DNA of 32,000 nucleotides from an archaeon. Its GTDB lineage: Archaea > Iainarchaeota > Iainarchaeia > Iainarchaeales > CSSED10-239. Numbering within the stretch: the stretch's first letter is position 1; each line of letters starts with the position of its first letter. Of this stretch, positions 1 through 32,000 are shown piece after piece. The DNA lies in assembly GCA_035400625.1 (NCBI GenBank), contig DAOMZT010000001.1:60001-92000 (forward strand). Direction: 5' to 3'. The notes beneath the pieces are model-generated. The model had not been told where the DNA came from and searched no databases. It was given only the letters and a program-made list of their open reading frames with translations. Both the position numbers and the translations under genes were made by a program.

Positions 1-287
1 AATACATTTGTAAATTCTGAATTTGTTTCTGGGTTAAAATAAGTATATATGTATTTTCTATGCCCTACAGAAAGAATGTATATTTTATCAGATTTAAATT
101 CATAAATAACCCTATAATTTCCTATATGTAAACTTCTACAACCGCTTAGTTCGTGTGACAGTGGTTTTCCTAGTTCTGGGTTTTCAGATAATTGCTCTAG
201 TTTTTTAAATATTTGATCTTCGATTTTTTTGTCTAATGATTTTAATATTTTCTTTTGTTTTTCTGTAATATAAATCTCAAAGGTCAT
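1..287 (-). CDS. RelE/ParE-family type II toxin; C-terminal end runs off the window
   Basis: Absent from the ORF track because no stop codon lies inside the window. My translation from the ATG at 287-285 gives MTFEIYITEKQKKILKSLDKKIEDQIFKKLEQLSENPELGKPLSHELSGCRSLHIGNYRVIYEFKSDKIYILSVGHRKYIYTYF... This matches the RelE/ParE signature (G.pL...L.g.rs.r.GdYRvIY.......i.il.vgHRk.iY). Its ATG overlaps the TGA of the upstream small ORF (ATGA at 284-287). Confidence 0.7.
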   Translation of the reverse strand, partial: MTFEIYITEKQKKILKSLDKKIEDQIFKKLEQLSENPELGKPLSHELSGCRSLHIGNYRVIYEFKSDKIYILSVGHRKYIYTYFNPETNSEFTNV

Positions 288-505
288 ATCCTTCCCATCT
301 CTTTTTTTAAATCAGAAAATTTAATCCCTTTCCCTTCTTTATATTCTTTTCTTGCTTGCGTAACTTCTTTTAAGTCATCAAGCATTTCCATATGATTTAT
401 TTTTTCGGCAAATGCTTTTCTTGCAACTTCACTCCACCTTATTTCAGAATAATTCTTCATTTTATCATACATTTCTTGCGAAATACTTAGAGTCATATTT
501 GGCAT
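284..505 (-). CDS. putative antitoxin (RHH/CopG-like N-terminus) paired with the RelE-like toxin
   Basis: 73 aa, directly upstream of the toxin with a 4-nt ATGA overlap. The N-terminus TLSISQEMYDKMK...WSEVARKAFAEKI looks like a strand plus two helices, and the C-terminal tail is charged. Confidence 0.55.
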   Translation of the reverse strand: MPNMTLSISQEMYDKMKNYSEIRWSEVARKAFAEKINHMEMLDDLKEVTQARKEYKEGKGIKFSDLKKEMGRI

Positions 506-547
506 AGTTTATCACCAAATAAGTTAATAATCAAACAGTTTTTAAAT

Positions 548-572
548 ATGTGTAACCGCATAAACTACACAT
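548..572. promoter_or_regulatory. inverted repeat ATGTGTA-N11-TACACAT, candidate operator of the toxin-antitoxin promoter
   Basis: Perfect 7-bp arms at 548-554 and 566-572. It sits immediately downstream (minus strand) of a TATA-like TTTATAA at about 582-588 and 43-67 nt upstream of the antitoxin ATG (505). Confidence 0.3.
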
Positions 573-623
573 TTCTAATTATTATAAATATATTATAGAA
601 TTAGTAGTTTAAAAAGCTTTTGA

Positions 624-640
624 GGGTAGATGTCCAGTGC
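624..640. repeat. GC-rich 17-mer GGGTAGATGTCCAGTGC, inverted copy of 5573-5589 (16/17 identical)
   Basis: The reverse complement GCACTGGACATCTACCC compares with GCACTGGACACCTACCC at 5573-5589. The extension GATGTCCAGTGCGAA (629-643) also recurs at 5480-5501 with a 7-nt insertion. Confidence 0.7.
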
Positions 641-652
641 GAAAAAAGAAAA

Positions 653-1543
653 TTACATCGCCTCTAGTCTTTTGATTCTTTCTTGTATTGGTGGATGAGT
701 GGAGAACAGATTTGACAACCCACCTGATGAAAGAGGATTAGCAATATAAAGATGAGCAGTGCCTTTACTTGCATTCTTTACTGGCTGATTAAATCCAGAA
801 ATCTTTCTTAAAGCACTTGCAAGCCCTTGAGGATATCGTGTTAATTTTCCTGCTGAAGAGTCTGCAAGATATTCTCTGTTTCTAGATAATGCCATTTGAA
901 TAATAAAAGCAATAAGCGGAGCAAGAATAACTAAAACAATTGCAAGAATTAACAAAGGTATATTCTTATTATCTCGATCTCCACTACCACCATAAATCAT
1001 CCCTCTTAAAGCAATATCTGAAGTTATTGAAACAATACCAAAAAGAACAGAAACAAAGGTCATAACCTGTATATCTCTATTCTGTATATGAGACATCTCA
1101 TGAGCAATTACTCCCTCTAGTTCTTGCCTATTCATCATCTCTAAAAGACCAGTAGTTACAGCAATAGATGAATGCTTTGGATTTCTTCCAGTAGCAAACG
1201 CATTTGGAGACTTATCTTCAATTACATAAACTTTAGGTTTTGGTATTCCCGCAGAAAGAGACAAGCCCTCAACAAGATTAATAAGATAAACATGTTTCTT
1301 CTCATCAGCCTCTTTTGCGCCACTTGTTGCTAAAACAATTTTGTCACCTAGAAAATAACCAATAATTGCATAAACTATTGCAATAACACCAGCAATAAAC
1401 AATATTCCAAAACCTGTAAAATTAAAGATGTACTTTATTGCAATGGCAAGTAAAAATATAAATGCAAAAAAACCAATAAATAAAAATACGGTTTTTAGTT
1501 TATTACTATTAATCTCACTAAAAATATCTCTTCTTTCTGCCAT
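653..1543 (-). CDS. htpX: M48-family zinc metalloprotease HtpX
   Basis: HEMSH (HExxH) zinc motif, N-terminal and central hydrophobic TM segments, and the typical ~295-aa HtpX layout. Confidence 0.9.
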   Translation of the reverse strand: MAERRDIFSEINSNKLKTVFLFIGFFAFIFLLAIAIKYIFNFTGFGILFIAGVIAIVYAIIGYFLGDKIVLATSGAKEADEKKHVYLINLVEGLSLSAGIPKPKVYVIEDKSPNAFATGRNPKHSSIAVTTGLLEMMNRQELEGVIAHEMSHIQNRDIQVMTFVSVLFGIVSITSDIALRGMIYGGSGDRDNKNIPLLILAIVLVILAPLIAFIIQMALSRNREYLADSSAGKLTRYPQGLASALRKISGFNQPVKNASKGTAHLYIANPLSSGGLSNLFSTHPPIQERIKRLEAM

Positions 1544-1643
1544 AATTTATCAGTTATTAATCAGTTGTTTACTATATAATAGATAATAATAACATTTAAA
1601 AAGAAATACATCTTAAAAATAATAAGCACAAAATGGAGAGATT

Positions 1644-3029
1644 ATGACAAAAAACAAATATGAATATTATAATCCTGATTTTCAAAAAATTATAGAAAAT
1701 ATTAAAAAAAACAATTTAACAATAAAAGATCTCTCTGAATATTTTCTTAAAAATAACACATCTGATAAATCACAAGTAATCAAAGAACTTTTAAGACTAA
1801 ACAATATTGAAGATATAATATACGGTTCCGAAATAATAGATGAAAAAAAACAACTTCTTTCTAAATTTCTAGAAAAAGAATTATCAGATTACATAGTAAA
1901 TTACTTTATGGGCTATAGACAGCTAACCAAAATATTTGAACAAAGAAATATTGAAGAGATAATAATTAATGATTTTGATAAAGTGTTTATTATTGATAGA
2001 GAACAAAAAAAGACACTAACAGGGATAAAATTTAAAGAAAAAGAATATGAAAAACTTATTGAAGTCTTTAAAAACACAGTAAAAAGAGACTTTAAAAAAA
2101 GAGAATTTATAGATGGAACTTTACCAGATAGATCAAGATTAAATATTGTCTCAAAAGCAGTTTGTGATTTTAATGCAATAACTATAAGAAAATTCACAAA
2201 AAAACCATTAACTATAATTGATTTAATCAATAATGATGTTATAGACTCTTATACCGCAGCATATCTTTGGACAGTTATTGAAGGATTTAAAGTAAAACCT
2301 GCAAATCTTTTCGTATGTGGCGGTACTGGCTCAGGAAAAACAACTTTTCTAAATGTTTTAATGGATTTTATAGATAATAATGAAAGAGTAATATTAATTG
2401 AAGACACTGCAGAGTTAGATATTAGCAATTTTAATGATTCTGTTTCTCTTATCTCTGATATCTCTAATGAAGAGAGCTTATATGAAATAACCATAAATAC
2501 ATTAAGAATGAGACCTGATAGAGTAATTATTGGAGAAGTAAGAGCAAGAGAAGTTCAAGGGTTATTTGTTGCAATGGATACTGGCCACGAAGGTTGTATG
2601 GCGACATTACATGCAAACAATAGCGAAGATGCAGTCATTAAATTGCTAAACAAACCAATGGACATACCAGAAACGGTTCTCCCACTTCTTGATATAATAA
2701 TAATTTTAAAAAAGAAATTTTTTTCTGGAAAAACTATAAGAAAACTTTCTCAGATTACTGAAATTTCAAAAGTAGGAAATATCAATCTTAATAACATTTA
2801 CAAAGATGAGGAATGCAATGGTTGTTCAGTAGATGTTATGACCTCTCACTTTGCAGAAAAACTTTGTAATCTTGTAGGCATTTCTAAAAAAGAATTTAAG
2901 AGAATAATAGAATATAGGGCTGCATTGTTTGATCAAATCTGTGTGACTAAACCAGACATTTCTAGAGAAGACCTAAAAATAATATTACACAGCCAAGAAT
3001 TGGAGTATTTAGAAATATTGAAAAAATAA
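1644..3029 (+). CDS. FlaI/PilB/VirB11-type secretion (type IV pilus/archaellum-like) ATPase
   Basis: Walker A CGGTGSGKTT, Asp box ILIEDTAEL, Walker B PDRVIIGEVR, His box GHEGCMATLHAN. Confidence 0.85.
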   Translation: MTKNKYEYYNPDFQKIIENIKKNNLTIKDLSEYFLKNNTSDKSQVIKELLRLNNIEDIIYGSEIIDEKKQLLSKFLEKELSDYIVNYFMGYRQLTKIFEQRNIEEIIINDFDKVFIIDREQKKTLTGIKFKEKEYEKLIEVFKNTVKRDFKKREFIDGTLPDRSRLNIVSKAVCDFNAITIRKFTKKPLTIIDLINNDVIDSYTAAYLWTVIEGFKVKPANLFVCGGTGSGKTTFLNVLMDFIDNNERVILIEDTAELDISNFNDSVSLISDISNEESLYEITINTLRMRPDRVIIGEVRAREVQGLFVAMDTGHEGCMATLHANNSEDAVIKLLNKPMDIPETVLPLLDIIIILKKKFFSGKTIRKLSQITEISKVGNINLNNIYKDEECNGCSVDVMTSHFAEKLCNLVGISKKEFKRIIEYRAALFDQICVTKPDISREDLKIILHSQELEYLEILKK

Positions 3030-3070
3030 ATATGTTTATTAAATATTAACAAACTATATGGTATATAAAG

Positions 3071-3607
3071 GTGATAAAAATGGCATTTAATTTTAAAAAC
3101 TTATTTAGTACAAAAAACAAAACAATAAGAGAAGAAGAAAATAAAAACTTCAATGCAATTCCAGTTCTTGAAAAAACAAACAAGATAGATCTTGCAGCAG
3201 TTATCTCTAGAAGAAATTTGATGAATGTTGACAAACTAATTGATGTGGCAAAGACAAACGAAGAGATAGAAAAATATAAGCAAATGGTTCTTAACTATAA
3301 GAAAAAAGGAGCAACAGAAAGACAACTTGAAAACCTAAAACAAAAGATTGAAGAGCTTGTTATTGAAAGACAAAAGATGGAGGTCTTAATGGAATTATTA
3401 AATCAAGATAATCTTGTCAAGACAGCATTTGGAAAGAAAAGACAAGCAGAAATACATAATACTCTTCTAAACAGATATAAAAGCGGAGAAATGAACCTTA
3501 TTGATTTTAAAGAAAACCTTGCAGAGTTATCCTTAATTTTAAAATCAAGAACTGATGAAAGAAACGAAACACAAAAGCTTGAAGATTTCAATGCTAGATT
3601 ATATTAG
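3071..3607 (+). CDS. hypothetical charged coiled-coil protein (start may be the ATG at 3080 rather than the GTG at 3071)
   Basis: 178-aa ORF 41 nt downstream of the ATPase on the same strand. It has K/E-rich heptad-like sequence and no recognisable motif. Confidence 0.5.
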   Translation: MIKMAFNFKNLFSTKNKTIREEENKNFNAIPVLEKTNKIDLAAVISRRNLMNVDKLIDVAKTNEEIEKYKQMVLNYKKKGATERQLENLKQKIEELVIERQKMEVLMELLNQDNLVKTAFGKKRQAEIHNTLLNRYKSGEMNLIDFKENLAELSLILKSRTDERNETQKLEDFNARLY

Positions 3608-3609
3608 TT

Positions 3610-4605
3610 TTAGAAAAAATCAGAAATTGAAATTTGGGAAAGATCAGTAATTGGTCTTGACCATATACCTAGTTCTTTGTTTATTGTTTTTGAAAACTCG
3701 TTTGCAAAGCCGTGCATTGTAAACACTTTTTTTGGGTTTACGGCCTTAACAAAATCTAAAAGATCCTGATAATCACAATGATCTGAAATTGGAATGCATT
3801 TTCCTGAACGATAATGCTTCCAGCCTGTTGCTAAGTAACTTGAAACTTTTCTATTTTGTTGGTGTTCTAGGCACCTTATTAAATCTCTGTTGATCAGATT
3901 CATTGGAACAATCAAGATATTGTGTTCTGAAATATTATGATCTAATAGTTCATATTTACCTAAAGAAATATTAAAATCCTCATAGATTTTAGAAAATTCA
4001 AATGCTTTCTTTGTGACTAGTGGCGTTTCTTTAAGATAATCATTTACAAATCTTATTAGCTCTTGAGATTTTCCAAGAGAATAAGCACCAATCAATACTA
4101 ACCTGTTGTTTTTAATATCCTTTGTTATCATCTCTGCAAAGTCCTCATAGACCTGCTCTCTTCTTGGAAAAGAAAATTCCTTTTTGCCAAATGTTGTTTC
4201 TAATATCAGAATGTCTGCTTCTTTTGGTGTTGCTGCTTTTAAGAGAAGAGAGTCCTGCATTTTAAAATCACCAGTATAAAGAACAGACTTGTCTTTACTC
4301 TCTAGATAAAACATCTTACTTCCAAGAATGTGGCCAGCATCAAGAGCAGAAAGGTTAATGTTGTCTGTTAAATTTAAGGTGTTGCCATTAACAAAAGAAT
4401 AAGACATTTCTCTTTTTGTGTACAGGTCAATAAATGAGGCTGTTTCTTTTGTTGTAAATATCTTTTGGTTTGTAATTGAGATGTGATCAGAGTGGCCATG
4501 AGTGATTAAACTATAGTCATTAATATTTGTTTCTTTTGTTTGGTCAATATTTGCCTTTTGGTCTTTATCAATAACTGAAAAACAATTAGAATAGTTTAGA
4601 ATCAT
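3610..4605 (-). CDS. metallo-beta-lactamase fold, beta-CASP-type nuclease
   Basis: MBL motifs HGHSDH, AGHILGS and TGDF, followed by beta-CASP-like motifs ETTFG, SDHCD and TMHG in the canonical order. Confidence 0.8.
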   Translation of the reverse strand: MILNYSNCFSVIDKDQKANIDQTKETNINDYSLITHGHSDHISITNQKIFTTKETASFIDLYTKREMSYSFVNGNTLNLTDNINLSALDAGHILGSKMFYLESKDKSVLYTGDFKMQDSLLLKAATPKEADILILETTFGKKEFSFPRREQVYEDFAEMITKDIKNNRLVLIGAYSLGKSQELIRFVNDYLKETPLVTKKAFEFSKIYEDFNISLGKYELLDHNISEHNILIVPMNLINRDLIRCLEHQQNRKVSSYLATGWKHYRSGKCIPISDHCDYQDLLDFVKAVNPKKVFTMHGFANEFSKTINKELGIWSRPITDLSQISISDFF

Positions 4606-4683
4606 AATACAATAAATAATATCTCAGGATTATTTTATATTGCTTTTGGTTTTTGTTAAAAGCAACAAGTATATAAAGACTTT

Positions 4684-4693
4684 TTTATATAAA
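4684..4693 (+). promoter_or_regulatory. TATA-like box (TTTATATAAA) upstream of tRNA-Trp
   Basis: It spans positions -26 to -17 (centre about -22) relative to tRNA position +1 (4710), near the expected archaeal TATA-to-start spacing. Confidence 0.35.
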
Positions 4694-4709
4694 TTATATA
4701 CTACAAAAA

Positions 4710-4878
4710 GGGGATATGGGGTAGTCCGGTTAGCCTAGCGGGCTCCAGATTTTTAAACTTTTTGCAAGATGTTTCTTTTTAGAAACAGATGATTGAAAGT
4801 TACAGGTATGCTAAGAAAACATATTCTTAGAAAAAAAGGAGATACCTGTTGACCTGGGTTCAAATCCCAGTATCCCCA
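4710..4878 (+). tRNA. tRNA-Trp (anticodon CCA at 4745-4747) interrupted by a 95-nt intron at the canonical 37/38 site
   Basis: Acceptor stem GGGGATA/TATCCCC with discriminator A. D stem GGGT/GCCT. Anticodon stem GCGGG/CCTGT (two G-U pairs) with loop CTCCAGA. T arm CTGGG-TTCAAAT-CCCAG. No encoded CCA. The exons are 4710-4748 and 4844-4878. Confidence 0.85.
4749..4843 (+). other. tRNA-Trp intron bounded by a bulge-helix-bulge splice motif
   Basis: The central 4-bp helix pairs CTCC (4743-4746) with GGAG (4838-4841). It is flanked by 3-nt bulges AG|A (4747-4749) and AT|A (4842-4844). The outer helix pairs TTTTT (4750-4754) with AAAAA (4833-4837). Two internal perfect hairpins lie at 4771-4786 and 4811-4830. 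Confidence 0.8.
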
Positions 4879-4893
4879 AGTATTTTACTTATT

Positions 4894-5349
4894 TTATTTA
4901 AAGAAATTTAAAGCAAATCTAGCAAAGCCAAACTTGATTTTCTTAAAGACACCAACAGAACGATATCTTATGGTTTTGTCTTTTACTGCTTGTTTAAAAT
5001 CTTTTACAGGTGTGTTGCTTTTAATTAAATTTTCTATTGTTTGTGGGTCAGTGTCTACAATTAATGTTGGATTTACTGTTCCATCAGTAGAATAGGAATC
5101 TATTGCTCCTTCTTTCATTACAAGAGTTATGCTTTTTATCTCTGTTCCATAATCTACATTTATTTGTATCTTTTCATTACCTGCAAACTTTCTTAAAGCT
5201 CCTGGCATCTTATCAAGATTGGCATTGTATTGTTCTTTTGCAAACTCTGGGTTGTTAAATAGTTCATCAACCATATAACTTTGTGCATAAACTGTTCCCA
5301 ATAACAAAACTAATGAAAATATTACTGCAATCTTTTTAAAATCAAACAT
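4894..5349 (-). CDS. hypothetical secreted protein
   Basis: N-terminal signal-peptide-like segment MFDFKKIAVIFSLVLLLGTVYAQS. An AGGAGG Shine-Dalgarno-like sequence lies 6 nt upstream of the ATG. Confidence 0.6.
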   Translation of the reverse strand: MFDFKKIAVIFSLVLLLGTVYAQSYMVDELFNNPEFAKEQYNANLDKMPGALRKFAGNEKIQINVDYGTEIKSITLVMKEGAIDSYSTDGTVNPTLIVDTDPQTIENLIKSNTPVKDFKQAVKDKTIRYRSVGVFKKIKFGFARFALNFFK

Positions 5350-5479
5350 GTTCTTCCTCCTTTTCTTTTTTCAATTTTAATAATTATTGTTCTTTTTTTT
5401 AATAATCATTAAGTATAAAAATATTATAACCGATAAGTTTTAAAAGTATATTAAGAAGCTTTGGAACTTGCTCTTGCAA

Positions 5480-5501
5480 GACGTCCAAAAAATAGTGCGA
5501 A
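5480..5501. repeat. box GACGTCCA-aaaaata-GTGCGAA, interrupted copy of 629-643
   Basis: 14 of 15 positions match GATGTCCAGTGCGAA once the 7-nt insertion is ignored. It is inverted relative to box 5573-5589 and overlaps an imperfect hairpin at 5461-5488 (TTGGA.CTTGC/GCAAG...TCCAA). Confidence 0.5.
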
Positions 5502-5572
5502 TTGTTTCTAAAAAATTTCTAAAAAAGGATTTTTACAGAACCTTTTATAAAATCACAATATTTATAAACTTT

Positions 5573-5589
5573 GCACTGGACACCTACCC
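5573..5589. repeat. GC-rich 17-mer GCACTGGACACCTACCC, inverted copy of 624-640
   Basis: 16/17 identity to the reverse complement of 624-640. It is preceded by the TATA-like TTTATAAA (5561-5568) and runs into a C7 tract (5587-5593), with a C5 tract at 5601-5605. Confidence 0.7.
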
Positions 5590-5673
5590 CCCCGAAAACA
5601 CCCCCTGTTTGTTTGAACTACATATATTCATCTGCCAATGATATTTTAGAAATTGTGGAGTTGAATAATAGCC

Positions 5674-7134
5674 ATGGAGCATAAATTGTGTTTACTTAAT
5701 AGTAGTTATGAAAAAGACAGGGCAAGAGTGGTTCTCTACTTTGGTAGAGACCCTCTTAATAATAACTATGAATTAATACACAAAGCAACATATTATCCAT
5801 ATTTTATTGTAGAGTTAGAAAAAGAGCTAGTATCACAATTGCTTTCTGATTTTAAAAAAGATATTTCTCTTAAATCCCTAGACAAAAAGACCAAAATTAT
5901 TGCAAGAGACTTTGAACTACTTTCTAAGTGTTCTAAAATACTTCAACAGGCAACAGGAAAAAATATTATTCTAATAGAACCTGAAAGACAGTTTTTAATA
6001 AGAAATAATTGGAGTTACTATGATTCCTTTTGCGTTTTTAAAAGGAACATCAGAAAAATAAATAATGAAAACCACATACATTTTGCAATAAAAAACTATA
6101 CAAAAAATTTAAATTATTCTGAGAAAATAAGATTAATAGAGCCACTAACAAAGAAATTAATATTAAGTAATATCTTAAGGCTAAAACCAGAGACAAATAT
6201 TAAAAATGATCAAATACTAAATATACTTTTTGAAAATGAGTTTTTCAATAAAGAATTAATATTAACAAACACGAATAATTTCTATTACCAGACCAAAGAA
6301 AAATTTATTAAAGACCATATTAATCTAGATTTCTCTAATATTTTACCACACCTTTTAACTAAAAATTTCAATAATGTTGGTTTTGAAACCATAAATTGTG
6401 CTTGCTGCAAACCCCTTTCAACTTTACAAGAGAATGTTATGCCATCATCTCTTGTAGAAGTTGAATTTAAAAAATCTGGTTTTTATTTTATTTCTTGTGA
6501 TGATTATTGGGCAAGAGAATATCATAATAATCACGAACTAAAAGAGAACAGAGAAAACTACAAAAAGCAAAATGGCTTATTTAAGATGGTTGTTGGCCCT
6601 TTCTCTAAAGGGCAAAAAGAGAAAATATTGCTTGCTGATGCTTTAAGGCTTTTAAAAGACAAGGATCTAACAATATTAGAAAATCAAACAAACCTTGTCT
6701 GGAGCTGTAAAAAACAAGAATCTTTTGTTTCAAAGATAATTAACACTCTTTTTGAAAGACAAAATGTAATTGAACAATCAATTAACATTAGCACTCTTGG
6801 TAGCTATTCTGTTGGCAATTTTGAAAATTCTAAAGCTCTTGAAACAAACCCTCTTTTCTTACAATATTTAACAGAATATTCGCTTATTAATTCTTTAATT
6901 GAAGAAATCCCAAAATTTATGCAAAATAAAAATACTAAGTTTTATTCTTCTACAATAGACAATATCCTAAGAAACATAAAATATAATACTCTTGAAAGAG
7001 TTACAGAAAATGATGAGACATTAATCATTTCCAAAACAGGTAATTTTCAAATAAAAAATAAAACCTTGCTTTCAAAAATAAATAGTTCCTTTCAGGAAAT
7101 GGGGCTACCAATCCCTAGGTTAATCGTTAATTAA
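5674..7134 (+). CDS. family B DNA polymerase-like protein, apparently inactivated and lacking the exonuclease domain
   Basis: The N-terminus resembles the PolB N-terminal domain. Collinear degenerate motifs follow: A INLDFSNILPHLL (6319-6357), B KILLADALRL (6622-6651), C SINISTL (6778-6798) and KxY NTKFYSSTIDN (6931-6963). No Exo I-III motifs are present. The CDS itself is solid; the family call rests on alignment by eye. Confidence 0.55.
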   Translation: MEHKLCLLNSSYEKDRARVVLYFGRDPLNNNYELIHKATYYPYFIVELEKELVSQLLSDFKKDISLKSLDKKTKIIARDFELLSKCSKILQQATGKNIILIEPERQFLIRNNWSYYDSFCVFKRNIRKINNENHIHFAIKNYTKNLNYSEKIRLIEPLTKKLILSNILRLKPETNIKNDQILNILFENEFFNKELILTNTNNFYYQTKEKFIKDHINLDFSNILPHLLTKNFNNVGFETINCACCKPLSTLQENVMPSSLVEVEFKKSGFYFISCDDYWAREYHNNHELKENRENYKKQNGLFKMVVGPFSKGQKEKILLADALRLLKDKDLTILENQTNLVWSCKKQESFVSKIINTLFERQNVIEQSINISTLGSYSVGNFENSKALETNPLFLQYLTEYSLINSLIEEIPKFMQNKNTKFYSSTIDNILRNIKYNTLERVTENDETLIISKTGNFQIKNKTLLSKINSSFQEMGLPIPRLIVN

Positions 7135-7136
7135 AT

Positions 7137-7865
7137 TTAAAAGTCATAAACTTTTTCAGCAGTTAATTTATTATATAAAACCAATCTGTGTTTTAGAGTG
7201 TTGGATTTATCTTGAACAGTTTCTAATCTTATTTCTCTTAGTCCACCATTTTTCATTATGATATCATTTGCTTTCTCTATATTTCTTCTAATTAATTTAA
7301 AATTTGGTTTTTTGCTATTTAAGTTTGTTCTTGCATCATATGCAGGCACATAAGCTTTTTTATCAAGCCAAACACGCCTAAATCCTTTTGCTTCTTTTAT
7401 AACATTATAAGCCTCTGATTGAGTTTTACCAAAATCAGTATATGGTCGCAAAACTACAACCCCATCGACAGGGTCAAAATAAACAACACCTTTATGCTTT
7501 AATAGTTCATTATTTGCTAAATTAATATCTTGCTGTTTAACTTTTGAAGGGCCTTTAGAAACCAATGGGCTAAAAATACTAAGTACTTCATCTGTGTAAA
7601 AACTTTCTAAGTTCTGTGGTTTTTTATTTGTTAATGTTTTTGATTCTGCAATCTTTCTATAATATTCTATTTTCGCAGTTTGTTTTGGCTTTACAACTAT
7701 TTCCCTATATCCACCTACCCCTATAGCACCTGCCAATGCTGCAACAATTAATGTTTTTCTTAGTTTAGAAAAATTTGGCTTAATAGAGATTTTCCTTCTT
7801 GGTGTTGATGTTGATTTTGGTTTCAGTACTTTAATTTTCGTAAATTTTTTAGCCATAATTATCAA
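7137..7865 (-). CDS. hypothetical membrane-anchored protein with a K/R/P-rich N-terminal tail
   Basis: A basic tail KKFTKIKVLKPKSTSTPRRKISIKPNFSKLRK is followed by one hydrophobic segment, LIVAALAGAIGVGGY. Confidence 0.6.
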   Translation of the reverse strand: MIIMAKKFTKIKVLKPKSTSTPRRKISIKPNFSKLRKTLIVAALAGAIGVGGYREIVVKPKQTAKIEYYRKIAESKTLTNKKPQNLESFYTDEVLSIFSPLVSKGPSKVKQQDINLANNELLKHKGVVYFDPVDGVVVLRPYTDFGKTQSEAYNVIKEAKGFRRVWLDKKAYVPAYDARTNLNSKKPNFKLIRRNIEKANDIIMKNGGLREIRLETVQDKSNTLKHRLVLYNKLTAEKVYDF

Positions 7866-7934
7866 TATTGCTTTTTTATCAAATACTGATACAAAGAGTT
7901 TATAAACTTGATTTAAAATAAAAGAAAAAGAAAA

Positions 7935-7956
7935 GTAAGTTATAAAAATTACTTAC
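7935..7956 (-). terminator. hairpin spanning the Alba stop codon, followed by a T-rich tract
   Basis: On the minus strand, GTAAGT-N10-ACTTAC includes the TAA stop (7949-7951). It is followed by TTTTCTTTTTCTTTTATTTT. Confidence 0.4.
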
Positions 7957-8227
7957 ATAATTTTATTTCTATTGCTGATACTTTCATAGGGGTGTTATTC
8001 TCTGTAGTTATCTCTTCTGTTGAAATAACAATCTCAGATACCTTGACAGTATTAACAAATTTGTTTTTTACAATCTCAGCAACATCAACGGCTTTAGAGA
8101 TGGTCTTACCTCTTGCCTTTATTGTGACATTATCTGTGCCTTGATTAAATTGTGTTATCACTGCTAATACATAGGACATTGTTCCTTTTTTTCCGATGTA
8201 TATTGTGTTTCCTTCTATTTCGCTCAT
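7949..8227 (-). CDS. albA: DNA/RNA-binding chromatin protein Alba
   Basis: 92 aa. The sequence IYIGKK...YVLAVITQF......VTIKARGKTISKAVDVAEIVKNKF is typical of Alba. A GGGGGATGAT Shine-Dalgarno-like sequence lies upstream. Confidence 0.9.
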   Translation of the reverse strand: MSEIEGNTIYIGKKGTMSYVLAVITQFNQGTDNVTIKARGKTISKAVDVAEIVKNKFVNTVKVSEIVISTEEITTENNTPMKVSAIEIKLCK

Positions 8228-8397
8228 TGTATATCATCCCCCTTTAAATAGATGTATTTTTGAATTATATATTTACATAAACAAAATGTTTAAAAACAGA
8301 CATTTTTACTGCAAATTTTTAATAAACTAGATATTTATGAATATTAAGCGATTTCAAAAAAAAATACAAATCTATCTTTATAACCCTATCCAAGACA

Positions 8398-9597
8398 TCA
8401 AATTATTTTTTTTATTTTTTTCAAAGTCTCAGCTAATTTCTCTATTTCTTTTTTTGTGTTATAGAAATAAAAAGATGCTCTAACAAGCCCATCCTTATTT
8501 AACCGGGAAACTATAGGTTCAGCACAATGCATGCCAGCACGAGTTGCAATATTGCCATATTCATCAAGAAGAGATGAGAGCTCTCTTGACTTTATGCCCT
8601 TCAAATCAAAAAGCACGATTGAGCCTTGCTTTTTAGAATCGCAAGGATTGTAAAGTTTCAGACCAGATACATCATTTAATTTATCAAGTGCATAGTCTGT
8701 TAGAATCTTATCTTGTCTTTCAATATTATCCATGCCGATTTTTTCTAAATAATCAATTGCTGCAAGAGTTCCAAAGGCCCCAGCAATATTAGGTGTGCCT
8801 GCTTCAAATTTGTTTGGCAAGTTGTTCCATGTTGATTTTTTCAAAGTAACGTGAGCAATCATGTCCCCACCAAACTTTGCTGGCGAAAATTTGTTTAAGT
8901 ATTTTTCTTTGCCAATCAACACCCCAACCCCTGTTGGTCCAAGCATCTTATGCATCGTGCAAACAAAAAAATCAATATTTAGTTTTTTAAAGTCTATTTT
9001 TCTGTGTGGTGCAGATTGAGAACCATCAACACACACAAGGATATTTCTCTCTTTTGCAATATCCACAATCTCCTTGATTGGAGCAATAACTGCTGTTGTG
9101 TTTGAGATGTGCGCAATTGTTATTAGCTTTGTTCTATTTGTTATTTTCTTTTTAAAATCAGAGATATCAAAAGTAAGGTCTTGTTTTATCTCTACAAACT
9201 TTAATTTCAAACCAAGCTTTTGAGAAAGAAACTGCCAAGGCACAAGATTTGCATGATGCTCATAGACTGTTGTTAGAATCTCGTCTCCTTTCTTGAAATA
9301 ATTGCTATTATACAGCATATACATTATCATATTTAACGAATCTGTGCTATTGTGAGTTAATATTACTTCTTTTGGAGAACAATTAAAAAACTTAGAAAGT
9401 TTTAGGTGGCAATCCTCATAGACAACGCTTGCTTCTTGAGATAACTTATAAACACCTCTGTGAATATTAACTGGACAATTTCTATAATAATAATCGGTAG
9501 CTTTAATCACTGAAAGAGGTTTAAGGCTTGTTGCTGCATTATCTAAATATATCGTTTTTAATATTGGAAAATCCTTTCTATATTTTTCTAAATTCAT
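8398..9597 (-). CDS. sufS: cysteine desulfurase (class V aminotransferase, SufS/NifS-like)
   Basis: PLP-lysine motif CTMHKMLGPTGVGVL and active-site loop ATRAGMHCAEP. I place the start at the internal ATG 9597 (MNLEKYRKDFPIL). A TATA-like TTTATTTAAAAA and a GGAGA lie inside the 21-codon extension of the track ORF (to 9660). Confidence 0.85.
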   Translation of the reverse strand: MNLEKYRKDFPILKTIYLDNAATSLKPLSVIKATDYYYRNCPVNIHRGVYKLSQEASVVYEDCHLKLSKFFNCSPKEVILTHNSTDSLNMIMYMLYNSNYFKKGDEILTTVYEHHANLVPWQFLSQKLGLKLKFVEIKQDLTFDISDFKKKITNRTKLITIAHISNTTAVIAPIKEIVDIAKERNILVCVDGSQSAPHRKIDFKKLNIDFFVCTMHKMLGPTGVGVLIGKEKYLNKFSPAKFGGDMIAHVTLKKSTWNNLPNKFEAGTPNIAGAFGTLAAIDYLEKIGMDNIERQDKILTDYALDKLNDVSGLKLYNPCDSKKQGSIVLFDLKGIKSRELSSLLDEYGNIATRAGMHCAEPIVSRLNKDGLVRASFYFYNTKKEIEKLAETLKKIKKII

Positions 9598-9728
9598 GTG
9601 TTTTTCACATTCTCCTATTGAAATTAATATAGGCAATCTTTTTAAATAAATATGGGACAATATATATTATATAGAGTAAGCTAAAAACAGACTCTTTTTT
9701 TAATAATTACAAACAAAAATGATTATAT

Positions 9729-10013
9729 ATGAAGATACCAAAGCAAATAAAGGCATACTGTAAAAAATGTAAAAAACACCAACCTCACAAGCTTTCACAA
9801 TACAAATCAAGAAGTGCAAGAACCTTAGCAGTAGGCACTAGAAAAAATGTTAGAAAGCACAAGAAAGGCTATGGTGGAATGGCAAAGCACATTGCAACCG
9901 TAAAAAAACAGAATAAAAAACCAGTGTTTAATGCAGAATGTACAGTGTGTAAAGCAAAACACTACTATGTTATACCAAAGAAAATGAAAAAAACAGAATT
10001 TAAGACTGACTAA
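9729..10013 (+). CDS. rpl44e: 50S ribosomal protein L44e (eL42)
   Basis: 94 aa with the zinc-ribbon pattern CKKCKKH...CTVCK and a very basic composition, as is typical of L44e. Confidence 0.9.
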   Translation: MKIPKQIKAYCKKCKKHQPHKLSQYKSRSARTLAVGTRKNVRKHKKGYGGMAKHIATVKKQNKKPVFNAECTVCKAKHYYVIPKKMKKTEFKTD

Positions 10014-10180
10014 GGTCTTTATTTCTCTATTTCTTTAGTATTTTTAAATTCATCTATTATATATATTTATGGTTGTGATTTTTGATACTATCCATAAATT
10101 AGTAATAGCTAGTTTTGCTATTGCTTATTTTGTAGATATTAGAAAAATAATAAAACCAATTATTAAAAATATGATAAAAT

Positions 10181-12685
10181 ATGGCAATTGATTTTGAATC
10201 TGAAGAAATTATTGTTGGAAGAAACCAAAGCCAAATAAAGAAATATGGAAAGAAGGCTACTGGCTATATAGGCAAGGTTGTAGTGTCCAGCGGAGATGAG
10301 CCTGTTCTTGGCAAAAAAGTATTAATGGATGTCTCTCGTTCACATGTTGCGATAGTTTGTGGAAAAAGAGGTGGTGGCAAATGCCTGACAGGAGATACAC
10401 TCATAACCTTAGAAGACGGAAGAGAGATACCTATTCAAGACTTAGGAAAGGAGAATAAAAAAATAATTTCCTTACAAAAAAACCTGAAATTAAAATGTTG
10501 TAAAAAAGAACAATTCTACAAACGCACGGTAAACAAAGTATTAGAAATAACATTAAGAAGCGGGAAAAAAATAAAACTAACCCCAAATCATCCATTATTA
10601 ACAGTATGTGGTTGGAAAGAAACTAAAGATTTAAAAAAAGGAAGCAGAATTGCTACACCTAGAGAGGTGCCTAGATTTGGCAACAAAAAGCTTCGTGATT
10701 GTGAAGTTAAATTATTAGCATATTTAATCGCAGAGGGCCATTTAGGGAATGGATTTGTGTTGTTTTGCAATAATGATGAAAAAATCATTTCAGAATTCAA
10801 AAATGTAATTTATTCTTTTGATAAAGGACTAAAGATATCGCCTCATGGTCGCAATAACTTAAGAATATCTAAAATTGAAAATGGCAAAGAAAAAAACAGT
10901 TTAAGGAAATATTTTGATTCTCTTGGATTATATAATGTAAAATCAGATACTAAATTCATTCCAGAAACTATATTTCAATTACCTAAAGAACAACTTTCTA
11001 TATTTTTAAATAGATTATTTAGTTGTGATGGCACCATCCATTTTGATAAAAATAAAAAAGAATATAATATTTCTTATTCATCTTCATCTCCTAAACTAAT
11101 ACAACAAGTCCAAAGTTTGCTTTTAAGATTTGGATTGCTTTCAATAATTAGAACAAAAAAAACTAAAAAATTACCAAACTATGAACTAAAAATCTTGTCT
11201 TCTCAAAATTTAGAATTTATTAAAAAAATCGGGTTTTTTGGGAAAAAAGAAGAAATACAAAAAAAAGTAAAAACAAAAAATAGCAATCCTAATGTAGATA
11301 CAATACCTAAAGAAATTTGGGAAATTTACAGACCAAAAAACTGGGCGACAGTTGGTAAAGGATTTGGTTATAAATCATTAAGATCATCAATCAACTATTC
11401 TCCATCTAGAGAAAAACTACTTAAAATTGCAAATTGCGAAAATAATAAAGAATTGAAAAACCTTGCAACTAGCGATATCTTCTGGGACGAGATTATTGAT
11501 ATAAAAGAAATTAACAAAAAACAAACAGTTTATGATATAACAGTTCCAGAAACTCATAATTTTGTTGCAAACAACATTATTGTCCATAATAGCTATACTA
11601 TGTCTGTTCTGATAGAAGAATTTGCAAAACAGCCATTTGAAATTAAAGAAAGATTGTCTGTTATTGTCATAGACACTGTTGGAATATTCTGGACCATGAA
11701 ATATCCAAACAAAGAAGATGCAAAGCTTCTTGAAAAATGGAATCTCAAACCAGAAGGAATAGATATCAGAAATCTTGTGCCTTTTGGTAAGAAAGACTTC
11801 TATGAACAAAAAAATCTTCCACATGATGGTTGTTTCTCAATAAGGACTTCACAAATGGATATTGAAGATTGGCTTGGAGTATTTAGACTTAATTGGAGAG
11901 ATGCAGAGTCTTCTTTGCTTTCAAGAACTATAGAGAAAATAAAAAACAAGGTTGGAAATCTTTATGATATTGACGACATCATGAACGAAGCAAAAAAAGA
12001 CACAGAAACATCATCAGAAATAATCAACTCTTTAAATAATAGATTTCTTGTTGCTAAATCCTGGGGGCTATTCTCTAGATCAGGGACAACAATGAAGGAG
12101 TTTGCAAAGCCAGGAACAATAACTATTATTGATACCAGTACTTACAAAGAAGCAATTGGCATGGAATCAATTAGAGAACTTATTGTTGGAATACTTGGTA
12201 AAAGACTATATGAAGAAAGAATGCTTTATAGAAAAGAAGAAGAAATGGGGTTGTTATCTGGCGGAAGAAAAGAAAGCGAGATGCCAATTATCTGGATGAT
12301 GATTGATGAGGCACACATGTTTATGCCTAGCGACAGGCATTCAATGGCACTTGATGTTTTGTTACAATGGATCAGGGTTGGAAGACAGCCAGGGTTATCT
12401 TTGCTTCTTGCAACACAAAGGCCAAACAAATTACATAACGAGGCAATCTCGCAATGTGATTTTTTCTTGAGTATGAGAATGACTTCTCAAGAGGACATTA
12501 TGGCTGTCTCATCAATTAGGCCAAGCTATCTTAATATTCCTATGGACAAATATTATGGACAGATGCCAAAAGACCAAGGTTATGCAATACTTCTAGATGA
12601 TAACTCAGAAAAAGTAATGTTAATAAAAATTAGACCAAGAATAACATGGGATGGTGGAAAGACAGCAAATGTTTTTGTTGATTAA
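10181..12685 (+). CDS. HerA/FtsK-superfamily (DUF87-like) P-loop ATPase, host of an intein
   Basis: After conceptual splicing the Walker A reads GKRGGGK|SYTMSV. Walker B is IIWMMIDEAHMF (DEAH at 12305-12316), and LLLATQRPNKL is typical of HerA/VirB4-like ATPases. The extein is 431 aa. Confidence 0.8.
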   Translation: MAIDFESEEIIVGRNQSQIKKYGKKATGYIGKVVVSSGDEPVLGKKVLMDVSRSHVAIVCGKRGGGKCLTGDTLITLEDGREIPIQDLGKENKKIISLQKNLKLKCCKKEQFYKRTVNKVLEITLRSGKKIKLTPNHPLLTVCGWKETKDLKKGSRIATPREVPRFGNKKLRDCEVKLLAYLIAEGHLGNGFVLFCNNDEKIISEFKNVIYSFDKGLKISPHGRNNLRISKIENGKEKNSLRKYFDSLGLYNVKSDTKFIPETIFQLPKEQLSIFLNRLFSCDGTIHFDKNKKEYNISYSSSSPKLIQQVQSLLLRFGLLSIIRTKKTKKLPNYELKILSSQNLEFIKKIGFFGKKEEIQKKVKTKNSNPNVDTIPKEIWEIYRPKNWATVGKGFGYKSLRSSINYSPSREKLLKIANCENNKELKNLATSDIFWDEIIDIKEINKKQTVYDITVPETHNFVANNIIVHNSYTMSVLIEEFAKQPFEIKERLSVIVIDTVGIFWTMKYPNKEDAKLLEKWNLKPEGIDIRNLVPFGKKDFYEQKNLPHDGCFSIRTSQMDIEDWLGVFRLNWRDAESSLLSRTIEKIKNKVGNLYDIDDIMNEAKKDTETSSEIINSLNNRFLVAKSWGLFSRSGTTMKEFAKPGTITIIDTSTYKEAIGMESIRELIVGILGKRLYEERMLYRKEEEMGLLSGGRKESEMPIIWMMIDEAHMFMPSDRHSMALDVLLQWIRVGRQPGLSLLLATQRPNKLHNEAISQCDFFLSMRMTSQEDIMAVSSIRPSYLNIPMDKYYGQMPKDQGYAILLDDNSEKVMLIKIRPRITWDGGKTANVFVD
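10382..11590 (+). mobile_element. 403-aa intein with a LAGLIDADG homing endonuclease domain, inserted in the Walker A motif (GK|S)
   Basis: Block A is CLTGDTLITLEDG (Cys1). Block B is LTPNHPLL (TxxH). The LAGLIDADG motifs are LLAYLIAEGHLG and FLNRLFSCDGTI. Block F is VYDITVPETHNFVANN. Block G is IIVHN, followed by the +1 Ser. Confidence 0.85.
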
Positions 12686-12730
12686 AAAGCCTTTTTTCCA
12701 CAATCTCTTAGCTTTTTTTAAAAAAACAAA

Positions 12731-13411
12731 TTATTCATCAACCAATTTTGCTCCAAAATCTTTAGCAATAGTGTCTGCTATTTTTATTTTCTTGCTTGGA
12801 GCTTCTAATTGAAGTATGTTGTCTTTCTCAAAATAAATAACTAGGCTTTCAGAAGCAAGTCTGAACTTCATGGTCTGTGCCTTTAATACTTCGTCAAATA
12901 TCAGATTAATGTTTGTGGCAGGAACAATAATGTCAATTCCGACTTTCCTTCCTTTTATGTGCTCTGCTATATTATTAAGATCAATGGTGCCTACAACATT
13001 AAACTTTAGAACAAATTCAGAAATTTCAAAAGACTCAACAAGCCTCTCTATAAATTCTTTTGATTTTTTAGAGTTTTCAAATATCATTAGTCTATAGCAT
13101 CTGAAGTTTTCTAGGAAAACATCTCCTGCAGCTATTTTTTTCTCATAATCGTTTATTTCTGCATTAATGTTCTCTATAAGGATTAGCATTTTTTTATATA
13201 AGGAAATCAGTTCTCTTTTTTTTATTTCTTCTTCAATTATAGAATTTAAAAGCGGTTCTTTCTCGCTAATGTCTTGTAACTCTTTAACATCTTGAGCAAG
13301 TGATGATATTACCTCTTGCACTGGCTTATAGAGCTCTAGAATCTTATTTGTCCTATACAAGTTTTTATTTAAAGAATCAAATAATCTAGTTAATTTTGGA
13401 TCTTCTGGCAT
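12731..13411 (-). CDS. hypothetical protein (N-terminal coiled coil, C-terminal alpha/beta-looking domain)
   Basis: 226-aa ORF with a GGAGAG SD-like sequence upstream. It converges on the intein-bearing ATPase gene across a 45-nt T-rich spacer. Confidence 0.55.
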   Translation of the reverse strand: MPEDPKLTRLFDSLNKNLYRTNKILELYKPVQEVISSLAQDVKELQDISEKEPLLNSIIEEEIKKRELISLYKKMLILIENINAEINDYEKKIAAGDVFLENFRCYRLMIFENSKKSKEFIERLVESFEISEFVLKFNVVGTIDLNNIAEHIKGRKVGIDIIVPATNINLIFDEVLKAQTMKFRLASESLVIYFEKDNILQLEAPSKKIKIADTIAKDFGAKLVDE

Positions 13412-13483
13412 AACCTTCTCTCCTTTTGTAATATATAAGATTAGAAAAGGAACTATATTTAAAGTTATGTTATAGCTGTGTTT

Positions 13484-14395
13484 CTATTCATTTTCCTTTA
13501 TATCTAGATAACAATGATATGCAGCAATCGCACCTTGACTTGCTGAAGTTATTACTTGCTTTAAGTCACTTGCGTTTGTGGCGTCACCCGCTGCAAAGAT
13601 ACCTGCAATATTTGTTTTTTGCTCTTTATTAACAATTATAAATTTATTCTCATCTAGAGAAACATTTAGCTTTGACAAAAGCTCAGTGTTTGGAACAGAG
13701 CCAATCTCTATAAACAAGCCATCAATCTTTAGTTCTTTTCCTGTGTTTAGCTTTATGCCTTCTAGTTTTTCTTGCCCTAAAAGCTCAGCCACCTCTGCCT
13801 TATAAAGGATTTCTATGTTTTGCTTGGCTTTTGCAAGGTCAGCCCATGCCTTTTCTGCACGCAGTTCTTCTTTTCTGTAAATCAAATAAACTTTGGTAGC
13901 TATATCAGCCAAAAGAAGAGCAGAAGTAACAGCTGCATCAGAACCGCCAACAACTCCTACTACTTTTCCTTTGTAAAAGCCACCATCACAAGTTGCACAA
14001 TAACTTATTCCTTTTCCTGTCAACTCTTCTTCTCTATCTACTCCTAGCTTTTTTCTGGATCTGCCAATTGCAAGAATTATTTTTTTTGCTTTTACTGTTC
14101 TTTGATCAGAATTAACAATAAATACTTTTTCTTTTTTGTCAATTGCCATGACTTTTTCAAAAATAACCTCCACATCAAGAGATTGGACTTGTTCAAGAAC
14201 TCTTTCTGACCATTCCATTCCTGAGATTTCTGTAAAGCCAGGATAGTTACAAACCTTGTGAGCATAGGTTATTGTTCCACCAAAAGAATCAGAAAAGACT
14301 AATGTCTTTAAGCCATATCTTGAGGCATAGATAGCAGCAGTAAGTCCTGCAGCGCCTCCACCAACAATAACCACATCATAACAATTATCGCTCAT
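13484..14395 (-). CDS. trxB: thioredoxin-disulfide reductase
   Basis: FAD motif VVIVGGGAAGLTAAIYASR, redox CATCDG, NADPH motif GVVGGSDAA, and C-terminal GIFAAGD. Confidence 0.9.
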   Translation of the reverse strand: MSDNCYDVVIVGGGAAGLTAAIYASRYGLKTLVFSDSFGGTITYAHKVCNYPGFTEISGMEWSERVLEQVQSLDVEVIFEKVMAIDKKEKVFIVNSDQRTVKAKKIILAIGRSRKKLGVDREEELTGKGISYCATCDGGFYKGKVVGVVGGSDAAVTSALLLADIATKVYLIYRKEELRAEKAWADLAKAKQNIEILYKAEVAELLGQEKLEGIKLNTGKELKIDGLFIEIGSVPNTELLSKLNVSLDENKFIIVNKEQKTNIAGIFAAGDATNASDLKQVITSASQGAIAAYHCYLDIKENE

Positions 14396-14429
14396 AATAA
14401 ATTAATAAAAGAAAAAGAATATAAAAGAA

Positions 14430-15179
14430 TTATTTAACAAATCTTTTGCGAAACGAATAATACATGGTTGCATTTTTCTGTTTGGCAACTTTAGAAACTT
14501 CTGATAAGAAATCAACAATATTATCTGCACTCATTTTCTTTAATTCTGTTGGTTTAAAGCCTTTATGAAACACAGAATTAAAATCTTCAACATATGTTTG
14601 ATAGATAGATTCATAAGCGTGTTTGGCTTCAGCTTTTGAATAAATTGAAATTTTATTTATAATGTCAATTTCCTGAGAAAATAAATCTTTAAATTTAGTA
14701 TCCATTATCTCTTTAACTGTGCCTTTCCTTGAAGCTTTTAAGACAGTATTTAATTTTTTTGTCCAACTCTCCATTTGTCTTTTCTTAATTGCCGTTAATC
14801 TTCTTCTTTCTGCAACTGCTAAATCGTGTGTTCTTTGTGTTTCTAAATCAGATATCTTTCTTTTATATTTCAATTTTAAATCAGTTATCTTTTGCTCATA
14901 AATCTTTTTATCTAAATCAATTTTCATTTGTTCTTTTTTGTTTGCACCAACTGTTTTTTCCAATGATTTAATTTTCTTTTCATATACTTTTAACAATGAA
15001 TCTCTATTTTGTTCGGTAAAAGCTACTTTCTCATTAAATGCTCTTGTGCCTGGCTTTGTTAGTTTCCCGGTCTTTGGGTTTCTTTTATAGCCAAGTTCTG
15101 ATGGCGTGGCTCTTTTGCCGGTTATTGCCTTTCTTGCTTTTAAATATATCCTTGGTTTAGTTGCTCTTGGTTTTATCAT
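14430..15179 (-). CDS. hypothetical protein with a K/R/P-rich N-terminal tail and a coiled-coil centre
   Basis: 249 aa. The N-terminus is MIKPRATKPRIYLKARKAITGKRATPSELGYKRNPKTGKLTKPGTR. Confidence 0.6.
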   Translation of the reverse strand: MIKPRATKPRIYLKARKAITGKRATPSELGYKRNPKTGKLTKPGTRAFNEKVAFTEQNRDSLLKVYEKKIKSLEKTVGANKKEQMKIDLDKKIYEQKITDLKLKYKRKISDLETQRTHDLAVAERRRLTAIKKRQMESWTKKLNTVLKASRKGTVKEIMDTKFKDLFSQEIDIINKISIYSKAEAKHAYESIYQTYVEDFNSVFHKGFKPTELKKMSADNIVDFLSEVSKVAKQKNATMYYSFRKRFVK

Positions 15180-15220
15180 ATTTTATCAACTCACATCATT
15201 TAACAAATGGAAAGATTTTA

Positions 15221-15409
15221 TCATTTAAAAAACCTTTTAACTTTAGCTTTTTCTGCATTTTTAATTTGTTCCATAGAAAAATGCTCTATAAGTTCAGGTG
15301 TCTTATATCCCCCACACATTAAAAGCTCTGGGAGAGTGAAATGCTGTTTTGCAAGCTCTAAGCTTATTCCTGCTCCTTTTAGATTTCTTAGTTTTAAAAA
15401 ATCAACCAC
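15221..15409 (-). CDS. small hypothetical protein (GTG start)
   Basis: 62 aa, 5 nt downstream of the stop of ORF 15415-15924 on the same strand. The composition looks coding, unlike the overlapping plus-strand ORF. Confidence 0.4.
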   Translation of the reverse strand: MVDFLKLRNLKGAGISLELAKQHFTLPELLMCGGYKTPELIEHFSMEQIKNAEKAKVKRFFK

Positions 15410-15414
15410 TTCAA

Positions 15415-15924
15415 CTATCTTTTGCTTTTTTGAGTATATATTCTTTTATTGACACTAGCTGAAGATTCTCCTGATGAATATTTTCTTGAATCTAAAAGGC
15501 TGTTAAATAATCCAACTTCCTTATAATAATCATTTTTTAATAATTCATTTCTAGTTATCCTGTATTGCTTTGGCTTTCCTTGATATTCTTGTGTGAAAAC
15601 CATTGTGCCAATTTTCGGGTCTAATCTTATTTCGCTTATTGGGACATTATAAAAAACTCCTCTTGGCTTATGTACTGGCTCTCTATTATAAACAGGGCTT
15701 CTTGATTTCTTATAATAATCATCTAAAACTCCTGTTTGTGATCTTCTTACTCTTGCATTCTCTCTTCCAACTTTTCTTAATTTTTCTAATTGCTTTGGAG
15801 TCAATTCTTTTGCTGAAACTCTACGGGTCGTATGTTTAGTACCTGTTGGCGATTTTCTCAATTTTAAAACTGACCTTTTTGGTTTTGGTGGTGCTGGTGC
15901 CTTTCGCATTTTTAATAACCCCAT
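15415..15924 (-). CDS. hypothetical protein with a K/R/P-rich N-terminal tail
   Basis: 169 aa. The N-terminus is MGLLKMRKAPAPPKPKRSVLKLRKSPTGTKHTTRR. A GGGAGGAAAT SD-like sequence lies upstream. Confidence 0.6.
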   Translation of the reverse strand: MGLLKMRKAPAPPKPKRSVLKLRKSPTGTKHTTRRVSAKELTPKQLEKLRKVGRENARVRRSQTGVLDDYYKKSRSPVYNREPVHKPRGVFYNVPISEIRLDPKIGTMVFTQEYQGKPKQYRITRNELLKNDYYKEVGLFNSLLDSRKYSSGESSASVNKRIYTQKSKR

Positions 15925-16045
15925 CTCTATTTCCTCCCAATAAATATTAACTATTAATAATTAAATGATTAGTAGAAACATATTTAAATGTTTAGAATAA
16001 GAAAAAGAAATCCAAAAAAATCCATTGATTTTCTTGGAAAAAGAA

Positions 16046-16065
16046 GATGCTTAAACTTAAGCATC
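16046..16065 (-). terminator. palindrome GATGCTTAA-AC-TTAAGCATC spanning the TFB stop codon, followed by a T-rich tract
   Basis: Perfect 9-nt arms. The minus-strand stop TAA (16057-16059) sits inside the stem. Downstream on the minus strand lie TTCTTCTTTTTCC and a TTTTTTT run. Confidence 0.45.
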
Positions 16066-16962
16066 AATGTTTAGCTTTAGCTTAGACTTAAGCTCTCTAT
16101 ATCTGTTTCTGATTGTTACTTCTGTTACTCCTGCAACATTAGCAACCTCTTTTTGTGTTCTTCTCTCTCCAACCATCAATGCAGCAATATAAACTGCAGC
16201 AGCTGCAACTCCTGTTGGACCTCTACCAGAGATTAAGCCAGAATTAATTGCCTTTTTTACAATCTCTTTACCTTTTTCTTCAACAGCTCCTGATAGTCCA
16301 AGAACTGAAGTAAATCTTGAGATGTAATATGTTGGATCTGTTAATGGAACTGCAATGTCTAATTCCTTAACAATAAACCTATAAGTTCTTCCAATTTCTT
16401 TCTTTGTTAGACCTGATGCTTCTGCCATCTCGTTAAGTGTTCTTGGAACATTATATGTTCTACAAACAGAATAAAGAACAGCAGCAACAACAGCTTCAAT
16501 TAATCTTCCTCTTATTAGCCCTTTCTCAACTGTCTTTCTGTAAAGTAAAGCAGCAGTCTCAATTAAAGATTCAGGAATATTGAGATAGGAACCCATTCTT
16601 CTTAGTTCTGTTAAAGCAATTGAAAGGTTTCTTTGCATTGAGTTTGAGATTGATGATCTCTTATGCCATTTGATTAATCTGTACATTTGTGCTCTGGACT
16701 TTGAGGATAGCTTATTTCCTCTTAGATCTCTGCCAGATCTCTCTATCATTGTTTCAAGACCTTTATTAATCTTGACATACTTCATTGGTGAGCCAGATCT
16801 TGCTTGTTCTGAGCTTGGGGATTGATCAAAGTTTCTCCATTCTTTTCCCATATCTACCATGTCTTCACTTATTATTGTGTGACAATTTTTACAAACTAGT
16901 TCGCCTGTTCTTGGGTCTTTATAGACCTTTTCTTTTCCACACTCTGGACACTTCATTGCCAT
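16057..16962 (-). CDS. tfb: transcription initiation factor IIB (TFB)
   Basis: N-terminal zinc ribbon CPECG...CKNCH, a B-finger/linker region, and two cyclin-like repeats (LNIPESLIETAALLYRK..., GLISGRGPTGVAAAAVYIA). Confidence 0.95.
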   Translation of the reverse strand: MAMKCPECGKEKVYKDPRTGELVCKNCHTIISEDMVDMGKEWRNFDQSPSSEQARSGSPMKYVKINKGLETMIERSGRDLRGNKLSSKSRAQMYRLIKWHKRSSISNSMQRNLSIALTELRRMGSYLNIPESLIETAALLYRKTVEKGLIRGRLIEAVVAAVLYSVCRTYNVPRTLNEMAEASGLTKKEIGRTYRFIVKELDIAVPLTDPTYYISRFTSVLGLSGAVEEKGKEIVKKAINSGLISGRGPTGVAAAAVYIAALMVGERRTQKEVANVAGVTEVTIRNRYRELKSKLKLNIDA

Positions 16963-17121
16963 TTATATCACTCCTTTGTGTTCTTAACTTTTACATTGTT
17001 CTAATTTCAAAAATAGAGCTTGCAATCATAATAATCATTAAAAAAACAAACTAAAGCAAACCTATATAAATATTATTCTTTTTTCAAGTATATATAGCTT
17101 TCGGTTTTTGCGATTTTAGAA

Positions 17122-18564
17122 CTAGATTGTGGTTTCTTCCTTTTTTATCTCTATGTTGCTACTTGTCAGAGTTGGTCGCAAAAGAAGCCTTAATGGATCC
17201 TTATCAGGGTATCTTATGACAACATCATTATTAGATATAACCTCTATTTTCACTGTTGCTGGTTCTTTATCTATGAAATCATCAATATGCCCTGCACCAA
17301 TACAGTAGTTTAATTTTGGGTTTTCCTTAAGTATTGTTAATAGCTCATTTCCAATAAACGAATTGTTAAAGACATCGCTTGCTTGAGGAATAATTACTAA
17401 CACGTCCTCTTTTACTTCTTCAGATAATTTTTTAAGTATTCCATAAATGTAATAAACGTGCAATGGGTTATTTCTATTAATCATGAAGACCTTGCTTGAT
17501 CCTATATTTTTATATGTGCTTTCAAAAACTATTGAAAGATCAGTCTCTCCAAAATAACCACAATACACATCATCAATAATATTCAATTTAGAGATTATCC
17601 TCCATTTTTCAAAGTCAGTTATTTCATCTGTAATTCCTATGGCTGCGATATTCGCTATTAATTCAGAAATGTCCTTTACATTATCGGTATATGCCTGATC
17701 AATAATTTTTTGAGAAACACCAGTAAATTTAAATAAATTGATAAAAGCCAATTTTGGTATTGTGTATAATGGTATCTTAATCTTAAAAAAATCAATTGTG
17801 TTTATTGGGAAGCCAAAAGGAGAGACCTTCATATCAAAGGCACTCAACAGTTCTTCTTTTTGCTGAGGATAAGATAATGTCTTAAACACCCCTGTGCTAT
17901 CAAAGACAATCACTTTCTTTGAAGACAGCAGGTAATTTTCAGCAATAACTTTCATTGCAAATATTCTATCTTCTTCTTCTGAACCTGTTACTACAATTGA
18001 CCTTAGATTCTCTAAGCTGGCATTAATTGTAATTCCATTCTTTCTACCAACCAACAACTTATCTACTGAACTAATTGCTGATGAAAATTCTATGTTGTTT
18101 GGAGAGTTGGTCAATACCTTAACAATAAACGGATCATAAAAGAAATAATTTTTCTGTTCTGGTGGCAACATCTTTAGTGACAATAGTTTTATGTTATAAG
18201 ATTTTATTATAGAAATAATGGAACTTGTGATTTTGTTTAATTTTAATATTTTCTTTTCTATGTGTTCATTAAGTTGAGAAGAATCTACTATTTCTGTATC
18301 TGTGTTTAATATGAAAAATTTGTGAGTGTTCTTGTCGCCAATGTCAAAATGCTTCTCAAAAACAATACACTGGTTTGGTAGTGTTTCTGCAAATAATTCT
18401 ATATCCCCATCAACACCAAACACCTTGTATAATTGAACAAGCACCGAAGACGGATCTTTTGATCTTAATAAAGAAACAAAATAGTCATCATTAAATAAAA
18501 TTGCCAAATCTTTTTGACCATATACACCTTCAAAAAGTGTACTCCAAGTTGTTATTTGTGCCAT
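17122..18564 (-). CDS. degenerate (predicted catalytically dead) paralogue of the HerA/DUF87-like ATPase at 10181-12685
   Basis: KVIVFDSTGVFKTLSYP aligns with SVIVIDTVGIFWTMKYP. Walker A is replaced by TGSEEEDRI (17962-17988), DEAH by PQAS (within 17377-17394), and ATQRP by GAGHI. There is an extra ~165-aa N-terminal region. Confidence 0.6.
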   Translation of the reverse strand: MAQITTWSTLFEGVYGQKDLAILFNDDYFVSLLRSKDPSSVLVQLYKVFGVDGDIELFAETLPNQCIVFEKHFDIGDKNTHKFFILNTDTEIVDSSQLNEHIEKKILKLNKITSSIISIIKSYNIKLLSLKMLPPEQKNYFFYDPFIVKVLTNSPNNIEFSSAISSVDKLLVGRKNGITINASLENLRSIVVTGSEEEDRIFAMKVIAENYLLSSKKVIVFDSTGVFKTLSYPQQKEELLSAFDMKVSPFGFPINTIDFFKIKIPLYTIPKLAFINLFKFTGVSQKIIDQAYTDNVKDISELIANIAAIGITDEITDFEKWRIISKLNIIDDVYCGYFGETDLSIVFESTYKNIGSSKVFMINRNNPLHVYYIYGILKKLSEEVKEDVLVIIPQASDVFNNSFIGNELLTILKENPKLNYCIGAGHIDDFIDKEPATVKIEVISNNDVVIRYPDKDPLRLLLRPTLTSSNIEIKKEETTI

Positions 18565-18659
18565 GTTATTAATATAATATTTATTACCTTATTCATATTT
18601 TAAATCAAAACATTTAAATAAATTATTTATTATATATTTTTAATAGCTATAGTATATAA

Positions 18660-19193
18660 ATGGTTTTTATAATGGTAGATGCAACACTAATCAAAGATAC
18701 AATTACTGAATTATTGGAAGCAAATGTAGATAAGGAAACAATCTATCAGACTTTAAAAGACATTGGCGTAGACAGTGCAGATATTGATAAATACTATAGA
18801 GATGCAACAACTAAAGAAAAAGCAAAGCAAACAGAAACCAAAACACCAGAACCTGAAACAGAAACAGAAACACCAGATGTTTCTGAAAATTCAAAAACCG
18901 AAGAAGCAATACATCATAAGCCAAAAGTAACAACTGAAGATTTAGAAAAAGCAACTAAAGAAGTTATTGATTCAGAAGTTATGAAAAATCAAGAAGATAT
19001 AGAAGATAACATAATTATAGAAAAAGATAATGCTCAAATTTTAGAAATTAACAACACAATTTTAGAAATTAAAAAACAAGTGTCTGGTCTTGAAACCCAG
19101 ATAAGTGATATTAAAGCGCAGATTAGTGGCCTTACTAAAATTATGAAAGATATTCTTGAAGAAAATAGAAATATTTTAAACAAGTTAAAGTAA
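18660..19193 (+). CDS. hypothetical acidic protein (small N-domain, T/E/P-rich linker, C-terminal coiled coil)
   Basis: 177 aa. The linker is TETKTPEPETETETPDVSENS and the heptad-like C-terminus is ILEIKKQVSGLETQISDIKAQISGLTKIM. The gene is divergent from the dead ATPase gene. Confidence 0.55.
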   Translation: MVFIMVDATLIKDTITELLEANVDKETIYQTLKDIGVDSADIDKYYRDATTKEKAKQTETKTPEPETETETPDVSENSKTEEAIHHKPKVTTEDLEKATKEVIDSEVMKNQEDIEDNIIIEKDNAQILEINNTILEIKKQVSGLETQISDIKAQISGLTKIMKDILEENRNILNKLK

Positions 19194-19195
19194 CG

Positions 19196-19510
19196 CTATT
19201 GATTACCAAGCATTTTTAATAAATCTTCGTAACCGCCACCGTCTTCTTTTGGAGCACCACCTTTCTTAAATATAGCAGATAAAATAATTATTAAACTACA
19301 CACACCTAAAATGATTAACCATAAATGAGGGATTTCTGCTGTAGTTATAAACAACATTATTGCTAAAAGAAAGACTAAAAGTAAATTTATCAAACTAGGA
19401 AAAAATATAGAATATAGTATTACAACAACTGGTGCAATAAAATAATAATTATATTGAAAAGAAAAGATAATAAGCAAGCCAATAACAAAAAAACTTAAAA
19501 AGTCAAACAT
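19196..19510 (-). CDS. small integral membrane protein
   Basis: 104 aa with about three hydrophobic helices and a G-rich acidic C-terminal tail. Confidence 0.55.
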   Translation of the reverse strand: MFDFLSFFVIGLLIIFSFQYNYYFIAPVVVILYSIFFPSLINLLLVFLLAIMLFITTAEIPHLWLIILGVCSLIIILSAIFKKGGAPKEDGGGYEDLLKMLGNQ

Positions 19511-19511
19511 G

Positions 19512-19778
19512 TTATTTTTTTACTCCTGTCCAGCTTTTTATTGTGTTTTTCAAATCGCTTCCAAATATCCAGTATATCCCTACTCCGATAGCAACTAACC
19601 ATATCAAATCTGGGTATTTGTAGAATAAAAGAAAAACTAAAAAACCAGTAATTAATATTGCAATTAATTCATTACCAATTTGTTTTTTTGCCCAAACATA
19701 AATTGATATTGAAAAAACTATGAATAATATTATCCAAATAGAATCTTCTAAAGATGTTGCTAAAAAAATATTATTCAT
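19512..19778 (-). CDS. small integral membrane protein
   Basis: 88 aa with about three hydrophobic helices. A 1-nt gap separates it from the next ORF and 14 nt separate it from L15e, all on the same strand. Confidence 0.55.
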   Translation of the reverse strand: MNNIFLATSLEDSIWIILFIVFSISIYVWAKKQIGNELIAILITGFLVFLLFYKYPDLIWLVAIGVGIYWIFGSDLKNTIKSWTGVKK

Positions 19779-19792
19779 ATAGCATCCTCATT

Positions 19793-20401
19793 TTACTTTG
19801 CTTTTCTATCTTTTGCTCTTATTGACGGTCTATTCTTTTCTGTGCCTTTGCCTTTTTTGTCAAGACCCCTGTTTTTCTTGCCAGCGCTTGTTACTCCTTT
19901 ATGTACTCTGCCTTTATTCTGTGGCCAACATATCCAATTGATATCTTTGTCTTGCATAATCCTTGGATGATTAGGATCAACCAAAATTACTTCATAATAT
20001 TTCTGTTGACCATCTTCGCCAATCAAATATGAATTTAAGACTTCTAAACCAGGATATTTTGATGCAGCTCTAAGCTCAGCAATCCTTTGAATAGATATTC
20101 TTCTTGTAATCTTATTAACACCCATTCTTTTTGGTCTTCTGCCATTAACTGGTCTTCTAATTAAACCAGCTCCTTTTCTAACTTTTGCTAGAACCACAAT
20201 AAACCCTTGCTTTGCCTTATAGCCAAGCTCTCTAGCCCTTGGAATATTTGTAGGCTTATCAAGTCTTGTGACTGCTTCTTTTGAGCGTCTATACTTGATT
20301 AATCTGTCTGTATATAATTTTTTATAATTATAATTTTCGTCTTTTTCTCTTTTAAATTCATTTTGTATTGTTTTTTTTATGTATTTTGATGCTGTGCTCA
20401 T
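19793..20401 (-). CDS. rpl15e: 50S ribosomal protein L15e (eL15)
   Basis: RLDKPTNIPRARELGYKAKQGFIVVLAKVRKGAG and YEVILVDPNHP are typical of L15e. Confidence 0.9.
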   Translation of the reverse strand: MSTASKYIKKTIQNEFKREKDENYNYKKLYTDRLIKYRRSKEAVTRLDKPTNIPRARELGYKAKQGFIVVLAKVRKGAGLIRRPVNGRRPKRMGVNKITRRISIQRIAELRAASKYPGLEVLNSYLIGEDGQQKYYEVILVDPNHPRIMQDKDINWICWPQNKGRVHKGVTSAGKKNRGLDKKGKGTEKNRPSIRAKDRKAK

Positions 20402-20548
20402 ATCTACTCCGTTTTTTAATTTTTTGCATTCATTAATATATTATTTATACAATATAAATAATTAATAAAACAAAATATTTATATAGTGGTTGTTAAAATA
20501 AGCAAGAATCAAGCTTATTTTCAAAAAATACAGAATTAAAAGAGAAAT

Positions 20549-21247
20549 ATGCGTTTCTTTTCATCAACAGAGGCACGGAAAAAAGCAATTATTGCTTTAG
20601 TCATATTTGTTTTTCTTATAGTTGCAGCAATTGTTTTTGTTTGGCCATATCTTTCTATTTTTACAAAGCCATCTGTGATTAAAGAAGTTGTATTAAGTTA
20701 CGGTATTTGGGCACCACTTGCTTTTATTGGATTACAGATATTACAAATGGTTTTTTTATTTATTCCATCTACACCAATAATTATTGTCGGGGGTTATGTT
20801 TTTGGAGCCTTGGGTATACTTTATTCTATTATTGGCATAGTTCTTGGATCAGTTATTATTTTCTATATTGGAAGACTATTTGGAAGACCATTTTTAGAAA
20901 GTATTCTTGATAAAAAAATAATAAATAAAATTGATGGAGAATCAGACAATATCGCAAAAACCTTGTTTATTTTATTTTTAATACCCCCATTACCACACGA
21001 TGCTTTTTGCTATCTGACAGGATTTACAAAAATCAAATTAAAGAAGTATATACTGGTTACGATAATAGGGAGATTACCACAAATTGTGTTTTTAACTTTA
21101 ATTGGCTATCAACTTACTAAATTAAATTTGTTTTGGTCCTTAATAATTATAGGGATTATAATTGTTGGTTCAATTATCATCTTTCAAAATAAAAATAAAA
21201 TCGAAACACAACTACATGGTTATGTAGGTAAATTGGAGAAAAAATAA
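20549..21247 (+). CDS. TVP38/TMEM64 (DedA-superfamily, SNARE-associated domain) membrane protein
   Basis: A multi-TM protein with FIPSTPIIIVGGYVFG and FLIPPLPHDAFCYLTG patterns typical of the family. Confidence 0.7.
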   Translation: MRFFSSTEARKKAIIALVIFVFLIVAAIVFVWPYLSIFTKPSVIKEVVLSYGIWAPLAFIGLQILQMVFLFIPSTPIIIVGGYVFGALGILYSIIGIVLGSVIIFYIGRLFGRPFLESILDKKIINKIDGESDNIAKTLFILFLIPPLPHDAFCYLTGFTKIKLKKYILVTIIGRLPQIVFLTLIGYQLTKLNLFWSLIIIGIIIVGSIIIFQNKNKIETQLHGYVGKLEKK

Positions 21248-21320
21248 GGTCCCATGGTCTAGTGGTTATGACGTTACCTTGACATGGTAGAGATCCCCGG
21301 TCCGATCCCGGGTGGGACCA
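21248..21320 (+). tRNA. tRNA-Val (anticodon GAC)
   Basis: Acceptor stem GGTCCCA/TGGGACC with discriminator A. Anticodon stem TTACC/GGTAG with loop TTGACAT. T arm CCCGG-TCCGATC-CCGGG. It starts at the nucleotide right after the TAA of the preceding CDS. Confidence 0.85.
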
Positions 21321-21345
21321 TAGAATTAAAAAACGGTTCTTTTAT

Positions 21346-21948
21346 ATGATTTCAAAACTAATTTCTCTTGTTGTTCTTTTTTTTGTAATTATAGATCCAT
21401 TAACTAGTTTTGTTGTTTTTTTTGTAAGCACTAAAGGTTTTAATAACAAAGCAAAGATAAAGATTGCAACACTGTCTGTTCTTTTAGCAGCCTTTATCTC
21501 TTATCTTGTTCTTTTTTTAGGACAAAGTCTTTTGAAATTATTTAGCACAGACATAAACAGCTTTAAGATTGCAGGAGGAATAATCTTGGTTATTCTTGGG
21601 ATAAACATGTCTCTTGGAAAATCATTTAATGATCTTGAAAAAATGGAAGGGGATTCTGTGCATGCCGTTGCTTCAATTATTGCAACTCCATTAATCAGCG
21701 GGCCTGCCACAATCACTGCAATCATAATTTCTGCATCTGACTATGGTAGGTTTTTAACAGGAATTGCCATAGGGATAATTCTTGCGATAATTGCAATATT
21801 GTTTTATTTTTCAATCAAATTTCATGATGTTACTTCTAAAGCAAAAACCACAATGCAAGTAGTAACAACAATAATGGGGCTTATCACTCTTGCTTGGGGT
21901 GTTAACTTTATACTTACTGGTGTAAAAGCATTATTTCACTTGATCTAA
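21346..21948 (+). CDS. MarC-family (UPF0056) integral membrane protein
   Basis: 200 aa with six hydrophobic segments. The N-terminal FFVIIDPLTSFVVF is typical of MarC proteins. Confidence 0.75.
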   Translation: MISKLISLVVLFFVIIDPLTSFVVFFVSTKGFNNKAKIKIATLSVLLAAFISYLVLFLGQSLLKLFSTDINSFKIAGGIILVILGINMSLGKSFNDLEKMEGDSVHAVASIIATPLISGPATITAIIISASDYGRFLTGIAIGIILAIIAILFYFSIKFHDVTSKAKTTMQVVTTIMGLITLAWGVNFILTGVKALFHLI

Positions 21949-22610
21949 AGCAGTTTCTTTTGGTATAGCTCATTAACTATGTTGTCAACAGTCTTCCATT
22001 TCATTCTAGTATATTCTGGAAAGCTCTTGTGCTTTTTAAAATAGTCTTTTAGAAAATCGATTGTTTTTGGATCAGAAGAATAACCAGAAATATCCAAGCC
22101 AACTAGTTTTTTTAGCATCTCGTCTCTTGTAACTTTGGCAAGGATTGATGCACAAGAAACAGATGGATGGTTAAGATCGGCCTTGTGCTCAGAAATTATT
22201 TTATAATTATATTCGTGCTTTATGGCTTTTAAGTTATCCTTTATTCTTTTTGTAAACTTTGTTGTTGTGGTATCTGGGGAATCAAACACAAGATAAAGAG
22301 GAGTTGATTTTAATTTGCTTATAGCAAAGGCAGCTTTTTGCGCCTCTATCTCGTTAAGAGAAAATCTGTCCATTAATATGTTTAATTCCTCTGCAGGAAC
22401 AACCACTATCTTATACTCTTCTGCTTCTTTTTTAATCAGTTCAAATAGTTCTTCTCGTTGCTTTGAAGACAAGAGCTTAGAGTCTTTTACTCCTGCATCT
22501 TTAAACATCTTTTCCTTGTTTTTGTCTATCACACAAACTGCCAGGACAAGCGGTCCTAAGACACAGCCTCTTCCTGCCTCATCAAACCCTGCAACTAGTT
22601 GTTTAGTCAT
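21945..22610 (-). CDS. rnhB: ribonuclease HII
   Basis: GFDEAGRGCVLGPLV (DEAGRG active site), DSKLLS, and SASILAKVTRD. Confidence 0.9.
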   Translation of the reverse strand: MTKQLVAGFDEAGRGCVLGPLVLAVCVIDKNKEKMFKDAGVKDSKLLSSKQREELFELIKKEAEEYKIVVVPAEELNILMDRFSLNEIEAQKAAFAISKLKSTPLYLVFDSPDTTTTKFTKRIKDNLKAIKHEYNYKIISEHKADLNHPSVSCASILAKVTRDEMLKKLVGLDISGYSSDPKTIDFLKDYFKKHKSFPEYTRMKWKTVDNIVNELYQKKLL

Positions 22611-22688
22611 TATTAATCAAGCTTTTTAAATACTTTGTTTATTAAATATAATATAGTACTTATTTTAAAGCTTATTAATGGTGAAAAA

Positions 22689-22952
22689 ATGAAAGGAACA
22701 ATAATGAATTACAGAATGGGCGTAAACACACAAAAGAATAATCATTTACTTATAAAGATAGATGATGAGAAATACAGAACCAAAGAATCTGTTGCTCCAT
22801 TGTTTGGAAAGAAAGTTGTTTTTACAACAATTGGAAAGAAAGTAATAAATGGCAAGGTTGCTTCTGCTCATGGTAACAAAGGGATTATCAGAGTAATCTT
22901 TGAGAAAGGTTTGCCAGGGGACGCAATTGGCCAGAAAGTAGAGATTAAATAA
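22689..22952 (+). CDS. rpl35ae: 50S ribosomal protein L35Ae (eL33)
   Basis: The sequence GTIMNYRMGVNTQKNNHLLIKI...GKVASAHGNKGIIRVIFEKGLPG is typical. I place the start at ATG 22689 (MKGTI...). The hydrophobic 18-codon extension in the track ORF is probably untranslated. Confidence 0.8.
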   Translation: MKGTIMNYRMGVNTQKNNHLLIKIDDEKYRTKESVAPLFGKKVVFTTIGKKVINGKVASAHGNKGIIRVIFEKGLPGDAIGQKVEIK

Positions 22953-22984
22953 ATCTCTATTTCAAAAATACAAATTCAAAAAAC

Positions 22985-23749
22985 ATGCAAGCAAAAGAAG
23001 TTTTTTTCAAAAACACTATTTTAAAAATTAAAAAAGAACTTCAAAGCCCAGATGCTAGAATTATTGCAATTTCTCAAGTGCTTTCTGGCTTGCCTAAAAA
23101 CATAAATGAGATATTTGAAGAGCTTAGGATTATTGGAGATGTTCTTTATCCTAATCTTGAAAAAGAACTAACTGTTGAGGAATATGTAAGGCTTTGCTCT
23201 CTTGAAGATGTCTCAGAAAGCACATTAAAAAAAATTTCTCTTGATAAAACAAAGATACAAAAGGTTCTAGAAATACAAGAGATGGGCTTGTCTGTAGAAC
23301 TAGAAAAAGAAGAAAAAACAATATTTATCAATCTTGCAAAGAACCTTCAAGCATTAATTGATATTAAAAAAAATCTTGAGGACCTGGAAGAAAACCTTGT
23401 AAAAACCAACTTTCCAAATTTTTCAGAAATTACAACACCAAAGATTGCTTGTAAGATGATTGAAGTTGCAGGCTCTTTTGAAAGACTTTCAAGATTTCCA
23501 GCTTCAACCATACAATTGCTTGGGGCAGAAAATTCCTTTTTTAGAGCATTAAGAACAGGCAATAAAAAGACGCCAAAATATGGTTTTATTTATTCTCATC
23601 CTTTGTTAATAAACTTAAACAAAAAAGAAAAAGGGAAAGTTGCAAGAACAATTTCTGCAAAGATAGCAATAGCAATCAAAGCAGATATTGCAGGTAAAGA
23701 CCTAAGAAAAGAACTATCTGAAAAAATAAAAAATAAATTAAAGAAATAA
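22985..23749 (+). CDS. Nop5 (Nop56/58) box C/D RNP core protein; NOSIC + Nop domains only, no N-terminal domain
   Basis: FPASTIQLLGAENSFFRALRTGNKKTPKYGFIYSHPLL (Nop domain), with NINEIFEELRIIGDVLYPNLEKEL (NOSIC-like) already at residues ~40-62. It is followed 2 nt later by fibrillarin. Confidence 0.8.
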   Translation: MQAKEVFFKNTILKIKKELQSPDARIIAISQVLSGLPKNINEIFEELRIIGDVLYPNLEKELTVEEYVRLCSLEDVSESTLKKISLDKTKIQKVLEIQEMGLSVELEKEEKTIFINLAKNLQALIDIKKNLEDLEENLVKTNFPNFSEITTPKIACKMIEVAGSFERLSRFPASTIQLLGAENSFFRALRTGNKKTPKYGFIYSHPLLINLNKKEKGKVARTISAKIAIAIKADIAGKDLRKELSEKIKNKLKK

Positions 23750-23751
23750 AT

Positions 23752-24357
23752 ATGGCACTAAAAAATCTTATAAAGGAAAAAGGAGATTTCTTTACCTTTG
23801 ACTTAAACACTAAAGAGAAAAGATATTGGGATCCAACACGCTCAAAGGTGTGTGCAGCCTTAAAGAAAGGACTAACTATCTTGCCATTAAAAGAAGACTT
23901 TAAGGTGCTTTATCTTGGTGCTGCTGAAGGCTATACTTGTTCTTATATTTCAGACATAGTAGATAAAGGAAGCATCTTTGGAGTTGATTTTTCAGCATAC
24001 AGCATGCAAAAGTTTGTGCTTCTTTGTAAGCATAGAAAAAACCTTTATCCAATACTTGGAGATGCTAACAAGCCAGAAGAATACAAATCACTTTTAGATT
24101 GCAAAGTTGACTTGATTATTCAAGATGTTGCTCAAAAAAACCAGATAGAAATCTTAAATAAGAATGCAAAGGAGTTTTTAAAGCCAGAAGGCTATGTGAT
24201 TTTGAGTCTTAAAACAACTGCTATTTCTCAAAAAGACACAAGAGCAATCATTGATGAAGAACTAAAGAAATTTGAAAAAGAGTTTAATATCATTGACAAA
24301 AGAAGACTAGACCCTTTTGAAAAGAAACATATGATAATTGTTGGAAAAAAGAAATAA
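23752..24357 (+). CDS. flpA: fibrillarin-like rRNA/tRNA 2'-O-methyltransferase
   Basis: SAM motif VLYLGAAEGYTCSYISDIV, ILGDANKPEEY, IIQDVAQ. Confidence 0.9.
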   Translation: MALKNLIKEKGDFFTFDLNTKEKRYWDPTRSKVCAALKKGLTILPLKEDFKVLYLGAAEGYTCSYISDIVDKGSIFGVDFSAYSMQKFVLLCKHRKNLYPILGDANKPEEYKSLLDCKVDLIIQDVAQKNQIEILNKNAKEFLKPEGYVILSLKTTAISQKDTRAIIDEELKKFEKEFNIIDKRRLDPFEKKHMIIVGKKK

Positions 24358-24358
24358 A

Positions 24359-24553
24359 CTATTTTACATCTTTAGATTTTAGATATGCCTCTATTGACCT
24401 GTCATATGTTTTTTCTGTCTTTGTGTCAAAATAACATGCTGGAAGCTCTCCATTTTTTCTGTGATGTGCAATACACTCACAGCAAATGCCTTTTCTCTTA
24501 CAGTCATATGTGCAGTTGCAAGATTTCTTGTTAATTTCTTTTTTGCATTCCAT
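24359..24553 (-). CDS. small Cys-rich protein (DUF6485-like pattern)
   Basis: 64 aa with 8 Cys arranged as [31 protein letters not shown]. From memory this resembles a conserved uncharacterised family. Confidence 0.5.
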
Positions 24554-24568
24554 AATTTTTCACCACAT

Positions 24569-25501
24569 TTAATATGTAAAAAGAAGAATTATAAAAATAA
24601 TATAAAATAACAACAAAACAAAGCCTTCTTTTTTTGTTAATTTTTTATCAATTATAACATAGATAAAAGAAATCAAAGCCAAGCCTAACATTGGTATTGC
24701 AATCTTGAAGATATGGGTTGGAACAATAATAAAACCAAAGAACCTAGAAAAGCTAGAAACTATCAAAATATCAATTATGCTTGCACCAATGATGTTGGCT
24801 ACAGCAATGTCAAGATGTCCTTTCTTTACTGAGATTATGCCAACAACAAGCTCTGTTAAGCTAGTGCCTAAAGCAATAACCGTTATTGCAATAATCTCTG
24901 GAAATATCCCTACAATTTTAGAAATATTAAGCATAGAATCTACAACATATTTTGAACCAACATATATCAATATTGAATAGATTAAAATTAAAAAAACACA
25001 AAGATAAGAGTTTGTTTTTATCGGAGTATCTAATTTGGCTGGCTTTGATAACTTGTACTGATAAATCGAATACACTATATAAATGATTGCACACAAAAAA
25101 GCCTCAAGTAGCGTAAAATTACCATCAATTATAAATAAAACAAAAAGGCAAACAACAATAGCAAGCATCCACAAGTCTGTCTTTAATGAGCTTTTGTAAA
25201 TATACTTTGTGCCATATAAAAAACCAACAGTACCAATAACTAAAAAAATGTTTGTGGTAACTGAACCAATAATTGTAGGAATAACAATCTCAGAACTTCC
25301 TTTTAATGTCCCATAAATTGAAGAAGCAAGCTCTGGCAGGGTTGTGCCAATACTAACAATGATTAGGCCAATTAAAAATGTAGAAAGTCCCAAGTTCTTA
25401 CCTAGCTCTTTTGATTTCTCAACAAACAAGTCTGCTGAAAATATCAATAACCCAAGACTCAGTAAAAATACAAATAACCAAAACAATAAAGCAAGTAACA
25501 T
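24569..25501 (-). CDS. CaCA-family sodium/calcium (cation) exchanger membrane protein
   Basis: Two alpha-repeat signatures, GTTLPELASSIYG and GTSLTELVVGIIS, in a ~10-TM protein. Confidence 0.85.
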   Translation of the reverse strand: MLLALLFWLFVFLLSLGLLIFSADLFVEKSKELGKNLGLSTFLIGLIIVSIGTTLPELASSIYGTLKGSSEIVIPTIIGSVTTNIFLVIGTVGFLYGTKYIYKSSLKTDLWMLAIVVCLFVLFIIDGNFTLLEAFLCAIIYIVYSIYQYKLSKPAKLDTPIKTNSYLCVFLILIYSILIYVGSKYVVDSMLNISKIVGIFPEIIAITVIALGTSLTELVVGIISVKKGHLDIAVANIIGASIIDILIVSSFSRFFGFIIVPTHIFKIAIPMLGLALISFIYVIIDKKLTKKEGFVLLLFYIIFIILLFTY

Positions 25502-25508
25502 AAACCCC

Positions 25509-26102
25509 TCATTTCTTTACATATGCTTTTATAATTACTATATTTTCTTTTGGCCAATCTTCATGACCAGCATTAATTCCTGTTTCTACAGCTTCTATTG
25601 CTTTAACTACTTCCATACCCAAAACAACTTTGCCAAAGACCGCATAGCCAGGATTACTTGATGAATAATTTAGAAAATTGTTATCAACAGTATTAATGAA
25701 AAACTGAGAAGTTGCAGAGTTAGGAGATTTGGTTCTTGCCATAGCAATCGTGCCTTCTGTGTTATATAGGCCATTGTTAGATTCTAGGACTATTGGACTG
25801 TTTGTTTCTTTTTGAATGCCAGCTGTTGTAAAGCCACCACCTTGTATCATAAACCCCTTCATTACTCTATGGAAGACTAAGCCATCATAAAAACCAGAAT
25901 TAACATATTCTAAAAAATTAGTAGTTGTTATTGGCGCATGATTAGTATCAAGTTCGATTTCTATATTTCCTTTTGTTGTTTCTAAAACTACTATTGAGTT
26001 CATATTTTTGTCCTTTTTAGATATTGAAAATATATTTATTAGCAAAACAATTAAAATGATTACTAAAATTAAAAAGATAATAACTAATTTTTTATTTTTC
26101 AT
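25509..26102 (-). CDS. cyclophilin-type peptidyl-prolyl cis-trans isomerase with an N-terminal membrane anchor
   Basis: FHRVMKGFMIQGGGF, GTIAMAR and SQFFIN motifs. The N-terminal hydrophobic segment is LVIIFLILVIILIVLLINIF. Confidence 0.9.
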   Translation of the reverse strand: MKNKKLVIIFLILVIILIVLLINIFSISKKDKNMNSIVVLETTKGNIEIELDTNHAPITTTNFLEYVNSGFYDGLVFHRVMKGFMIQGGGFTTAGIQKETNSPIVLESNNGLYNTEGTIAMARTKSPNSATSQFFINTVDNNFLNYSSSNPGYAVFGKVVLGMEVVKAIEAVETGINAGHEDWPKENIVIIKAYVKK

Positions 26103-26608
26103 GAACTTACCTCTTTCTTTTCTAATTTATTAACTATTGGAACAAAATAGTTTTCTATTACAAAACTTATATTGTCAATAATCTCATTTAAGGTTTTAGA
26201 TATTATTTTTTCCCATTCTTTTATTTCTTTCTCTACCTCTTTAATTTTGTCTTTATTTGGAGATTGCGAAATAACATAAAGCCTTAATTGAAAAACAAAA
26301 TCTAATACATTCTCTTTAATAGACATTAGCTGATATCTTAGCTTTATTGTTTTTTTCGCACTATCATATACAAATCTTGGACGACTGTTTTTCTTGTATT
26401 CTCCTGAAACAATAGGAGAGATTAAACGATAAAATTTATGTTTTATTTCAGTCATTGTGTTTGCAAGATCTACTGGTTTCTTTATTGGCTTTGCTTTAAT
26501 ATTTATGTTCTTATGAATATTCTTAATATCCAATTCAAGCCTTGGCTTGATCTTTTTTATGGGACTTGGCTTTTTTAGTCTTATTCTTTTGCGATATATT
26601 ACTGACAT
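26099..26608 (-). CDS. hypothetical protein with a K/R/P-rich N-terminal tail
   Basis: 169 aa. The N-terminus is MSVIYRKRIRLKKPSPIKKIKPRLELD. Its stop overlaps the PPIase start (ATGA). Confidence 0.55.
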   Translation of the reverse strand: MSVIYRKRIRLKKPSPIKKIKPRLELDIKNIHKNINIKAKPIKKPVDLANTMTEIKHKFYRLISPIVSGEYKKNSRPRFVYDSAKKTIKLRYQLMSIKENVLDFVFQLRLYVISQSPNKDKIKEVEKEIKEWEKIISKTLNEIIDNISFVIENYFVPIVNKLEKKEVSS

Positions 26609-26622
26609 AATTTTTCAAATTT

Positions 26623-26694
26623 AGCCTCTGATGGGAATTGGACCCACGACCTTTTGCTTACGAGGCAAACGCTCTACCACTGAGCTACAGAGGC
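26623..26694 (-). tRNA. tRNA-Thr (anticodon CGU)
   Basis: The reverse complement reads GCCTCTG TA GCTC AGTGGTA GAGC G TTTGC CTCGTAA GCAAA AGGTC GTGGG TCCAATT CCCAT CAGAGGC T. Confidence 0.85.
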
Positions 26695-26703
26695 AAAAGC
26701 AAT

Positions 26704-28227
26704 TTATTTTATTTTTGAAAATTTTGTTTTACCACAATAAAGCTTCTCAAGAAGCTTGCCTATAGATTTTATTGGGACTCTCTTTTGCTCTTGGCTATCT
26801 CTGTCTCTTATTGTTACTGTTTGTTTTTCTAAGGTTTCGTGATCTATTGTTAAACAATAATTACAACCAATCTCATCAAGGCGTGCATATCTCTTACCAA
26901 TTGAACCAGTTTCATCATAAAAGACATCATATTTTTTGGACTCTTCTTTTAATGTCAAAAAGATTTCTGTTGCTTTCTCTGAAAGGCCATCTTTTTTCAT
27001 TAATGGCAAGATTGCTACAAAGTAAGGAGCAACTTTTGGATTAAGATGCAGGAAGTTTCTTTCCTCTCGGTTAATTTCTTTTATCTTGAAATTATTTTCT
27101 AACAAAAGATAAAAAAGACGCCCAAGGCCAATTGAACAAATCTCCAAGACATGAGGTTGTATTCTTTTGCCTTCTTCAGATACAGAAAGGTCTTTCTTTG
27201 AGCCTTTACTATGTGCTAAAAGATCATAATCTGTCCTGTAGTTAATACAAAATAATTCCACCCACTCGTTTTCTGATTTGATCTCACAATCAAAAGTTTG
27301 TTTGGAATAAAAGGAACGATCATTTTCAGGAACTTCCCTAAACCTGATGTTTGAGTGGGAAAAGCCAAGATCTTCTAAAAATTTCTGAGTAATGTAAAGA
27401 GCATAAGTTATTAGATTGCCTGTTGTTATTTTCTTTTCTGTAATTTTTGCAATATTATAGTCTTTTTCTTCCTTGTCTTTTAATAATTTAAATCTAATCT
27501 TGTATTTGCTTATTGTTTCAAGAGATATTGGAGTTTCATTAATCTTGTCTGGATCAAAAAACATTTCTGTTTCTAATTGCTCAAACTCTCTGGATCTTAA
27601 TAAGCCGTTTCTTGGAGAAATCTCGTTTCTGTAAACTACTCCGTGCTGAGAGATAGTTATTGGTAGAGATTGCCTAGAAGTTTTATATAATCTTAAAAAA
27701 TCTAAAAATATAGATTGACAGCTTTCGCCTCTAAGATAACCAATATTTCCAGCTGTTGTTCCAACATTAATGCATGACATTAGGTTGAATCTCTTTATGT
27801 CTGTTAGCTTGCCTTTACATTTTGTACAAACAACCTTGTTATTATCAATTAATTTTTGATATTCCGCAATAGAAAGATTTTCAGCAACCTCTGTTTTTGT
27901 AATTTCAGAGATTAATCTGTCTAAGCGATATACTTGCTTACAACTCTCACAAGTAGCTATCGGGTCATCAAAGTTACCAAGATGTCCTGAAGCCACAAAC
28001 ACATCTTTTGGAAGAATAATTGACCCAAAGATTTCTAAGAAATTGTTCTTTCTTACAAACTCCTCTCTCCAAAAATTAATAAGATTAATTCGAATTCTGT
28101 TGCCGATTGGCCCATACTCATAAAAACCAGCAAAGTTATTAGCATAAATCTCAGCAGAAGGAAAGTAAAGAGATCTTGTAGCACAAAATTCATTAAATTT
28201 TTCTAAGCGAGTAGCCATGTTTTTCAC
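26704..28227 (-). CDS. glyS: glycine--tRNA ligase (archaeal/eukaryal class II type)
   Basis: FPSAEIYANNFAGFYEYGPIGNRIR at the N-terminus, a CxxC...CxxC insertion, motif 2/3-like regions, and a C-terminal anticodon-binding domain. The start may be the Met at 28218. Confidence 0.85.
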   Translation of the reverse strand: MKNMATRLEKFNEFCATRSLYFPSAEIYANNFAGFYEYGPIGNRIRINLINFWREEFVRKNNFLEIFGSIILPKDVFVASGHLGNFDDPIATCESCKQVYRLDRLISEITKTEVAENLSIAEYQKLIDNNKVVCTKCKGKLTDIKRFNLMSCINVGTTAGNIGYLRGESCQSIFLDFLRLYKTSRQSLPITISQHGVVYRNEISPRNGLLRSREFEQLETEMFFDPDKINETPISLETISKYKIRFKLLKDKEEKDYNIAKITEKKITTGNLITYALYITQKFLEDLGFSHSNIRFREVPENDRSFYSKQTFDCEIKSENEWVELFCINYRTDYDLLAHSKGSKKDLSVSEEGKRIQPHVLEICSIGLGRLFYLLLENNFKIKEINREERNFLHLNPKVAPYFVAILPLMKKDGLSEKATEIFLTLKEESKKYDVFYDETGSIGKRYARLDEIGCNYCLTIDHETLEKQTVTIRDRDSQEQKRVPIKSIGKLLEKLYCGKTKFSKIK

Positions 28228-28320
28228 TATTTCATATTATAAACATTTTGTTTTCTATTATATTATATAGTAATAGAATAAAAACATATTTAAAAATGGC
28301 TTTTTTCTATTCCTTGTTGT

Positions 28321-28402
28321 GCAGGGGTTCCCGAGCGGTCAAAGGGGCACGGCTTAGGACCGTGTGCTTAGTGCTTCGCAGGTTCAAATCCTGCCCTCTG
28401 CA
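28321..28402 (+). tRNA. tRNA-Leu (anticodon UAG), long variable arm
   Basis: Acceptor stem GCAGGGG/CCTCTGC (one G-U) with discriminator A. Anticodon stem CACGG/CCGTG with loop CTTAGGA. A 13-nt variable region, whose pairing I could not resolve. T arm GCAGG-TTCAAAT-CCTGC. A TATA-like ATATTTAAAAA is centred about 30 nt upstream. Confidence 0.8.
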
Positions 28403-28422
28403 CTTTTTTTAAAAAACTAGTT

Positions 28423-29028
28423 TTAATTGTGGCTTTCTTTTACTCTTTTCATTTTCTCAAAAAAAACATCTATCCCTTTTGAATTTTCAAGTCTTAACTT
28501 TGAGAATTTGCTTTTAATAGCCTGATATTCCTTAAGGGAATTTTCAATAGTTGCCAATATTTTTCCTCTTTGCTTTGCAGATAATTTTTTGAGATTTTGG
28601 CCTTCATATTCTAAAACTCTTTTATATAAAGAATGAAGTTTATTGCCAACCGCTCTTTCAACAAAATTTTGTGCTGTTATTGTGCTTTTTCTGAATTTTT
28701 CAAGAGCTTCTTCAAATTGCAAAACTGATTTGTTTGGTTTCTTGCCAGCCTTTATCTTAGAAATATAATCTAATTCTGCATTGGCAATTGCTTCATATTT
28801 TTGTAACCTGCCATAATTTCTACTTACCTCTGAGAATTTGCCTTCAAGTAAAGATGTACCTAATTTCATTTTCTGTAATTGTATTTTCCAATCTCGTAAA
28901 TTATTTGCACCTTTAGTTAATCTAGCTTTCACACTTTCAGGAATTGCCGGCTTCTTTACTCTTGTTGGTTTTTTCTTTGTTTGTGTTTTCTCTATTGTCT
29001 TTCGCCTAATTCCTGCAAATTTTGGCAT
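28423..29028 (-). CDS. hypothetical protein with a K/R/P-rich N-terminal tail
   Basis: 201 aa. The N-terminus is MPKFAGIRRKTIEKTQTKKKPTRVKKPAIPESVKARL, and the remainder looks helical. Confidence 0.55.
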   Translation of the reverse strand: MPKFAGIRRKTIEKTQTKKKPTRVKKPAIPESVKARLTKGANNLRDWKIQLQKMKLGTSLLEGKFSEVSRNYGRLQKYEAIANAELDYISKIKAGKKPNKSVLQFEEALEKFRKSTITAQNFVERAVGNKLHSLYKRVLEYEGQNLKKLSAKQRGKILATIENSLKEYQAIKSKFSKLRLENSKGIDVFFEKMKRVKESHN

Positions 29029-29103
29029 AATATTTTACCTCTTAATTTATATTAACAATAATAAAATAACTATATATAAAACTATCATTTCAAAACTTTT
29101 TGA

Positions 29104-29730
29104 TTATTTGAAAATTGTGCCTGTCTCTATATACCAGAGATAAAGATCAAGCTCACCAAGAGCAAGGTTGGTTTTTTTTGCAAGAGCCTCTAATTTTTTC
29201 TCAATTTTAAGGTAGTTTTCTTTATTCAGGGTTTTTGGCCTTTCTATCAGATTATTTTCTGCCAAAATATCAATGATGTGAAAATCAATAATCGCATAAT
29301 CAAAAAAACCTATGTTTCTTAAGAAATGACTAGACTCCTTAAAGCCCAGGCCTTTAATGTTCTTTACAAGCCACTCTCTTCTTTCATACCTATCTTTTAT
29401 TAAGAATATTTTGTCTTTAATGTTGTCTTTATGTTCTTGTGCCAAAAAAATAAAATGAGCCCTTGTGTTTGGGAACCTGTGGCCGTGTTTTTTAAGAAGG
29501 GCAGAAAGTTCCTTTTCTGTGGCTGTCAAGAACAAATCACCACAGCTCTCTTGAATCTCAACAGCCCTTTTAGCATTAAAGTTAGCAGTCATCAAACAAA
29601 AACAAAGCTCCTTAAAGACCTCATGATTGCTTTTCTTTTGAAAAGATAAAAACTGCTTTTTCTTTTTCCCTATGTCTTTTCCTAAAGATGAGGACTTTAG
29701 AGTATTTATTTTAGAGAGAAGGGAATGCAT
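29104..29730 (-). CDS. ogg: archaeal-type 8-oxoguanine DNA glycosylase/AP lyase (Ogg2-like, HhH-GPD)
   Basis: HhH plus catalytic Lys region IKGLGFKESSHFLRNIGF and catalytic Asp region YAIIDFHI. Confidence 0.8.
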   Translation of the reverse strand: MHSLLSKINTLKSSSLGKDIGKKKKQFLSFQKKSNHEVFKELCFCLMTANFNAKRAVEIQESCGDLFLTATEKELSALLKKHGHRFPNTRAHFIFLAQEHKDNIKDKIFLIKDRYERREWLVKNIKGLGFKESSHFLRNIGFFDYAIIDFHIIDILAENNLIERPKTLNKENYLKIEKKLEALAKKTNLALGELDLYLWYIETGTIFK

Positions 29731-29766
29731 GCTTGTCCAAGAATTAGTGTTTTTAGAGAAAGGAAA

Positions 29767-30147
29767 TCATTGTGATTTCCAAACTCCGTGTAGATTACAA
29801 TGACACCTAGCACTTACCTTATAGCCACTTGCCTTAAACTCAGCTACTGGTTCATCGCCGATATTTAGTTTTTTAACATATACTGCTCCATCAATATTAA
29901 CTTCGATCCATTTGATGTGGTGCTCTTCAGTCATTGGGTGAGTTATCTCTCCAACTCTAACAATAATTGCGTCTCTTGTTTTTTCAATTACTGGAACGTG
30001 TTTTTCTTTTAGTTGATCTTCACTAGTATTTTCGTGATGAAGGTCCATGTTTTGCCCACAGCACACAAGTGTTCCGCCACCTGCATCAATTACCTCTACA
30101 ACATTTCCACAGATTGTACATCTGTATATTTCTCCTTTCTTTACCAT
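29767..30147 (-). CDS. dfx: desulfoferrodoxin (two-iron superoxide reductase)
   Basis: N-terminal desulforedoxin-like CTICGN...CCGQ. The SOR domain has KHVP, EEHHIKWIE and CNLHGVW ligand motifs. Confidence 0.9.
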   Translation of the reverse strand: MVKKGEIYRCTICGNVVEVIDAGGGTLVCCGQNMDLHHENTSEDQLKEKHVPVIEKTRDAIIVRVGEITHPMTEEHHIKWIEVNIDGAVYVKKLNIGDEPVAEFKASGYKVSARCHCNLHGVWKSQ

Positions 30148-30161
30148 ATTTTATACCCCCT

Positions 30162-30746
30162 TTAATAATTTTCATCTTGAACTTTAAAATAATTTGTTTC
30201 ATGCCCACAAGATGGACAGATCTTTGGTGGCTCTTTGCCTTTGTGCACATATCCACATTTCATACAAAGCCACACTACCTCTTTGTCTTTTTTGAACAGT
30301 TTATTTTCATTTAAATTTTTAAGTAATTTCTTGTATCTTTCCTCATGATGTTTTTCTGCAATTGCAATCGCTCTGAGTTTTTTTGCAATTTCTATCAGGC
30401 CTTCTTTTTTTGCAATATCTGCAAACTCTGGATACATCTTAGTATATTCGTGGTTTTCTCCAGCAATTGCTGCTTTTAAATGATCTTTTGTATTCCCATA
30501 AACTGTTGGAACATCTGTTTCAATAATAATCTCTGTATTTATATTGTACTTCTTCTTTAATTCCTTAATTAAAACAAATAATTGCTTAGCATGTTCTCTT
30601 TCCTGTTCTGCGGTCTCTAGAAAAACATCAGATATCTGATTAAATCCTTCTTTTAAAGCAACCTTTGCATAAAAAGTATATCTGTTTCTAGCCTGGCATT
30701 CTCCAACATATGCTTTTGCTAAATTCTCAATTGTCTTTATTTCCAT
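30162..30746 (-). CDS. rbr: rubrerythrin
   Basis: Di-iron four-helix-bundle motifs ([30 protein letters not shown]) plus a C-terminal rubredoxin-like CMKCG...CPSCG. Confidence 0.9.
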
Positions 30747-30839
30747 AAAATAAACCCCCTAAAATATCGCTTACCTGTAAATATATATAAAAGCATAAAT
30801 ATTAAATATATTGTTATAATATATTTATTGTAAAAACAT

Positions 30840-31676
30840 GTGAAAAATATGACAGATAAAATAATAGAAGCACTAAGCCAAATAAAATTCAAAGCAACAA
30901 ACATTTATGAATCCTTTACTTGTCCACTACACCGCACAACCAAAACACAAAGAGTACCAACACTAAAAACATTAAAGGCAAACATTGATGAACTAACCAG
31001 ATTATTAAATGGCCTTTTAGGTTATTCTGCTATACAGTTTAATAAAGAAATAGAGCCAGAAAAAATAAGACTGTTCCAAAACAAGTTTATGGAAATTTCA
31101 GGTAAATTACAACAATCTATTTTCTTAGAAGAACACACAACAATTGTAGAAAACAATCTAGTAAATATCAAAAATGAAATTGCAACACCTGAAAAATATT
31201 TTGGAATCGAACAATCTGTGAAAAACAATATAAATAATTTAATTATCTTTATTGATTATGCAAAGAAACAAATAGATCACAAATATGTTAGCCTAGCAAA
31301 TCAAAAAAAATCAGTAGAAGAATTATTAAAAACACTTGAAAGAAAAGAACAAACAATTCTTGAACTTAATAAAAAGATCGATGAACTTAACTGGATTGAT
31401 GCAAAGGAAAAAGCAAAAGATTCTAGGCTTGCCAATCTAGAAGAAGAATTACTTAAATCCCATAAAGCAAACGAACAGGATCTTACTATTTTAAAATTAC
31501 ATATTATACAAATTGAAAAAGCACTAGATAATATTTTAAGAGAATCAAAATCATTAACTCAAGATATAAATCATCTAGAAGCAAAAAACATGCAAAAAGA
31601 ACAAGCATCATTAGAGCTGATTAAAGAATTAAAAAAAGAATTGATTGCTGCAAAATATAATTTAAGAAATAAGTGA
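30840..31676 (+). CDS. hypothetical coiled-coil protein (the ATG at 30849 is a more likely start than the GTG at 30840)
   Basis: 278 aa with long heptad-like K/E/L-rich stretches in the C-terminal half. Confidence 0.55.
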   Translation: MKNMTDKIIEALSQIKFKATNIYESFTCPLHRTTKTQRVPTLKTLKANIDELTRLLNGLLGYSAIQFNKEIEPEKIRLFQNKFMEISGKLQQSIFLEEHTTIVENNLVNIKNEIATPEKYFGIEQSVKNNINNLIIFIDYAKKQIDHKYVSLANQKKSVEELLKTLERKEQTILELNKKIDELNWIDAKEKAKDSRLANLEEELLKSHKANEQDLTILKLHIIQIEKALDNILRESKSLTQDINHLEAKNMQKEQASLELIKELKKELIAAKYNLRNK

Positions 31677-31682
31677 TAAATA

Positions 31683-32000
31683 ATGTCAGAATTTGACCCT
31701 TTTGGAGGGTATTCACCTCAAGGAAATGAAAAACCAAAATCTAATTTTAAATTGGATAAAAAAACAACGGAATTGATTAAGAAAGTAATTATTTTAATTG
31801 TAGTCCTAGGTGTTGTTGGCGGAATTGTTTATTATTTCTTTTTTAATAACATTACAATTTATTTTTCAGTAATAGATACCGAAGGAAAAAGTTTAAATTC
31901 TGCAGAAATAAAAATCTCAACAGGGAAACAAAATAAATCAGTCATATATTCTCCAGGAGATGACATAAAATTAAATAAAAATAAAAAATACAAATATTCT
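31683..32000 (+). CDS. hypothetical membrane-anchored protein; 3' end runs off the window
   Basis: Absent from the ORF track. My translation is MSEFDPFGGYSPQGNEKPKSNFKLDKKTTELIKKVIILIVVLGVVGGIVYYFFFNNITIYFSVIDTEGKSL... There are 106 codons without a stop and one TM segment. It starts 6 nt after the previous stop. Confidence 0.5.
   Translation, partial: MSEFDPFGGYSPQGNEKPKSNFKLDKKTTELIKKVIILIVVLGVVGGIVYYFFFNNITIYFSVIDTEGKSLNSAEIKISTGKQNKSVIYSPGDDIKLNKNKKYKYS

Follow-up and report, generated by a model that had tools for sequence, protein, structure and literature searches.

The window, a stretch of 32,000 nucleotides from a member of the Iainarchaeota, carries a gene for a 480-aa protein, predicted to be a non-catalytic relative of HerA (hereafter the pseudo-ATPase), and, 4.4 kb away on the opposite strand, a gene for an active ATPase of the DUF87/HerA clade that is interrupted by an intein (Table 1). 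Between the two lie TFB, a variable insert, a thioredoxin reductase gene and a gene for a 226-aa protein, and with L15e, TFB and PolB among the neighbours of the pseudo-ATPase gene, the cluster sits amid core housekeeping genes. Just upstream of the pseudo-ATPase gene stand a divergent gene for an acidic coiled-coil protein, whose start is probably at 18672 (MVD...), and the genes of two small multi-pass membrane proteins. In the coiled-coil protein an N-terminal helical domain of about 45 aa is joined by an acidic linker to a C-terminal coiled coil that is conserved. By hydropathy the two small proteins are strongly hydrophobic, and neither the pseudo-ATPase nor the coiled-coil protein has a TM segment.

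Table 1. Features of the locus, with positions in the window and the basis or description of each.
Feature	Position	Strand	Basis or description
Active DUF87/HerA-clade ATPase, extein 431 aa	10181..12685	+	Pfam
Intein in the P-loop of the active ATPase (between GKRGGGK and S), residues 68-470	10382-11590	+	Pfam, extein reconstruction
Pseudo-ATPase gene (predicted HerA clade), 480 aa	17122..18564	-	ORF, ATG start, homologues
C-terminal hairpin and tail, residues 455-469, KDPLRLLLRPTLTSS	17158..17202	-	Alignments A1, A3
HerA-like RecA/ASCE core with helical insertion, residues 170-466	17167..18057	-	Foldseek, A3, hhalign
Degenerate sensor/arginine-finger element NYCIGAGHID, residues 419-428	17281..17310	-	Replaces ATQRP
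Pseudo-Walker B strand VLVIIPQAS, residues 388-396	17377..17403	-	hhalign and HerA alignment
D222, equivalent of HerA D176 ('FD' after second core strand)	17899..17901	-	Aligned to D176
Pseudo-Walker A TGSEEEDRI, residues 193-201	17962..17988	-	Opposite GKRGGGKS of active copy and TGSGKS/K154 of HerA
Linker, residues 153-169	18058..18108	-	pLDDT <50; lowest conservation of all regions
N-terminal domain, residues 1-152	18109..18564	-	Seven beta-strands followed by helices, the first long and the others short
Acidic coiled-coil protein, divergent	18660..19193	+	Conserved neighbour of pseudo-ATPase gene
Small multi-pass membrane protein, 104 aa	19196..19510	-	Hydropathy profile
Small membrane protein (tm88), 88 aa, about three TM segments	19512..19778	-	Hydropathy profile

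The pseudo-ATPase has 38 close homologues and belongs to a family that forms at least 179 clusters when grouped at 50% identity, almost all of them of 470-520 aa. The family is conserved over its full length down to about 18-20% identity, and its distant bulk was sampled through six single loci. All named members come from Iainarchaeota/Diapherotrites (DPANN). No Pfam or NCBIfam family matched the protein at E<=1, the DUF87/PF01935 and HerA models included, and no Ced model appeared among the NCBIfam results. Searches of viral contigs found no relatives, leaving a mobile-element origin unsupported. The intein of the active copy matches Intein_splicing (4.9e-30) and LAGLIDADG_3 (1.4e-16), and the spliced 431-aa extein matches DUF87/PF01935 at E 9.3e-13. 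The family of this extein (more than 3500 matches) is widespread in Iainarchaeota, with GKRGxGKS, DEAH and ATQRP invariant.

A HerA-type fold and the loss of its catalytic elements

An earlier note on this DNA had aligned the C-terminal part of the 480-aa protein by eye with the extein of the active ATPase, and three comparisons agree that the two are homologous; within the window, each is the other's sole relative. BLASTP between them gives E 7e-6 over 113 aa spanning the Walker A region, and their Smith-Waterman score of 86 is reached by none of 1000 shuffles (39.7 +/- 5.8; z = 8.0). Alignment of the two family profiles with hhalign yields 82% probability and E 1.1e-5 from a narrow alignment, and 95.4% probability and E 1.9e-8 over 263 columns from a broad alignment of the pseudo-ATPase family; the global mode was uninformative because the N-terminal domain has no counterpart in the active family. 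The broad alignment sets TGSEEEDRI opposite GKRGGGKS, IIPQAS opposite IDEAH and GAGHI opposite ATQRP, reproducing the motif pairing made by eye. The motif coordinates given at that stage were also exact, 17962-17988 encoding TGSEEEDRI (residues 193-201) and 17377-17394 encoding IIPQAS (residues 391-396).

The proposed HerA/FtsK-type identity of the protein was borne out by structure and by profiles. The AF2 model (pLDDT 81.8) has Sulfolobus HerA (4d2i) as its best Foldseek match at E 1.9e-10, followed by VirB4/TrwK, TdpA, TrwB, FtsK and DndH, and all 43 matches at E<=1e-3 are of HerA, VirB4, TrwB, FtsK or DndH type. Against PDB sequences the narrow profile A1 returned noise alone (best ZAP-70, E 0.55), so that the broad profile A3 was required to reach HerA, which it finds at E 5.8e-7 over HerA residues 106-409. 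One profile of the pseudo-ATPase family gives Sulfolobus HerA 31.8 bits and the family of the neighbouring ATPase just 3-21 bits, so that the two are separate branches of the HerA clade rather than recent duplicates. The combined sequence and model evidence places the pseudo-ATPase among the P-loop ATPases of the HerA clade, as a non-catalytic member that keeps the core fold and its helical insertion. The literature yielded nothing specific on inactive or pseudo HerA proteins in archaea or DPANN.

HerA is a hexameric archaeal DNA translocase with NurA as its partner (Sulfolobus HerA, PDB 4D2I). The pseudo-ATPase is of similar size (about 480-500 aa) and has HerA as its best structural and best PDB sequence match, and the two share a layout in which an N-terminal domain precedes a RecA-like core that carries a helical insertion. 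The aspartate equivalent to HerA D176 is also kept: D222 is invariant in A1 and predominant in A3, and stands opposite D95 of the active family. However, the N-terminal domain, of about 150 aa, occupies the place of HerA's HAS-barrel and has no recognisable likeness to it, with zero HerA chains among the 50 Foldseek matches listed. It is modelled with confidence in its own right (pLDDT 82.6, pTM 0.79), and no PDB structure matched it at E<=0.001; the best match, YbjN at E 0.047, was discarded as not being evidence. The earlier note's extra N-terminal region of about 165 aa thus holds as a separate domain of residues 1-152 with no counterpart in the active copy. This domain carries 30 of the 60 invariant columns of A1. 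Among the domains conservation is highest in the C-terminal tail, where R459 and R463 are invariant family-wide (A1, A3), followed by the N-terminal domain and the core's first half, and lowest in the half that formerly held Walker B and the sensor.

Unlike HerA, the pseudo-ATPase has every catalytic signature replaced, as had been claimed and as residue-by-residue alignment with HerA and family-wide counts both support. The position of the Walker lysine (HerA K154) is taken by R200, with arginine in 106 of 132 family members, lysine in four, and no serine or threonine following it. At Walker B, P393 and Q394 stand opposite HerA E355 and E356 and active-copy D306 and E307; position 393 is proline in 67, glutamate in 30 and aspartate in eight members (n=132), and the position of the catalytic glutamate (HerA E356) holds glutamate in just 38 of 132. 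H426 lies opposite HerA R381 and G425 opposite Q380, and no arginine or glutamine is conserved there across the family. A P-loop hidden elsewhere in the protein was ruled out, since the pattern [AG]xxxxGK[ST] has zero matches in the window protein and its 34 close homologues (A1); in the wider family nine of 132 members have chance matches, scattered and away from the aligned site at 193-201. As read from these alignments, the family has lost the lysine and the glycine-rich loop of Walker A, the acidic pair of Walker B, the sensor glutamine and the arginine finger. In vivo, Sulfolobus islandicus HerA carrying K154R, E356D, E356Q or R381K fails to sustain its essential function; the K154R and R381K mutants are reportedly ATPase-negative and E356Q possibly so, and R381 is a trans-acting arginine finger (PMC4351679). 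The substitutions in the pseudo-ATPase match or resemble these experimentally tested loss-of-function mutations.

A protein with no Pfam or NCBIfam match and all of its catalytic motifs lost might be taken for a decaying pseudogene or a functionless over-called ORF, but this reading is refuted by intact orthologues and low dN/dS. All 20 species-level orthologues from GTDB loci are intact, at 474-481 aa, and dN/dS is 0.057-0.076 at dS values of 0.7-1.0, similar to ribosomal protein L15e, which gives 0.04-0.07; the active extein gives 0.04-0.05. Full-length conservation across the family and the confident AF2 model also speak against it, and its probability is close to nil. The earlier note's view of a retained pseudo-enzyme is upheld: the pseudo-ATPase is an ancient protein, present across the sampled Iainarchaeota and subject to strong purifying selection. 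It could instead be alive in another sense, binding or hydrolysing nucleotide or another phosphorylated ligand at a deviant site of arginine and acidic residues. The conservation of R200, the invariance of D222 (A1) and of E209 (A1 and A3), a loop of P-loop length with no indel relative to GKRGGGKS, and the third or so of the family that keeps glutamate at the catalytic position would all suit such a site. However, the glycine-rich loop has become an acidic one (GGxE[EK][ED]R) that should repel phosphates, there is no serine or threonine to coordinate Mg2+, and the arginine finger and sensor glutamine are lost too. Moreover, K154R alone abolishes the ATPase activity of HerA (PMC4351679), and conservation within the protein is lowest in the half that once held Walker B and the sensor. 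A deviant active site is consequently very unlikely.

Conserved neighbours and the nearby active ATPase

Of the neighbours listed in the earlier note, the coiled-coil protein and both small membrane proteins prove to be conserved with the pseudo-ATPase gene across loci. A homologue of the coiled-coil gene lies next to the pseudo-ATPase gene, transcribed divergently, at all 20 GTDB loci, at L001, L003 and L008, and at five of six distant loci, the distant locus L034 having no such neighbour; L005 and L007 have a gene of the same size, position and strand that could be aligned for dN/dS. Homologues of the 104-aa membrane protein occupy the same position in relatives, including the distant locus L011, and tm88 has a homologue at 19 of the 20 GTDB loci and at the distant loci L010 and L011. 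At the loci inspected, the pseudo-ATPase gene lies beside two to five genes for small multi-pass membrane proteins. Searches of Pfam and NCBIfam with the coiled-coil protein, the small membrane proteins, the 224-aa membrane protein that partners the active gene and a second coiled-coil family gave sub-threshold matches alone, and those to IcmG/DotF, TcpD and NPV_P10 were dismissed as chance, being sub-threshold coiled-coil noise. No NurA, Mre11 or Rad50 gene was found in the window or among the called genes and homologues of the inspected loci, which agrees with the earlier note's report of their absence and is a further difference from HerA, alongside the failure of the Pfam DUF87 and NCBIfam HerA models. 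The 226-aa protein convergent with the active copy had also been listed as a neighbour; it was rejected as a partner of the active copy, since its gene keeps its place beside thioredoxin reductase and ScpA in genomes that carry the ATPase at another site.

Membrane-associated ATPases of the VirB4/CedB type, which serve conjugation and DNA import, are encoded beside small membrane proteins (VirB2/VirB3, CedA1/CedA2). The pseudo-ATPase shares their superfamily fold, TrwK/VirB4 being the second-best Foldseek group (E 7.6e-8), and similarly adjoins small multi-pass membrane protein genes. However, the small proteins of its cluster match zero NCBIfam or Pfam models, the cluster has no VirB6-like polytopic, VirD4 or relaxase gene, and here the ATPase appears dead, in a housekeeping context and with no relative on viral contigs.

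The 431-aa DUF87 family (Iainarchaeota and other DPANN) falls in the same clade as the pseudo-ATPase, shares with it the pattern hhhhD-x-x-G-x-F-x-x-L-x-x-P-N after the Walker A helix, and, in at least one sub-clade, is found in genomes that also carry the pseudo-ATPase. Canonical HerA is at least as close to the pseudo-ATPase family as the DUF87 family is. The latter differs in its perfect GKRGxGKS, DEAH and ATQRP motifs, in the lack of a large N-terminal domain, in its roughly threefold slower evolution and in its gene context, with a membrane-protein partner of its own. F1 alpha, which keeps its nucleotide site and supplies an arginine finger to its catalytic neighbour, offers by analogy, as does V1/A1 B, a precedent for a RecA-like ring-ATPase paralogue kept under selection without catalysis; the pseudo-ATPase, in contrast, appears to have lost both the nucleotide site and the arginine finger, and has no consistent linkage to an active partner.

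The earlier note suggested that the pseudo-ATPase could join the active DUF87 ATPase in a mixed ring, as its regulatory or scaffold subunit; such a ring would resemble those of F1/V1 ATPases, where non-catalytic alpha/B subunits alternate with catalytic ones. The homology of the two proteins, whose ends share a similar hairpin with an 'RP' motif, lends this some appeal, as do the distance of about 4-9 kb between their genes in the window, at L005, L007 and L008 and in six GTDB species, and the wide occurrence of the active family in the phylum, which makes co-occurrence plausible. However, the active gene lies within 10 kb of the pseudo-ATPase gene solely in the sub-clade of the window (at least 54% identity to the window protein), while the complete flanks of L024, L027, L031 and L032 lack it, as do all eight of the distant loci, so that the synteny expected of a pair is not kept across the pseudo-ATPase family. 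The two genes are on opposite strands with unrelated genes and a variable insert between them, and the active gene of relatives shares an operon with a partner of its own, a membrane protein of 218-224 aa. The higher profile score on HerA than on the neighbouring family also counts against the pairing, as does the faster evolution of the pseudo-ATPase (dN 0.25 against 0.085 for the active copy, window versus L008, or about threefold). Finally, an F1-like non-catalytic partner would be expected to keep its arginine finger, whereas the trans-acting finger has been lost here and the active site of the neighbour could not be completed. A mixed ring is therefore improbable. Of the active/inactive pair described in the earlier note, homology and the retention of the inactive copy stand, and a specific pairing does not; the pseudo-ATPase is probably less a dedicated partner of the nearby ATPase than a structural, membrane-linked component.

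Proposed role and significance

The pseudo-ATPase may on balance be the HerA-fold scaffold of a phylum-specific membrane-associated complex that is independent of the DUF87 ATPase, a reading held with slightly more confidence than doubt. Predicted to be incapable of canonical ATP binding and hydrolysis, the protein would act as a structural subunit, and it probably still forms oligomers by way of its preserved core and its invariant C-terminal hairpin. It would form the soluble hub of the complex, the other parts being the divergent coiled-coil protein and at least two of the small multi-pass membrane proteins encoded just upstream, and the most conserved regions, the N-terminal domain and the C-terminal tail, would carry the specific interactions. 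Its proximity to the DUF87 ATPase would then reflect local gene order in one sub-clade, with no dependence between the two. The complex is proposed from gene order alone, which is generally conserved in tiny genomes (L15e, TFB and PolB are neighbours as well), making adjacency weaker evidence than it would be in larger genomes; moreover, since the neighbours match no Pfam or NCBIfam model, no concrete process is indicated.

A bolder proposal, which has a small chance of being right, sees the pseudo-ATPase, the coiled-coil protein and the small membrane proteins as a hitherto undescribed, Iainarchaeota-specific membrane machine derived from a HerA/VirB4-type translocation apparatus, its motor turned into a passive ring and the N-terminal domain being a new fold that sets specificity. 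If this were true, the ring might serve as a collar that binds DNA or protein and so anchors the chromosome, or a substrate, at the membrane, with a role in segregation, division or cell-cell exchange and any energy coming from elsewhere.

In the tiny genomes of the Iainarchaeota, a small-celled phylum, and of other DPANN archaea, a large fraction of the conserved genes is functionally unassigned. The present analysis gives one such protein family, of about 480 aa, a fold and an evolutionary origin in the HerA clade, together with a clear biochemical prediction, namely that its members would lack ATPase activity. The family offers a clear-cut case from nature in which a ring-ATPase fold has apparently been retained for a non-enzymatic role. 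It also serves as a caution that homologous genes a few kb apart need not work as a pair. Gene order yields a defined set of candidate partners for the pseudo-ATPase, and structural or pull-down studies on uncultivated archaea would find a concrete target in its conserved cluster with the coiled-coil protein and the membrane proteins.

Fold, retention and catalytic residues of the 480-aa protein

The 480-aa product of the ORF at 17122-18564 has a HerA fold. Its AlphaFold2 model, for which 35 homologues were used, has high confidence (mean pLDDT 81.8) outside a linker (residues 153-169), and the top Foldseek match in the PDB is Sulfolobus HerA (4d2i, E 1.9e-10), followed by TrwK/VirB4, bacterial anti-phage HerA, TdpA, TrwB, FtsK and DndH; every one of the 43 matches at E<=1e-3 is to a member of the HerA/FtsK superfamily. 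From sequence only, a broad profile of the family retrieves HerA at E 5.8e-7 (HerA residues 106-409) and also the HerA-like protein YjgR at E 8.4e-6. The extra N-terminal region described in the earlier note corresponds to residues 1-152, which have no counterpart in the 431-aa spliced product (extein) of the active DUF87 ATPase gene 4.4 kb away. Modelled alone (pLDDT 82.6, pTM 0.79), this region contains seven strands, a 29-residue helix and short helices. Foldseek returned no match to it at E<=0.001 (best, YbjN at E 0.047), and the HerA HAS-barrel was absent among the 50 matches listed. The domain takes the HAS-barrel position but is not recognisably a HAS-barrel.

The protein is strongly constrained. 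By word index, 38 homologues at 44-98% identity were retrieved, of which those of full length have 471-486 aa and none has a Pfam domain. An exhaustive profile search gave at least 179 clusters at 50% identity, nearly all of 470-520 aa and matching from about residue 7 to 466. Conservation peaks in a C-terminal hairpin and tail, KDPLRLLLRPTLTSS, where R459 and R463 are invariant family-wide, followed by the N-domain and the first half of the core, and is lowest in the half that carried Walker B and the sensor. The pseudo-ATPase evolves about three times faster than the active protein (dN 0.25 vs 0.085, window vs L008, a locus in a related genome). Nei-Gojobori dN/dS is 0.057-0.076 at dS 0.74-1.06 in the three closest pairs; the corresponding ratios are 0.04-0.07 (L15e), 0.04-0.05 (active extein) and 0.10-0.14 (thioredoxin reductase). 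On these values, and on uninterrupted ORFs (474-481 aa) in 20/20 orthologues from GTDB species-representative genomes, a pseudogene is rejected and the earlier reading of a retained pseudo-enzyme rather than a decaying gene is upheld.

In the HMMER alignment with HerA, the Walker A lysine (K154) is replaced by R200, the Walker B pair (E355/E356) by P393/Q394, and the sensor glutamine and arginine finger (Q380/R381) by G425/H426, while the conserved aspartate D176 is retained as D222. S. islandicus HerA carrying K154R, E356D, E356Q or R381K does not maintain its essential function in vivo, D176E alone being tolerated; ATPase activity is lost in K154R and R381K, and E356Q may lose it too (PMC4351679). 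The window protein therefore bears the tested K154R and E356Q changes, and has His at the essential R381, differing from the tested R381K. Among 132 full-length family members, the Walker lysine position holds Arg in 106 and Lys in four, with no Ser/Thr after it; the former glycine-rich loop is acidic family-wide (GGxE[EK][ED]R); Pro, Glu and Asp occupy the first Walker B position in 67, 30 and 8 members; and no residue is conserved at the arginine-finger position. Catalytic death is thus a property of the whole family and not a lineage accident. The motif coordinates of the earlier note were exact, and its claim that every catalytic signature (Walker A, Walker B and the TQRP-type element) is replaced is borne out by the alignment and the 132 members. 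A canonical P-loop was found nowhere else in the window protein and 34 close homologues; chance [AG]xxxxGK[ST] strings occur in nine wider-family members, scattered and away from the aligned Walker A site.

Features of the window, with one example from a related locus
Feature	Position (strand)	Product	Remarks
PilB/ArlI-type secretion ATPase	1644-3029		Pfam T2SSE, 8.5e-31
ORFan	5674-7134	486 aa	No Pfam match; unrelated to either ATPase family (HMM E > 1)
Remnant of membrane protein gene	10081-10137	~19 codons	Within 10014-10180; 74% identity
DUF87 ATPase	10181-12685 (+)	834 aa; extein 431 aa	Pfam DUF87, 9.3e-13 (extein)
Intein	10382-11590	403 aa	Residues 68-470; LAGLIDADG homing-endonuclease domain
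ORFan	12731-13411	226 aa	51% identity to L001
TFB-thioredoxin reductase interval	14430-15924	169 aa, 249 aa	Two Lys/Arg-rich ORFans; the 249-aa one coiled-coil
Pseudo-ATPase	17122-18564 (-)	480 aa	
Coiled-coil protein	18660-19193 (+)		Acidic; divergently transcribed
Small membrane protein	19196-19510	104 aa	
Small membrane protein	19512-19778	88 aa	
Second coiled-coil gene (L011)	3677-4129		Coordinates of L011
PolB (L011)	4202-6595		Coordinates of L011

Relation to the DUF87 ATPase

The earlier note placed the pseudo-ATPase in an active/inactive pair with the DUF87 ATPase, possibly as a mixed ring. The two proteins are homologous well above chance, with a BLASTP E of 7e-6 against the extein (113 residues across the Walker A region), a Smith-Waterman score of 86 that exceeds 1000/1000 shuffles (mean 39.7, sd 5.8, z 8.0), and profile-profile probabilities of 82% (E 1.1e-5) with close homologues only and 95.4% (E 1.9e-8, 263 columns) with the broad family alignment, in which the three motif pairs formerly aligned by eye are in register. 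Within the window, the sole secondary match of each family's HMM is the other family's gene. However, when profile and database size are kept the same, the pseudo-ATPase profile scores 31.8 bits on Sulfolobus HerA against 3-21 bits on DUF87-family members (18.2 on the window's own extein), and HerA receives 25.8 bits from the DUF87 profile, the pseudo-ATPase 10. On these scores the two families appear to be distinct branches of the HerA clade rather than products of a recent duplication.

Proximity, which also favours a mixed ring, is confined to a sub-clade. The order pseudo-ATPase, TFB, variable insert, thioredoxin reductase, 226-aa gene and convergent DUF87 ATPase is shared by the window, L005, L007, L008 and six more GTDB species (54-72% identity), but the ATPase is absent from complete 10-kb flanks at <=51% identity (L001, L003/L024, L027, L031, L032) and near 0/8 more distant loci; in L006 (Iainarchaeum, CP064981) it lies in an unrelated context. 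Moreover, having lost the arginine finger, which acts in trans, the inactive subunit would be unable to complete the active site of a neighbour, a task that the non-catalytic alpha subunits of F1 do perform. The specific pairing is not supported, and a mixed ring, favoured by no more than homology and proximity in the sub-clade, is less likely. The 226-aa gene, taken earlier as a neighbour of the active copy, adjoins thioredoxin reductase and then ScpA in genomes with the ATPase elsewhere (L001, L003), and so is tied to that block and not to the ATPase.

The length of the active gene is due to a LAGLIDADG-type intein that interrupts the P-loop between K67 and S (GKRGGGK/CLTGDT...VHN/SYT). Intein-bearing orthologues of 837 aa occur in L007 and L008, and the L005 orthologue (431 aa, otherwise 94% identical) has no intein. 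A co-directional gene for a multi-pass membrane protein of 218-224 aa lies directly upstream of the ATPase in L005, L007, L008 and L017-L021, overlapping it by 4 nt in L008. As only the first codons remain in the window, this gene has apparently been deleted there, leaving the ATPase without its usual operon partner. In L005 four ORFs of 241-276 aa occupy the slot between TFB and thioredoxin reductase, and in L007 a toxin-antitoxin-like DUF3368/UPF0175 pair does so; the slot looks like a variable insertion spot.

Conserved neighbours and proposed role

A homologue of the divergent coiled-coil gene is found in the same position and orientation in 20/20 GTDB loci, L001, L003 and L008, and in five of six distant loci (L009-L012, L033), being absent at L034; L005 and L007 have a gene matching in size, position and strand, which was aligned for the dN/dS comparison. 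Its first ATG (18660) gives MVFIMVD..., but all orthologues begin MVD/MVE/MVS, so that the start is probably the second Met (18672). An N-terminal helical domain of about 45 aa and the C-terminal coiled coil (...IKAQISGLTKIMKDILEENRNILNKLK) are conserved, and the acidic linker is variable. Homologues of the 88-aa membrane protein occur in 19/20 GTDB loci and at two distant ones, L010 and L011. The 104-aa protein is recurrent too, and three to five small hydrophobic proteins of this kind are encoded at distant loci. Pfam and NCBIfam gave no family match for any of these neighbours. L009-L012 and L033 also have a second, convergent coiled-coil gene (133-155 aa, motif ELKYVIxxxNPLEFVT), followed directly by a family-B DNA polymerase (PolB) gene in L010, L011 and L033; the window clade has neither. 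The second coiled-coil protein likewise gave no Pfam or NCBIfam match. At L012 the pseudo-ATPase and the second coiled-coil gene are separated by a 257-aa gene, and the downstream 553-aa gene of L009 has no annotation. L010 and L033 carry T2SSE and two T2SSF genes 5-8 kb from the pseudo-ATPase.

Archaeal housekeeping genes in the window (G+C ~30%) are those for Alba, L44e, L15e, TFB, RNase HII and, by synteny, fibrillarin/Nop. Homologues of the studied genes come from sources with names such as Candidatus ainarchaeum, Iainarchaeum, Diapherotrites and Forterrea, the last being a member of Candidatus Iainarchaeota, a phylum of the kingdom Nanobdellati/DPANN. Viral contigs yielded no relative of the pseudo-ATPase.

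Ring ATPases are already known to have given rise to pseudo-enzymes. The present family, with its phylum-specific distribution and conserved cluster, is absent from Pfam, NCBIfam and the searchable literature. Archaeal HerA is the closest known protein, but the family fails its defining catalytic features and lacks both the HAS-barrel and, as the earlier note recognised, the classical NurA/Mre11/Rad50 context, and should therefore be classed not as HerA but as a HerA-clade pseudo-ATPase whose N-terminal domain is new. This inactive HerA-like family is real and clean. The more exciting reading of an active/inactive pair is weakened. The 480-aa protein is likely to be an oligomeric scaffold working without ATP turnover, whose specific contacts would be made by the N-domain and the C-terminal tail. 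The most likely partners are the coiled-coil protein and, contacted through it or directly, the small membrane proteins. These small genomes generally keep their gene order well, so the evidence for this choice of partners is moderate. Both the housekeeping neighbourhood (L15e, TFB, PolB) and the spread across the Iainarchaeota sampled point to a core role in the cell rather than to defence or mobility.
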